Part shown: positions 1 to 64,000 of the stretch, one piece after another
Numbering within the stretch: position 1 is the first letter of the stretch
How the letters are laid out: the number at the start of each line of letters is the position of its first letter
Origin: a bacterium
Lineage (GTDB): Bacteria > UBA8248
Length of the DNA: 64,000 bases
Reading direction: 5' to 3'
Assembly: GCA_965219955.1 (NCBI GenBank)
Contig: OZ244799.1
Coordinates: 32,001-96,000 of the forward strand
The notes under the pieces: generated by a model
What the model was told of the DNA's origin: nothing
The model's database searches: none
What the model saw: only the letters and a program-made list of their open reading frames with translations
Position numbers and translations under genes: made by a program

Positions 1-87
1 ATTTTAATTATGGGTTTCGACTTTGCAAACCGAACCTAAGGTTGAAACTCAAATGTTTCATTTCTATACCTCGAAAAGGAGATACAA

Positions 88-1059
88 ATGAGGAAATCCA
101 CGCTTCGGCTGATTACGTTGGCGGCAGGTCTTGCCCTTCTGATCGGCACTGCCCCGACGGCGAACGCAGCCAAAATACTCATGGGAACATCCCAGCCCGG
201 CGGCGCCACCTTTGAAATCGGGACCGCGATGGGCAAAGTCATCACGGATAATTCGGGCGGAAAGATCCAAGTGGAAACATCCGTCACCGGCGGTTCTACC
301 GCAAACGTCCGAATCCTCCAGAAGAAGGACAAGAACCAGGCCTTGCGTATAGGTATGGCCACCGCACCTGCTGTCTCTTGGGGGCAAACAGGTAGAAAAC
401 CCTTCAAGAAACCCCAAGACGTATTGGCGTTAGGGGCCCTGTACCCATTGACGACCGTCTACACCACCTTTAAGACCACCGGAATCAAAAAATGGTCCGA
501 TCTCACCGGCAAAAGATTCGTCGTTGGCGGTCGTGGAGGTTCCATTTACATCGTTACACAGCTTGCACTCAAACACAGCGGCGTAAAAGCGAAAAAAGAA
601 TTCTTCAACAACAACCAGAATTCGGCCGCCATCAAAGACCAAAGGGTGGACGCAGGCTTTTTCTTCCTGAACGCGAATGTTCCCGCACCCGTATATATGG
701 ATCTCGCTCGCACACTCTCGGGCAAACTCCATTTCTTCGGTCCTGATGAGGCCACAATCAAAAAGCTGGCCGTCAACGAAGCGGGTATCGTACGCGATGT
801 CGTGGCTGCCGGCTCCATCCCGGGTTACAACAAAGATGTCGTAAGCTGGGGACAGATGTGGACTTTGATGACCAACAGCAAAATGAGCAATGCCAACGCA
901 TACGGGCTCGTCAAGGCCCTGTACGACAATCACAAACAAATCACCAAATACCATCCAACCGGGAGATACGTTACGAAAAAGACCGGCCTTCGCGGGATGA
1001 AGAAACTCAAAATCCACCCGGGTGCGGCACGCTACTGGAAAGAGGCGGGCATGATGTAA
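88..1059 (+). CDS. TAXI family TRAP transporter solute-binding protein
   Basis: Signal peptide; GTSQPGG, TGGSTAN and IHPGAARYW motifs typical of TAXI SBPs; AGGAG RBS. Confidence 0.9.
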   Translation: MRKSTLRLITLAAGLALLIGTAPTANAAKILMGTSQPGGATFEIGTAMGKVITDNSGGKIQVETSVTGGSTANVRILQKKDKNQALRIGMATAPAVSWGQTGRKPFKKPQDVLALGALYPLTTVYTTFKTTGIKKWSDLTGKRFVVGGRGGSIYIVTQLALKHSGVKAKKEFFNNNQNSAAIKDQRVDAGFFFLNANVPAPVYMDLARTLSGKLHFFGPDEATIKKLAVNEAGIVRDVVAAGSIPGYNKDVVSWGQMWTLMTNSKMSNANAYGLVKALYDNHKQITKYHPTGRYVTKKTGLRGMKKLKIHPGAARYWKEAGMM

Positions 1060-1074
1060 GCAACAACAAGCCCT

Positions 1075-1105
1075 AAAAACCCCCTGCTTCGGCGGGGGGT
1101 TTTTT
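1075..1105 (+). terminator. Rho-independent terminator
   Basis: AAAAAC-CCCCTGC-TTCG-GCGGGGG-G-TTTTTTT hairpin plus U tract after the gene. Confidence 0.85.
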
Positions 1106-1196
1106 GTTGTCTGATCATGCTCGTTATGGGCCCTGGAAATGTTATGATGGCCGAATCTTACCTGCGGCCAGATAATTCATTCCAGGGGGGAAGAAA

Positions 1197-1805
1197 ATGA
1201 ACACACCCGGTTTTGAAACCTTTCATCTCGTAAAACCCGATGAAGCCGAAAGCGAGGTTTCACAAATTTATGATGAGATATGCCGATTGAAAGACCCGCG
1301 CTGGCTGGGGCCTTTGTTCGGTTTTTTCGCCCATGTCCCAGGCCTCTTGCGTGGATTCTGGGAACTCCAAAAACGCTTGGAAGTTTTAGACGGCCACATT
1401 TCACGCGAGTTGACCAATCGCATCGCGATGGTTTGCGCGGTCGCCTCAGATTGTCCCCGTTGCGTGAATTTCCACAAAACCGACCTAATCCACCGCATGG
1501 AACTCGATGAGTATGAAGTCGAAAAACTCCATGACTTTGAAAATGCAGATTTGCCCGAGTCGGAAAAAGCCGTATTCCGCGTGGCCAGAAAACTTACGCT
1601 CAACGAACAACTGACTGACGAAGAGTTTCAGGCGTTGCGCGAGCACGGCTTTGACGAGCCGGCCATCGTGGAGATCGTCTCGGTCGCTCTGCTGGAGGGT
1701 GGTTTCGCCCGCCACGCAAGCGTTTTGGCCCGTTTTGAGGACGGGATGGACTGGCCGGCGCAACATACCCCATCCGCCGAATACCGAAGCGTCATCGACC
1801 GCTAA
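1197..1805 (+). CDS. AhpD/carboxymuconolactone decarboxylase-like peroxidase-related protein
   Basis: CPRCVNFH (CxxC..H) motif; ALREHGFDEPAIVEIV helix typical of this family. Confidence 0.8.
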   Translation: MNTPGFETFHLVKPDEAESEVSQIYDEICRLKDPRWLGPLFGFFAHVPGLLRGFWELQKRLEVLDGHISRELTNRIAMVCAVASDCPRCVNFHKTDLIHRMELDEYEVEKLHDFENADLPESEKAVFRVARKLTLNEQLTDEEFQALREHGFDEPAIVEIVSVALLEGGFARHASVLARFEDGMDWPAQHTPSAEYRSVIDR

Positions 1806-1844
1806 AGGCTTACGGACTTATTGGTGCTAGCCGAAAAAAAGAGT

Positions 1845-2162
1845 TTATTTTTTGCTACGAACTTGTGTGAGAAGACTTTTTGGGGTTTGTGTATTTTCAG
1901 CCGCTTTGCTTGCGTGAAGATTTTTGGGCTGAGTCAAGGGGGATTGGGGCGGCGCTTTCTTTGTAACGTCATACTTGGGTGATTCGGCGGGGTAGTTGTA
2001 AAGGGTAACCAGGCACGCATCGGTTCTGCCGAGCGTTCCTTCGGCAAACGCGCTGGACACGCTCACAAGAAAGAAAACAACCAACCCCAGAACTTTCAGA
2101 CAGCCCACAAAATAATCCCCAAGAATAGATTCATTAGAATACATACCGGACGAGCATACCAT
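1845..2162 (-). CDS. Small hypothetical exported protein (start uncertain)
   Basis: Hydrophobic segment ending in an AFA signal-peptidase motif; fills an intergenic gap. Confidence 0.4.
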   Translation of the reverse strand: MVCSSGMYSNESILGDYFVGCLKVLGLVVFFLVSVSSAFAEGTLGRTDACLVTLYNYPAESPKYDVTKKAPPQSPLTQPKNLHASKAAENTQTPKSLLTQVRSKK

Positions 2163-2346
2163 GAATGTCGATGAAACGGTTCTTCAGCTTGACCCGTGAA
2201 TTTGTCATGTTGAAAAACAATCTCGACCACTATAAAGTTAGGCAAGCATTCAAAAACTGCAACTTTACAAATATGGCGGGTGGTGCTAGGCATTCATTCG
2301 CTTATTTATTTGGAACCTTCACACCTTTACTTGGAAGCTTTATCCC

Positions 2347-4305
2347 GTGCCGGAATCCAAGAATTTGATGAAAATGATAAAGATCGACAAATCCTTTCCG
2401 GGTGTTCATGCGCTCAAAGAGGTCGATTTCGATCTCGAAGAAGGCGAAGTCCATATATTACTGGGTGAAAACGGAGCCGGAAAATCCACGCTCATCAAAA
2501 TTCTAGCGGGAATTTATCACGCCGACTCAGGTCAAATCGAGATCAACGAATCGCCTACAATAATTCCCGACGCCAGAACCGGTCGCGATTTGGGAATCAG
2601 CGTCATCTACCAGGAACTGAACCTGGTGCCCGATCTGAGTGTGGCCAAAAACATCTTTCTTGGTCGCGAGCCAGTTTTGCCCGGCGTCATGAGACGCGTG
2701 GATTGGGCCAAAGTCGAACAGGAATCCCGTGCGATCATGGAGCGCCTGGATGTGAGAATCGACGTCAACGCGCCGGTCCGCTCTCTGAGCGTGGCCGATC
2801 AGCAAATGGTGGAGATCGCCCGGGCCCTCGCATTTGATTGCAAGATTTTGGTGATGGATGAACCCACGTCTTCTTTGAGCGGCCATGAAATCGAGGAACT
2901 CTTCAAGGCAGTCAACCGTTTGCGGGAACAAGGCGTCGGCATCATCTATATTTCCCACCGACTTGAAGAAGTCCACGAGATTGGAGATCGCGTTACCGTT
3001 CTGCGCGACGGGGAATACATGGGTACATGGGAAGTAAAAGATGTGGAACTCGATTTCCTGATCACACAGATGGTGGGACGCACACTCGATGAGAAATTCC
3101 CCTGGTCGCCCCGTGATCGTGGAGAAGTGGCATTGCGGGTGCGTGGACTCACCCGAAACGGCGCATTCGAAGACATTAATTTTGATCTCCATTATGGCGA
3201 AATCGTCGGCCTCTCGGGTCTCGTCGGCGCGGGAAGAACCGAAGTGGCTCGGGCCGTGATGGGCGCGGATCCTGTTGATGACGGCACCGTCGAGATGACC
3301 AACGCGACAAAAGAGAAAGAAGAGATACAAAAACTACCCCACTATCCGATTTGGGTGGCGCTCGTTGATGTGGTTGTCTTTATCCTGGCTTTGCCTTTGT
3401 TCACCGTCATCTTCCAGGGAATTTACGATCCTTTCACGCTCAACATGAACTCGCCACCACCACTTTTCAGTGGAAATTGGTTTTATGAATGGATCCTTGG
3501 TGGCCCGTTATACAACATTCCGAACGGCCCCACTCCCTATCTTGTCGCCGCCGGATTGGCCGTCATAAGACAATTGGGACTTTGGTTTCTTGAGCGTCAG
3601 TATCGTTGGCGTACTCTGGCTATTGACTTTGCAAGCTGGTACGCCCTGGCGATAGGAGCGATGGTCATTACGAGTTTATTTACCCAAAATTTCATTCTCG
3701 AATGGGTCATGATCTGGGGTGGCGTCGCTATGGTTGTCCTTCGATTCCTGACAATCCTCACCCATGAGCGCAAGTGGACTCCAACCTTGGCCATACGACG
3801 CGGGTTGGGGCTACTGCCCGAAGACAGAAAGACCCAGGGCCTCACCCAGGTCCTATCGGTTGCCTTTAACACCACTAGCGCAAACCTTCGCCGCCTCATC
3901 AAGCGATGGCTGCTCAATCTGACCATGGAGAAAGACTTCGTCGATGAGCATATCGATCAACTAAAAATCATGACGCCGGACCAGGAGACGCAAATACGCT
4001 TTCTCTCGGGCGGTAATCAGCAAAAAGTCGTACTCGCAAAATGGCTCTTCAGGCGCGCCAACGTACTCATCTTTGATGAACCGACTCGCGGAATCGACGT
4101 AGGCGCGAAATTCGAAGTTCACACACAGATGCTGCAACTCGCCAAAGATGGCGCAGCTGTAATGATGATATCGAGTGAACTGCCCGAGATTCTCGGGATG
4201 AGCGATCGCATTCTGGTCATGCGTGAAGGACGGCTCACCGCAGACATCGACAGGGATGAAGCAACGCAGGAAGGAATTCTGCGTTACGCCATGACCGCGG
4301 ATTGA
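2347..4305 (+). CDS. Sugar ABC transporter ATP-binding protein (RbsA/MglA type) with internal membrane-domain insertion
   Basis: GENGAGKS Walker A, MDEPT, GLVGAGRTE, LSGGNQQKV, FDEPTRGIDVGAK; hydrophobic insert at about aa 319-476. Confidence 0.9.
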   Translation: MPESKNLMKMIKIDKSFPGVHALKEVDFDLEEGEVHILLGENGAGKSTLIKILAGIYHADSGQIEINESPTIIPDARTGRDLGISVIYQELNLVPDLSVAKNIFLGREPVLPGVMRRVDWAKVEQESRAIMERLDVRIDVNAPVRSLSVADQQMVEIARALAFDCKILVMDEPTSSLSGHEIEELFKAVNRLREQGVGIIYISHRLEEVHEIGDRVTVLRDGEYMGTWEVKDVELDFLITQMVGRTLDEKFPWSPRDRGEVALRVRGLTRNGAFEDINFDLHYGEIVGLSGLVGAGRTEVARAVMGADPVDDGTVEMTNATKEKEEIQKLPHYPIWVALVDVVVFILALPLFTVIFQGIYDPFTLNMNSPPPLFSGNWFYEWILGGPLYNIPNGPTPYLVAAGLAVIRQLGLWFLERQYRWRTLAIDFASWYALAIGAMVITSLFTQNFILEWVMIWGGVAMVVLRFLTILTHERKWTPTLAIRRGLGLLPEDRKTQGLTQVLSVAFNTTSANLRRLIKRWLLNLTMEKDFVDEHIDQLKIMTPDQETQIRFLSGGNQQKVVLAKWLFRRANVLIFDEPTRGIDVGAKFEVHTQMLQLAKDGAAVMMISSELPEILGMSDRILVMREGRLTADIDRDEATQEGILRYAMTAD

Positions 4306-4327
4306 TCCGCGTTCGGAGGTAGATTTA

Positions 4328-5341
4328 ATGAGTGCCGCAGCTTCAACGGATACTGAGAAAGTCTTTCTAGGTTATTCTGTCAAGGATATCCCCTGGGAGC
4401 GGGTACTCCTCATTTCCGCGTTTGTCGTCTTGATGATCTTCTACACTTTCGCGACCGAAAATTTCCTCACCCTCGAAAACTTCGTGAACGTCGTGCGCCG
4501 AGACGCATGGCTCTTCTTTTTGGCCTATGCCCAAACGTTGGTCATCGTTTCGGCGGGGTTCGACCTCTCGCAAGGCTCCATCATGAGCGTGGTGAGTGTC
4601 ATGGCCTGGAGTGCGATGCTGCACTTCGGGTTTTTTGTTGGCCTCATCGCCGGCCTCGGTATCGGTCTGCTGTGCGGCGTCATCAATGGGTTTTTCGTCG
4701 GCGTGGCAAGGGTGCAGCCGTTCATCGCGACCCTGGGGATGCTCTTCATCGGCAGCGGCGCGGCCCAGCTTTGGACCGGCGGCCTTCAAATGGGGGGTGC
4801 GCGCGAGGGCGCAACCTTGCCCAAACACGTCGAAGATGCTTATGTCCTTTTGGCTAAAGGAAACCTGGGTCCCATCCCCTTCACCTTCATCTGGATACTC
4901 ATCGCACTGGGCACCATGTGGTATCTGCTCAAATACACCCGCTTCGGCACTTATGTGTATGCTTTGGGCGGAAACGAACAAACAGCGATTTCCGCGGGAA
5001 TCAACTTTCCCGCCATGAAGATCGCCATTTTCGGCATAGGCGGTCTTCTGTGCGGTTTCGCAGGGCTTCTTCTTTCAGCGAGCGTCAGCGCGGCGGGCGA
5101 ACCGAGACTGGGCGGAGGCGATCAACTGCTCCAATCGATCGGAGCGACCATCATCGGCGGCACGCATATATTTGGCGGTCGAGGGGGCGTGTTGGGTACG
5201 ACGCTGGGTGTTTTTCTGATCATATTCTTGGTGAATGGACTGAACATCATGGGAATCGACACCTACCGGCAACAAATCGTCGTCGGCTTGGTAATTCTTG
5301 CTTCCATCTGGGTCAGCACCCTGCGTGAGCAAAAAAACTAA
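4328..5341 (+). CDS. Sugar ABC transporter permease (RbsC type)
   Basis: GFDLSQGS, PFIATLG, YALGGNEQTA, IIGGT motifs; multiple TM segments. Confidence 0.9.
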   Translation: MSAAASTDTEKVFLGYSVKDIPWERVLLISAFVVLMIFYTFATENFLTLENFVNVVRRDAWLFFLAYAQTLVIVSAGFDLSQGSIMSVVSVMAWSAMLHFGFFVGLIAGLGIGLLCGVINGFFVGVARVQPFIATLGMLFIGSGAAQLWTGGLQMGGAREGATLPKHVEDAYVLLAKGNLGPIPFTFIWILIALGTMWYLLKYTRFGTYVYALGGNEQTAISAGINFPAMKIAIFGIGGLLCGFAGLLLSASVSAAGEPRLGGGDQLLQSIGATIIGGTHIFGGRGGVLGTTLGVFLIIFLVNGLNIMGIDTYRQQIVVGLVILASIWVSTLREQKN

Positions 5342-5356
5342 GGGAGATTCTAAATC

Positions 5357-6352
5357 ATGGCGAATGTAGCGGAGGTTCCGGTCAGACCTTCTGCCTCCTT
5401 ATTGGCCAAATTCAATTACGAAAAATATGGTTTACTCGTCGTGTTCATCTTGATGATGGTCATATTTTACATTCTCCAATTGATGGGCTACGTGAACAAC
5501 TTTATCGAAGCCCATAACCTGACCAACCAACTCAGAAACGCTTCTCTCCTGTTCTTCATCGTTGCTGGGCAAAGTATGGTGCTCCTGGTTTCAGGCATCG
5601 ATTTGAGCCAAGGTTCCTTGCTCAGCCTCTCGAGCGTCGTGATGGCGCAGGGCATACTGGATTTTGGCCTTGCCGTGGGCGTGTTGATGGGTATCGGAAT
5701 GGCGACGATGTTCGGTTTCATCAACGGCTACCTCGTGGGCCGCGTGAAAATACAACCTTTCATTGTCACCTTGAGTATGCTTTTCATCTGCGCCGGCATC
5801 GCGTTGGTATTCACGGGCGGACGCACTATTCATCAATTCACGAGTGAGCAAAAAGATATCCTGCAAACCATCGGCCTCACGGATTTTTTCCACATCCCCG
5901 GCACGCTGTTCATCGCCATTTTCTTTTTCATCATTCTCTATCTGCTGACGAAACGAACGGTGCTTGGCCGGGCAATTTATTTAACCGGCGGGAACGAAGA
6001 GGCCGCGCGCCTCTCTGGTATAGACACTGGCAAGGTGAAACTCATTTGCTATTTGATCAGCGGCATCTGCGTGGGCATCACCTCGTTCCTTTACCTGGCG
6101 AGACTTCCGGCCACGAACGGCCTCGCGGGGTTTCAGCTTGAATTCCAGTCCCTGGCGGCCACTGTGGTGGGAGGCACGACGTTCCACGGCGGCGAGGGCG
6201 GTGTGACGCAAGCCGCGATCGGGACGCTTTTCCTGACATTTTTGCTCAATGGCCTCATTCTCCTGGGTGTGGGCACATTCGCCCGGGAGGTGGTGGTAGG
6301 CGTTTTGCTGATTACGGCTGTGGTTTTGAGTTCCCGCAAGCGGCGGGAATAG
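5357..6352 (+). CDS. Sugar ABC transporter permease (RbsC type)
   Basis: GIDLSQGS, PFIVTL, GGNEEAARLSGI motifs. Confidence 0.9.
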   Translation: MANVAEVPVRPSASLLAKFNYEKYGLLVVFILMMVIFYILQLMGYVNNFIEAHNLTNQLRNASLLFFIVAGQSMVLLVSGIDLSQGSLLSLSSVVMAQGILDFGLAVGVLMGIGMATMFGFINGYLVGRVKIQPFIVTLSMLFICAGIALVFTGGRTIHQFTSEQKDILQTIGLTDFFHIPGTLFIAIFFFIILYLLTKRTVLGRAIYLTGGNEEAARLSGIDTGKVKLICYLISGICVGITSFLYLARLPATNGLAGFQLEFQSLAATVVGGTTFHGGEGGVTQAAIGTLFLTFLLNGLILLGVGTFAREVVVGVLLITAVVLSSRKRRE

Positions 6353-6441
6353 GAAATATGTTTATACTGTAGTCATTTTTCCCTTTCGCGGAGGAGAGAA
6401 TATCCGTCCGTGAAACCCATTCTGCGACGAGGAGATTCACG

Positions 6442-7500
6442 ATGAAAAAAATGTTCCGCACTTTCATGATCCTCGCTTCCGTCGTCACGTTCATGTTCGT
6501 GTCGATGGCGGCGACCCCGGACGCCGATGCCCGGGTGAAGGCGAAGAAGAAATACAAGATCGCTGTCGTCGTGCCCAATGGAGTCGACCCCTATTTCTTC
6601 TCGAAATGGTACGGAAGCGTACAGGCGGCCAAGGAAGCCGGCGTGACCGTGACCATGTTCGACGCGGGCGGCTATGAGTTCCTGCCCAAACAGGTGGCCC
6701 ACGTGGAAGACATCATCGCGGCGAAATACGACGGAATGATCATCTGCCCCATCAGTACCAAGGGCATGGTGAACGCCGTCCATAAGGCGATGGACAAAGG
6801 CGTCAAGATCGTCGTGGACAACATCGACCTCGACAGCAATCGCGTCAAGAACCGCGTCATGAAAAACAGCTACGAGCTGGGCCTTCTCATCGGCGCTACC
6901 ATGGCGCACGCCATCAACTACCAGGGCAAAGTCATGATGCTGCCCGGACCCAGCGGCATCGAGATGGTGACCTCCATGGCCAAAGGGTTTGAGGAGTACA
7001 TGAGCCACTACCCGAAAATCAAGATTGTGGCCAAGGAATTCACCAAGTCCAACGTGCAGCATGCATACCAGACGGCGGAAGACCTGCTTAAGAAACATCC
7101 GGATGTGAAAGGCATTTACCCCTGGGCAACGCTCATTGCCCGCGGCACGGTGGACGCCGTGAAAGCCGCCGGTTACAAGCCCGGTCAGATCAAGATCGTG
7201 ACGCACAACCTCGTCGTCGGAATCGAAAAAGACATTCGTGACGGCTGGGTGCACGCGGCGGTCTTGGCCGAGCAGATCGCGATGGCGAGAGAAGCTGTTT
7301 TCAACGTAATCGATCTCATCGAAGGACGCCAGCCTCCGGGCGCGCCCCATCGCGGCGGAACGCTCAGCTATATCCAGAATTACATGGCCTATAAGCACAA
7401 CCTCGACATTCTGGATCGAAGCGGCATCGAGGCGCCCAAAGATTGGATGATCAAGCGCCAGAAACGCGCGGCGAACATCGTGGGCGGAAAACGCCGTTAA
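6442..7500 (+). CDS. Sugar ABC transporter periplasmic substrate-binding protein
   Basis: Signal peptide; periplasmic binding protein type I pattern (DPYF, AKEAGV, DLLKKHPDVKGIY); operon context. Confidence 0.88.
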   Translation: MKKMFRTFMILASVVTFMFVSMAATPDADARVKAKKKYKIAVVVPNGVDPYFFSKWYGSVQAAKEAGVTVTMFDAGGYEFLPKQVAHVEDIIAAKYDGMIICPISTKGMVNAVHKAMDKGVKIVVDNIDLDSNRVKNRVMKNSYELGLLIGATMAHAINYQGKVMMLPGPSGIEMVTSMAKGFEEYMSHYPKIKIVAKEFTKSNVQHAYQTAEDLLKKHPDVKGIYPWATLIARGTVDAVKAAGYKPGQIKIVTHNLVVGIEKDIRDGWVHAAVLAEQIAMAREAVFNVIDLIEGRQPPGAPHRGGTLSYIQNYMAYKHNLDILDRSGIEAPKDWMIKRQKRAANIVGGKRR

Positions 7501-7522
7501 GTATCATCCCGCCACTGAACAC

Positions 7523-7557
7523 CAAAAGCCCCGCCGGGCAACCGGCGGGGTTTTTTC
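7523..7557. terminator. Bidirectional Rho-independent terminator
   Basis: AAAAGCCCCGCCGG-GCAA-CCGGCGGGGTTTTTT between convergent genes. Confidence 0.85.
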
Positions 7558-7576
7558 ATAAACCACCTTGTCTCGC

Positions 7577-8659
7577 CTACAACCCCTTCACGTATATGCT
7601 GAGCCCCATCCGCCCCGTCGACCCACCGGGTTGCGGATCGGAAATCTCATCCGTCTGCACTTTTCCTGCGCCATCCACGGCTCGCACCGTCGCCGGATAA
7701 AACCCGTTTTCCTCAAAATGCATGGGAAACGCCCAGACGCTCCAGGCGAGCGGCCCCAGGGGCTTTTTGAGCAGTGCAGGCGCCCAGGACCGCAAACGCT
7801 CACCCTGCCCATAGGTTACTTCCACCTTGCGGATTCCCCTGTCCCCGGCGAAAGCCGAGCCCACGAGCCACACCTTGGAAGTCCGGACCTCAACACGCCT
7901 CCTGGGGGCTTCGAAGCGGCTGAGCGTCTCGACGATTGCCTCATCCGACCACCCCCGCTTTTGCCAATACCCGCCATGTCCCCTGGTCGCAACCTCAATG
8001 GATTCAATCCACTTCACGTTCTTGAGGCCGTAGGTCCCCGGCACGAGGAGCCTGAGCGGAGCGCCGTGGTCTCTTGGCAAGGATTCCCCGTTCATCCTGG
8101 TGCACAGAAGCGTTCTCGAATCGAGGGCCTGCTCCAGGGAGATGGAATCATGATACCCGTCCGCCGCGCGAAAAATCACCCGGGCGGAGACAGAGCGGCG
8201 CACGTTTTTCGCCACGCCCGCCCGCTCGATGAGCGTTGTAAGCGGTATCCCTTCCCACAAGGCGTTCCCTATCTGCCCGCCGCCCACGGGGTTCCCGATG
8301 CAGGTCATCGTCGCCCAGGTTCGCTCCTGCCCGAGCGCGCTCAATTCCGCATAAGTAGCGGAAAAAGGCTCTGTTACCTCGCCCGTTATTTTCAGCCGCC
8401 ATTTACCGCGGGAGAGCCTGGGTGCCGAATGGCCGATGCTTTGCACATAAAATTTATCGTTCGCGGTGACTTCGGGAACGACGCGCGCGGCGAAATCGAG
8501 AATTCCCTCACCGGGCCCGGGCGTCTCGACGGGGCGGCTGTTCAGCCAATCGAACAGGCGGCCCGCCATCGAGGCCTGAGCGTCGCGCGGGATTCCGATG
8601 ACGGCGAGGGGCGCGATTCGCCCCGCAATCCGCAATAGCTGGCGTCTGGATACGTTCAT
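7577..8659 (-). CDS. Tat-exported molybdopterin-dependent oxidoreductase (sulfite oxidase family)
   Basis: SRRQLL Tat motif; TMTCIGNP Mo-ligand Cys; MNGESLPRDHGAPLRL and YGLKNVKW motifs; GGAG RBS before ATG 8659. Confidence 0.88.
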   Translation of the reverse strand: MNVSRRQLLRIAGRIAPLAVIGIPRDAQASMAGRLFDWLNSRPVETPGPGEGILDFAARVVPEVTANDKFYVQSIGHSAPRLSRGKWRLKITGEVTEPFSATYAELSALGQERTWATMTCIGNPVGGGQIGNALWEGIPLTTLIERAGVAKNVRRSVSARVIFRAADGYHDSISLEQALDSRTLLCTRMNGESLPRDHGAPLRLLVPGTYGLKNVKWIESIEVATRGHGGYWQKRGWSDEAIVETLSRFEAPRRRVEVRTSKVWLVGSAFAGDRGIRKVEVTYGQGERLRSWAPALLKKPLGPLAWSVWAFPMHFEENGFYPATVRAVDGAGKVQTDEISDPQPGGSTGRMGLSIYVKGL

Positions 8660-9145
8660 GGCGCTTCTCCAGGAGAAAACCACCCCCGATTCTACGATAA
8701 AACCGCCGATTCACGAAATTTCCGCCCCTCACCCCCGCATCTTCCCGCAAATCCGCGCATTTTCCGTCATCGCAAGCGTAGCGCGCCGTGGCATTATTCC
8801 CCTGCACCCGGATTCCGCGGCGTCAAACCCTAAGAAAATAATTCCCGGAAATACCCCGTCAATTTATCGAAAAACCCCGTGAATTTATCCAATTTTATCG
8901 AAATTTACGGAAATTCCATTTTCTCGAACGAAACCGCCCGGCTTCGCCATCATACCGGAATCCCCCGAATCCGCGCGGACGGCAGATGCGGGCAAATGCG
9001 GGTTGTCTCGAACGGGATGCAGGGAATTTCGTCCGGACCCCGGGAGGAAGTGATGAACGCTCCGCCGCAAATGCGGGGAAATGCGCGCCCCCGTGCGAGG
9101 GATGAAGACCCGGCCGGAGGGTGCGGAATCGAACCCGGCCGATGC

Positions 9146-9238
9146 GGGGTTGTTGAAAACGCCTCCTTTTCAGGGCGAGAGCCTGCGCCGCCGCTTAAAC
9201 CCCCACCCCCTCCTCAAGGGGGCTTTTTCAGAAGTCCC
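9146..9238. mobile_element. Putative degenerate MITE with IS1182-like ends
   Basis: GGGGTTGTTGAAAACGCC ... GGGCTTTTTCAGAAGTCCC imperfect inverted ends resembling the IS termini at 18838/20353. Confidence 0.45.
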
Positions 9239-9411
9239 GTATGCGGCTTCGACATTCCTCGCCGCTCCGGATGAAGCGTTCGTGAACGACCCCCCTGACC
9301 CGGGCTGTCGCCGGCCCGTGGGCAGGCGACCCTCACCCGGCCGGTCTCGGGGTTTTCATCCATGACCCCGAGAATCACCGGCGCGACTCGCGCGTCCGGC
9401 CGCCCCCTGGC

Positions 9412-10197
9412 CTAGAAGGCGTAGCGCAGGGAAACCCATACGCCGTGGCCGGTGAGGCGCGCGCGCGTTTCGCCGATGAGGATCGAGAGGTCGCGGTCGG
9501 GGCGCAGGACGCGGATGTCCCCCTGGGCGGTCTCCACGTCGCCCGAATCCATGTAGCGCCAGGCGACGTCGAGGGTGAGCCGCTCTGTGAGCGGTTTGGC
9601 GACGCCCGCCGAGGCGGTCCAGGCGAAGTTGAGGCTTCGCCCGCCCGGGACGGCGGTCGTCTGCGAGAGGCCCGGAAAGCGCATGAGCGTCCGGCCGATG
9701 CGCACGTACGACAGGCCTCCGCCCAGCCCGATGAACGGGCGCAGGCCGCCGATTCGCGGGAGGTCCAAATAAGCCGTGAGGATGGCCGAGGTCGCCGAGA
9801 GGTCGGCGGTGACGGACTGGCTGCCCGGCGTCCGGCGGTAGTTGGCGTCGCCCTCGAAGGCGAGCTTGGGGCGATATTCGAGGGCGGCCTCGAGGCGCAG
9901 GTCGGGTGCGACGGCGCGGCCCAGGCCGAGGGAGAAGCCCGCCCCGGCGCCGAAGTCGCCTACCGTCTGCGTCGGCTTTCCGTCGATGCCGGTTGCGGCG
10001 CCGTAGAGGGCGGCGACGTCATCGCGCGTGGGGTCGGCGTCGCGAAAGCGCGTCTCCCGCGTCCAGTCGACGCCCAGGCCGGCGCGGACGTAGAACCCCT
10101 CCGCGCAGGCGGAGACGGGGGAAAGCAGGAGCGCCGCCAGCAAGAGCGGGAGAATCATCCGCCGCCACAGCGCGGCGCCTGGGATGCGGTTCGGCAT
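9412..10197 (-). CDS. Outer-membrane beta-barrel protein (opacity/OmpA-TM-like)
   Basis: Signal peptide; alternating beta-strand pattern; RPFIGLGGG and LDVAWRY motifs; C-terminal YAF. Confidence 0.82.
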   Translation of the reverse strand: MPNRIPGAALWRRMILPLLLAALLLSPVSACAEGFYVRAGLGVDWTRETRFRDADPTRDDVAALYGAATGIDGKPTQTVGDFGAGAGFSLGLGRAVAPDLRLEAALEYRPKLAFEGDANYRRTPGSQSVTADLSATSAILTAYLDLPRIGGLRPFIGLGGGLSYVRIGRTLMRFPGLSQTTAVPGGRSLNFAWTASAGVAKPLTERLTLDVAWRYMDSGDVETAQGDIRVLRPDRDLSILIGETRARLTGHGVWVSLRYAF

Positions 10198-10295
10198 GGG
10201 AGTTCCCCTCGGGCGCGAAGGGTCTTGGCGCGGCCCCCGGGGGGCCGCCGTCTTCCGGGAACCTATTACGGACTCCGCCGCCCGTCAATCGGGGG

Positions 10296-10456
10296 CCTCT
10301 CGATACGGCCCGGCTCTCCCTTCGGTCGGACAGGGCCTACTCGGGATGAGGGGGAAGGTGTGGCGGGTTCGCCGATTCGGAATAAGGAGAGTGTGTTCGC
10401 CTTGCCCGGTATCCTTCCTCACCCTGAGTAGCCGCCGGAGGCGGCGTATCGAAGGG
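10296..10456. repeat. Inverted pair of REP-like palindromes (CTTCGATAC...CTACTCAGG family)
   Basis: CTCGATACGGCC..CCTACTCGGGATGAG and CTCACCCTGAGTAG..GTATCGAAGGG; same family at 11160-11238 and 31828-31890. Confidence 0.7.
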
Positions 10457-10475
10457 GGCAATCATTCCCCCTTAA

Positions 10476-10712
10476 GGGCTGTTGAAAAAGCCTCCCTCAG
10501 GGGATAAAGGCAACCCCCCCTACCCCCCCCTTGTCAGGGGGGTATGAAAAGGCGACGCCTGCCGCTGGTAGAGGGGCTTTTGTTTTTTTTGCCCCCCTGA
10601 CAAGGGGGGGTAGGGGGGGTTGCCCGAAGCGGCGAGAAGCAAGAGAAACACTACCCCCTCCTTGGTCAGCTACGTACGCCGAATCGTGAAATCAGGACTT
10701 TTTCAATGACCC
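10476..10712. mobile_element. MITE with IS1182-like terminal inverted repeats carrying C/G-run hairpins
   Basis: GGGCTGTTGAAAAAGCCT ... AGGACTTTTTCAATGACCC; interior CCCCCCCTTGTCAGGGGGG / CCCCCTGACAAGGGGGG inverted pair. Confidence 0.7.
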
Positions 10713-10755
10713 CTCAAGGGAGAAGTGGTTGGTTGACGTTCTGCAAAGGGGGGAG

Positions 10756-11014
10756 GTAGGGACAGGTCGCGACCTGTCCTTCGAGGCGGTACGGTTTTGT
10801 TCGTCATTCCGGCGAAAGCCGGAATCTATTTTCGCCTTTGCCTTTTCGCTTCCTCGCTCGGAGGTCTTTATTCCCGGGCGGGGAGGATCAGAATCGAACA
10901 CAAAAACGAAAGGCGAATTCTCTGAATTCCGCATCCGGACGCCGCGCAACAACAAGGTCGTGGCCCCCTGCCCGGTGAAGAGTCAAAATGGATTCCGGCT
11001 TTTGCCGGAATGAC
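10756..11014. repeat. Composite REP element (GTAG-REP plus inverted GTCATTCCGGC-N4-GCCGGAATC pair)
   Basis: GTAGGGACAGGTCGCGACCTGTCC at 10756; hairpins at 10803-10826 and 10991-11014; homologous composite at about 27075-27310. Confidence 0.75.
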
Positions 11015-11078
11015 GGCAGTGGTGAAATCCAAGCGAGAAGGACTTTTTCAACAACCCCGCATGCGGCCCCTGCGTTCC

Positions 11079-11238
11079 GTAGGGGGCGTTCGTGAACGCC
11101 CCTGCTTGCCCGCCGCGCGTGGATGGGCGATAGTCGGCGTCTTGTGGAGGAACTGCTCCCTCATCCCGAGCAGGCCCGCAAGGGCCGTATCGAGGGAGCA
11201 CCCTTCGATACGCCGCCTTCGGCGCCTACTCAGGGTGA
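11079..11238. repeat. REP-like cluster
   Basis: GTAGGGGGCGTTCGTGAACGCCC plus two CTTCGATAC-family palindromes. Confidence 0.65.
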
Positions 11239-11316
11239 GGTCGATGCGGCGTCTGCGTCATCGGCCTGCTGCACATCGTTTCACGCGGTTATGCGTACGA
11301 GGGACAGGAGAACGTC

Positions 11317-11610
11317 ATGTCGAACGGGGACGCCGAGGCGCTCTTGAGCGATGAGGAACTCTACGATCGCGCCGATGCGGAGGGAGGCGAGTCCTTTCCC
11401 GCCGAGGTCGTAGACCGCCTTCTGGCCGGTCAGAATCCCATCCGCGTCTACCGGGATCATCGCGGCATGACGCAGGGCGCTCTGGCCGCCGCAGCCGGTA
11501 TCCACCCGGTCTACCTCTCCCAAATCGAGAGGGGAAGGCGAACCGGCTCGGCGAGAACGCTCGCCGCCATCGCCGAAGCCCTGGGCGTCACCGTGGACGA
11601 CCTGATCTAG
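11317..11610 (+). CDS. XRE-family HTH protein (HigA-like antitoxin type)
   Basis: RGMTQGALAAAAGIHPVYLSQIERG HTH_3 motif; AGGAG RBS. Confidence 0.85.
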   Translation: MSNGDAEALLSDEELYDRADAEGGESFPAEVVDRLLAGQNPIRVYRDHRGMTQGALAAAAGIHPVYLSQIERGRRTGSARTLAAIAEALGVTVDDLI

Positions 11611-11626
11611 GCGGGTGATGTATCCC

Positions 11627-11654
11627 GTAGGGGTTGTTCGCGAACAACCCCTAC
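11627..11654. repeat. GTAG-type REP palindrome
   Basis: GTAGGGGTTGTTCGCGAACAACCCCTAC perfect palindrome between convergent genes. Confidence 0.75.
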
Positions 11655-11668
11655 AATTCCATCTGCTC

Positions 11669-12361
11669 CTACGACGGGCTATCGCCAGTCCATGGTTTGC
11701 CACCAATCCGAGGGAAAGCGATCTTTCCCCAATCGTAATCAAGGTTTGCATCCATGATCTTTAGAATCACCGGAACGATTTTTGCCATTATGCAGCCGCC
11801 ATCCTTAATTTGAATCCATCCCCATCCATTTTTGCCACAAGTTACGCCTCCGTGGAAAACTTGGTTGCGCAATTGGTATAGACGCTCGAAAACTATGTTG
11901 AATACCTTGTCTACTTCATTATTGTTCGTTAATTTGTTATCCAAGGCGTTTAATGCCGAGTTGTTTTCTCGATCAAATTGCTCACTCCAGTTGTCATCTT
12001 GTTTGTCTCGCACGTATTTCCAGAACGGTTTATATACATGACGGTTTGTCAAAAAATTCCGGATTGGTTTTCGCTCTAAATCCTTATCATCCAAATCTAG
12101 GAAACTTTCTCCTATATCGTTCTGCTTATCGTATTTTCTGATCTTTCTTAAAAAACTTTTGAACTTCGCTGTTTCAACCTCATTCGCATCAGTTCCTTCA
12201 ACGCCGTAGGCTGCGTTGAACGCAATCCACAGACAAATGAATTTCTCTTCGTCGTACTTGGTAGCTTCACTCTTCCTTAGCCAACTAAGTGCCCTATCGA
12301 TTCGGTGTTTATTGTCCTTGTTGTGTTCGCTTTGAGGTATCTCGTCGCTGGTTCGGGTCAT
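11669..12361 (-). CDS. HEPN-domain protein (putative RNase)
   Basis: RALSWL..FICLWIAFNAAYG N-terminal motif and RLYQLRNQVFHGG with an RxxxxH catalytic motif; low GC; start placed at ATG 12361 rather than 13174. Confidence 0.78.
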   Translation of the reverse strand: MTRTSDEIPQSEHNKDNKHRIDRALSWLRKSEATKYDEEKFICLWIAFNAAYGVEGTDANEVETAKFKSFLRKIRKYDKQNDIGESFLDLDDKDLERKPIRNFLTNRHVYKPFWKYVRDKQDDNWSEQFDRENNSALNALDNKLTNNNEVDKVFNIVFERLYQLRNQVFHGGVTCGKNGWGWIQIKDGGCIMAKIVPVILKIMDANLDYDWGKIAFPRIGGKPWTGDSPS

Positions 12362-12398
12362 CGCATGAGTCCTTTGATTGTTTGATATCGTCGGATTA

Positions 12399-12486
12399 CA
12401 AAAAGCGACCTCCCCGACTACTCCGGCTTCCATCGCTGGAGGCTGGAGAGGACCCCTTGGGTCCTTGTCATCGGGGAGGAACCTTT
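12399..12486 (-). ncRNA. Structured ncRNA, copy 1 (DUF3800-associated three-way-junction RNA)
   Basis: 87/88 identical to 13331-13418; P1 CCTCCCCGA/TCGGGGAGG encloses two hairpins; minus-strand GCGA tetraloop and 3' U-tract; upstream TAGAAT-17-TATATT. Confidence 0.75.
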
Positions 12487-12501
12487 GGAACGTGGCTCGG
12501 C

Positions 12502-12530
12502 AATATACCCCAATAGACCTGCGAATTCTA
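12502..12530 (-). promoter_or_regulatory. Putative sigma70 promoter for ncRNA copy 1 (and HEPN gene)
   Basis: Minus strand TAGAAT-N17-TATATT, same geometry as the promoter of copy 2. Confidence 0.5.
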
Positions 12531-12646
12531 TAAACACGCTGGCCTCGACCTTGCCTGACGCGCATGGATGGGCGATATTTGATGCCCGCGACATTTACAT
12601 GTAAACGCCGCCTTGACCTATCCTTAATTTCTGTAAATAGGACGAT

Positions 12647-13318
12647 ATGAGCCGTTGCGCCTACATTTTTCTTGACGAGGCGGGCAATCTCGATTTCAGC
12701 CACAAAGGAACGCGCTACTTCGTGCTGACGAGCGTCAGCATGCGTCGACCGTTTCCGGTCTATGGGGTGCTTAATGACTACAAACTTGATTGTCTCGAAT
12801 ACGGATTGGACATGGAGTATTTCCACTGCGCCGATGACAACAGGCATGTGCGCAATGGTGTGTTCAACCTGATCACCGAGCATCTTGGAGGCATGCGTAA
12901 CATGCGCATCGATTCTCTGGTGGTCGAGAAGCGCAAGACTGGTCCGGCGCTGCAGGAGGACAGGCGTTTTTATCCGAAGATGATCGGCTACCTGTTGAAA
13001 TTCGTGTTGCCCAGAGAGTTGAATACAAATGCTGAAGAGGTCATCGTAATTACCGATAAAATTCCAGTTAACAGAAAGCGGCAAGCCGTCGAGAAAGGAA
13101 CTCGCCTTGCGTTGACCGAGATGTTGCCACAGGGAATGAAATACCGGATTCTGCATCACGAATCGCGTTCGCATTATGGACTACAGGTGGCGGACTACTG
13201 TTGCTGGGCGGTATTCCAGAAATGGAATAGAAATAAAATGCACTTTTATGATCGTATCAAGAGAGCAGTGCGCAGCGAGTTCGATATTTTTCGCGTAGGA
13301 AAGAGGTATTACTATTGA
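12647..13318 (+). CDS. DUF3800 family protein (RNase H-like fold)
   Basis: N-terminal YIFLDEAG and C-terminal LQVADYCCWA (QxAD) motifs; AGGA RBS. Confidence 0.85.
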   Translation: MSRCAYIFLDEAGNLDFSHKGTRYFVLTSVSMRRPFPVYGVLNDYKLDCLEYGLDMEYFHCADDNRHVRNGVFNLITEHLGGMRNMRIDSLVVEKRKTGPALQEDRRFYPKMIGYLLKFVLPRELNTNAEEVIVITDKIPVNRKRQAVEKGTRLALTEMLPQGMKYRILHHESRSHYGLQVADYCCWAVFQKWNRNKMHFYDRIKRAVRSEFDIFRVGKRYYY

Positions 13319-13330
13319 TGATCGAGATGC

Positions 13331-13418
13331 CAAAAAGCGACCTCCCCGACTACTCCGGCTTCCATTGCTGGAGGCTGGAGAGGACCCCTTGGGTCCTTGT
13401 CATCGGGGAGGAACCTTT
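13331..13418 (-). ncRNA. Structured ncRNA, copy 2 (DUF3800-associated)
   Basis: Direct repeat of 12399-12486; the single difference turns the GCGA loop into GCAA (both GNRA on the minus strand). Confidence 0.75.
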
Positions 13419-13436
13419 TCATCAACTTCGGTATCA

Positions 13437-13465
13437 AATATAACCGCTTCAGTTTCAAAATTCAA
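13437..13465 (-). promoter_or_regulatory. Putative sigma70 promoter for ncRNA copy 2
   Basis: Minus strand TTGAAT-N17-TATATT, 18 nt upstream of the repeat. Confidence 0.6.
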
Positions 13466-13638
13466 GCATTATTTTTCACTATACGACAATCCCGCAAGGC
13501 AGTGTTTAGAAGCGCCCCCAGATTCGCGCATGCACATGCTTGAATGACGCGCGCGGATGCGCGATATTCCACGCTTTGAATAAGAGGCAGACCCGCCGAT
13601 GCGGCGGGTAATTCATTCAGGAAAGGGAGAAGAGACAC

Positions 13639-14355
13639 ATGACGTATTTCTATAAAACGGACGAGATGGCGAAGAACCTGGCGGGCGCGGCCTACAGCTC
13701 GGCGGCGGGCGCGTGGGTGACGGGCGAGCGGCTCATATTCGGCAAGATGCGCATGCCCGCCGGCACCCACTCGGAAGCGCACGCCCACGCGAACGAGCAG
13801 TTCGGCTACTGCCTGGCAGGCAGTTCCCGCCTGAACATAGAAGGCGATGTTCACGTATTAACGCCCGGCGACATCGCCTACCGGCCTGCGAACGCCGTGC
13901 ACGCGGCCGAGATACTGGGCGATACGGATTACGAGTTCATCGTGGCGAAAGACACGGCAACGACGATAGAGGGCACGCCCACCGAGATGAAGAAAACCGC
14001 CGATCACGTTCCCTACTTCTACGACACCGAGGCGATGGAAAAGGGCCTGGCGGGCGAGGCCTACAGCCCGACCGAGGGCGTCTGGGTGACGGGCGAGCGA
14101 ATCATCTTCGGGAAGATGCGCATTCCCGCAGGAGCGAAGGCGGAACCGCATTCCCACCCCAACGAGCAGTTCGCCATCGTCCTGTCCGGCGCTTGCCGCG
14201 CGACCATCGGCGGCGAGACCGCTACGGTCACCGCGGGCGACATCATCCACATGCCGGCGGACGTCGTCCACTCGGTCGAAATCGTCGGCGATGAGGACTA
14301 CGTCTTCGTGACGGCCAAGGACACCTCCTGGGGGATTCAGGGGATCAAGGCGTGA
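13639..14355 (+). CDS. Tandem cupin (bicupin) protein
   Basis: Two homologous halves, each with HxHxNEQ...H cupin metal-binding motifs. Confidence 0.85.
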   Translation: MTYFYKTDEMAKNLAGAAYSSAAGAWVTGERLIFGKMRMPAGTHSEAHAHANEQFGYCLAGSSRLNIEGDVHVLTPGDIAYRPANAVHAAEILGDTDYEFIVAKDTATTIEGTPTEMKKTADHVPYFYDTEAMEKGLAGEAYSPTEGVWVTGERIIFGKMRIPAGAKAEPHSHPNEQFAIVLSGACRATIGGETATVTAGDIIHMPADVVHSVEIVGDEDYVFVTAKDTSWGIQGIKA

Positions 14356-14390
14356 GTGCTTTGCTATTCAAGGGATAGGTTTATTGCGGG

Positions 14391-14855
14391 TTATGCGCGA
14401 AGCGCCTGCGTTAATGGGGAGCCGCATTTGATCAATCGCAAGGCTTCGGTTTGCTCGCGAAAACGAACCTTGCTTTTGAGCGCAGTCCGTTCCGCTTTCG
14501 GAATTCCCTTGTAGGCAAGAACGGGACGAAAATTGACCTTTGCGTTTTGAGGAACAATCTCTTCCGCCACGCGGGCGCCTGCTCGAAGCTGTTTTATGGC
14601 TTGACTGGCGTCCACGCTGCCGCTTTTCAGTTCCAGCGGCGCGACCCAGGCTGACTCGTCGTTATCTTCGGCGATGAACAGGAAATCGCAGCGCGTATCA
14701 CTCTGTCCGAGCGGAGAACCGGGTTTATCGAAGTCGATGATCAAGCGAGTGCTTGGAGCATCTTTGAGGGATATGCCGCACCCGGGCCTTCTGCATCTTT
14801 GTGTGAGGCAATCGGGGGAAACTCCAGCGCTAACTTCACTTACCAGTCCCGTCAC
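14391..14855 (-). CDS. Hypothetical protein, possible PD-(D/E)XK nuclease, coupled to AAA ATPase
   Basis: RCDFLF...PLELKSG resembles D...ExK; start overlaps the ATPase stop. Confidence 0.6.
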   Translation of the reverse strand: MTGLVSEVSAGVSPDCLTQRCRRPGCGISLKDAPSTRLIIDFDKPGSPLGQSDTRCDFLFIAEDNDESAWVAPLELKSGSVDASQAIKQLRAGARVAEEIVPQNAKVNFRPVLAYKGIPKAERTALKSKVRFREQTEALRLIKCGSPLTQALRA

Positions 14856-16390
14856 CCGTTCGCGCCACCTCGACTGGATATTTCGGCCCAGTTGTTGTGG
14901 AGCGCGACGGCGACCTCATCGAAGCCGGACGGGAAAAGGCCCGAATCATCATCGAGCGGGATTTCTTTGACGACCGACCCCTTGGGGCGGTTCTTGGGCT
15001 GGAACAGCCATGCCCCGACTTCCTCGGGCCGCAGTGCGACGTCCCCGCCTGCAATCCCTTTTCTCTCGGCCTTGGACAGACCGGATAGCCGCACGATGTT
15101 GGCGAGTTCTTCGAGCACCCACTCGCTGTGCGTCGTGATGATCACCCGAACGCCCGCGCGCACGAGCGCGGCAAGTTGCCGGGTGAACTCGACCTGCATC
15201 GCGGGATGCAGATGCGATTCCGGCTCCTCGATGATCAGCACGTTGCCAGGCTGCACCACGTGTCTGAGATACAGCACCACCGGCGCGAGTTCCGAGACCA
15301 TGGAAGAAGCGTTTAGTAAGGGCAGCTCGTCTTTCCATTCCTTCTGACGATAGGTGAAGTGTGGATAACCACTTTCCGATTTTTGGATGTTCACCGTTCC
15401 GCCGAGAATGGCCTTTTCGATCTTGCGGCCGAGGTCGCTCCGATCGTGGTTCAAATCCTGGGGATGCGTGTCGAGATTGATCAACTGTTCGAGAAAATCC
15501 GCCAGAACGCCTGAAAGCATGGGAGTAGGGTAGGGCTGGGGTAGACCCGCCCTAGCTGCTCGTTCGATCAAGGCGCTTACGGTCACGCGCTGAGCGTGCA
15601 TTATGCCCGTGCGGGAGGAAGGGAGATAAAATGCGGGCTGGTGCAGGGGAGAGGCGAAGCAAGTCAACGTGTTGACGGCCAAATCTTTTATTAAATGTAC
15701 GATTCTGGGTTCCAACGTCTCGTGATTTGGTCTGTCTGTCGAGAGCAACTCCTTTGCCCACGCCCTTACCCACTCAAGCTGGCTCCGAAATTCATTGCCT
15801 GTATTCTTGACATCGATCCGTATAGGCATCTTCTTGGGAATCGTCTTCGTGAGAACAGTTTCCCGGGCGTAAATCATCAGTTTGTGCGCAATAGGTTCTA
15901 AATCCTCCGAAACACACTTGCGCAAAACGACCTGTGCGCCTCCTTGACTCCCCTTACGGATCAATGCTTTCGGTTCGCCGGTGCCGAAGCATCTGAAAAT
16001 CCCGTCGGCGAGATTACCGTTCCTTATGTCGGATTTAGAGAAAAAGGAAAAAATCAAATCGGCGACAGGTTCGGGCACAAGAATGCTATCCTCGTCCGGC
16101 GACTCTACGAATGTATGTTTCAACGATTTGATCAGACGGTTCCAATGCTTTTTGGGCAGTTTTTCATCCAGAGCCAAGGGGTGAAAAAAGCTATCGGGAA
16201 AGTAATCAACTCGCGCGCCACCACTAAAAAACCGATGAAGCGCATAGATAAGGATCGCCAGATAAGATTTGCCCGTGTTGCTCGGTCCCACGAACACGGT
16301 GAAGGGGCGCAGGTCGATTTTGGCCTCGGCGATAGGCCCGAAATTCTTCACTTCGAGTTCGAGAGGATTCTGGGCGTTGAGGTCGGTCAT
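14852..16390 (-). CDS. AAA_15/AAA_21-type ABC-like ATPase (defence-associated type)
   Basis: VKNFGPI, GPSNTGKS Walker A, LIIEEPESHLHP Walker B, ITTHS H-loop; GAGGA RBS before ATG 16390. Confidence 0.85.
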   Translation of the reverse strand: MTDLNAQNPLELEVKNFGPIAEAKIDLRPFTVFVGPSNTGKSYLAILIYALHRFFSGGARVDYFPDSFFHPLALDEKLPKKHWNRLIKSLKHTFVESPDEDSILVPEPVADLIFSFFSKSDIRNGNLADGIFRCFGTGEPKALIRKGSQGGAQVVLRKCVSEDLEPIAHKLMIYARETVLTKTIPKKMPIRIDVKNTGNEFRSQLEWVRAWAKELLSTDRPNHETLEPRIVHLIKDLAVNTLTCFASPLHQPAFYLPSSRTGIMHAQRVTVSALIERAARAGLPQPYPTPMLSGVLADFLEQLINLDTHPQDLNHDRSDLGRKIEKAILGGTVNIQKSESGYPHFTYRQKEWKDELPLLNASSMVSELAPVVLYLRHVVQPGNVLIIEEPESHLHPAMQVEFTRQLAALVRAGVRVIITTHSEWVLEELANIVRLSGLSKAERKGIAGGDVALRPEEVGAWLFQPKNRPKGSVVKEIPLDDDSGLFPSGFDEVAVALHNNWAEISSRGGANG

Positions 16391-16502
16391 ATCCTCAATT
16401 CTCCAACCCGGCAAATGAATACTGCTTTTAACGCGGCGTCCACAGCCTACGATACCCGTATCCTGGATTCAACACGAGACATTATTCGTGTATGGCCGCA
16501 AT

Positions 16503-16787
16503 CTACGCCACAACCCGCTCGACCTCGATCTCATCCACTCGCTTCATCGCCTGGGCGAAATCGTAGTCCGTCTGGAGGCGGTACCATACATCCGCCCCTC
16601 CGCCGAAGGCCTTGTCCAGGCGAATCGCCATCTCGGGCGAGATGCCCGAACGGCAGTTGACGAGGCTCGAGAGCTGCTTGCGGCTCACGCCGAGTCTCCG
16701 CGCGGCTTCCGTTACGCTTAAAGATAGCGGCTCCAGGCAGTCATGACGAACGGAAAGGCCCGGATGGGGAGGGCTCTTCATGGGCAT
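16503..16787 (-). CDS. higA: HigA family antitoxin
   Basis: PPHPG...[29 protein letters not shown] pattern. Confidence 0.9.
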
Positions 16788-16800
16788 ATTCGGTCCTCCT

Positions 16801-17079
16801 TTAGTGATAATCGATTAAATCCACATCAGTGACGTGTTCGCCCTCGTAGCGAAACACGATTCTCCAATTTCGGGAGACATTCACCGCCCAGAATCCGGAA
16901 AGTTCTCCTCTCAACGGGTGCAACCGGTAGCCCGGCAAGCTCATGTGCGTGGGTATCGTAGCTCGGTCAAGACGAGCGAGAATCCGCTCGATCTTGTTGA
17001 TATGTTCTGACGGTACCCGTCGCCGATTTCCCCTCTCGTATAGAAGCTGAAGCCCTTTGTGTCGAAAGTGGATAATCAT
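16801..17079 (-). CDS. higB: HigB/plasmid-killer (RelE-like) toxin
   Basis: [28 protein letters not shown] motifs; lies upstream of higA. Confidence 0.9.
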
Positions 17080-17085
17080 GCACGG

Positions 17086-17114
17086 AATGTAACCTATAAC
17101 CACTCAGGTGTCAA
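17086..17114 (-). promoter_or_regulatory. sigma70 promoter for higBA, probably giving a leaderless mRNA
   Basis: TTGACA-N17-TACATT, with the ATG 6 nt after the -10 element. Confidence 0.7.
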
Positions 17115-17182
17115 TTTCATTTTGATTTAATGAGGATTTTCTTTTCGCCAACGCAATGGACTGGAATTTTGGGGCGTTTTCT

Positions 17183-17845
17183 CTACGGCCCCAGTCTCTT
17201 GACACGCCAACCGCCGTCTTCTTCCCGCGTGTAGCGCACGCGGTCGTGGAGGCGGCTGTCGCGGTGCTGCCAGAACTCGACCGAGTGGGGTTTCAGGACG
17301 TAGCCGCCCCAATGCGGGGGGCGCGGAACCTCTTGCCCCAAGTATTCTTTTTCCAGGGCGAGCTCTTGCTCTTCGAGCCAGGCGCGGGAGGGGACGATGC
17401 GGCTTTGGGGCGAGGCCCACGCGCCGATTTGGCTCGCGCGCGGGCGGGTGGCGAAATAGGCGTCGGAAATCCCGGCGGGCAGCTTTTCCACGACGCCCTC
17501 CGCGCGCACCTGCCGGGCGGGGGGCTTCCAGTGGAAGACGAGGGCGGCCCTCGCGTCGCGCGCAAGCTGCTCGGCCTTGTCGCTCTCATAGTTCGTGAAG
17601 AAGGGAAAGTCCGCCTCCGCGTAGCCTAAGTCTGCGAGGTCCTTGTACAGCACGATGCGGGCGGCGGGCGCGCCGTCCGGCCCCACCGTGGCGAGCGTCA
17701 TCGCGTCCTCGCGCGGGATCCTCGCGCTTTTAGCCTGCGCGTACCAGCGGCGGAATTGCTCGATGGGATCGGAATCGACGCTCGCGACGTCGAGGGCTTC
17801 CGCCGCCATCTGTTCGATAAGTTCGTTGTTCAACTCGTTCATCAT
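17183..17845 (-). CDS. pdxH: Pyridoxamine 5'-phosphate oxidase
   Basis: FFTNYESDK, RQVRAEG, RPRASQIGAWAS, EFWQHRDSRLHDR. Confidence 0.93.
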   Translation of the reverse strand: MMNELNNELIEQMAAEALDVASVDSDPIEQFRRWYAQAKSARIPREDAMTLATVGPDGAPAARIVLYKDLADLGYAEADFPFFTNYESDKAEQLARDARAALVFHWKPPARQVRAEGVVEKLPAGISDAYFATRPRASQIGAWASPQSRIVPSRAWLEEQELALEKEYLGQEVPRPPHWGGYVLKPHSVEFWQHRDSRLHDRVRYTREEDGGWRVKRLGP

Positions 17846-17872
17846 TCATTGCTCAGTCAGGCGGCGGATTCG

Positions 17873-18053
17873 GGGGTGTTGAAAAAAGCCCTGATTCAGC
17901 GGTTCGGTTCGAAGGATGTGAATGTGTGTAGGGGTCGCATATATGCGACCCGCCCAATATCCGACCAAAAGGGCCGCATGTATGCGGCCCCTACAAAAAT
18001 CGTCCTCTCGCCGGTCGCGTCAAATTCTCCTTTTGGGACTTTATCAACAGCCC
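17873..18053. mobile_element. MITE with IS1182-like ends containing an inverted GTAG-REP pair
   Basis: GGGGTGTTGAAAAAAGCCC ... GGGACTTTATCAACAGCCC; interior GTAGGGGTCGCATATATGCGACC / GGGCCGCATGTATGCGGCCCCTAC. Confidence 0.7.
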
Positions 18054-18547
18054 TACTTCTTCCCCGCTACGCCGACCTGCACGATGCGGGCCTTGTCCAC
18101 GCCCGCGACGCCCACGTACTTGAAGGACTTGCCGTCGAACTCGCGCGGCTGAAAGCCCTGGACGACGACCTTCTTGGCTCCGCTCAGGAGTGCGGCGAAG
18201 GGTGCCGCCTGCGACTTGGCGTTCACGTCGGTGGGGAACTTGAAGCTCGTCCCCGGAACGTTGGTGAACTCGATGTTGCCCTTTTCGTCGCTGACCCAGA
18301 ATTCCGATATCGCCGATTCTTTCGCCACCTTCGTGAGGACGGCGCTGATCTCGGCTTTGCTCATGCCCGCCTTGAGGGCCGCGGCGATGAAGTGCGCCGT
18401 CAGGGTCGCTTCCGCCACCATGTGCTTCGAGACGGCGTCGTCCATCGCGCGGGCTTTCTCGACCCCGACGCCCAGGGTGAGACAAAGGCTCAAGATCGCA
18501 GCGGCCAGAATGGTTTTTCTCATCTTCATCTCCTCGTGGTTACGCAA
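18053..18547 (-). CDS. Secreted protein with a stand-alone Cache/PDC-like domain (start uncertain)
   Basis: Signal peptide; EFWVSDEKG..FKYVGVAGVD..IVQVG pattern. Confidence 0.6.
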   Translation of the reverse strand: MRNHEEMKMRKTILAAAILSLCLTLGVGVEKARAMDDAVSKHMVAEATLTAHFIAAALKAGMSKAEISAVLTKVAKESAISEFWVSDEKGNIEFTNVPGTSFKFPTDVNAKSQAAPFAALLSGAKKVVVQGFQPREFDGKSFKYVGVAGVDKARIVQVGVAGKK

Positions 18548-18837
18548 AGCGGGGGATGTTTTTCCTTCAAATTCCGCGAGATGATACTAGGGCGCGAAAC
18601 CACCGCGCAAGGGGGTGGTTCGCGGGGTGGTTGAAAAAGTCCACAGAAGGAGCATGCAAAATTTCACTCCCCCCTTGAGGGGGTCGGGCTTCCCGAGGGG
18701 AAAGCCCGACAGAAGCCGAGCGTTTTTTGCGAAGGCTGATGCGGTGGGGGGTAAAACGCGTTTTATCGCCATTCCGAATTAACCCCCCACCGAATCGCTT
18801 TCGGGCTTACGCCCTCAGCTCTGCGACTCCCCCTCAA

Positions 18838-20353
18838 GGGGCTGTTGAAAAACCCCGTTTTGAAGCGGGCGGTATGGCGTCTCACGCGGCTTGGGAGATC
18901 AAGCCCAATCGGCGCGTGAGGCCGCGGGGAACGCGCATTCGGCGACTCGAGGCGGCGCAGGCCCGCCACAGGGCGAATATTCGCGCAGCAACAGCGGCGG
19001 CGAGCCGCTTGAGGTTCACCGCAGTCGCCGTCAGGTAGGCCTGGATCTTCATGTTCTCCATACCCCGGCGCACCGCCCGCGCCAGTCCGTGCCAACTCTT
19101 CGCCTCCCCGTGGTAGCCCTCCGAGCGCCCCATGTGGCGGCGCCACAGCCGACCCTCCTCCTCCCCCCGGCGCGCGTGGCGACGGCGCCCGCGCAACAGC
19201 GCCGGATACTCGTGCGGAATCAGCACCGTCCTGCTCGTGCGGGACTTCGACAGACAATCGGCCCTAAGCGCGCAGCCCGCGCAATCGCGCGTCCTCGAAC
19301 CATAGTAGCGCCCCCGCTCCGTCTCCTTCCGGGGACGCAGCGTCTTGCCCCCCGGACACTTCACCACCTTGTGACGCTCGTCGTAGCGGAACAACTGCAG
19401 CGGCACCCGGCTCTGGGAAGGCTCCTTCTTCGCCGGTATCACCGCGGCGACCCCCCGACGCTCCAATGCGCCGTACACCTTCGAGTACGCATAGCCACTA
19501 TCCGCCGTCACCACCGCGGGCGCGCGCCCCGTCAGTTCGCGAACCGCATCCAACTGCGGCTCCATCATCTCCCGCTCGTTCAAAGTCCCCGCCGTCACCT
19601 CTACGTCGAGAACCACCCCCCGCTCATCGTCCACCACCGCGTGGTGCTTGTAGCTCGGCTCGAAACCCGCCCGAGCGCTCTTGCGCGCAAGACGCGCGTC
19701 GGGGTCCGTTCGGCTCACAGGCCCCGAACCCCCGCCGCCGCCCTTCTTCCCCGTCTCATCCTCCGAATCGTTCTCCCGCACCACCTTCTCCGCGTGGCGC
19801 TCCGCCAGACTCTCCCAGCTCACGTCCGCCCGGATCAACGAAGCGTCCATGTGAACCACCTCTCCCGTCGCCACCTTCGCCTCCACGCAAGCCTGAACCG
19901 TGCGGCGCAATATCTCCTTGAACCGCTCCTCCCCCCAGCGCTGACGGATACGCGTCAGGCTCGAATGGTCCGGCAACTCCTCGTCCAGCCTGTACCCGAT
20001 GAACCACCGGATCGCCAGGTGCGCCTGCGCCTCGCGCAACAGGCGCCGGTCGTGCGCGTAGCCCAGCAGCAGGCCCGCCAGCATCAACCGAACCACCACC
20101 TCGGGGTCCAGGCCCGGACGACCGTTGTCCGCGCAATAGCACGCCGCCACCTCCTCGCGAAGCCAGCTCAAATCCAGCACGCGGTTCACCTGGCGCAATA
20201 CGTGATCTTCGGGAATCAGATTCTCCATAGAGCCGGCCACGAACAAGTCCATCTGCTCGCGCCTCTTGCGATCCAACATCGAGGATACTCCCATCTCGGG
20301 CGAGTCGGGATAACTCCATACGATCACAAAACCAGGGCTTTTTCAACAGGCCC
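18838..20353 (-). mobile_element. IS1182-family insertion sequence
   Basis: 19-bp terminal IRs GGGGCTGTTGAAAAACCCC / GGGCCTGTTGAAAAAGCCC (17/19 match) around a transposase. Confidence 0.85.
18882..20279 (-). CDS. IS1182-family DDE transposase
   Basis: GRPGLDP, LPDHSSL, HMDAS, TDPDA, ADSGY, CPGG..C..C..C and NLKRL motifs. Confidence 0.92.
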   Translation of the reverse strand: MLDRKRREQMDLFVAGSMENLIPEDHVLRQVNRVLDLSWLREEVAACYCADNGRPGLDPEVVVRLMLAGLLLGYAHDRRLLREAQAHLAIRWFIGYRLDEELPDHSSLTRIRQRWGEERFKEILRRTVQACVEAKVATGEVVHMDASLIRADVSWESLAERHAEKVVRENDSEDETGKKGGGGGSGPVSRTDPDARLARKSARAGFEPSYKHHAVVDDERGVVLDVEVTAGTLNEREMMEPQLDAVRELTGRAPAVVTADSGYAYSKVYGALERRGVAAVIPAKKEPSQSRVPLQLFRYDERHKVVKCPGGKTLRPRKETERGRYYGSRTRDCAGCALRADCLSKSRTSRTVLIPHEYPALLRGRRRHARRGEEEGRLWRRHMGRSEGYHGEAKSWHGLARAVRRGMENMKIQAYLTATAVNLKRLAAAVAARIFALWRACAASSRRMRVPRGLTRRLGLISQAA

Positions 20354-20453
20354 GACAAGGGGGGAGTTGATTTGAAATTCTCTTTGGTGGAGAGAGAACG
20401 CCGCAGGTGAAGTACAATAGTTTTTCAACACCCCCTTCTCCGCCGCTCCGCAC

Positions 20454-21161
20454 TCAGGAATCCTTTTTGAGCGCCTCGACGTCGTTCTGCGCGGGGTCGC
20501 TGGGGTGGACCCTGTCGGGCTGGATGTAGGGGGCCTGCATCTCGAAGATGTCCTGCGTGCGGCAGTACCGGGGGCCGCCCAGCCTGCCCACGGGCTGGAG
20601 CTTCGCCGGGTCGATGTATATTTTCTCCCCATCGATGAGCAGCATATCCTCGCGCACGTGCCAGCGGAGCACCTCCCCGATGATCAGGTGCGTCACCCAT
20701 TCGTCTCCGAAGGGAATCATGCGCTCGAAGCGGCACTCCATCGCCACCGGGGCGTTTTTGATGCGGGGCGCATCCACGAGGTCCGAAGGGGCCATCTCGA
20801 GACCCGCCGCCTCGAACTCGCTTTCATCTGGGGCGAAGTTGCCCGAGGAGGCGTTCATGGCCTCCTCCCAGCCGTTCACCACCGTGTGGATGACGTAGCC
20901 CTTGGTGTCCAGGATGTTGCGCGCGGTGTCCTTGGGCCTCATCTCGCCCTCGCTGAGGGAGATCCGCTCGCCGACGGAGATCGACGCCATCGGCGGGTGG
21001 TGCGACACCATGGTGAAGAAGCTGAAGGGCGCCAGGTTCGCCACGCCGTCCGCGCTCATCGTGCTCACCCAGGCGATGGGCCGGGGGACGACCGAGCCGA
21101 TGAGCAGGCGGTAGATCTGCTGGGGATTGATCTCAGAGGCGTTGAAGACGCGGTAGTTCAT
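20454..21161 (-). CDS. Flavin reductase family protein
   Basis: VVPRPIAWVST, NLAPFSFF, KDTARNI, GRLGG motifs. Confidence 0.9.
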   Translation of the reverse strand: MNYRVFNASEINPQQIYRLLIGSVVPRPIAWVSTMSADGVANLAPFSFFTMVSHHPPMASISVGERISLSEGEMRPKDTARNILDTKGYVIHTVVNGWEEAMNASSGNFAPDESEFEAAGLEMAPSDLVDAPRIKNAPVAMECRFERMIPFGDEWVTHLIIGEVLRWHVREDMLLIDGEKIYIDPAKLQPVGRLGGPRYCRTQDIFEMQAPYIQPDRVHPSDPAQNDVEALKKDS

Positions 21162-21203
21162 CGTATGTCCCTCATGTCGTAAGGGGAAAGGGCGCGGCTT
21201 GCG

Positions 21204-22301
21204 CTAGGCGGCCGTTTGCGGTTCGAGCCGCGCGGGGTTCGTGTCCGCGAGGAGCGGCATGACCTCGCGCCCGAAAATCTCGGCTTCCTCCAGATGCGGC
21301 CAGCCCGAGAGAATGAAGTTGCGAACCCCTAAGTCGACGTATTCCCTGAGTGCGGAGGCCAGCATGTCCGGCGTGCCGACCAGCATGGCCGCAGCACCCG
21401 AGCGCACCTTGTTCACGCCCATCCAGAGGGTTTCGGTGAGCCAGGGGGAGCCGCCCTCATACAACTCGTTCATGCGGCGCTGGCCCTCGCTCTCGGAACG
21501 GTTTCGCTGGTCGGCCCACATCCGCGTGTTCTCGAGCGCGCTGTCCTCCAGAAGCGCCTCCGCGGCGCGACGGGCTTCCTTCCTGCTCTCGCGGCACATC
21601 ACGTGGAGCCTCAGGCCGAAGCGCAGATCGTCGCGGCCGATTTCTTCCGCGCGGCGGCGCATGTCCGCGGCGTCCTCGGCAACCTGCTCCGGCGCCACGG
21701 CCCACATCATGTGCACGTCGGCGTGCCTGGCGCCCACGCGGCGGCCGGCTTCCGAGCTTCCGCCCAGGAATATCGTGGGATGGGGCTTCGAGACGGCCCT
21801 GGCGTAGAGTGTGGCGTTCTCGATTTGGTAGTATTCGCCCGAATAGCTCACCGGCTCCTCGCTCGTCCAGAGCGCCTTCACGACGTCCAGGAACTCCTCC
21901 GTCCGCGCGTAGCGCTCCGCGTGGTCCAGGTGATCGCCGTATCGTTTCTGATCCACAGGGGTGGAGCCCGTCACCACGTTCACGGTGAGACGCCCGCCCG
22001 TTACGGCGTCATAGGTGTTCGCCTGCTGGGCGGTGAGCACGGGACTGCTAAGTCCGGGCCTGAAGGCCACGCAGAACCTGATGCGCTCTGTGCGCTGGGC
22101 GACGGCCAGGGTGATCATCCAGGCGTCGAGGCAGTGCGTGCCCGTCGGCACGAGCAGGTTCACGAAGCCCGCCGCTTCCGCCGCGCGCGCGACTTCCGAT
22201 ATATATTCCACCGTCGGGGGACGCTCGGGCGTCCTGGCGTTGATGGTGTGGCCGTCGCCGTATCTTCCCGTCGGCAGAAACCATGCGTATTCGGTGTTCA
22301 T
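21204..22301 (-). CDS. LLM-class flavin-dependent monooxygenase (SsuD-like)
   Basis: WFLPT, ARAAE..GF, AFRPG, GGRLTVNVVTG, GGSS, FILSGWPHLEEA. Confidence 0.88.
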   Translation of the reverse strand: MNTEYAWFLPTGRYGDGHTINARTPERPPTVEYISEVARAAEAAGFVNLLVPTGTHCLDAWMITLAVAQRTERIRFCVAFRPGLSSPVLTAQQANTYDAVTGGRLTVNVVTGSTPVDQKRYGDHLDHAERYARTEEFLDVVKALWTSEEPVSYSGEYYQIENATLYARAVSKPHPTIFLGGSSEAGRRVGARHADVHMMWAVAPEQVAEDAADMRRRAEEIGRDDLRFGLRLHVMCRESRKEARRAAEALLEDSALENTRMWADQRNRSESEGQRRMNELYEGGSPWLTETLWMGVNKVRSGAAAMLVGTPDMLASALREYVDLGVRNFILSGWPHLEEAEIFGREVMPLLADTNPARLEPQTAA

Positions 22302-23074
22302 GCGGTTTTCTGTCCCTGGCGGCGCTTGGGGGCGTTCTTACGCGCGCGGCCCCCGCGCTTGGCCGACTTGATCAAACGAACGATTTCTTTCACCTCCAAC
22401 CACGGCTGTTTCGCATGGATCATACTGTGGCAGTTCGAACACAGCAAAGCCAAATCACTTAAGCGAGTCGTGCTTCCGGGCTTCAAATCGCGCAACGGCT
22501 TGGTGTGGTGGCACTCGATGACGCCCTCGCCTCTTTTTCCATATTTTTCCGCAAAGTCGAACCCACACGCCTCGCAAACCAGCCGACCAGTTTTTTGAAG
22601 GACGCTTTTTTTCTTCTTTTGGACGAGTTTACGGTTTCGCTCGCGGACGATATGAGATTTGGCGAGAAGGTTCCCCTCGATAGCGTCAAGTTTGGGGTCG
22701 TCGCTCATCCACTCCTGTTCTTGAGATCGAGCCGACTTTGTATTTCGATCCGCCTCGATATGTTCTCGTATCGCATTGGCAGTGGCTCTAAGGCGGTCTC
22801 GATCGTTGACAAACTCATCCCACACCTTTTGAATTTTCGGAGTTTTGCCGCCTGAAAGACCTTTACCGGAATACTCAGGATTTAGGTAATTGTAATTCGC
22901 GAACCTTATCCAGACGGCATTAAAAGGTCTGTCCAGAAACTCACATAACTCCTCGACCTCTCGGGAGTTCTGACCTCCTGGTTGCCTGGTGGCAAAATAT
23001 ACATCCAGCGCCAGAATTTCTTCGTCCCTGGTCCAATGCCGCCCCCGCGAATTCTTTTCTCCGATTCGATTCAT
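22298..23074 (-). CDS. HNH endonuclease (restriction-like)
   Basis: CEACGF...ECHH...LLCSNCHSMIH; N-terminal WTRDEEILAL domain; lower GC. Confidence 0.85.
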   Translation of the reverse strand: MNRIGEKNSRGRHWTRDEEILALDVYFATRQPGGQNSREVEELCEFLDRPFNAVWIRFANYNYLNPEYSGKGLSGGKTPKIQKVWDEFVNDRDRLRATANAIREHIEADRNTKSARSQEQEWMSDDPKLDAIEGNLLAKSHIVRERNRKLVQKKKKSVLQKTGRLVCEACGFDFAEKYGKRGEGVIECHHTKPLRDLKPGSTTRLSDLALLCSNCHSMIHAKQPWLEVKEIVRLIKSAKRGGRARKNAPKRRQGQKTA

Positions 23075-23123
23075 TCTTCTTTCACCATTCCAAGCGGTCG
23101 GTGCTCATACGCGATACGAACGG

Positions 23124-23152
23124 AAAAGGGCGGCCCGCCGCATGGGCCGCCC
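23124..23152 (-). terminator. Rho-independent terminator
   Basis: GGGCGGCCC-loop-GGGCCGCCC-TTTT on the minus strand after the selenoprotein gene. Confidence 0.65.
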
Positions 23153-23204
23153 GTATATCATCGTATCACCCTGCAAGCTCCCCGCCTGGGAGGCGTATCC
23201 TTCG

Positions 23205-23852
23205 CTAGGCGGTAGCCGCCGCAGCCTTCTGCTCGGCCAGCAGCTCATCGAGCAACTCCTCGACGCGCGCGGCCTCCATCCAGTCGGACTTGTAGGCGAT
23301 ATTGCCCTCCTTATCCACGATGAACGTCATGTTCGGCATGCGGCCGAAGGCATGCACGACGCTCTCGTCGAGGTCGTCGATGAGCACGGGCACCTTCATC
23401 CCGAATTCCGCCACCATCTCCTGCGCGTACTGTTTCTTGTGCTCATACGTGGTGTGCTGCGCGTATTTCTTGAAGTGGCTCGTCTCGCCCGCGTGGGGCT
23501 CCTTGGAGTAGACGACGAAGAAGACGACGTCCTCGTCCTTGTATTTTTCCTGCAAATCCTCGACGCCGGCCACCTGCCGGCGGTAGGGGGGTCAGGTGAT
23601 GGCCCCGAACTCGACCACGATGTTCTTCTCCCCCTTGAAATCGGAGAGTTCGAACGCGACGTCGTCGGTGGTCTTCAAGCGGACGTCCGGCATCGGCTCG
23701 CCCGGCTTGAGCGTGTCGCGGAACGCCTCTTTTCGCTGTTTGCGGTAACCCATGAGCATCCGCTTCGCGAACTGAAACTTGTCGATGTAGAATGCGCTCC
23801 AAAGCCCGAACAGCGGCCCCGGCGGCCTGTCGAATTCGTCCGATACTCGCAT
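23205..23852 (-). CDS. Deiodinase-like / AhpC-TSA thioredoxin-fold selenoprotein (UGA at 23592-23594 read as Sec)
   Basis: Two same-frame ORFs joined by TGA give EFGAIT-U-PPY, matching deiodinase FGSxT(U/C)PP; downstream YSKEPH motif; SECIS-like hairpin. Confidence 0.85.
23564..23594 (-). promoter_or_regulatory. Bacterial SECIS-like element
   Basis: UGA CCCCCCUAC CGCCGGC-AGGUG-GCCGGCG hairpin with GGU in the loop just 3' of the UGA. Confidence 0.7.
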
Positions 23853-24103
23853 AATCGCTCCAGATATGAGGGTGGATAAGACGCCGCTCCATTAAAGACG
23901 AACGGGGCGATATACGCAAGGGGAGGGGGGTCCCGATACCCCCACTCCCCATGGACAAAACTAAAGCCCTGTTTCACCTTCACCTGAGAACAAAAGCGGA
24001 TTGTAAAGTCTGCGCTTGGTCCATCTTCTGGAAAACCCGTTCAATTTCGTGTATATTTCGTTACACGTAGACGGCGTAACTGCTCCCCCCGAAGGAAATC
24101 CGA

Positions 24104-24640
24104 ATGACAATCCGCTTCGAGATGAACGAAGACAAGGCCATCGAGGTTTTGACCTGGCTGGCGAACGAACAGCCGGGGATCGCTGCGTTTCACGTCTCGA
24201 AGGTTCTCTATTATGCGGACAAGGAACACCTGAACCGCTACGGCAGACCTGTAATCGGGGACACGTATGTCCGAATGGAATTTGGCCCCGTGCCTTCGAA
24301 AACATACGATTTGATCAAGAAAGAGAATCTAGGGCAAAGCGTCATCAAGAAATTCAGGGAAGCCGTCGATGTACGCGAGGGATTTCGGCACTTGCATCCC
24401 CTGAGGGCGCCGAACATGGAGATGCTCTCGAGGACGGATGTCGAATGCCTCGCGAATGCGCTCCAAAAATACGGAACCCGCGATTTCGGGGTTCTGAGCA
24501 GGATTTCACATCGTGAGACTGCATGGGCGAACGCGCCGGAAAACGGTCCGATGGACTATGAACACATGATTGAACAAGGCCCGAACCAGGAAGAGATCAT
24601 ACAAAATCTCAAAGAGCATTCGCACCAAATCGCATTTTAG
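24104..24640 (+). CDS. Panacea (DUF4065/SocA-like) domain antitoxin
   Basis: KVLYYAD..H...YGRPV.GD.Y..MEFGPVPS and SH.ETAW motifs. Confidence 0.82.
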   Translation: MTIRFEMNEDKAIEVLTWLANEQPGIAAFHVSKVLYYADKEHLNRYGRPVIGDTYVRMEFGPVPSKTYDLIKKENLGQSVIKKFREAVDVREGFRHLHPLRAPNMEMLSRTDVECLANALQKYGTRDFGVLSRISHRETAWANAPENGPMDYEHMIEQGPNQEEIIQNLKEHSHQIAF

Positions 24641-24643
24641 GGG

Positions 24644-24997
24644 ATGCGCTCCAGCGACGTTTTTCATTACCACAGCCGCATCACCAGACCGCCGAAAGAC
24701 AAGTTCATCATCTGCGTTTGTCCCGAAGAACTCCTGTTCTTTTTCATAAACTCCAACCCGCCCATCCCGGATGGCGCGGGGGTCGAAATCACGCCGTCCG
24801 AACTTCCTTGTCTGAGCCACGTATCTTATGTCGATACGTCGATGATGATCATGGTGTATCCCGACGAACTGGATGAGACATCGGCAAGAGGCGAGATATC
24901 ATTGTCCATGCGTCAAAAGGTTGCGGCGTGCGCCCGAAGCCACGGGATTCTTCCGGAGAGATTCTTGGGGATACTGGAGAGGAATTTCCTTGCATAG
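24644..24997 (+). CDS. Hypothetical protein, probable toxin partner of Panacea
   Basis: Starts 3 nt after the antitoxin; PPKDKFIICV..FFFINS..LSHVSYVD. Confidence 0.6.
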   Translation: MRSSDVFHYHSRITRPPKDKFIICVCPEELLFFFINSNPPIPDGAGVEITPSELPCLSHVSYVDTSMMIMVYPDELDETSARGEISLSMRQKVAACARSHGILPERFLGILERNFLA

Positions 24998-25162
24998 TTT
25001 TCGATCCAACCCCCGTGGGTAGGGTTGGATGTAATTCGCCCGTCCCCCCAAAATTCACGCCGCCCTGTGAATCTGATATGCTCGGGCCGTGGCGCTCGCG
25101 CAGTCTCGCTTAGCGCCCGCAGGCGATCATGCCGGCCGCTTTCCTCCCCCAAGGAGGGGACG

Positions 25163-26989
<1,827 letters not shown>

Positions 26990-27074
26990 TGTTGAAATAA
27001 TGCTGATTTCGAGATGTGGTGTATGAAACCAACCGGGGAGGGGAGTCCGTAGCGGAGAGGCCCCTGGTCTGTCC

Positions 27075-27310
27075 GAGGTCGTGACCTGTCCCAATGAAGT
27101 GGAACGGTTTTGATCGTCATTCCGGCGAATGCCGGAATCCATTTGCCTTTCGCTTTTATGCTGTCATTTACAACTTGCTCGTCGAGAGATGGGAATGCCG
27201 CAATATGCAAGCCTCGTCTCTTTTTGGATTCCGGCTTTCGCCGGAATGACGATCAAGAGCCGCGCTCGCAAGCGGGAGAGCATTCTGTAGGGACAGGTCG
27301 CGACCTGTTC
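27075..27310. repeat. Composite REP element
   Basis: GTCATTCCGGCGAATGCCGGAATC (27116) / GATTCCGGCTTTCGCCGGAATGAC (27227-27250) plus GTAGGGACAGGTCGCGACCTGT; homologous to 10756-11014. Confidence 0.75.
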
Positions 27311-27315
27311 CCCCC

Positions 27316-28488
27316 CTAATCCTCATCACTCAGCGTGAACGCGCCGTCGGTGGCCGGTATGTAGGTCTCGGGCAGGCCGAGTTCTTTCTTCACGATGTTC
27401 GTCCCGCGCGCCAGGGCCACCATCTTGTAGAACGCGTGGCGGCGGCTCATGCCCTCGCGCCCGAAGCCGCAGTCGGTGGAGATGCAGAGCCGCTCGGCGG
27501 GAACCGTCTCGAGCGCCTTCCGGATGAGGGCGGCCACCTCTTCTGGGCGCTCCACCTGGAGTCCCCGGTGGTTGATGACGCCGATGGCCACCTTGGGCTT
27601 GGTGATGCGCTTGCCGATTTCGCCCAGGTCCATCCCGCCCGTGCTCGCGCACTCGAAGGTGAGCACGTCCACGTCGAGTTCGTTCATGTACTCGAGCGCG
27701 GGCGCGTAGCTCTTCGAAGACTCGTAGAACCGCTGCTGGGCGGGATTGCCCCAGCAGGTGTGGCACCACAGCTCCAGCTTGTCCCTCAAGCCCGCCACGC
27801 TCCTGTTGAACGCATCCACGTAGAACTCCATCGACATCTCCGAATCCTCGGCGTGGAAATCGAAGCGGTGCACCCAGGGTTCCTCCACCTGAAAAATCTG
27901 GCAGCCCGCGTCCGCCAGGCGGTGGAATTCGGCGTGCAGGATTTCGCACAAGTCGAGGCATAGCTCGCGCCTGTCGTCATAGAACTCGTTCGAGATGATG
28001 GATTCCACGCAATCAGCGCTGATGGAGCCGAACTTGAGCGGCTTGTCCGTCATCGCCTGCGCGCAGCGCCACATCTGGGCGTATTCGAGGGGGCCTTCGC
28101 CGACTTTCGAGGTGACCTTGGGCAGCATCCTGGCTTCCAGCACCTCGAACATGATCTCCCCGGGCACGGACCCGCCCCAGGTGGCGTGGCTCCTCGACGT
28201 TTCATAGCCGGAGAAGCCGCTCAGCCTGTCGACGATGTAGCCCACCCAGTCGCGCCCGCCCACGTTGGTGTCGAAGCGCGCGTCGCCGTCGGTCACGATG
28301 TCCAGCCCCGCGCGCTCCTGATCCCGGATGACGCAGGAGACGTTGTCGAGATATTGCTCGCGGAAATCCGCGTCGATCATCGCTTCGCGGAACGTCCTGC
28401 GCCCGATGTTCTGGCGGAACCAGGCCGGCCGGGGCAGGGAGCCCGTGATGGTGGTGGGAAGTATGAGGTCACTCGTGGCGATGTACAT
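27316..28488 (-). CDS. Cobalamin-independent methionine synthase II family protein (single-domain MetE-like)
   Basis: GSLPRP, QERAGLDIVTDG, HTCWGN and TDCGF Zn ligands. Confidence 0.85.
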   Translation of the reverse strand: MYIATSDLILPTTITGSLPRPAWFRQNIGRRTFREAMIDADFREQYLDNVSCVIRDQERAGLDIVTDGDARFDTNVGGRDWVGYIVDRLSGFSGYETSRSHATWGGSVPGEIMFEVLEARMLPKVTSKVGEGPLEYAQMWRCAQAMTDKPLKFGSISADCVESIISNEFYDDRRELCLDLCEILHAEFHRLADAGCQIFQVEEPWVHRFDFHAEDSEMSMEFYVDAFNRSVAGLRDKLELWCHTCWGNPAQQRFYESSKSYAPALEYMNELDVDVLTFECASTGGMDLGEIGKRITKPKVAIGVINHRGLQVERPEEVAALIRKALETVPAERLCISTDCGFGREGMSRRHAFYKMVALARGTNIVKKELGLPETYIPATDGAFTLSDED

Positions 28489-28570
28489 GTCGATTCCTCC
28501 GCTCGAAATGGTTTCGGCGAATCATCTTGTTCCGTTATGGCTGCCTTCTCGCTTTCGATGCCTCCCTAAC

Positions 28571-28773
28571 GGGGCTGTTCGAAAAGTCCCCTTGGGGAGG
28601 GAATCCCGATCATCGAATTGTTCACCGTAGGGACAGGCCTCCGTGCCTGTCCTGACGAAGGACAACCACGAAGGGCTGGACAGGCACGGAGGCCTGTCCC
28701 TACAAAACCATCGCGCCTGCGCCGCGTGAACCTCCATGCCGCCGACCCCGAAACGGACTTTTTCAACACCCCC
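28571..28773. mobile_element. MITE with IS1182-like ends containing an inverted GTAG-REP pair
   Basis: GGGGCTGTTCGAAAAGTCCC ... GGACTTTTTCAACACCCCC; interior GTAGGGACAGGCCTCCGTGCCTGTCC / GGACAGGCACGGAGGCCTGTCCCTAC. Confidence 0.72.
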
Positions 28774-28790
28774 TTGCGCCGTGCGCGCCC

Positions 28791-29786
28791 CTAGAGCTTC
28801 ATGAGCTTTGCGGGCGTTTCGCGCAGGATTTTCTCCTGCGCCTCTTCCGTGAGGCCCGCTCCCTCGACGAAATCCACGACGCGCTGCTGCATCATGTCGT
28901 AGGGGTAGTCCGTGCCGCACACGACGCGGTCGGCCCCGACCTCGTCGACCATCCACTTGAGCGCCGAGGGGTTGAAAGTGATGACGTCGAAGTAGAGGTT
29001 CTTGAAGTAGTGCCGGGGCGGGTGCGGCGTGTGCACCTTGGTCTCGGGCCGCACCTCCCAGCAGTGCTGGATGCGCCCGACCGCCCAGGGCAGGTTTCCG
29101 CCCGCGTGGGCGAGAAGCAGCTGGAGGTTCGGGTAGCGCTCGAAATGGCCCGAGAGGATGAGCCTTGTGGCGGCGATGGTGGTGGACAGCGGGTTGCCGA
29201 TGCAGTTCGCCATGTAGTAGGGGAACAGCGCCTTTAAGTCCGCGAAATCGGGATGGATGAACACCAGCGCGCCGAGGCGTTCCGCCGCCGCCCAGAATTC
29301 CTCGTACTGGGGCTCGTCCAGCGCATGGGTGCCGATGCGGTCCGAGATGATGCAGCCGAGGAGCCCCTTGCCCATCGCGCGCTCGAGTTCGGCGGCCGCG
29401 GCCTCGCCCCCGTTTTGCATGGGCAGGTTGCAGAGGCCCCGGAAGTACGCGGCGTTTTCGTTGCAGAAATCGACGACGCCGTCGTTTTGGATCTGGATGA
29501 TCTCCTCGCCCGCTCGTCCGCCGATCCAGTAATAGAACGTGGGTGGCGGCGGGGAGGCCAGCGCCATGTCGAGCCTGTCCGCCTTCATGTCGCTCAGCTT
29601 GCGCTCCGCGTCGGCGAGTTGCACCGCCCAGTTCTCCTCCGTCATCTTCGCGTTGTACCGCGAGGAGACGGGCGGGAAAAACCCTTCGAAGCTGTCGGCG
29701 TGCTGGGGGCGTCTTTCGCGCTCTTTGGCGGCGAGCGCTTCCGCCGCCGGGATGTAGATGTGGTGATGCAGATCGATGTTAGGCAA
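28791..29786 (-). CDS. Amidohydrolase_2 family protein (ACMSD-like)
   Basis: IDLHHH, FIHP, AHAGG, GTDYPY motifs. Confidence 0.87.
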   Translation of the reverse strand: MPNIDLHHHIYIPAAEALAAKERERRPQHADSFEGFFPPVSSRYNAKMTEENWAVQLADAERKLSDMKADRLDMALASPPPPTFYYWIGGRAGEEIIQIQNDGVVDFCNENAAYFRGLCNLPMQNGGEAAAAELERAMGKGLLGCIISDRIGTHALDEPQYEEFWAAAERLGALVFIHPDFADLKALFPYYMANCIGNPLSTTIAATRLILSGHFERYPNLQLLLAHAGGNLPWAVGRIQHCWEVRPETKVHTPHPPRHYFKNLYFDVITFNPSALKWMVDEVGADRVVCGTDYPYDMMQQRVVDFVEGAGLTEEAQEKILRETPAKLMKL

Positions 29787-30018
29787 GGGTGCTTCCCTCC
29801 GTTTGAGTGCTTTCGGGGCGTCTTCGCGCCCGCATGGTTATCGAAATGATGGTCGCCTTTTCGGAGAGAGTAGATTCTGGTGAATCCTGCGTCAATCGAG
29901 GTTCGCGCCCGCCGATTGACGCCCTCGATACGGAGTGAGAAACTTCTGCTCCGCGCTCGACGGGGCGCGACGGCGGGAGGTTTTGCGCTTCCCGGCCTTT
30001 TGGGGAGGGTCGATTCCG

Positions 30019-30354
30019 GTGAATGACGAGGACGCTCCCAGGCTGCCGCGCTCCTACGAGGGGCTCAACATCCTGCAAGCCGAATTCGCGCGCTATCAGG
30101 AAGAGGCGTTTCCGGAGCGCGAGCCGCGGTTTTTCGCCCTCGAGCTTGCGGGCGAGACGGGCGAACTCGCGAACCTGGAGAAAAAGGAGTGGAAGGGCCG
30201 CGAGGTGGAGCCTGCGGCCTATACGGACGAGGCGGCGGATGTCATGATCGCCGTCATGAACTACGCCAACGCGCGGGGGATCGATTTGGGCGAGGCCGTT
30301 TCCGAGAAGATGGCCAGGATCGAGCGCATCAGAAGGGAGCGGCCCGAGAAATAG
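30019..30354 (+). CDS. MazG-like nucleotide pyrophosphohydrolase
   Basis: ELAGETGELA..DEAADV motif; GGAGG RBS before GTG. Confidence 0.78.
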   Translation: MNDEDAPRLPRSYEGLNILQAEFARYQEEAFPEREPRFFALELAGETGELANLEKKEWKGREVEPAAYTDEAADVMIAVMNYANARGIDLGEAVSEKMARIERIRRERPEK

Positions 30355-30468
30355 GCCAGAGACCCCGCATTTTCGTTTCGGCGCTTGGGGCGGCGCCGTA
30401 AAGAGCGGAAAGAAAAATAAACCGCTGAACCAGTGTTCTGCGACGCAGAGCGGAAAGGATGAGATTCG

Positions 30469-31278
30469 ATGTCAGGCCTCCCGACGGAGCCGGCCGACCT
30501 CGCCGACGTGCAGGCGAGTTCCGATGAGCGCAACGTCAAGATAGACAAGGTGGGTGTCAAGAACATCCGCTACCCCATCGTGGTGAAGGACCGGGCGAAG
30601 GACGCCCAGCACACCATCGGCAACGTCAACATGTACGTGGATCTGCCGCACCACTTCAAGGGCACCCACATGAGCCGCTTCCTGGAAGTGCTGAACGAGC
30701 ACACCGACGCCATCGGCGTGGACAGCGTGCCCTCGCTCCTGCAGACGATTCGCGAGCGACTGGACGCGCAGACGGCGCATTTTTCCGTCACCTTTCCCTA
30801 CTTCATGCAAAAAGCGGCTCCGGTGACGGGCGCGGAGGGGCTGATGGCGCTCGAATGCGGCTTCGAGGCCTCCGCCGGCGCGGAGGACGATTTCGTCCTG
30901 AGCATCATGGTGCGCATCGCCACGCTGTGTCCGTGTTCGAAGGAGATCAGCCTGCGCGGTGCACACAACCAGCGGGGGCACGTGCGCATCAAGGTGCGCT
31001 TCGACGGCGAGTTCTGGATAGAGGAATTGGTCGAAATCGCGGAGAGCGCGGGAAGCTGCGCGCTCTATCCGATCTTAAAGCGCGAGGACGAGAAGTTCGT
31101 CACCGAAACGGCTTTCGACAACCCCCGCTTCGTGGAGGACGTGGTGCGCGAGGCGGCCCTCCTGCTCAGGAACGACAAGCGAATCCGCTGGTTCCAGGTG
31201 GAAGTCGAGAACTTCGAGTCCATCCACGACCACAACGCCTACGCCTTCATCGAGGAAGAGGTGAGCCACGAGGGGTAG
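30469..31278 (+). CDS. folE2: GTP cyclohydrolase I type B
   Basis: KGTHMSRF, TLCPCSKEIS, AHNQR, LKREDEK, ESIHDHNA. Confidence 0.93.
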   Translation: MSGLPTEPADLADVQASSDERNVKIDKVGVKNIRYPIVVKDRAKDAQHTIGNVNMYVDLPHHFKGTHMSRFLEVLNEHTDAIGVDSVPSLLQTIRERLDAQTAHFSVTFPYFMQKAAPVTGAEGLMALECGFEASAGAEDDFVLSIMVRIATLCPCSKEISLRGAHNQRGHVRIKVRFDGEFWIEELVEIAESAGSCALYPILKREDEKFVTETAFDNPRFVEDVVREAALLLRNDKRIRWFQVEVENFESIHDHNAYAFIEEEVSHEG

Positions 31279-31351
31279 TTCGTTTCGGACGGATTTTCGG
31301 TTCCCCCCCCGACAAGAGTACCAGGGGGTTGCCTTTTGGGGTGAGGGTTTT

Positions 31352-31890
31352 GTAGGGGCGGGCCTCCGTGCCCGCCCGTATTTGGAAGGCCGCTGGACAA
31401 CCCTGTTGGATTGTCTCTCCACGTTGTTGTTCCTCGTCAGGACAGGCACGGAGGCCTGTCCCTACGGCGCACCCTCTGCGGTCGGCTCCGACACCGGAAT
31501 GACGGAGGTGGTGTAACGCGTCCAAGGCGAGAGGGCTCGTGATTCCCAGCCTTATTAATTGTAGGGGCGGACCTGTGTGTCCGCCCAATTTTCGTATTTC
31601 GGCTCGGCGACTCGGTGTCGCAATGGGCATTCGCGGAGGGCGGACACACAGGTCCGCCCCTACAAAATCCATAGACCCCTTTCGGACAGGTACGGGGATC
31701 TCGGACAGGCTCATAGGCCTATCCGCTAAGGCCTGCTGTAGTTTTTGCTCTTCATTCCGGCTTTCGCCAGAATGACGATGATTTGCCAGTCGAAGCGGCG
31801 CAGGGACGGTTCGTGGACCCATGAGAGCCCCCTTCGATGGCTCAGGACAGGCTTTCGATATACTGCCTTCGGCGGCTACTTGGGGTGAGG
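31352..31890. repeat. Dense cluster of REP-like palindromes
   Basis: GTAG-REP inverted pairs at 31352-31464 and 31561-31663; TCATTCCGGC..GAATGAC hairpin; CCCTTCGATGGCTCAGG element. Confidence 0.72.
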
Positions 31891-32033
31891 TTGCACGCGC
31901 GACTAAGGGAGCGGCGATATTCCATACGCCGCCCCAAACTACCTCATGCAAATTTTTCACTTTTCTCGCGCCCCAAAATCGCTTATAACCACCTTTTGAT
32001 TTGAATCTTTAAGCGTTTGATTCGGGACGGTTT

Positions 32034-35807
<3,774 letters not shown>

Positions 35808-35983
35808 TTCTTCTTCGTCATTTCGACTCCGCCCCGATGGAAGTTCGCGTTGTGGTTTCCCCGTTGACGGCCCGCCCCTGTGAGACTAGATTGAGGGACG
35901 CGAAATCCCGACCCGGGGGACTCTCGATGGGCGGTGGATTCGGATGCGGATTTGAAGTATAAGCGCTTGTTCGCCAAGGGACT

Positions 35984-36068
35984 GCGAGGGTGGCGGAACT
36001 GGTAGACGCGCTGGATTTAGGATCCAGTGCCTTCGGGCGTGGGGGTTCGAGTCCCCCCCTTCGCACCA
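35984..36068 (+). tRNA. tRNA-Leu(TAG)
   Basis: Cloverleaf with long variable arm, CTGGA-TTTAGGA-TCCAG anticodon arm, GGTTCGA, CCA end. Confidence 0.95.
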
Positions 36069-36118
36069 ATGGCCCTGATCATTTCATGTTGTTGCGTTTC
36101 GATTCTGGAGAGTGAGGC

Positions 36119-37495
36119 ATGACCGGCACAGTGAGCGACATCGACGCCTGCACGAAGCGTCTCGAAGTCGCCGTCCCGCGCGCGGAGGTCGCCGAAGAGA
36201 TAGAGCGCGCCTACAGGCGGCTCTCGGGGCGCGTGAAGATGAAGGGTTTCCGGAAGGGGAAAATCCCCCGCCGCGTGCTCGAGCGCTACTACGGCGAGGA
36301 GGTGCAGGCGGAGGTCCTGAACCACGTGATATCGACTTCCTACCGCAGCCTGCTGGAGGACAGGGGCATGCGTCCGGTGGGCGAGCCGAACGTGACCGAC
36401 ATCAATATGGAAGATGACGCCCCGGAACTGACGTACAAGGCGACGGTGGAGGTCATCCCCCCCTTCGAACTCGGCGAATACAAGGGGCTTAAAATCAAGG
36501 CCCATCGCCAAACGGTGACGGACGAGATGGTCGATCAGCAGATCGAGGTTCTCCGGCAGCGGGTCGCCACGTTCGAGGACGTGGACAGGGAGGCCCGTGC
36601 GGGGGATTACGTTCTCTTCGACATCGAGGCGTTCGATGGCGAGGCCGCCGTGCCCGGCTCCCGGGGGGAGAACCAGGCCCTCATGATCGGGGGCGATGAG
36701 AGCGAAACGGAGTTGAGCGACGCGCTCACCGGCATGAGGAGCGGCGAGGAGACGGACGTCGACATCGACGTTCCCGAAGGCGCCTCGCCCAACATCGCGG
36801 GCAAGAGCCTCCGGTTCCACCTTCATCTCAAGGAAGTGAAGGAAGCGCATCCGCCCGAGCTGGACGAGGAATTCGTAAAATCCTTAGGGAGAGGCTATAC
36901 CAGCACAGAAGACTTGCGGGCCGACGTCGTGAAAGAGATGGAATCGATGGAGGATTCGAACGCGCGCGGCCACGGGATTTCCGAGCTGCTGAAGTCGCTG
37001 CTCGAAGCGCATCCCTTCGAGGTGCCTCCCACGCTGGTCAAGGGGGAGGCGGATGAGCAGATTCGTGAATACGAGCGCAGGCTGCGCCAGGAAAACCCCG
37101 ACGTCCAGCTCTCCGAAGGCAAGATCGAGGAGTTGCGCGAAGAGGTGAGGCCCCGGGCCGAGGAGCGGGTGCGCCAGCTCATCATCGTGGAGCGCATCCG
37201 CGAGGCGGAGGAGATCGAGGCGAGCGCCGAGGAGGTCGAGGCGCAGATCAACATCTCGGCCGCGCGCTACGGCATGACGCCCGAGAAACTTCGCGAGCGG
37301 ATGATGACGACCGGGGCGATGGCTTCGCTCGTCTCGAACATCAACTACAACAAGACGGTGAGTTGGCTCTATGATCAGGCCGACGTGGAATTCGACGTTC
37401 ACGATGCCGCCGAACATGATGCGCATTCCCGCGACTCAGATGAGGACGAGGGGGAGGAGCGCTCATCCGGCGGCGATTCGAAAGAGGATGGATAA
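36119..37495 (+). CDS. tig: Trigger factor
   Basis: GFRKGKIP signature; tig-clpP-clpX synteny. Confidence 0.93.
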   Translation: MTGTVSDIDACTKRLEVAVPRAEVAEEIERAYRRLSGRVKMKGFRKGKIPRRVLERYYGEEVQAEVLNHVISTSYRSLLEDRGMRPVGEPNVTDINMEDDAPELTYKATVEVIPPFELGEYKGLKIKAHRQTVTDEMVDQQIEVLRQRVATFEDVDREARAGDYVLFDIEAFDGEAAVPGSRGENQALMIGGDESETELSDALTGMRSGEETDVDIDVPEGASPNIAGKSLRFHLHLKEVKEAHPPELDEEFVKSLGRGYTSTEDLRADVVKEMESMEDSNARGHGISELLKSLLEAHPFEVPPTLVKGEADEQIREYERRLRQENPDVQLSEGKIEELREEVRPRAEERVRQLIIVERIREAEEIEASAEEVEAQINISAARYGMTPEKLRERMMTTGAMASLVSNINYNKTVSWLYDQADVEFDVHDAAEHDAHSRDSDEDEGEERSSGGDSKEDG

Positions 37496-37498
37496 AAA

Positions 37499-38149
37499 GT
37501 GGCACTCGTACCCATGGTGGTGGAACAGACGAACAGAGGCGAGCGGGCGTACGACATCTACAGCCGCCTGCTGAAGGAGAGGATCATCTTTCTGGGCACG
37601 GCGATAGACGACACCATCGCGAACCTCGTGACGGCCCAGCTGCTTTTCCTGGAGGCCGAGGAGCCCGACCGCGACATCGCCATGTACGTGAACAGCCCGG
37701 GCGGCACCGTCACGGCGGGTCTGGCCATTTACGACACGATGCAGTACATCAAGCCCGACGTATCGACCATCTGCATCGGTCAGGCGGCGAGCATGGGCGC
37801 GCTCCTGCTGACGGCGGGGGCGAAGGGCAAGCGCTACGCCCTGCCCAACTCGCGCATCCTGATCCACCAGCCCCTCGGCGGCGTGCAGGGACAGGCGAGC
37901 GACATCGACATCCAGGCGCGCGAGATCCTCCGAATGCGCGAGGAACTCAACGAGATTCTCGCGCGGCACTCGGGCCAGCCGGTCAAGCGGATTGAAAAAG
38001 ACACCGATCGTGATAATTTCATGACGGCCGAACAGGCGAAGGACTACGGCCTGCTGGACGACGTGATCGTCGCGCGCACGGATTCATCGAATCTCATATC
38101 GGGCGACGGGATGGATGACGGCAACATCCAGGAGAACAACGGCTCCTGA
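37499..38149 (+). CDS. clpP: ATP-dependent Clp protease proteolytic subunit
   Basis: [28 protein letters not shown]. Confidence 0.97.
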
Positions 38150-38200
38150 CCGGGGCCGGTTTTGTTTCCGGAAGCGCTCTTCTCCGAGGGGGAATGATCG

Positions 38201-39442
38201 ATGGCGAGGCGAGCCTCAGATAAAAAAGACGCTCTTCGTTGCTCGTTCTGCGGAAAAAGCCAGGAGGAGGTGAAGAAGCTCATTGCCGGTCCGCACGTGT
38301 ACATCTGCGATGAATGCGTGGAGTTGTGCCAGGAAATCATGATGGAGGAGTGGAACGAGGAGCAGAAGAGCAAGGCGAAATCCCTCCTGAAGCCCACCGA
38401 GATCAAGGCCATCCTCGATGAGCACATCGTCGGCCAGGAGAAAGCGAAAAAATCGCTTTCCGTCGCCGTATACAACCACTACCGGCGCGTGGAGGCGCAA
38501 ATCGACTTACACGACGTGGAACTGCAAAAGAGCAACATCCTGCTCATCGGCCCCACCGGCTCGGGCAAGACGCTCATGGCCCAGACCCTCGCGCGCCTGC
38601 TCGACGTGCCCTTCGCCATCGTCGACGCCACCACGCTCACCGAGGCCGGCTACGTGGGCGAGGACGTGGAGAACATTATTCTCAAGCTCTTGCAGGCCGC
38701 CGATTTCGACGTGGGGAAAGCCGAGCGCGGCATCATCTACATCGACGAGGTCGACAAGATCAGCCGAAAGAGCGAGAACCCCTCCATCACCAGGGACGTC
38801 TCCGGCGAGGGGGTGCAGCAGGCCCTGCTCAAGATCATCGAGGGAACGGTGGCCAACGTGCCGCCCCAGGGCGGGCGCAAGCACCCCCACCAGGAGTTCC
38901 TGCGCGTCGACACGGCGAACATCCTCTTCATCGGGGGCGGGGCGTTCGTGGGTCTCGACGACCTCATCAAGAAGCGGGTCGGCCAGATGGGAATGGGTTT
39001 CGAGGCCAGTCTCAAGAGCGGGAAGGATGATTCGCTGAGTGCGCTGCTCGCCCAGGTGACGCCTGAGGATTTGCTGAAATACGGTCTGATCCCGGAGTTC
39101 GTGGGCCGCCTGCCGGTCGTGGCCACGCTCAATGATCTGGATCAGGACGCGCTCGTGCGCATCCTGAGCGAACCGAAAAACGCGCTCGTGAAGCAATACC
39201 GCAAGCTGGTGGAGTTCGAGAGCGTCACCCTGCAGTTCACGGAGGACGCCCTCGTCGCCATCGCCGAAAAGGCGCTCGAGCTCAACACGGGCGCGCGCGG
39301 GCTCCGCGCCATCATCGAGGAACTGATGCTCGATACGATGTACGAATTGCCGGGCATGGTCGGCGTCAAGGAAATCATCATCAACGAGAACGTGGTGGCC
39401 CGAAAGGAAAGTCCGCTGCTGGTCTATGAAAAAGCGAGTTGA
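38201..39442 (+). CDS. clpX: ATP-dependent Clp protease ATP-binding subunit
   Basis: CSFCGK..ICDEC zinc finger, [21 protein letters not shown]. Confidence 0.97.
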
Positions 39443-39600
39443 GCCATCTTCCGCAACTTTTCTTCATCCGATGAGCGTTTCGTGACTCTCAGGCCGCATG
39501 GTTCCCCTCGTGCGGTTTCGGGGGAGTCCGCGCAACGGAAGGGCGGGTTGGTTTTTTCCACCAGGGGCGTTATTTTTCGTCGATGTGGGGAAAGCGCGCA

Positions 39601-39630
39601 TTGACAATGCGCGGGCTGCTTTCCTATCAT
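39601..39630 (+). promoter_or_regulatory. sigma70 promoter upstream of tRNA-Val/thrS
   Basis: TTGACA-N18-TATCAT. Confidence 0.65.
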
Positions 39631-39656
39631 TTCGCTATACCGGATATACCGGACGA

Positions 39657-39731
39657 AGGCGCGTAGCTCAGGGGGAGAGCGCTTGCTTGACACGCAAGAG
39701 GTCGGCGGTTCAAAACCGCCCGCGCCTACCA
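39657..39731 (+). tRNA. tRNA-Val(GAC)
   Basis: Cloverleaf, CTTGC-TTGACAC-GCAAG anticodon arm, GGTTCAA, CCA end. Confidence 0.95.
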
Positions 39732-39827
39732 TCATGGAATGGACGATGGGGCGATTCGCCGCCCCATCGTGAGGATAACGATTCGAGGAACTTCAGAGGA
39801 GATTGCGGCGCCAGCCAACGCCCGTTT

Positions 39828-41705
39828 ATGTCCCAGCAAACCAAGCAAAGAGACTTTCCCAAAGACGCCATCGCGCTGAAGATTGGCGGCGAGCCCGTTG
39901 ATTTGAATCGCGGCCTTCCCGACGACGCCGAACCGGATTTCATCCTGCTCGATTCCGAGGAGGGCCTGGAGATTCTGCGCCACAGCACGGCGCACCTCAT
40001 GGCCCAGGCGGTGCAGGAACTCTTTCCCGGCGCGCAGCTCACCATCGGCCCTCCTATCGAAAACGGGTTTTATTACGACATCGACGTCGACGTCACATTC
40101 ACGCCCGAGGATTTGAAGAAGATCGAGGCGAGAATGAAAAAACTCGCCAAGAAGAAATACGCCATCGAGCGCGAGGACATCTCACGCGCGGCCGCGCTGT
40201 CCCTTTTCGGGGAAAGGGGCGAGAGCTACAAGATAGAGATGATCCACGACCTGCCCGAGGACGAGGCGCTTTCGATCTACCGCCAGGGCGATTTCGTGGA
40301 CCTGTGCCGGGGGCCGCACGTGCCCGCTACGGGCTGGCTGCGCAACTTCAAGCTCCTGAGCGTGGCGGGCGCCTACTGGCGCGGCGATGAGAAGAACAAG
40401 ATGCTCCAGCGCATCTACGGCACCGCTTTCGCGACGAAGCAAGACCTGGCGGATCATCTGCAGAAACTCGAAGACGCCAGAAAGAGGGACCACCGCGTCA
40501 TCGGCAAGCAACTCGGCATCTTCCTGGTCGATGAGGACGCGGGCGGCGGGCTGATCTACTGGCAGCCCCGGGGCACGACGGTCAAAAAGGTGATCGAGCG
40601 CTTCTGGGAGGATGAACACGTCAAGCGCGGCTACCAGCTCGTCTCCATTCCCCACATCACGCGCGACGTGCTCTTCAAGACTTCCGGCCATTATGATTTC
40701 TACCGGGAAAACATGTATGTCCTGAACATCGACGAGGATGAATACGTCCTGAAACCGATGAACTGCCCGGGCCACATCCTGATCTATCAGCAGAAGATCC
40801 ACAGCTACCGCGACCTGCCCTACCGCCTCGCGGAACTGGGCACGGTCTACCGCTACGAGAGGAGCGGCGCGCTGCACGGAATGCTCCGGGTGCGGGGCTT
40901 CACCCAGGACGACGCCCACATCTTCTGCACGCCGGAGCAAGCCGAAGACGAGGTGCTGGGCGTCATCGATCTGGCGCACTTCATGCTGAGGACGTTCGGC
41001 TACGAGGATTTCGAGACCGAACTCTCGGTGCATGATAGTTCCGATTTCAGCAAGTACGCCGGCGTGCTCGAGGACTGGGAGGCGGCGGAGGAGGCGCTCA
41101 CCCGCGCGCTCGAGAAGCGGGGCATCTCCTATAAGCGCATCGAGGGCGAGGCGGCGTTCTACGGGCCGAAAATCGACATCAAGATGCGCGACGCGCTGGG
41201 CCGCGGCTGGCAGGGGCCGACCATCCAGTTCGACTTCAACCTGCCCAAGCGCTTCGATCTCAACTACGTCGGCGCGGACGGCGCGCGCCACAAGGTCATC
41301 ATGATTCACAGAACCGTCATGGGTTCGATGGAGCGTTTCGTGGGCGGGCTGATAGAGCACTACGCGGGTGCGTTTCCCGCATGGCTCGCGCCCGAGCAGG
41401 CGCGCATCATGACGATCACCGACGATCACATCCCCTACGGCCGCGAGGTGGAGAGCAAGCTGCTCGCCGCGGGGTTCCGGGCGGAGGGGGATTTCCGAAA
41501 CGAGAAGATTGGGTATAAAATAAGGGAAGCCCAGCGAGACAAGATACCGTATATGCTCATCCTCGGCGCGCGCGAGGCGGAAACCGGAGAAGTTTCTCTC
41601 AGGCTTCGCGAACAAGGCGACGTGGGGTCCATCTCATTGGAGGAACTTATGGAGAGAATGCGAAGCGACATCGAGAACAAATCACTCACCTCGGGAGCGG
41701 TCTGA
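39828..41705 (+). CDS. thrS: Threonine--tRNA ligase (start uncertain)
   Basis: RHSTAH, DLCRGPH, RDHR, KPMNCPGH, RVRGFTQDDAH. Confidence 0.95.
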   Translation: MSQQTKQRDFPKDAIALKIGGEPVDLNRGLPDDAEPDFILLDSEEGLEILRHSTAHLMAQAVQELFPGAQLTIGPPIENGFYYDIDVDVTFTPEDLKKIEARMKKLAKKKYAIEREDISRAAALSLFGERGESYKIEMIHDLPEDEALSIYRQGDFVDLCRGPHVPATGWLRNFKLLSVAGAYWRGDEKNKMLQRIYGTAFATKQDLADHLQKLEDARKRDHRVIGKQLGIFLVDEDAGGGLIYWQPRGTTVKKVIERFWEDEHVKRGYQLVSIPHITRDVLFKTSGHYDFYRENMYVLNIDEDEYVLKPMNCPGHILIYQQKIHSYRDLPYRLAELGTVYRYERSGALHGMLRVRGFTQDDAHIFCTPEQAEDEVLGVIDLAHFMLRTFGYEDFETELSVHDSSDFSKYAGVLEDWEAAEEALTRALEKRGISYKRIEGEAAFYGPKIDIKMRDALGRGWQGPTIQFDFNLPKRFDLNYVGADGARHKVIMIHRTVMGSMERFVGGLIEHYAGAFPAWLAPEQARIMTITDDHIPYGREVESKLLAAGFRAEGDFRNEKIGYKIREAQRDKIPYMLILGAREAETGEVSLRLREQGDVGSISLEELMERMRSDIENKSLTSGAV

Positions 41706-41706
41706 T

Positions 41707-42438
41707 ATGGCGTCGCGCTTCAGAGGGCGGGATATTCACCCGACAGCCACAGGCCCCAGAGCCAATCGGGACATCCGCGTTCCGATGGTGCGGGTCATCG
41801 ACGAAGACGGACAGCAGCTCGGCGTTCTCCCCGTGGAGGAGGCGGTGGAGGCCGCCGAAGATCGGGACCTTGACCTCGTCGAGGTATCTCCCAACGCTGA
41901 CCCGCCCGTGTGCAAGATCATGGACCTGGGCCGCTACAAATACACGCAGCAGAAAAAGGCGCAGGAGGCCAAGAAGAAACAGCGCGTGGTGGAGGTGAAA
42001 GAAGTCAAGCTTCGCATCAAGATTGAAGAGCACGACTACGCGATCAAGCGAAGGCACGCGGAGCGGTTCCTGAACGACGGGAACAAGGCGAAGGTCACCA
42101 TCATGTTCCGAGGACGCGAGGTGACGCACCCCGACCTGGGGAGGAAACTGCTGGAAAGAATGGCGAACGAGCTCATCGAGATCGGCACGGTGGAGCAGTT
42201 CCCCAATCTCGAGGGCCGCAACATGACGATGGTTCTCGCGCCGAAATCGACAAAACCGCCCAAAAAGGATACAACGCCGCGCAGGAAATCGGGCAGGAAG
42301 ACGGAAGACGTCTCAATGGACGATGGAAAACTGACGGCTCCTCTCGCGGAGGCGCTCAAGGATGCGGACATTCAAGTCAGCCCGGATGACGGGGCGGATG
42401 ACGGGAAACCCGAAGGAGAAGTGAAAGAAGATGCCTAA
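41707..42438 (+). CDS. infC: Translation initiation factor IF-3 (with C-terminal extension)
   Basis: [27 protein letters not shown] motifs; operon context. Confidence 0.93.
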
Positions 42439-42628
42439 GATGAAGACGAACCGCGGAGCGGCCAAGCGTTTCAAGATAACGGCTACGGGCAAGGTGAAGC
42501 GGAACCGCTCCCATCACCGTCATATCCTGACGAAGAAGACGACGAAAAGAAAAAGAGAACTCCGTCACAGCACCATCGCGAATCCCACGGACGCGAAGAT
42601 GATCAAGCGGCTGATACCTTATATGTAG
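42431..42628 (+). CDS. rpmI: 50S ribosomal protein L35
   Basis: [15 protein letters not shown]. Confidence 0.97.
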
Positions 42629-42707
42629 TTTTTCGCCGAAATGATGATGGTTTTGCTCAGGGCGATCTGGTGAGGCGGCGCCGTCATTCCGCCGGTGAGA
42701 GGAAGAG

Positions 42708-42857
42708 ATGGGCAATCCGGTGGGCGAGCTGAATGACTTTATCAAGTCGATCCTGGGCGGGGTCGGGTCATATGTTGGTGAATATCCTTACGCTGCAGGC
42801 GCAGTCCTTTTTTTGGCTTTAATTCTCAGACGCACCTTCAAGCGCGCCCGGAAGTAA
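42708..42857 (+). CDS. Small 49-aa membrane peptide (not in the ORF track)
   Basis: GAGAGGAAGAG RBS; MGNPVGELNDFIKSILGGVGSYVGEYPYAAGAVLFLALILRRTFKRARK with a hydrophobic stretch and basic tail. Confidence 0.6.
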   Translation: MGNPVGELNDFIKSILGGVGSYVGEYPYAAGAVLFLALILRRTFKRARK

Positions 42858-43000
42858 CGCGCCCTTTTTCAGGCGCCTCGGGCTTGCGGTCATCCGCCCG
42901 TGCGGGTATATTCCCCCGGTCGGTCGCGAGAATTTGTGGGTTTTCGAGGCGGCCTCCGAGGGAATGGCAGAAAATCATCGATTGAGGGAGTAACCGAATC

Positions 43001-43357
43001 ATGCCGCGTTCGACAGGAAATCCGGCTGGCAGGGAACGACATCGCAGGCTTCTCAAGGAAGCGAAGGGCTATCGGGGTGCGCGCTCGAAGAGGTTCCGCT
43101 CCGCCCGGGAGTCCGTGTTTCGCGCCCGCGCCTACGCCTATCGCGACCGCCGGGTGCGCAAGCGCGAGTTCAGGCGTCTTTGGAACGTTCGCATCAATGC
43201 GGCGGCCCGTCTGCATGGTCTCAATTACAGCCGCTTCATCTGGGGGCTGGGCCAGGCGGGGGTGGAAGTGAACCGCAAGATTCTGGCCGAATTGGCGATT
43301 GAGGACCCCCAGGCTTTCGGCAAACTCGTGGAAATCGCCAAGGCGCAGGCCGCCTAG
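43001..43357 (+). CDS. rplT: 50S ribosomal protein L20
   Basis: [28 protein letters not shown]. Confidence 0.97.
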
Positions 43358-43380
43358 AGCCGGGCAAGAAAAGGTGCTTC

Positions 43381-43411
43381 AGGCTCCACCCTGCCGGGTG
43401 GGGCCTTTTTT
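43381..43411 (+). terminator. Rho-independent terminator
   Basis: AGGCTCCACCC-TGCC-GGGTGGGGCCT followed by a T tract. Confidence 0.8.
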
Positions 43412-43447
43412 ATGCGGCCCCGAATGGTTGGGGACTGAGGAACGAAC

Positions 43448-44560
43448 ATGAGCGAAGACCTGCTTGTCGGCATTATCCGCGAATCCTCCGGCGCGTTGTC
43501 GGACGCCTGGGCCGCGCGCGACGCAGGCGCGGCCGAGGGAGTGCGCATTCGCTACCTGGGCCGCAAGGGCGGTGAACTCAACGAGGTGATGCGGGGACTC
43601 AAGGATTTGTCCGCCGAGGAGAAGCGCATTGTCGGTCCGCTGGCCAACGCTGTTCGCACCTACATCGAGGCGAGCGTTTCGGCCATCAAGGAAGACGACA
43701 GGGAAAAGATAATCGAAGCGCACCGCGCCCTCGGCGAACGCCTGAGAGGCAGGGAAGAGGGCGGTGCGTTGAGCGGGATGATCGAGCAAAGGGAAAATGA
43801 GATTCTCGGCGCCGGGGACGTCGCCGACACGTCGCGCTCGCGGCTCGACCTCACGATTCCCGGACGCGCGCCGCACATCGGCCATGAGCATCCCCTCGTA
43901 CAGACGATGGAGTATCTGATCGAGGTGCTCACGCGCCTGGGCTATTCCGTGGCCGAAGGCCCCGAGGCGGAACTCGATTACTACAATTTCGAGGCCCTGA
44001 ACATCCCCAGGGACCATCCGGCCCGCGACATGCAGGATACGTTTTACCTGACCGGCGACGCCCTTTTGCGCACGCACACCTCGCCCGTGCAGATCCGGGT
44101 GATGGAGAGCCAGCCGCCGCCTGTCAAGGTCATCGCCCCCGGCAAGGTGTTCCGCTGCGACGCCGACGTCACGCACTCGCCCATGTTCCACCAGATCGAG
44201 GGTTTGTACGTGGATGAGGGCGTGACGTTCGCCGACCTCAAGGGAACGCTAGAGGCCTTCGTGCGCGAAATTTTCGGCCCCGAGTACCGCGTGCGGCTCA
44301 GGCCCAGTTTCTTCCCGTTCACGGAGCCGAGCGTCGAGGTGGATATCGCCAGCGATTACGTGGCGGGCGGGGAGTGGATGGAGGTTTTGGGCGCAGGCAT
44401 GGTGGACCCGGCGGTCTTCGAGGCGGTGGGGTACGACCCCGAGCGGTGGACCGGGTTCGCCTGGGGCCTGGGCGTGGAGCGCATCACCATGCTGCGCTAC
44501 GGCATCAGCGACATCCGTCTTTTCTTTGAAAACGACTTGAGAATGCTGCGGCAATTCTGA
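43448..44560 (+). CDS. pheS: Phenylalanine--tRNA ligase alpha subunit
   Basis: HPARDMQDTFY, LRTHTS, FPFTEPS, GLGVER. Confidence 0.96.
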   Translation: MSEDLLVGIIRESSGALSDAWAARDAGAAEGVRIRYLGRKGGELNEVMRGLKDLSAEEKRIVGPLANAVRTYIEASVSAIKEDDREKIIEAHRALGERLRGREEGGALSGMIEQRENEILGAGDVADTSRSRLDLTIPGRAPHIGHEHPLVQTMEYLIEVLTRLGYSVAEGPEAELDYYNFEALNIPRDHPARDMQDTFYLTGDALLRTHTSPVQIRVMESQPPPVKVIAPGKVFRCDADVTHSPMFHQIEGLYVDEGVTFADLKGTLEAFVREIFGPEYRVRLRPSFFPFTEPSVEVDIASDYVAGGEWMEVLGAGMVDPAVFEAVGYDPERWTGFAWGLGVERITMLRYGISDIRLFFENDLRMLRQF

Positions 44561-44593
44561 TTTTTCGAATCAAACGCGCAATGAGGGACCCCG

Positions 44594-47005
44594 ATGCGGA
44601 TTAGCCTGGAGTGGCTCGCCGATTTTATCGATCTGGACCTGGAAGACGCCGAACTGCCCGAACGCCTGGCGAACGGCCTTCTGCTTGCCGGTCTGGAAGT
44701 CGAGGCGCTCGAACGTCCCGAAGCGTCGTTCGACGGGCTGGTGGTGGCCGAGGTCCTGTCTGTGGATTCCCACCCCAACGCGGACAGGCTCAAACTCTGC
44801 CGCGTGGCCGATGGCGCGGGGGAGCGTTCCGTGGTGTGCGGCGCGCCCAACGTCGCGGCGGGCCGGCGCGTCGTCCTGGCAACGCCCGGGGTGCGGATGC
44901 CGGGGGGAATGAAGGTCGAAGTCGCGCGCATTCGCGGCGAGCAGAGCGAGGGGATGATCTGCTCGGAGCGCGAGCTCGGCCTGGGGGCGGATCACAGCGG
45001 CATCATGTTGCTCTCGGGCGCGGCCGAAGTCGGGAGTGACGCGGCGGAGCTTCTGGGGCTGAACGACGTGGTTTTCGACATCTCGATTACGCCGAATCGC
45101 GCGGATTGCCTGTCCGTCCTGGGCGTGGCGCGCGAGGCGGCGGCCCTTTTGGGGATCCCGCTGCGAACCCCCGAGGTTTCCATCCAGGAAGAAGAGAGCG
45201 TTTCCGCGTCTTCGGTCTGCGCGGTGGAGATCCTGGACCCGGACAAGTGTCCGCGCTACGCCGCCCGCATCATCCAGGGCGTGGAGATCGGCCCGTCGCC
45301 CGGGTGGATGTCGCGTCGCTTGAGAGCGGCCGGTATGCGGCCGATCAACAACGTGGTCGACGTGACGAACTACGTGATGCTCTCCCTCGGCCAGCCGCTC
45401 CACGCGTTCGATCTGCACCGCCTCGCAGAGCAGAAGATCATCGTGAGAAGGTGGAGCGGGAGCGACGGTCCCTTCACCACGCTCGACGGCCAGGGGCGCG
45501 AAATGGACGATGAGGACCTCATGATATGCGACGGTGAAAAACCCGTCGCCATCGGCGGTGTGATGGGGGGTCTGTTCTCCGAGGTGAGCGACGACACCCG
45601 CGACATTCTTTTGGAGAGCGCCTATTTCACGCCCCAGACCATCCGCCGCACCCGCAGGCGTCTGGGCATGTCGACGGAGGCGTCCTATCGCTTCGAACGG
45701 GGGGTGGACCCTTCGGGCACCGTGCGCGCGGCGGACCTGGCCGCCGAACTCATCCGCCGGACGGCGGGCGGCGTTATCGCCCACGGGGCCGTGGATGCGC
45801 ATCCCGCGCCTGTCGCTCCCAAGCAGGTGCCGATTCGGGTGGCGCGCGCATCGAGCCTGCTCGGCGTGTCCCTGGACGCCCCCCGGGTGAGGGAGAGCCT
45901 CGAATCCCTGGGGCTTCTCGTGAGCGAGCAGGAAGACGGCGTCTTCAGCGTCGAGGTTCCGACTTTCCGGCCCGACATCGAACGCGAGATCGACCTCATC
46001 GAGGAGGTGGGCAGAAGGGTGGGCTACGAGAACATTCCCGCCACGCTTCCGGCTTCGGGAAGCCCCGCCGCAAGGCCGACGCGCACCCGCTCCCTGGAGC
46101 TTCAGGCGCGCCGGATCATGGTGGCCGGCGGATTCAGCGAGGCGCTCAACTACAGCTTCGTCAGCAGAGAGGCTCTTGAGAGCATGGGGTGGCGCGATGA
46201 GCAGATGGTGGCGCTGCGCAATCCCCTGAGCGGCGAGATGGACGTGCTCAGAACCACGCTCCTCGCCGGTTTGCTGGCGAACGTGGCGCACAACCAGAGC
46301 CGGGGGGTGAGCGAAATTCGCCTGTTCGAGCTGGGGCGCTCGTTTCATCCCGTAAATGGAGATGCGTTGCCGGAGCAGGTGTTGCGCATGGCCGGCCTCC
46401 TCGTGGGGAGCGCGGCGGCCGGGGATGGTGTATCGCTGCCGGAGGCTCTGTCTGAACTCAAAGGGGTGCTCGAGCGCTTCCTGGGATCCTCGGGACTGGA
46501 GGATCTCCGGTTCGAGCCGGTCGACGCGGCCCCGGGTTGGGAGTCCTCTGCGGTTTCCAGGGTCCTCGCCGGCGGCGTGACGCTCGGAAACATCGGGTTG
46601 GTGTCGCCCGAGGCGTTGGGTTTCTTGGACATCGAGACGGACGTGTCCGCTTTCGAGATCAGCCTCGCCGCTTTGGCCGAGATCGACCCGGCTCCACTTC
46701 GTCTGACGCCCTTGCCGAGGTATCCGGCCTCGCTTCGCGATCTGGCGGTGGTGGTGGATGCGGTGCGGACGAATGGGGAGATCGAGGAGGTCATCCATCA
46801 AGCGGGTGGGGACTGGCTGGAGTCGGTGAATCTGTTCGACGTCTATCAGGACCCCGCCTTGAAGGACTCAGGCGAGAAAAGCCTGGCGTATTCGCTGGTA
46901 TTCCGTCACCCGGAGGCGACGCTCACGGACGAGCAGGTCAACGAGGCGTTCGATGAAATCGTCGGGGCCTTGGGCGCGCGTCTGGACGCGCGGCTTCGCT
47001 CGTGA
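44594..47005 (+). CDS. pheT: Phenylalanine--tRNA ligase beta subunit
   Basis: HPNADRL, ITPNRADCLS, RFERGVD, DLIEEVGR, FDVY. Confidence 0.96.
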   Translation: MRISLEWLADFIDLDLEDAELPERLANGLLLAGLEVEALERPEASFDGLVVAEVLSVDSHPNADRLKLCRVADGAGERSVVCGAPNVAAGRRVVLATPGVRMPGGMKVEVARIRGEQSEGMICSERELGLGADHSGIMLLSGAAEVGSDAAELLGLNDVVFDISITPNRADCLSVLGVAREAAALLGIPLRTPEVSIQEEESVSASSVCAVEILDPDKCPRYAARIIQGVEIGPSPGWMSRRLRAAGMRPINNVVDVTNYVMLSLGQPLHAFDLHRLAEQKIIVRRWSGSDGPFTTLDGQGREMDDEDLMICDGEKPVAIGGVMGGLFSEVSDDTRDILLESAYFTPQTIRRTRRRLGMSTEASYRFERGVDPSGTVRAADLAAELIRRTAGGVIAHGAVDAHPAPVAPKQVPIRVARASSLLGVSLDAPRVRESLESLGLLVSEQEDGVFSVEVPTFRPDIEREIDLIEEVGRRVGYENIPATLPASGSPAARPTRTRSLELQARRIMVAGGFSEALNYSFVSREALESMGWRDEQMVALRNPLSGEMDVLRTTLLAGLLANVAHNQSRGVSEIRLFELGRSFHPVNGDALPEQVLRMAGLLVGSAAAGDGVSLPEALSELKGVLERFLGSSGLEDLRFEPVDAAPGWESSAVSRVLAGGVTLGNIGLVSPEALGFLDIETDVSAFEISLAALAEIDPAPLRLTPLPRYPASLRDLAVVVDAVRTNGEIEEVIHQAGGDWLESVNLFDVYQDPALKDSGEKSLAYSLVFRHPEATLTDEQVNEAFDEIVGALGARLDARLRS

Positions 47006-47101
47006 TGGTTTCCTTGACACCGCTTTTTTCCGACCCTAGAATCATTTCCGTGCATTGTGGAACTCATTTTTTTGTCTTGCGCCCGTGGAAAGAGTGTCCG
47101 A

Positions 47102-47356
47102 ATGGTCATTGATAAATTAAACGCGCTCGAAGCCGCGCTCTCGAATCTATTGGAGGAACGCAACGCCCTGAGGCGCTCCCGGGCGGAGTTGGAATCGCAG
47201 CTCCAGAGGCTGAGGGAGGAGGCCCGCGCCGATTCCGAGTCCGTACGCGCCCAGGCCGACGATTTGGCGAAGTGCCAGGCGGAAAACGCGCAGCTTCAAA
47301 AAGAGCAGGCCGAAGTCCGGGAACGCGTGGAGAAGATTCTGGCGCACATCGAGTAG
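47102..47356 (+). CDS. ZapB-like coiled-coil protein
   Basis: Short coiled coil between pheT and zapA ending ERVEKIL. Confidence 0.7.
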   Translation: MVIDKLNALEAALSNLLEERNALRRSRAELESQLQRLREEARADSESVRAQADDLAKCQAENAQLQKEQAEVRERVEKILAHIE

Positions 47357-47398
47357 TTCGCCGCACGCATGCAGCACTAGGGCATAAGGAGACAACTT

Positions 47399-47677
47399 AT
47401 GGCCGGGGGGAATAAACTGATGGTGGAGATATTTGGTCATTCCTTGAGCCTGAGAAGTTCGGCCAATACCGAATATACCTTGGAGCTCGCCGAATACGTT
47501 GATTCTGAAATTCGCAAGGTCTCACGACAGTCGAACGATCCGATCAAGGTTGTTCTGCTGGCGTCGATGAACATCGCCAACGAGTTGTTCGAGGAAAGAG
47601 AAGCGAAAGAAAAAAGTGAGGAAGCCCTCTCACAACGCGCTGATTCTCTGTTGGAGATGGTGAAAAGATCGGCCTGA
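47399..47677 (+). CDS. zapA: Cell division protein ZapA
   Basis: VEIFG, LAEYVD, LASMNIANEL; precedes 6S RNA. Confidence 0.85.
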   Translation: MAGGNKLMVEIFGHSLSLRSSANTEYTLELAEYVDSEIRKVSRQSNDPIKVVLLASMNIANELFEEREAKEKSEEALSQRADSLLEMVKRSA

Positions 47678-47754
47678 ATGGAAGTTTCTCTCCACGCAGT
47701 AGCTTCTCCCTGTATTCATCCTCTGGTTTTAGTGTCATAATGCTTTCTTGTCTT

Positions 47755-47932
47755 GACCCTGCCGTGTTCGTGATGGGGCGAAGCATTTTGACCCAGTACG
47801 AATGTAGCGGGAGTCCTGCCCCACGGTGGTGAGCTATTCCTCTCGGGGAGTTCGGCCTAAAGCCGTGGACATGGACGCCCACCTGGCGAAAGCTGGGTTC
47901 AAAGCGAACTTCACACGGCACAGGGCGGGGTC
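47755..47932 (+). ncRNA. ssrS: 6S RNA
   Basis: Long hairpin (GACCCTGCCGTG ... CACGGCA..GGGGTC; TTGACCCAG/CTGGGTTCAA) between zapA and 5-FTHF cyclo-ligase, the canonical position. Confidence 0.85.
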
Positions 47933-48013
47933 ATTACTGATATGCGCCTCGGGTCCGTGGGCAGGTTTCCGCTCCTGCTCGAGGGACCCGGGTATGGCGT
48001 TGAAAGAATATTC

Positions 48014-48652
48014 ATGGCCGAATCATACATGGAGAAACAAGACGTTCGGCTGAAGATGAAGGAGATGAGAGAGCAACTTCCCCCTGCCGAGGCCGGCGTG
48101 TTGAGCCGGCGGGCGGGACGGCGCCTGGATTCTTTTCTGGTTTTCATGGGCGCGCTCAGGGTGGGAATATATGCAGCGGTTCGCGGCGAGATGAACTTCT
48201 CGTCGCTCTGGAGTGAATGCAGCGATGCGAAAAGAACGTATTGTTTCCCCAGAGTGGGGAAAGATGTTTTGCACTTCTGTCCGGTGAATCATCCCGAGGC
48301 GGAGCTTCAGCCGGGCGCGCTTCGAATTCCGGAACCTGTTCGCGATATTCCCCCCCTGGATGTGAATGAACTGGATGTGGTCGTTACCCCCGGCCTTGCA
48401 TTCGATCTCTATGGCGGCAGGCTGGGAATCGGCGGGGGATTCTACGATCGCACGTTTCAGGGTCGCCGCGGCGGCCTGCATGAGTCCGGACCTTTGCTGG
48501 TGGGCGCCGGTTATGCGTTTCAGTTGCTCGTCGGTGAGTCCTGGAAGCGGGATGAGTGGGATGTCGGTGTTGATTGGGTGATAACCGATCGGGGGGCGAT
48601 GCGATGCCTCCCACGTGAATATATGCCCCAGGAGGCGGATGAATATGGATAA
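48014..48652 (+). CDS. 5-formyltetrahydrofolate cyclo-ligase
   Basis: IPEP, DVVVTPGLAFD..GRLG.GGGFYDR motifs. Confidence 0.9.
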   Translation: MAESYMEKQDVRLKMKEMREQLPPAEAGVLSRRAGRRLDSFLVFMGALRVGIYAAVRGEMNFSSLWSECSDAKRTYCFPRVGKDVLHFCPVNHPEAELQPGALRIPEPVRDIPPLDVNELDVVVTPGLAFDLYGGRLGIGGGFYDRTFQGRRGGLHESGPLLVGAGYAFQLLVGESWKRDEWDVGVDWVITDRGAMRCLPREYMPQEADEYG

Positions 48653-50228
48653 CGTGATTTTGTGGCAGATGGTCGTTGTTGCAGTCGCCCTCGTGTGCGT
48701 GGTGGTGTTGTTCATCATGCGGGCGATGAAGCGCCGGCATGAAGAGACGGTGGCCCGCCTGGAGGCGGACGCCGAGGAGCGGGTTCAGCAGATCAACGAG
48801 AGCGCGGCCAAGGAGCTCTCGCAGAAGATCCAGGAATCCCAGGTGGCGCACAAGGCGGAATTGCTTCAGGAAAGAGAGCGCATCGAGCGGGAGAACAAAT
48901 CCCGCGTGGAGGAGTTGCAGAAGTTTGAGCAAAGGGTGAATCAGCGCGAAGAGACGCTGGACAGGCGCCGGGAGAGCCTCGACGGCAAAGAAGCGGCCGT
49001 TGAGCGCCGCGAGGCCGAATTGGGTGGAAAAGAACAGGAGTTGAAGCGCGAGCATGCGCGCTACAAGCAGTTGCAGGAAGAGGAAATCAGAAAACTCGAG
49101 GAAATTTCCGGCCTCAGCGTCGAGAACGCCAAGAAAGAGCTCCAGGATCGCTTTATGGAGGAGGCGAAACAGGATATCGCCGCCGAAGTGCAGCGCCTCG
49201 AGCGCCGGGCGAGGAGTACCGTGGAAGCCGAGGCGAAACAGGCGCTCGCCCTGGCCGTGGAGCGCTTCTCCTCCGAGCATGTGGCGGAAAACCTGGTGAG
49301 CGTGGTGGATTTGCCGACCGATGAGATGAAAGGCCGCATCATCGGCCGCGAGGGCAGGAACATCCGGGCTCTCGAGATGGCGACCGGCGTGGACGTGATC
49401 ATCGACGATACGCCCGAGGCCGTCGTCGTCTCCGGCTTCGACAAGGTTCGCCGCGAGACGGCGCGCCAGGCGCTCGAAGCGCTCGTCCAGGACGGGAGAA
49501 TCCACCCGGGCAGAATCGAGGACATCGTCAACAAGACGAAAAAAGACATCGATACGCAGATACGCCAGGCGGGCGAGGAAGTCGTGATGGAACTGGGTGT
49601 GGGCGACGTGCATCCCGAACTCGTGAACATGCTGGGTCGCCTCAAGTACCGCACGAGCTACAGCCAGAACGCCCTCATGCACTCCAAAGAAGTGGCCTAT
49701 CTCGCGGGGATGCTGGCGGATGAGTTGCGCATCGACCCCACGATGGCGAAGCGCGCCGGCTTGTTTCACGACATCGGCAAGGCGGCGACGCACGAGGTCG
49801 AGGGTTCGCACGTCCAGATAGGCTACGACATCGCAAAGCGCTACAACGAGCCGCCCGAGGTCTTGAACGCCATCGTCTCCCACCACGAGGACGAGGAGGC
49901 GAACTGCATCGAATCCGTCCTGGTGAAGGCGGCCGATACCCTGTCCGCCGCCCGGCCGGGTGCGAGGCGCGAGATGGTGGAAAGCTACATCAAGCGCTTG
50001 GAGGCGCTGGAGAAGATCGCCGAATCGTTCAATGGCGTGGAGAAGTGCTTCGCCATTCAGGCGGGCCGGGAGATTCGCGTGTCGGTCCTGCCCGATGAGG
50101 TGACCGACTCGCAGGCCACCTTCCTGGCGCGCGACATCGCCAAGAGAATCGAGAGCGAACGCACGTATCCGGGCGAAATCCTCGTCACCGTCATTCGCGA
50201 AACCCGCCACGTGGCCACTGCGCGTTGA
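48645..50228 (+). CDS. rny: Ribonuclease Y
   Basis: N-terminal TM and coiled coil, MKGRIIGREGRNIR KH domain, HDIGK HD domain, SAARPGAR. Confidence 0.96.
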   Translation: MDNVILWQMVVVAVALVCVVVLFIMRAMKRRHEETVARLEADAEERVQQINESAAKELSQKIQESQVAHKAELLQERERIERENKSRVEELQKFEQRVNQREETLDRRRESLDGKEAAVERREAELGGKEQELKREHARYKQLQEEEIRKLEEISGLSVENAKKELQDRFMEEAKQDIAAEVQRLERRARSTVEAEAKQALALAVERFSSEHVAENLVSVVDLPTDEMKGRIIGREGRNIRALEMATGVDVIIDDTPEAVVVSGFDKVRRETARQALEALVQDGRIHPGRIEDIVNKTKKDIDTQIRQAGEEVVMELGVGDVHPELVNMLGRLKYRTSYSQNALMHSKEVAYLAGMLADELRIDPTMAKRAGLFHDIGKAATHEVEGSHVQIGYDIAKRYNEPPEVLNAIVSHHEDEEANCIESVLVKAADTLSAARPGARREMVESYIKRLEALEKIAESFNGVEKCFAIQAGREIRVSVLPDEVTDSQATFLARDIAKRIESERTYPGEILVTVIRETRHVATAR

Positions 50229-50235
50229 GGTTGCC

Positions 50236-51015
50236 TTGAGGCTGCTGTTCGTCGGAGACATCACGGGGAAAGTGGGCCGGCGGATGGCTTGCGACCACCT
50301 CGGCCCGCTCAGGGAAAAGCACCGGGTGGACGTATGCGTCATCAACGGGGAGAACGCGGCCGGCGGCTTCGGGATCAACAACGCGCACGTCGACGAGTTG
50401 CTCGATGCGGGCGCGGACGTCATCACCTCGGGGAATCACATCTGGAACCGCAAGGAGACGGCCGATTTCATCCTGCGCGAACCCCGCCTGCTCAGGCCCG
50501 GGAACTACCCTCCCCGGACGCCGGGCAAGGGCGTCTTCGTGCTGGAATGCCAGGGAGGGCGCCTCGCCGTCCTGAACCTCATGGGCCGCGTCTTCATGCC
50601 GCCCATCGAATGTCCTTTCCGGGCAGCCGATGAACTCGTGAGGACGGTGGGCAATGAGACCAACATGATCATGGTGGATTTTCACGCGGAGGCCACGAGC
50701 GAGAAGGTGGCGATGGGCTGGCATCTCGACGGTCGCGTGAGCGCTGTTTTCGGAACGCATACCCACATCCAGACGGCGGACGAGCGGGTGCTGCCCAAAG
50801 GCACGGCCTTCATCACGGACGTCGGCATGACGGGGCCTCGCAATTCCATCATCGGCATGAAGACGGAAATCGTTCTGGATAAGTTTCTGTCCGGGCTTCC
50901 CCGCCGCTTCGAGGTGGCCGGAGGCGAGGGGCAGCTCAACGGCGCGCTCGTCGAGATATCTCCGGATACCGGGAAGGCGCTTTCGGTTGAACGCGTCCAG
51001 GTGCTCGAGGGATAG
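50236..51015 (+). CDS. TIGR00282/YmdB metallophosphoesterase
   Basis: GDITG, NGENAAGG, TSGNH, DFHAEATSEK, GTHTH. Confidence 0.93.
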   Translation: MRLLFVGDITGKVGRRMACDHLGPLREKHRVDVCVINGENAAGGFGINNAHVDELLDAGADVITSGNHIWNRKETADFILREPRLLRPGNYPPRTPGKGVFVLECQGGRLAVLNLMGRVFMPPIECPFRAADELVRTVGNETNMIMVDFHAEATSEKVAMGWHLDGRVSAVFGTHTHIQTADERVLPKGTAFITDVGMTGPRNSIIGMKTEIVLDKFLSGLPRRFEVAGGEGQLNGALVEISPDTGKALSVERVQVLEG

Positions 51016-51059
51016 CGCCGGAGCGTACGCCTGCTCAGGCATTTTCCCCGATAAAGACT

Positions 51060-51665
51060 TCAGTGCCCGTTTCTGTGGGTGGACTTGTCGTAATCGGTGA
51101 GGGCGAATTTTGAAGGCTTGTCCCTTTTGAGCAATGCAAGCAATCGCTTCAGGCGCCAGGCGATGGAGCGAGAACCCAGGAAGGACTGTTTTTCCCGAAG
51201 CGGCAGCCTGAGAACCTCGGCGACGGCGAAAGAGAGCTGAAAGGGGTTTTCCCGCAATTCCTCGGGCAGATTCAGGGGCATCGATTCGTTTTTTTCGAGA
51301 GCGTCCCACACCATCCGGCACAATTCCGTGGGGTCTTCTCCTTCTTCATCATGAAAATCGCTCACCTCACCCTCGAAATAGGGCTGGCTGTCATAGATGC
51401 GGAAGACCTCGAAGCGCTGCTCGCCCAGGGTCAGAATGTTCATCCTGCCGTCGGGAAATTTTTCGAACACCTCGGTCACGCGGGCCACGCATCCAATCTT
51501 GTGGATGCCGCCTTTCCCCACCAAAACGACCCCGAAGGGCGCTTCGTCCTCGATGCACTCGCCGATCATGATTTTGTAGCGTTCCTCGAAAATATGCAGG
51601 GGCAGCCGCTGGCCCGGCAGGAGAACCACTTGGAGCGGAAACAGGGGCAGGCGATAGGTAGTCAT
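51060..51665 (-). CDS. LON peptidase substrate-binding domain protein
   Basis: LPLFPL.VVLLPG..LPLHIFEERY, DGRMNILT.G..RF; start at ATG 51665. Confidence 0.85.
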   Translation of the reverse strand: MTTYRLPLFPLQVVLLPGQRLPLHIFEERYKIMIGECIEDEAPFGVVLVGKGGIHKIGCVARVTEVFEKFPDGRMNILTLGEQRFEVFRIYDSQPYFEGEVSDFHDEEGEDPTELCRMVWDALEKNESMPLNLPEELRENPFQLSFAVAEVLRLPLREKQSFLGSRSIAWRLKRLLALLKRDKPSKFALTDYDKSTHRNGH

Positions 51666-51872
51666 GAGAAAATTGTAACTTGAATCGCCCGATTTTGAAA
51701 TTCGCCGGAAATTCCCGGAGGCGGAGCGCCCGTGTTGTTCCGGCCCGGCGCATCCCGCTCTCTGGAAGGGCCTCGAAATCCGCTCAAGCTGGCCTGATGG
51801 CGCGCGAATATGGTATTTTTCTTTGAGACAAGGGCGGCATTCGATTTTCTGTTTTTGTGGAGGTTTCCCGCG

Positions 51873-53501
51873 ATGATCGAGCCGAGCATCGCCACGGCCC
51901 AGAGGGCCTGGAGCGAACCTGCGGAGGAGGGTGGTACGGCCACCCTCTCGGGTATCGCTCTGCCGGCGTTTTTCGGCCCGGGCGAAGTCGACCCAAAGGC
52001 CCTCGACGAGAAGCCGGGAGCGCATCCCTACACGCGCGGAATCTACGAGAACATGTACAGGGGCAGGCTCTGGACGATGCGCCAATACGCCGGTTTCGGC
52101 AGCGCGCGGGAGAGCAACCACCGTTACCGCTATCTCCTCGATCACGGGCAGATGGGGATTTCCGTGGCGTTCGATCTGCCCACCCAGATTGGCTACGACC
52201 CGGATCATCCCCTGGTATACGGCGAAGTGGGCCGCGTGGGGGTGTCCATCGCCTCCGTCGAGGACATGGAGGTCTTGCTTGAAGACATTCCGCTGGACAA
52301 GATTTCCACGTCGATGACCATCAACGCCACAGCACCCATTCTGCTGGCCCTCTACGTCGCGGTGGCCGAGAAGCGCGGCATTCCCTCCGAGGCGCTCCGT
52401 GGGACTGTGCAGAACGACATCTTGAAGGAATACATCGCGCGCGGCACCTACATTTATCCGCCCGGGGCGAGCCTGCGCCTGATCACCGACACGATGGAGT
52501 TCTGCAAGGACAGGGTGCCCAAATGGAACGCCATATCGATCAGCGGCTACCACATCCGCGAGGCGGGCTCGACCGCCGTTCAGGAGGTCGCCTTCACGCT
52601 CGCGAACGCCATCACCTATGTGGAGGCCGCGGTGGCCGCAGGCCTGAGTGTAGATGAGCTCGCTTCACAGATATCTTTTTTCTTCAACGTCCACAATCAC
52701 TTTCTGGAGGAGATCGCGAAGTTCCGCGCCGCGCGCAGGCTCTGGGCGCGGATCATGCGCGAGCGCTTCGGGGCGCGTTCGGAGAAGGCCTGCATGCTGC
52801 GGTTTCACTCCCAGACCGCCGGCAGCGCGCTGACCGCGCAGCAGCCGAAAAACAACGTCGTGCGCGTCGCGCTTCAGGCGATGGCCGCCGTGCTGGGGGG
52901 TACGCAGTCGCTTCACACGAATTCGATGGACGAGGCTCTCTCCCTGCCCACGGAGAACGCCGCGAGGCTCGCGCTCAGAACCCAGCAGATACTCGCCGAG
53001 GAATCGAACGTGCCGAACGTGGCGGACCCGTGCGGGGGAGCGTACGCCATCGAGGCGCTGACGTCCGAGATTGCCTCCCGGGCGGAGGAAATCATTCGGC
53101 ATATCGACGATACCGGCGGCATGCTTCACGCCATCGAAACGGGATGGGTGCAGCGCCAGATTCAGGAGAGCGCCTTTGCTTATCAGCGCCTCGTCGATGA
53201 GGGGGAGATGGTCGTCGTCGGCGTGAACCGGTTTGAACAGGAAGAGGAATCGCGCATCTCGACGCTCCAGATTCGCCCCGAGGTCGAGGGAGAACAGAAG
53301 GAGCGTGTCGAATCGCTGAGGATACGGCGCCACGCCGACCGTACGAGCGAGGCCCTCGACGCCTTGAGTCACGCGGCCAGGGGTGATGACAATCTTCTGC
53401 CCTACATCCTCAGGGCGGTGCAGGCCGAGGCCACGGTCGGGGAAATCGCGGACACCATGCGCGAGGTTTTCGGCCTGTATCAGCAAGACGTCGCCATCTG
53501 A
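51873..53501 (+). CDS. Methylmalonyl-CoA mutase family, large (substrate-binding) subunit
   Basis: [32 protein letters not shown]; no B12-binding domain; Tyr in QYAG suggests MCM specificity. Confidence 0.92.
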
Positions 53502-53569
53502 AGCGTGATGGCATATTCTCCCCCCCGGAGATTTTCAGGTCAAAGAGCGACATTTGGAGAAATCTGCAT

Positions 53570-56215
53570 ATGAAGGGCAATGAGGTCCGCCGACAATTTC
53601 TCGAATTCTTCGCCGGCGAGGCGCACAGGATCGTTCGCAGCTCGGCGCTGGTCCCCATGAACGACCCCACCTTGCTGTTCACCAACGCCGGCATGGTCCA
53701 GTTCAAGGACGTGTTCACGGGCCTGGAGAAGCGCGACTACAACCGGGCGGTGAGTTCCCAGAAATGCCTGCGTGTGAGCGGCAAGCACAACGACCTCGAA
53801 AACGTCGGCCGAACGGCCCGGCACCACACGTTCTTCGAGATGCTGGGCAATTTCTCGTTCGGCGAGTACTTCAAGGAAAAGGCGATCGAGTTCGGCTGGG
53901 AGTTTCTGATTAACCGCGTGGGTCTGGACGGAGATCGCATGTGGATCACCGTCTTCAGGGAGGACGACGAGGCGGCGGAGCTTTGGGAGCGGCTCGTGGG
54001 CGTGCCGCCGGAGCGCATCGTCCGCATGGATGAGAAGGACAACTTCTGGGCGATGGGGGACACCGGCCCCTGCGGCCCCTGCTCGGAGCTCATTTATGAC
54101 CAGGGCGATCACATCGTCGGCGCGCCGCCGGGAAGCGGGCACGAGGATGAGGACGGGGATCGCTACCTGGAACTCTGGAACCTCGTGTTCATGCAGTTCA
54201 ACCGGGAGGCTTCGGGCAGGATGGAGCCGCTGCCCAAGCCCTCCGTCGATACGGGAATGGGCCTCGAACGCCTCACGGCGGTGGTGCAGAAAGAGGACAG
54301 CAATTATCACACCGACCTCCTGATGCCGCTCATTCATTCGGTCGAGGAGCGTTGCGGCAGGGAATACACCGGCAGCGACGCGCCGAACGACGTCTCGTTC
54401 CGCGTCATTGCGGACCACGTTCGCGCGGTGAGCTTTCTGGTGGCGGACGGCGTTCTGCCGAGCAACGAGGGCCGGGGCTACGTGTTGAGGCGCGTGGCGA
54501 GGCGGGCCTTGCGGCACGGCAGGATGCTGGGCATCGAGGGGCCGTTCCTGCATCAGACGGCGGGCGTGGTGGCCGACATGATGGGCGGTGCCTTCCCTGA
54601 ACTCAGGGAGGGCCTGAGCTACATCTCCCGCGTCACGCTGGCCGAAGAGGAGAGGTTCGCCAACACCCTGGCGCAGGGCCAGCCGCGCATGGACGCGCTC
54701 GCTGAAGAAGTGAAATCATCGGGCAGCGCCACCATTCCGGGCGGGGAGGTGTTCACCCTGCTCGATACTTATGGCTATCCGTGGGATCTGGCGGTGGAGA
54801 CGGCCGCGTTTCACGGCCTCGGGATAGACCAGGGCGGTTTCGACGAGGCGATGGAGCAGCAGCGCGAACGCGCGCGCGCCCACTGGAAAGGCTCGGGCGA
54901 AGCCGCCGTCGATGAAATCTGGCACCAGGTGCGCGATGAGGCGGGCGCGACCGAATTCACCGGTTATGATCACGATGAAGAACAAGCCTGCGCCCGCGCC
55001 CTCATGGTGGATGGCGTGCTGAGCGATGAAGCCGGCGCAGGAGATGAGGCGCGCGTCGTGCTCGACAAGACGCCGTTTTACGGCGAAGCGGGTGGGCAGG
55101 AAGGCGACAGGGGCGGGTTTTCCTGGCCCGATGGGGCCGCCGTCGTGCTCGACACGCAAAAGCCGCTTCCCGACGTGTACGCGCATCATATCAAGGTGAC
55201 GGAAGGAACCCTCAGGAAGGGACAGAACGTCAACGCGCGAATCGACACGGAGAGGCGCGATCTCTTGAGGCGCAACCACTCGGCCACCCACCTGCTGCAA
55301 TACGCGCTGCGCCAGGTTCTGGGAGATCACGTCAAGCAGGCGGGTTCTCACCTCTCGCCCGAGAGGCTGCGGTTCGACTACACCCATTTCGCGGCGATGA
55401 CGTCCCGCGAACGCGAAAGGGTGGAGGACATCGTCAACGAGCGCATTCGCGAGAACGCGAACGTGGAGACGCGCCACATGTCGATAGACGACGCGCTGGC
55501 TGAAGGGGCGACGGCGCTCTTCGGCGAGCGTTACGGCGAGGACGTGCGGGTCGTCTCCGTGGGTGATTTCAGCATGGAGCTTTGCGGGGGCACGCATGCG
55601 CGCGCCGTAGGCGACATCGGTTTATTCCGTATCCTGCACGAGGGCAGCGTGGCCTCGGGCGTGAGGCGCATCGAGGCATTGACGGGAGAGGGCGCGCTCC
55701 TCCAGGCCCGCAAGGAACAACACGTTCTCTCGGAAATCGGGGAGCTCACCAGGGCGGCGCCGCTCGAGGAGGCCGAGCGGGTGAAGCGGCTGCTCGACCG
55801 CGTGAAGACGCTCGAGCGTGAACTCAAGGATTCGCGCGACAGGCAATCGCGCGACGAGATGGGCGATCTGGCTTCCGAGGCCAAAGAAATTTCGGGCGTC
55901 AGGCTCATCGCCGTGAGACGCGACGGCCTTCAGGCGGGCGAGTTGCGCGGAATCATCGACGCGGCGAAGGGCAAGCTCCAAAGCGGCGTCGCGGTGGTCG
56001 CCGCCGTGACGGACGGAAAGGTCGCCATCGCCGCGGGCGTCACGAAAGACCTCACGTCTCGTATTCATGCCGGGAATCTCGTGAAAGAGGTGGCCTCGCT
56101 CGTCGGCGGCAGAGGCGGGGGCCGACAGGACTTCGCGCAAGCGGGCGGCAAGGACGTGGAAAAAGTGGACGACGCCCTCGCCGCTGTTCCCGGGCTGATC
56201 GAAAAGATGACATAA
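53570..56215 (+). CDS. alaS: Alanine--tRNA ligase
   Basis: LLFTNAGM, HHTFFEMLGNFSFG, HSATH, ELCGGTH, GGRGGGR. Confidence 0.97.
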   Translation: MKGNEVRRQFLEFFAGEAHRIVRSSALVPMNDPTLLFTNAGMVQFKDVFTGLEKRDYNRAVSSQKCLRVSGKHNDLENVGRTARHHTFFEMLGNFSFGEYFKEKAIEFGWEFLINRVGLDGDRMWITVFREDDEAAELWERLVGVPPERIVRMDEKDNFWAMGDTGPCGPCSELIYDQGDHIVGAPPGSGHEDEDGDRYLELWNLVFMQFNREASGRMEPLPKPSVDTGMGLERLTAVVQKEDSNYHTDLLMPLIHSVEERCGREYTGSDAPNDVSFRVIADHVRAVSFLVADGVLPSNEGRGYVLRRVARRALRHGRMLGIEGPFLHQTAGVVADMMGGAFPELREGLSYISRVTLAEEERFANTLAQGQPRMDALAEEVKSSGSATIPGGEVFTLLDTYGYPWDLAVETAAFHGLGIDQGGFDEAMEQQRERARAHWKGSGEAAVDEIWHQVRDEAGATEFTGYDHDEEQACARALMVDGVLSDEAGAGDEARVVLDKTPFYGEAGGQEGDRGGFSWPDGAAVVLDTQKPLPDVYAHHIKVTEGTLRKGQNVNARIDTERRDLLRRNHSATHLLQYALRQVLGDHVKQAGSHLSPERLRFDYTHFAAMTSRERERVEDIVNERIRENANVETRHMSIDDALAEGATALFGERYGEDVRVVSVGDFSMELCGGTHARAVGDIGLFRILHEGSVASGVRRIEALTGEGALLQARKEQHVLSEIGELTRAAPLEEAERVKRLLDRVKTLERELKDSRDRQSRDEMGDLASEAKEISGVRLIAVRRDGLQAGELRGIIDAAKGKLQSGVAVVAAVTDGKVAIAAGVTKDLTSRIHAGNLVKEVASLVGGRGGGRQDFAQAGGKDVEKVDDALAAVPGLIEKMT

Positions 56216-56280
56216 TCGCCACGCATCCGCGCCGGGTTCGGGCGGGACCATCGCAGCATTTTTCGTTTCGGAGAACGTCT

Positions 56281-57462
56281 TTGAGAGATTCGGCAGTGGC
56301 CGGCGCGGTTCCGGAGCGCCTCAAAAAAAGAAGAATCTCCCTGCTCATCGTCGCCCACGTCGCGAACGACAGCTATTTCGGATTTCTTCCCCCTTTGCTC
56401 CCCCTCATCGTAGAGCGCCTGGACCTGCCCCTGAGCCTGGCGGGTCTTCTGGCCACCACGCTTTCAGTAACCGGCGCCGTGGGCCAGCCCCTTTTCGGCT
56501 ACTTCGCCGACAGGATCAGGAAAGGATGGCTCCTGGCGCTCGGACCGCTGGGCGGCGCGCTGTTGGCGTTCATGCTCTACATGCCGAATTTCTGGATGCT
56601 CATGCTCCTCATGCTGATCGCAGGCTCGGGGTCGGCCTGTTTTCATCCCGTGGCTTCGGTCATCGCCGGTCAGTCCGCCGGCGCGAGAAAAGGGTTCGGC
56701 ATGTCGCTTTATGTCGCGGGCGGCCGTTTGGGCGTGGGGCTGGGTTCCGGGGTGGCGACGTTCATCGTCACCCGGTGGGGCATCGACGCCATACCTTACG
56801 CCAGTCTCTTCGGCATTATCATCGGGGCGCCCTTGCTTTTCTTCTCTCCACCCATCCAGGAAGTGGGAAGCGGCGCATCGCAAAGTTTCAAGCAGACGAT
56901 GTCTATGCTCAGGATCGTGTTCCGTCCGCTTTTCCTCTTGTGGGTCGTGAATTTATGCCGGACCACGGTGACCATGACGGTGCAGGTTTTCTTGCCGATC
57001 TACATTATCGCCAAAGGCGGTTCGCTGGCCGCGGGTGGAACGGCCGTTACCCTGTTTCTGGTCGCCGCGGCGGTGGGCGGCATCTACGGCGGTCATCTCT
57101 CGGACATTTTCGGCAGGCGGATCGTGACGATCATGGCCATTTGCCTGGGCACGCCCGCGTTGGGCATGGCCTTTCTGTTTGATGAGCCCTTGCGGACCGT
57201 CTTCGTCATATTATCGGGCGCCGCTTTTTACGCGCAGATGGGCGTTTCGGTGACGTACGCGCAGGAGATCGCTCCCGAACATGCCGCCCTGGTGAGCAGT
57301 TTCATGCTCGGCGTGGTCTGGTTCGTGGCGAGTATCGGGATGATCGCCGTGGGCGGCCTGGCCGATTACATCGGCGTGGAAACGGCCTTGCCTCTGGTCT
57401 GCATGGCGTTCGGCATCGTGGGTTCGTTCCTCTCTCTCGGATTGCCCAAGGAGACGGCGTAG
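56281..57462 (+). CDS. MFS transporter (Fsr-like)
   Basis: About 12 TM helices; H..ND, QPLFGYFADR, FHP, LSDIFGRR motifs. Confidence 0.88.
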   Translation: MRDSAVAGAVPERLKKRRISLLIVAHVANDSYFGFLPPLLPLIVERLDLPLSLAGLLATTLSVTGAVGQPLFGYFADRIRKGWLLALGPLGGALLAFMLYMPNFWMLMLLMLIAGSGSACFHPVASVIAGQSAGARKGFGMSLYVAGGRLGVGLGSGVATFIVTRWGIDAIPYASLFGIIIGAPLLFFSPPIQEVGSGASQSFKQTMSMLRIVFRPLFLLWVVNLCRTTVTMTVQVFLPIYIIAKGGSLAAGGTAVTLFLVAAAVGGIYGGHLSDIFGRRIVTIMAICLGTPALGMAFLFDEPLRTVFVILSGAAFYAQMGVSVTYAQEIAPEHAALVSSFMLGVVWFVASIGMIAVGGLADYIGVETALPLVCMAFGIVGSFLSLGLPKETA

Positions 57463-57466
57463 AGGT

Positions 57467-57859
57467 ATGAGCGGAAAATTCAAACCCCTGGCCGTGGAAC
57501 GCGAGATAGCCGAGGAGATGGCCTCCACGCTCGGCCGCATCGGCAGCGAGTTCTCAAAGCGCCATCAGAGGGCGTGGGCCGCCTGGCGCGCCTGGGAAAA
57601 GGCAGGAGAACTCGGCGATAAAATCAGGGAAAGGCGGGAGAGTGCGCTCCACCACGCGATGGACGATGCCGAGCGCTACCGGTATTTTCTGATCGTGCAA
57701 AGAGAAGCGATGGGGCTTCGGAACCATGCGGAGGTGAACCGAAAATATCCGCTCCCCCGGGTGCCGGGCAGGCCGCCCGCCGCGGGCGACCCCACTAGCC
57801 CTCGTCTCGCTTGGCCCGGAGGATTTTCACGAGGTTGGCGTAGGAAGTTCTCCGGATGA
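57467..57859 (+). CDS. Hypothetical protein (DUF6665-like)
   Basis: EIAEEMASTLGR and LIVQREAMGLR motifs; GAGG RBS. Confidence 0.6.
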   Translation: MSGKFKPLAVEREIAEEMASTLGRIGSEFSKRHQRAWAAWRAWEKAGELGDKIRERRESALHHAMDDAERYRYFLIVQREAMGLRNHAEVNRKYPLPRVPGRPPAAGDPTSPRLAWPGGFSRGWRRKFSG

Positions 57860-58400
57860 TGGATCGGAACTGGTCCCGGTAGTTTTTCACCAGACTCACG
57901 CCCTCCACCACAACGTCGTAGACGCGCCATTCGCCTTCCACTTTGTGCAGGCGGTAGACGATGTTGACCTCTTTCTTGTTCGTCGTGATGATGACGGTGT
58001 TGACCTTGGCGAATTCCGCGTCGCTGGTCTCTTTGCCGAGAACGACTTTCTCGTTGGTGTAGCTTTCCAGTGTGCCGGCGTAGTTGCGTTCCATGAAATA
58101 GCTGAAAAGCTCGATGAATTCGGCCTTCTCCTCGGGCGTGCGCTTTCTCCACGCCCTTGCGAGGCTTCGCCGGGACATTTCCTCGAAATCGAAATACTGG
58201 TGGATGACCTTGCGCATCCGGTTTCTGCGCTCCGCCTTTTTCTCAGGCGCCTTCAATTCGGGCTGGCCGAGTATCTCCAACACCCCGTGTATCCCCTTGC
58301 GCACCACTTCGGAGGGCTCTCCCGCCTGGGTGGCCGAAGCGAGAAGCGCATGGGCCAGAAGTGCGGCGATGAGTAGCGGCAAACGCTTTTTCAACAACAT
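57795..58400 (-). CDS. mlaC: MlaC/Ttg2D phospholipid-binding protein
   Basis: Signal peptide; FDFEEMSRRSL and WRVYDVVVEGVSLVKNYR motifs. Confidence 0.9.
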   Translation of the reverse strand: MLLKKRLPLLIAALLAHALLASATQAGEPSEVVRKGIHGVLEILGQPELKAPEKKAERRNRMRKVIHQYFDFEEMSRRSLARAWRKRTPEEKAEFIELFSYFMERNYAGTLESYTNEKVVLGKETSDAEFAKVNTVIITTNKKEVNIVYRLHKVEGEWRVYDVVVEGVSLVKNYRDQFRSIIRRTSYANLVKILRAKRDEG

Positions 58401-58574
58401 GGTTTCTCCTCGTAGGGGAATGACTGCATTCGGGAGCGGCGGCAAAACTCGGATGATATGATGATGTTTATATGTTGTCCGGCTCTCTCGATTCTGAGTC
58501 TGCTGGCGCGAAGCACTCATTGGCGAACAGATTATCGGTCATCTTCCAGCGTTGTTTCAGGCGGCGATGCTCCT

Positions 58575-59024
58575 TTATTTCTTCTTCACATTGCCGAAAA
58601 TAAAGTCGCCGATGAGTTTCTCGATGTCAACCGGGGGCTCCGTCTCCCGAATCCGTCCGCCCGGGGGGATGATTTTTTCCGACCCTCCCTGGCTTAAGCT
58701 CACGTACTTGTCGCCCAATACCCCTTTCGTGCGAATCGAGGCGATGGAATCCCGCGAGAGCCTGATGCTCTCGTCGATGCGGAGCTTGATTCTCGCATCC
58801 TCCCCGTCCAGGGAGATTCCGCTCACCCGCCCGACGCGCACGCCCGCCATTTCGACCGAGGCGCCACTTCTCAAGCCTGTGGCGGACGTGAAATTCGCCG
58901 AGACTTCATAGGTGCCGTCATCGAAGAGATCCAGGCCGCCGAGGTTGATGGACAGATAGGCGAGCGCGAGGATTCCCGCCAGAACGAATACGCCGACGCC
59001 GAATTCCACGTTTTTCCGGTACAA
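58575..59024 (-). CDS. mlaD: MlaD (MCE domain) protein
   Basis: VGVFV TM, GLRSGASVEMAGVRVGRV, GVLGDKYV; TTG start with AAGGA RBS. Confidence 0.9.
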   Translation of the reverse strand: MYRKNVEFGVGVFVLAGILALAYLSINLGGLDLFDDGTYEVSANFTSATGLRSGASVEMAGVRVGRVSGISLDGEDARIKLRIDESIRLSRDSIASIRTKGVLGDKYVSLSQGGSEKIIPPGGRIRETEPPVDIEKLIGDFIFGNVKKK

Positions 59025-59038
59025 GGCTCGTTCCTTCT

Positions 59039-59827
59039 TCAAATGAGAATCGAGGTGAGGAAATAGTCGCCCACCAGTATCAGGACGGAAGACAGCACCA
59101 CGGCCGAGGTGGTCGCCTTGCCCACTCCCTCGGCCCCGTGACCGCAATGATACCCCTTATAGCAGCAGACCCATGTGACGATCAGGCCGAATACGATGGA
59201 CTTCCATAAGCCTACGTTGATGTCGACCATCTCGATCTTGTCCTGCATCTCCCCGAAAAAGGTGCCCGAACTCAAGCCCATCAACTCCACGCCAACGAGA
59301 TAGGCCCCGAAAATGCCGATGAGATCGCAAAGCGCCGTCAGCAGGGGGAATACTATCACGCCCGCGAGCAGCCGGGGAGAGACGAGGCGCTGCAGGGGGT
59401 TTACGGCCATGCTCTTTAAGGCGTCCACCTGTTCGGTGATCTGCATGATGCCGATTTCGGCCGTCATGGCGGAGCCCGCCCTGCCGGTGACGACGAGGGC
59501 GGTGAGCACGGGCCCGAGTTCGCGGATGAGGCTGAAGGCGACGGCGGGGCCCAGGAAGGCTTCGGAGCCGAATTTCCTGAAGGCGTAGATTCCCTGCAGC
59601 GCCAGCACCATTCCTGTGAACAGGCCGGTCAGCAGGACGATGGAGAGCGAACCCGTGCCGATGATGTATATCTGGCGCATCAGGAGCGAGGGCCGCCAGG
59701 GTGGCGCGAAGATCCACCGCACGGATTCGAGCAGGAAGATCGCAGCTCTTCCCATGCTGGCGATGATCTCCATCGCTCTGCGTCCGAGCGCCTGGATGCC
59801 TTGTCTCACCATTGTCGCGGAACTCAT
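59039..59827 (-). CDS. mlaE: MlaE permease
   Basis: RELGPVLTA...GRAGSAMTAEIG.M..TEQVDAL. Confidence 0.93.
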   Translation of the reverse strand: MSSATMVRQGIQALGRRAMEIIASMGRAAIFLLESVRWIFAPPWRPSLLMRQIYIIGTGSLSIVLLTGLFTGMVLALQGIYAFRKFGSEAFLGPAVAFSLIRELGPVLTALVVTGRAGSAMTAEIGIMQITEQVDALKSMAVNPLQRLVSPRLLAGVIVFPLLTALCDLIGIFGAYLVGVELMGLSSGTFFGEMQDKIEMVDINVGLWKSIVFGLIVTWVCCYKGYHCGHGAEGVGKATTSAVVLSSVLILVGDYFLTSILI

Positions 59828-60011
59828 GGGGTTTGCCTTCTAATCCTCATCATGAGCGAGTATAGTGATCGTCATGGATTGCGTGGCGGCTTCGACGGGC
59901 GGTCTCGCGATTCGCAGGGCGGAGAAAGTCGATCCCTAGTGTATCGTTCCTGAAGCACGAAGATCAACGCCGGCTCGAGCAGTCATATTCTTCTAAGGGT
60001 TTGTTTTTTAT

Positions 60012-60836
60012 ATGAAAAATACAGCACTCGGCCCCCTGTCCAGATACATCGAGTTCGGGGTGCGCAGCCATGCGTCGGATTTTGCGCAGATCACCCGCCT
60101 TTTCGTAGCGATTTACGTGCCGGTATCCATGATTGCGCTTTCGGTTCATCCTTCCATCAAATCGCTGATCGACCCCCAGGCGAACCTCATGCTGCTGTTC
60201 CCCCTTATGATCGCCTCGCAGTTGATTTTGCGCGTATTACAGGTTTTCCTGTTCATTCTCCTGATCTTGAGGATCGAGTCCGAGCGCATGGGCGATGGAG
60301 CCGTTTGGGACATCGCCGAGGCGGTGAATCGCCTGAAGTCCGTCGCCAAGGTGGATTTGGCGTACACCTTTGGTTTGCAGTTGCTGGGCGTCATCGGGTT
60401 TGCGGCGGCGTTGTTCATCTTCAGTTTTATTTTCGGAGATTCACCCATCGGGCTTCCGTTCTCGTTCGCGGTCACGATTTTTCTCGTTCTCACGCCTGCG
60501 GTTCGGTATTATTTCTGCACCCTTACCGCGCTGCTCTATGGCGACGACTTCGCCCAGGCCTTCCGCCGCGCCGGGACGATATCGAGCGGAGGCGAGAGAA
60601 CCGTCGTCGTTTTGGCGATGACCTATCTGCTGATCTGGTTCATCCTCTGGCAAGTGATACAGGGGATTTTCGGCGGGGGTCTGTTGGGGCAGGTCCTGCT
60701 GCAGACGGGCGTGATGGTGACCTCTATCTCGTATTACCTGGCGGGGTATCTTCTGTTCTCGGACCTCTGCGAAGCGGCGAGCGCTAGGCGGGAGGACGAA
60801 GCGGGGCAGATCCCCGAAGATACGGACGACGCCTAG
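60012..60836 (+). CDS. Hypothetical integral membrane protein
   Basis: About 6 hydrophobic helices; long ORF filling the gap. Confidence 0.7.
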   Translation: MKNTALGPLSRYIEFGVRSHASDFAQITRLFVAIYVPVSMIALSVHPSIKSLIDPQANLMLLFPLMIASQLILRVLQVFLFILLILRIESERMGDGAVWDIAEAVNRLKSVAKVDLAYTFGLQLLGVIGFAAALFIFSFIFGDSPIGLPFSFAVTIFLVLTPAVRYYFCTLTALLYGDDFAQAFRRAGTISSGGERTVVVLAMTYLLIWFILWQVIQGIFGGGLLGQVLLQTGVMVTSISYYLAGYLLFSDLCEAASARREDEAGQIPEDTDDA

Positions 60837-60844
60837 CGCAGACC

Positions 60845-61624
60845 CTACAGGAAGACTTCGAAACTCAGCCCGTCATACGCCAGTTCCACGCCGCCGGGCA
60901 GGTTCCGGTTCGTTTCGTGGTATTCGAGTTCGAAATTGGTGTGGGTGAAATAGGTTTGCTCGGGCTCGAGCGCATCGACGATTTCCAGCGCCTCGGCGAC
61001 CGTGAAGTGTGAAGGGTGCTCGCGGTGGCGCAAGGCGTCCAGGACGAGGACGCGCACTCCTTTCAGGATTTCCATGGATTTTTCCGGAATGGCGTTGCAA
61101 TCCGTGGCGTAGGCGAAGTCCCCCACCCGAAGGCCCATCACCCTCATGCCGGCATGTTCGAGTTCGAAGGGGATGACGTTCATGCCGGCCACACCGAAAG
61201 GGGATTCTCCAATCTCCTCCAGCGTGAGTTGCGGCTTGAAGCCGCTGTAGTTCCCGTCGTTGAAGATGTAGCTGAAATTCTGGCGGAGAATCTTCACCGT
61301 GTTGGGATAGGCATAGCAGGGAATCGGCTTTCGCATCAGGAAATTGAAGGCTCGCAAGTCGTCGATGCCGTGGGTATGGTCCGCATGATAGTGCGTGTAG
61401 ACCACGGCGTCCACGCGGGTGATCTGGTGCCTGAGCGCCTGCTCGCGCAAATCGGGGCCTGTATCCACCAGCAGGTTTCGCCCTTTGTGTTCGATGATGA
61501 TGCTCGGACGAAGCCGCTTGTTCCTGGGATCATCCGAAAGACATGCGGCAGTGGTGCACCCGATGGAAGGAACGCCGGTGGAGGTGCCGCAGCCCAGAAC
61601 GGTGACACGAGCGCGTGCGTTCAT
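60845..61624 (-). CDS. MBL-fold metallo-hydrolase (PhnP-like)
   Basis: LGCGTSTGVP, VDTGPD, THYHADHTHG. Confidence 0.9.
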   Translation of the reverse strand: MNARARVTVLGCGTSTGVPSIGCTTAACLSDDPRNKRLRPSIIIEHKGRNLLVDTGPDLREQALRHQITRVDAVVYTHYHADHTHGIDDLRAFNFLMRKPIPCYAYPNTVKILRQNFSYIFNDGNYSGFKPQLTLEEIGESPFGVAGMNVIPFELEHAGMRVMGLRVGDFAYATDCNAIPEKSMEILKGVRVLVLDALRHREHPSHFTVAEALEIVDALEPEQTYFTHTNFELEYHETNRNLPGGVELAYDGLSFEVFL

Positions 61625-62655
61625 CTCACCGAATCCGCCAGAACCCGAGCGGCGGTTTGCACGTCTTCCCTCGATACGTCCAGGTGGGTGACGGCGCGGA
61701 GCATCTTCGGACTGGGAACGGAGAAGGCGACGCCGTTTTTCATCGTCGCCTCGTTGATCTGGTGCGCCGTTTTGCCCGTTTCCGAGACGTCCAGGAACAC
61801 GAGATTGGTGGGCGTCGTGTCGTGGACGGGCCGAATCCCCGGAACCCCGGCGGTGAGTTCCGAGAATAGCTGGGCGTTGGCGTGGTCATCAGCCAAACGC
61901 TCTACATGATGGTCCAGAGCGTAGAGACCCGCGGCGGCGAGAACCCCCGCCTGGCGCCAGCCGCCGCCCAGCATTCTCCGGTAGCGGCGCGCCTCTTCGA
62001 TGAACGCTCCTTCCCCGAGCAGGATGGAGCCCACCGGGCAGCCCAGCCCCTTGGAGAGGCAAAAGCAGATCGAATCGCAGCGCCTCGCCCACTCCTGAGG
62101 GGGAATGCCGGAGGCGATGATGGCGTTGAAGATGCGGGCGCCGTCGATGTGAAGGGGGATGTTCTGCTCTTGCGAGAAGACGCGCAACTCATCGAGCCCT
62201 TCGAGGGGGAACACGTGGCCGCCGCCCTGGTTGTGCGTGTTCTCCACCCAGAGGAGGGAGCTTTTCGGGTACCCTCCCTTGGGGCGCAGCCATTCCTCGG
62301 CGTCTCCTCGCGCGTATGCCCCGCGTTTCGCCGAAATCAGGGCGAATTGAACGCCGGACAAAAACGGGCTTGCGCCCAGTTCGTTTCGAAAGGGATGGCA
62401 ATGGGAATCGGCGATGATTTCATCGCCCGGATTCGTGTGGACCTTGATGGCCAGTTGGTTGGCCAGCGTGCCGGAGGACACGAAAAGGCCGCCTTCCTTG
62501 CCGAACAGCGCAGCCGCCTTTTCGACGAGTTCGTTGACGCTCGGGTCCTCCCCCAGCATTTCATCGCCCACCGGGGCCTCGGCGATGGCCTCGCGCATCG
62601 CTGGCGTGGGGCGTGTTGCGGTGTCGCTTCTCAGGTCGATGAGCTGACGGGACAC
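61621..62655 (-). CDS. ltaE: Low-specificity L-threonine aldolase
   Basis: DLRSDT, SGTLANQ, HIDGARIFN, CLSKGLG, GGGWRQAG. Confidence 0.9.
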   Translation of the reverse strand: MSRQLIDLRSDTATRPTPAMREAIAEAPVGDEMLGEDPSVNELVEKAAALFGKEGGLFVSSGTLANQLAIKVHTNPGDEIIADSHCHPFRNELGASPFLSGVQFALISAKRGAYARGDAEEWLRPKGGYPKSSLLWVENTHNQGGGHVFPLEGLDELRVFSQEQNIPLHIDGARIFNAIIASGIPPQEWARRCDSICFCLSKGLGCPVGSILLGEGAFIEEARRYRRMLGGGWRQAGVLAAAGLYALDHHVERLADDHANAQLFSELTAGVPGIRPVHDTTPTNLVFLDVSETGKTAHQINEATMKNGVAFSVPSPKMLRAVTHLDVSREDVQTAARVLADSVR

Positions 62656-62830
62656 AGAATAGACCTCCCGGGTTCTGGCTCCCGTCTCTGGGAGTCGAGT
62701 AAAGCATTTGGTTTGCTGTCATCCGCTTGGTGGAGAATATATTTGCATAATCGCGAGTGATTTGCCAAATTATCGCCCTGTCATTTCCCGGCTTTTGTAC
62801 TCCTCACGCACGCCTGGAGATTGAACGGAT

Positions 62831-63964
62831 ATGCGCAATCCCGATGAGCTCCCGATTTTTGAAGATGATTTCCTGAGGCGCGCGAGGGCGTTTCAGATGC
62901 GGCGCCTGTATGTGGGGCTGGCGTCCTCCGCCCTGGAATTCGGCGTCGTGTTGGCGCTTTTGCTCTGGTATCTGGGTTCGGAGGCCGGGAAGCCTGTGGG
63001 CGGCGCGTTCGTAAGCGGATTCGCAACTTTCTCTCTCATCGTCTTCTTAAGAACGCTGGTCTCCTTGCCCTTTGATTACTACGGCGGCTACGTGCTCGCC
63101 CACCGGGAAAACTTATCGAACCAATCGCTGGCCGGTTGGATATGGGACAGATGCAAGGGATTGGCGCTCTTGCTGTTGTTGGGCGGCTCGGCCGGCGGTG
63201 TTTTTTTGATGATCATGGTCGCGTGGCCGGTTCATTGGTGGTGGATAGCCGCGCTGGCTTCTGTTTTGCTGGTGGTTTTCATCTCCCTCATCGCTCCGGT
63301 GCTGCTGGCGCCCATCTTCTTCCGCTTCAAGCCCCTGGCGGATGAGGAGCTCAGGGAGCGGCTCCTCGCCTTTCTGGAGAGAACGAAGGCGAGCGTGTAC
63401 GGCGGGGTGTGGGAGATGGATATGAGTTCGAAGAGCAAGACGGCGAACGCCGCCCTTGTCGGCTGGGGGCCGTCCCGGCGTGTGGTTCTCTCCGATACGC
63501 TGCTCGATTTCACGCCCGATGAGATCGAGGCGGTCCTCGCCCATGAGATCGCCCATCACGTGGGCCGCCACATCCCGGCCCTCATCGCGATGAAAAGCGT
63601 GATGCTGGCTTTCGCGATGTATCTCTCCCGGCACTCGCTTGAATGGCTGGGAGAATGGGCCAACCCCGCTCTCGTCCAGCCGGGAGAGCCCGCCGGCATC
63701 GTGGTTTTGTGGATCGTGCTGAGCATCCTGGGAGCGGTGATGTCTCCTCTCTTTCTCGTCATTTCGCGCGCTTTCGAGTACCGCTGCGATCGCTATTCGA
63801 CCGAGTACGCCGAGGCGAGGGGCGGATTGTCTTCCGCTCTCGTCAAGTTATGCAGGCAGAACCTGACGGACCCCGACCCGCCCGGCTGGGTGGTCGCGCT
63901 CTTTCATTCGCACCCCTCGGTTTACGATCGGCTGGCGAGAGTCGAGCCCCGGGAGAAGGCTTAG
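62831..63964 (+). CDS. M48 family (Ste24-like) metalloprotease
   Basis: TM helices, LSDTLL, AHEIAH (HExxH), E..CD, SHP. Confidence 0.9.
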   Translation: MRNPDELPIFEDDFLRRARAFQMRRLYVGLASSALEFGVVLALLLWYLGSEAGKPVGGAFVSGFATFSLIVFLRTLVSLPFDYYGGYVLAHRENLSNQSLAGWIWDRCKGLALLLLLGGSAGGVFLMIMVAWPVHWWWIAALASVLLVVFISLIAPVLLAPIFFRFKPLADEELRERLLAFLERTKASVYGGVWEMDMSSKSKTANAALVGWGPSRRVVLSDTLLDFTPDEIEAVLAHEIAHHVGRHIPALIAMKSVMLAFAMYLSRHSLEWLGEWANPALVQPGEPAGIVVLWIVLSILGAVMSPLFLVISRAFEYRCDRYSTEYAEARGGLSSALVKLCRQNLTDPDPPGWVVALFHSHPSVYDRLARVEPREKA

Positions 63965-64000
63965 GTGGTATTTCGGCTCAACGCGTTTCGAGTGTTTTCC

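Follow-up and report, generated by a model that had tools for sequence, protein, structure and literature searches.

A predicted membrane module nested within the second nucleotide-binding domain of a CUT2-type ABC transporter ATPase in the Nitrospinota

Results

The window, a stretch of 64,000 nucleotides of bacterial DNA, contains at 2347..4305 (+ strand) a gene for a tandem-NBD ABC ATPase of the CUT2/RbsA kind, in which a predicted membrane module is nested within the second of the two nucleotide-binding domains (NBDs). The gene translates as an uninterrupted reading frame of 652 amino acids, and the nested segment comprises about 158 residues (residues 318-475, nucleotides 3298-3771). This layout is absent from all protein families, solved structures and literature searched. 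The ATPase is part of a four-gene CUT2-type ABC importer, together with two permeases and a binding protein, and its sequence suggests that it is an integral membrane protein with a four-helix bundle, both ends of which would be cytoplasmic.

The two nucleotide-binding domains

The first domain, NBD1, occupies residues ~1-250 (2347..3096, + strand) and has a canonical Walker A lysine, Q-loop glutamine, Walker B motif and H-loop histidine, together with a degenerate signature motif. NBD2 is encoded on the same strand in two pieces. Its N-terminal piece (residues ~251-317, 3097..3297) consists of beta strands, a Walker A motif with arginine in place of lysine, helix 1 and the next strand, and its C-terminal piece (residues 476-652, 3772..4305) of a helix, PEDRK at the Q-loop position, a canonical signature motif, Walker B, a serine at the H-loop position and the stop codon. 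Both the Walker A arginine and the H-loop serine of NBD2 are shared with other RbsA-type proteins. The start codon is GTG, and the orthologues begin at the same position with ATG. The Pfam family PF00005 (ABC_tran) matches the ATPase in three stretches (E 1.1e-47) because the insert splits NBD2, the NCBIfam models match it in two stretches, and Pfam gave no match at 3292-3780 of the window.

The sequence-only reading had claimed that the ATPase motifs are intact on either side of the insert, and this is borne out by 40 aligned proteins, insert-bearing as well as insert-less, among which no motif residue of either NBD varies (the Walker A, Walker B and signature motifs, the NBD1 H-loop histidine and the PE of PEDRK). 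Both NBDs have pLDDT values of 80-94 (80-93 for NBD1) in the full-length AF2 model. The invariant motifs and the confidently modelled domains make it likely that the ATPase is still working.

The operon and its relation to CUT2 importers

Three further genes follow on the + strand. Permease 1 (4328..5341, 337 amino acids) and permease 2 (5357..6352, 331 amino acids) were both assigned to BPD_transp_2 by Pfam. The RbsC profile aligns with nearly the whole of permease 1, which therefore lacks no helix, and it covers both permeases at full length, with no obvious gap for the insert to complement. The fourth gene (6442..7500) encodes a periplasmic substrate-binding protein of 352 amino acids (Peripla_BP_4), the N-terminal part of which includes a hydrophobic segment resembling a signal. 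A G+C-rich hairpin, to which no strand is assigned, lies 3' of this gene at 7529..7550 and is likely to mark the end of the four-gene operon; promoter and terminator scans gave nothing above shuffles except this hairpin. An Rfam search of 1700-2500 identified no upstream riboswitch or leader at E <= 1.

In textbook ABC importers, the ATPase subunits are soluble and detachable, and contact the membrane solely via the coupling helices of the permeases. The ATPase studied here resembles the canonical CUT2 proteins (TC 3.A.1.2; RbsA, AraG, XylG, MglA) in that it has two ABC cassettes per chain and that one of its ATP sites is degenerate, with arginine for lysine in the second Walker A motif and a first signature motif that departs from LSGGQ, and in that its operon also encodes two permeases of the BPD_transp_2 type and a binding protein of the Peripla_BP_4 type. 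It differs from them in size and solubility: canonical CUT2 ATPases are soluble proteins of about 500 amino acids without a membrane segment, whereas this one has 652 amino acids and four hydropathy peaks (1.45-2.78, residues 335-472) within the predicted module of about 158 residues in NBD2. PMC11466899 describes, for RbsA/NupO, this degenerate second site of the RbsA-type ATPases.

None of the named equivalog models (AraG, RbsA, XylG, MglA, AlsA, YtfR, LsrA) reached its curated NCBIfam cut-off. The best two were AraG (548.7 bits vs a cut-off of 689) and RbsA (517 vs 745), with XylG at 513.8 vs 699 and MglA at 482 vs 828, and a substrate can therefore not be assigned. The best PDB matches of the binding protein are generic CUT2 sugar binders (E 1e-20), and against the TorT model it scored 106 bits, where the cut-off is 200.

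The nearest insert-less relatives, namely a group of metagenomic proteins of 514-518 amino acids (P0024) and the G012 / P0038 protein, share 55-64% identity over both NBDs, and both have a 9-residue hairpin at the site of the insert. The G012 locus has a gene order identical to that of the insert-bearing operon, with permeases that are about 41% and a binding protein that is 38% identical to those in the window. The G012 system may be paralogous rather than representing the ancestral state.

Position and borders of the insert

The insert takes the place of the 9-residue beta-hairpin turn of the closest insert-less relatives, which corresponds to a net gain of about 149 amino acids. It is located between the strand following Walker A and the helix preceding PEDRK in NBD2, 19 residues after Walker A and 17 residues before the Q-loop position. 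An in-frame insertion of about 155 residues had previously been claimed at 3292-3780; comparison with the G012 homologue (58-64% identity) and P0024 (57%) refined the borders to 3298-3771, within 2-3 codons of the earlier estimate. The companion claim, that ordinary RbsA-type proteins of about 500 amino acids have just a few residues at this site, agrees with the nine residues in the closest relatives and with the length of the insert-less homologues, 496-524 amino acids.

The G+C content is 0.487 in the insert vs 0.534 in the rest of the gene, and GC3 is 0.551 vs 0.605. This slight drop is what would be expected of a coding sequence rich in phenylalanine, leucine and isoleucine. No direct or inverted repeats flank the borders. 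An origin from a mobile element or an intein was rejected since there are no terminal repeats and no Pfam domain, and GC3 is close to that of the remaining gene.

Predicted membrane topology

In 19-residue windows, Kyte-Doolittle peaks are confined to the insert, with values of 2.78 (residues 337-355), 1.45 (397-415), 1.65-1.71 (423-451) and 2.0 (454-472), vs maxima of 1.04 upstream and 0.83 downstream of it. Of the predicted cytoplasmic stretches, the first two contain 3 lysine and arginine residues each and the third 2 (8 in total), vs 0 in both predicted periplasmic loops, a distribution that fits a four-helix topology with the N- and C-termini inside. When modelled alone with AF2, the insert forms four helices of 20-26 residues in the best model (pLDDT 72.8, pTM 0.65), with a mean pLDDT of just 47-53 in 4 of the 5 models. 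In the full-length AF2 model it has low confidence (pLDDT 37-62), and an orientation relative to the NBDs is not readable from it. Hydropathy, the positive-inside rule and the predicted helix lengths together suggest that the insert is an even-numbered transmembrane (TM) module, most likely of four helices, and are thereby in line with the earlier prediction of roughly four hydrophobic helices and a membrane-anchored ATPase. A topology with two helices and a larger periplasmic part is possible, given that TM2 is weakly hydrophobic (1.45) and carries an Arg-Gln pair.

The predicted elements follow each other on the + strand. A charged cytoplasmic linker with 3 K+R and a predicted short helix (residues 318-334, 3298..3348) leads into TM1 (335-356, 3349..3414; hydropathy peak 2.78), in which Asp341 is invariant. 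Predicted periplasmic loop 1 (357-396, 3415..3534) is devoid of lysine and arginine, rich in proline and aromatic residues, and contains a short predicted helix. It is followed by the putative TM2 (397-415, 3535..3591), which has the weakest hydropathy peak and the invariant residues Arg408-Gln409, and by predicted cytoplasmic loop 2 (416-422, 3592..3612), which has 3 K+R and is the most variable part of the insert. The last elements are predicted TM3 (423-445, 3613..3681; Asp427 invariant), a predicted short periplasmic loop 3 (446-451, 3682..3699) and predicted TM4 (452-472; Glu452 and Arg466 invariant), the last of which continues through a basic cytoplasmic linker of 3 residues (473-475; TM4 and linker, 3700..3771) directly back into NBD2. 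About 46 residues would face the periplasm, 40 in loop 1 and 6 in loop 3. Asp341 and Arg408 are at matching depth in predicted TM1 and TM2, as are Asp427 and Arg466 in TM3 and TM4. All four are invariant, and the two pairs may form salt bridges in the region of the inner leaflet.

Search for relatives of the insert and of its layout

A phmmer search with the insert against 1.84 billion representatives recovered its own cluster alone (1 cluster). A profile of the insert gave no stand-alone homologue at E <= 1 among proteins of 87-279 amino acids; this search is limited to proteins with 5-residue words in common, and distant relatives may thus escape it. Pfam had no match for the insert in the window, with stray matches in 1-2 of 17 insert-bearing members (E 0.004-0.045), the ESM Atlas gave no usable match for the insert, and Foldseek of the insert-alone model against the PDB gave none at E <= 0.001. 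The best VIA-align match of that model, 8b5l_t (Z 10.5, rmsd 5.1, 124 residues aligned), is below the Z of about 13 that the tool states as the noise level for helical bundles. TRAP-gamma (Z 10.5), MATE (Z 7.3) and designed repeats were accordingly rejected as kin of the insert, being generic helical-bundle matches, and derivation from the neighbouring permeases was rejected on an hhalign probability of 0.1-0.3%.

The layout as a whole was compared with known combinations of ATPase and membrane domains. Half-transporters and MacB-type proteins have an unbroken NBD, with the membrane domain attached on its N- or C-terminal side, and it is this domain that forms the route of translocation. The protein in the window likewise combines an ATPase and, as predicted, membrane helices on one chain, which would keep the ATPase from leaving the membrane, but here the helices interrupt NBD2 in the stretch from Walker A to the Q-loop position, and two separate full-length permeases are also encoded. 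A Foldseek search with the full-length model ranked 8s7v_K first, ahead of OppD (8j5q_D, E 5e-24) and DppD (8wdb_D, E 1.3e-22) of M. tuberculosis, with a TMq of 0.58. OppD and DppD also hold two NBDs per chain, but they belong to the PepT importer family and their NBDs are without a membrane segment. No CUT2 ATPase was found among the solved structures searched by sequence. Nor did the titles and abstracts searched, from outside the subscription journals, describe an NBD with a membrane domain embedded in it. The architecture, not recognised in the sequence-only reading, thus remains without a family, a solved structure or a paper showing it in the searches made.

Assembly and junctions

The source genome is a single contig of 4.28 Mb with one copy of the insert. 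Both junctions are crossed by contigs from other libraries, including a coral metagenome, a sponge metagenome and a metatranscriptome, and no joined form without the insert was seen among the contigs covering the junctions. Several of these contigs extend by fewer than 31 bases to one side of the junction they cross. The 5' junction has 31 or more bases on either side of it in X12 (records 1 and 2) and X20 (record 14), and the 3' junction in X6 (records 22 and 23). X2 record 9 spans the whole region and may derive from the source organism. The metatranscriptome contigs show that the junctions are present in an RNA library, which is not proof of transcription. Misassembly, which the sequence-only reading had named as a possible refutation, is excluded by the single-contig genome, the 27 carrier genomes described below and the independent contigs over both junctions.

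Distribution and conservation

Of 51 genomes from the phylum Nitrospinota, 27 carry the insert, always in open frames of 628-710 amino acids. By genus, and with the window's own genome left out, it is present in 21/22 genomes of g1, 4/5 of g9 and 1/1 of g6, and in none of the remaining 12 Nitrospinota genera among the 51 genomes. The insert is present in 20 proteins with 59-92% identity, of which 17 have lengths of 643-670 amino acids and 3 are truncated calls. In a tree of 41 rows, computed after removal of the insert columns, the 17 rows with the insert group in a single clade (support 100/100), which indicates that the insert was gained once, in one Nitrospinota lineage. The gene order of ATPase, permease 1, permease 2 and binding protein is complete in 22 of 23 loci, the remaining locus being interrupted by a contig end.

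The insert is under purifying selection. Of 210 pairs, 153 passed the dS filter, and their median dN/dS is 0.118 for the insert vs 0.054 and 0.050 for the two NBDs. Identity of the insert falls to 64% among the 23 loci, yet none of the 23 has a gap within it. Among 28 distinct sequences, invariant positions make up 20 of 40 in loop 1 and 4 of 6 in loop 3, 4-8 of 19-23 in the TM helices, and 0 of 7 in cytoplasmic loop 2. The predicted periplasmic loops are thus the best-conserved part, which points to more than a simple anchor. The helical periodicity of variability, taken as a guide to which sides of the helices face lipid and which face protein, was a weak signal: compared with shuffles it gave 0.044 for TM4 and 0.15-0.27, not significant, for TM1-TM3.

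Discussion

We propose, with a probability of roughly 0.55, that the bundle is a third membrane element of the importer, which contacts the binding protein or the permeases and tunes the noncanonical ATP site. The bundle would sit next to the permease heterodimer, and its conserved periplasmic face would touch either the docked binding protein or the periplasmic loops of the permeases. With the insert wired between Walker A and the Q-loop position, events in the membrane or the periplasm could pass directly to the noncanonical ATP site of NBD2, and the signal might then tune the ATPase activity, besides holding the ATPase at the transporter. A complex prediction of the insert with both permeases, each supplied as an alignment, gave a score of 0.00 with an uncertain partner fold and no controls, a result that counts neither for nor against binding.

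A simpler explanation, and a rather unlikely one in our view, is that the bundle just tethers the ATPase to the membrane, which would raise its local concentration and make its assembly with the permeases steadier without any periplasmic or regulatory role. The layout of such a tether requires hydrophobic helices alone, cytoplasmic loop 2 varies freely, and both permeases are complete, all of which would suit this explanation. Constraint would, however, be expected chiefly on hydrophobicity, whereas it is the predicted periplasmic loops that are conserved best (20/40 and 4/6 invariant), the four charged residues within the helices are invariant, and there are 0 indels in 23 loci despite an insert identity down to 64%.

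A bolder version of the proposal, which we regard as doubtful, is that the bundle acts as a third, regulatory membrane subunit, the conserved periplasmic face of which would respond to the binding protein once docked, or to the substrate, and would gate hydrolysis through the connection from TM4 to the Q-loop region of the degenerate NBD2, thereby bypassing the coupling helices of the permeases. It is less probable still that the nested domain has an independent job, for example as a small sensor, a channel or a platform for a partner beyond the operon, with the ATPase serving as its scaffold. Homology of the insert with the permeases has an hhalign probability of just 0.1-0.3%, no family or fold was matched in the searches made, and the polar, aromatic-rich periplasmic loop of the insert is strongly conserved, as might be expected of such a domain. 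Against this, the insert never occurs outside the ATPase (1 cluster in 1.84 billion representatives, none stand-alone at 87-279 amino acids), the same three transporter genes always accompany it, and the genes upstream of the operon are not kept in more distant genera, the two upstream genes not being found in L047 and L048. Finally, an artefact or decay, whether through misassembly, a mobile-element or intein-like insertion or pseudogene read-through, would agree with the slightly lower G+C content of the insert (0.487 vs 0.534) but is extremely improbable given the single-contig genome, the open frames in 27 genomes, a dN/dS of 0.12, the absence of border repeats, and junctions that are spanned by independent contigs with the deletion form unseen.

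Our findings indicate that an NBD can keep its fold and its ATPase motifs when a module, here a predicted membrane one, is inserted co-translationally into the middle of the domain. The insert itself is a predicted orphan membrane domain, with no relatives detected in the searches made. The system may bring to light a direct path of communication from the periplasm to the NBD, and it lends itself naturally to testing whether CUT2 transporters use their degenerate ATP site for regulation. The carriers of the insert are Nitrospinota of a few genera, marine and associated with sponges and corals.

The importer operon and the insert in its ATPase

A single open frame at 2347..4305 (plus strand) encodes an ABC ATPase of 652 codons, and directly downstream follow a permease (4328-5341), a second permease (5357-6352), both matching the Pfam family BPD_transp_2, and a binding protein of the Peripla_BP_4 family (6442-7500, plus strand). 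Together with a 9-bp all-G+C hairpin at 7529-7550, located between the binding-protein gene and a convergent oxidoreductase gene, these four genes identify the locus as a CUT2-type importer operon. The hairpin resembles a terminator common to the binding-protein gene and the convergent gene (7577-8683, minus strand), the product of which has a molybdopterin-binding oxidoreductase domain (Oxidored_molyb, E 1.4e-42). The best NCBIfam models for the ATPase are those of tandem-cassette sugar ATPases, namely AraG (548.7 bits), RbsA (517), XylG (513.8) and MglA (482), but all of these scores fall under the equivalog cut-offs and no substrate is therefore assigned. For the binding protein, the best model is the TMAO-sensor periplasmic protein TorT, which at 106 bits stays under its cut-off of 200, and the PDB matches consist of generic CUT2 sugar binders only. 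The substrates of CUT2 members are described as monosaccharides in a review (PMC13543919).

Upstream of the operon are genes for a TAXI/NMT1_3-type binding protein (88-1059, plus strand) and a CMD-like protein with a weak match to the carboxymuconolactone decarboxylase family (1197-1805, plus strand). They adjoin the operon in 18 of 18 and 16 of 18 (partial in one) fetched loci of the same genus, respectively, and neither was found in L047 or L048, the two loci examined from more distant genera. Both genes are probably outside the transporter unit. The 540-nt spacer located 5' of the ATPase gene (1806-2346) is A+T-richer (G+C 0.40-0.48), has no Rfam match and contains on its minus strand a 105-codon open frame (1845-2162), the product of which matches no Pfam family and is hydrophobic at the N-terminus.

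The Pfam family ABC_tran covers the ATPase in three stretches, and each NCBIfam match is split in two, ending near residue 310-325 and restarting further on. The sequence-only reading had placed a multi-helix insert in the second ATP-binding domain (NBD2) at 3292-3780, where no Pfam family was matched. The observation holds, and the coordinates were right to within 2-3 codons. In the nearest relatives that lack the insert, 9 residues connect the strand after the NBD2 Walker A helix to the short helix ahead of the PEDRK motif, which marks the Q-loop position; here, these are replaced by about 158 residues (318-475, nt 3298-3771), so that the protein is longer by about 149. The insertion site is 19 residues past the NBD2 Walker A motif and 17 residues ahead of the PEDRK Glu, and in the first ATP-binding domain (NBD1) the full-length AF2 model shows a plain hairpin at the corresponding segment (strands 61-66 and 69-70). 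The most similar of these relatives, from genome G012, is 58% identical to the ATPase over residues 7-317 and 64% over 475-650, and a metagenomic group without the insert (P0024; 514-518 aa) is 55-58% identical.

Distribution of the insert in genomes and metagenomes

The genome, 94% complete with 5% contamination, is assembled as one contig of 4.28 Mb and has one copy of the insert, and its four further tandem ATPases, with 34-48% identity and open frames of 535-550 aa, all lack it. When 5.8 billion proteins were searched for the insert region, 20 of 707 candidates matched at E <= 0.001, with 59-92% identity; 17 are 643-670 aa long, three are truncated gene calls, and the NCBI names of two point to Nitrospinota. 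An exhaustive phmmer search of 1.84 billion cluster representatives matched exactly one cluster, the insert-bearing family itself.

Within the phylum, the insert is present in 27 of 51 genomes, and in 16 of the 29 with completeness of at least 90% and contamination of at most 5%. Not counting the genome studied here, the carriers belong to three genera, g1 (21 of 22 genomes), g6 (1 of 1) and g9 (4 of 5), and none was found in the other 12 genera. Carrier genomes always have one copy in open frames of 628-710 aa with no stops. The insert could be aligned without gaps across 23 fetched loci (64-94% identity), and the order ATPase-permease-permease-binding protein is intact in 22 of them, the last (L048) being cut by a contig end. 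The two exceptions within the carrier genera are G048 (g9) and G020 (g1). Since G048 is 97% complete and has no ATPase match at E <= 1e-30, this ATPase gene seems to have been lost, perhaps with the whole operon, while the absence from G020 (79% complete) may reflect incompleteness. At one locus (L056, G049:C539), the ATPase (about 4938-6536, minus strand; open frame 628 aa) has an intact insert and aligns only up to residue 532 with 6 gaps, for which a frameshift, an error of assembly or a divergent C-terminus may be responsible.

Contigs from other sequencing runs also cross the borders: two from a coral metagenome (X12, records 1-2) cross the 5' border and two from a sponge metagenome (X6, records 22-23) the 3' border, each reaching over 31 bases past it in both directions, and a contig from a metatranscriptome library (X20, record 14) covers the 5' border. 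A contig that spans the whole insert (X2) possibly comes from the source organism and is thus not independent. No joined form without the insert was reported in these contigs. The single-contig genome, the insert-bearing relatives and loci and the border-crossing contigs exclude a misassembly.

Predicted membrane topology and conservation

Hydropathy peaks above 1.4 are confined to the insert (maximum elsewhere in the ATPase 1.04) and define four predicted helices: TM1 (residues 335-356, peak 2.78), TM2 (397-415, 1.45), TM3 (423-445, 1.65-1.71) and TM4 (452-472, 2.0). The N-linker (318-334) and loop 2 (416-422) each hold 3 Lys and Arg residues and the C-linker (473-478) holds 2, whereas loop 1 (357-396) and loop 3 (446-451) have none. 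This positive-inside pattern suggests a four-helix topology with both ends in the cytoplasm, the only compatible parity as both ends join a cytoplasmic domain. Loops 1 and 3 would then be periplasmic and loop 2 cytoplasmic. With four crossings, the ATPase would be integral to the membrane and expose about 46 residues on the periplasmic side. The interpretation given in the first reading is thus supported in part: the membrane anchoring finds good support in the sequence, and the insert may also act as an extra module of the transporter. TM2 is weakly hydrophobic, as would suit a less likely topology of the same parity, in which only TM1 and TM4 cross and the middle part stays outside.

In AF2 modelling of the insert alone, from a 17-sequence alignment, insert residues 18-43, 79-98, 104-128 and 134-158 formed four long helices, and loop 1 and the N-linker one short helix each, with pLDDT 72.8 and pTM 0.65 in the best model and pLDDT 47-53 in the other four. 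In the full-length model the ATP-binding domains are confident (pLDDT 80-94) and the insert is at 37-62, so the orientation of the bundle is not predicted.

Counted among 28 distinct sequences, the predicted periplasmic side is the most conserved, with 20 of 40 positions invariant in loop 1 and 4 of 6 in loop 3, followed by TM1 (8 of 22), TM4 (6 of 21), TM2 (5 of 19), TM3 (4 of 23) and the predicted cytoplasmic loop 2 (0 of 7). Invariant polar or charged residues inside the helices are Asp341 (TM1), Arg408-Gln409 (TM2), Asp427 (TM3) and Glu452 and Arg466 (TM4). Measured from the cytoplasmic helix ends, Asp341 lies at a depth similar to Arg408, and Asp427 to Arg466, which makes two salt bridges stapling the hairpins TM1-TM2 and TM3-TM4 plausible.

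Selection and origin

Nei-Gojobori estimates from 21 orthologues (153 of 210 pairs with 0.1 < dS < 1.5 in all three regions) gave a median dN/dS of 0.118 for the insert, 0.054 for NBD1 and 0.050 for NBD2, with 45, 65 and 69% invariant positions. The insert is thus clearly under purifying selection as protein, although its rate of change is about double that of the ATP-binding domains. In a maximum-likelihood tree of 41 ATPases, calculated with the insert columns taken out, the 17 insert-bearing rows form one clade (ultrafast bootstrap 100, SH-aLRT 100) nested among proteins of about 500 aa, and a single gain is sufficient. The closest ATPase without the insert (L058/L049, G012:C6) has zero tree distance to P0038, which is Candidatus Tectomicrobia at NCBI, while G012 is assigned to the family of the genome studied here, a discrepancy of naming or taxonomy between sources.

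None of our tests hints at the origin of the insert: there are no flanking repeats at its borders, its GC3 is 0.551 versus 0.605 in the gene outside it, neither permease is related to its profile (hhalign probability 0.1-0.3%), the 17-sequence profile matches no stand-alone protein of 87-279 aa at E <= 1, Pfam gave only stray matches in one or two of 17 members, and the ESM Atlas search gave no usable match.

Possible function and comparison with known systems

The ATPase motifs are intact on both sides of the insert, as the first reading stated, and invariant in a 40-sequence alignment of proteins with and without it. In NBD1 these are the Walker A motif with Lys46, Gln89, Asp171-Glu172 and His204; in NBD2, the Walker A motif with Arg297 rather than Lys, Pro491-Glu492, the signature Ser554-Gly-Gly and Gln-Gln-Lys, Asp577-Glu578 and, at the H-loop position, Ser609-Ser610. 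RbsA and NupO are described as having one degenerate ATP site, and their systems are modelled as type II importers (PMC11466899). The Arg-for-Lys exchange in the second Walker A motif and the degenerate first signature match this, and place the insert in the domain whose P-loop belongs to the non-canonical site. By its sequence, motifs and operon, the ATPase descends from the CUT2 tandem ATPases and would work like them.

The result is a conserved module of membrane-protein composition, of single origin and under selection, inside the NBD2 of a four-gene CUT2 importer that is ordinary in other respects. This architecture is far more certain than any mechanism. We propose that the bundle is positioned next to the two permeases and that its conserved periplasmic face touches the docked binding protein or the periplasmic loops of the permeases. 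TM4 would re-enter the ATP-binding domain a few residues ahead of the helix and Q-loop position, so that the module may not only tether the ATPase but also influence the non-canonical ATP site directly. We give this proposal as a whole a probability of about 55%. A module that merely tethers the ATPase would account for the helices, yet leaves the high conservation of the predicted periplasmic loops unexplained, and we consider it distinctly less probable, though still of considerable weight. That the module has an unrelated job of its own is unlikely, since it is never found apart from this ATPase and operon, and an artefact is hardly credible.

CUT2 tandem ATPases are usually described as soluble proteins of about 500 aa, a description that does not fit the ATPase studied here. 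No CUT2 ATPase was found among the solved structures by sequence, the best matches being the ATP-binding domains of P-glycoprotein (1e-27). The nearest structural matches of the full model include two ATPases of M. tuberculosis with fused ATP-binding domains, OppD (E 5e-24) and DppD (E 1.3e-22; TMq 0.58 for both), neither of which has a membrane segment. Our literature search, which covered few subscription journals and so leaves absence unproven, found no report of an ATP-binding domain that holds a membrane domain within it. In half-transporters and MacB-type proteins, the ATP-binding domain and membrane helices share one chain, with a terminal membrane domain that forms the pathway, whereas here the membrane domain interrupts the ATP-binding domain and complete permeases are also present.
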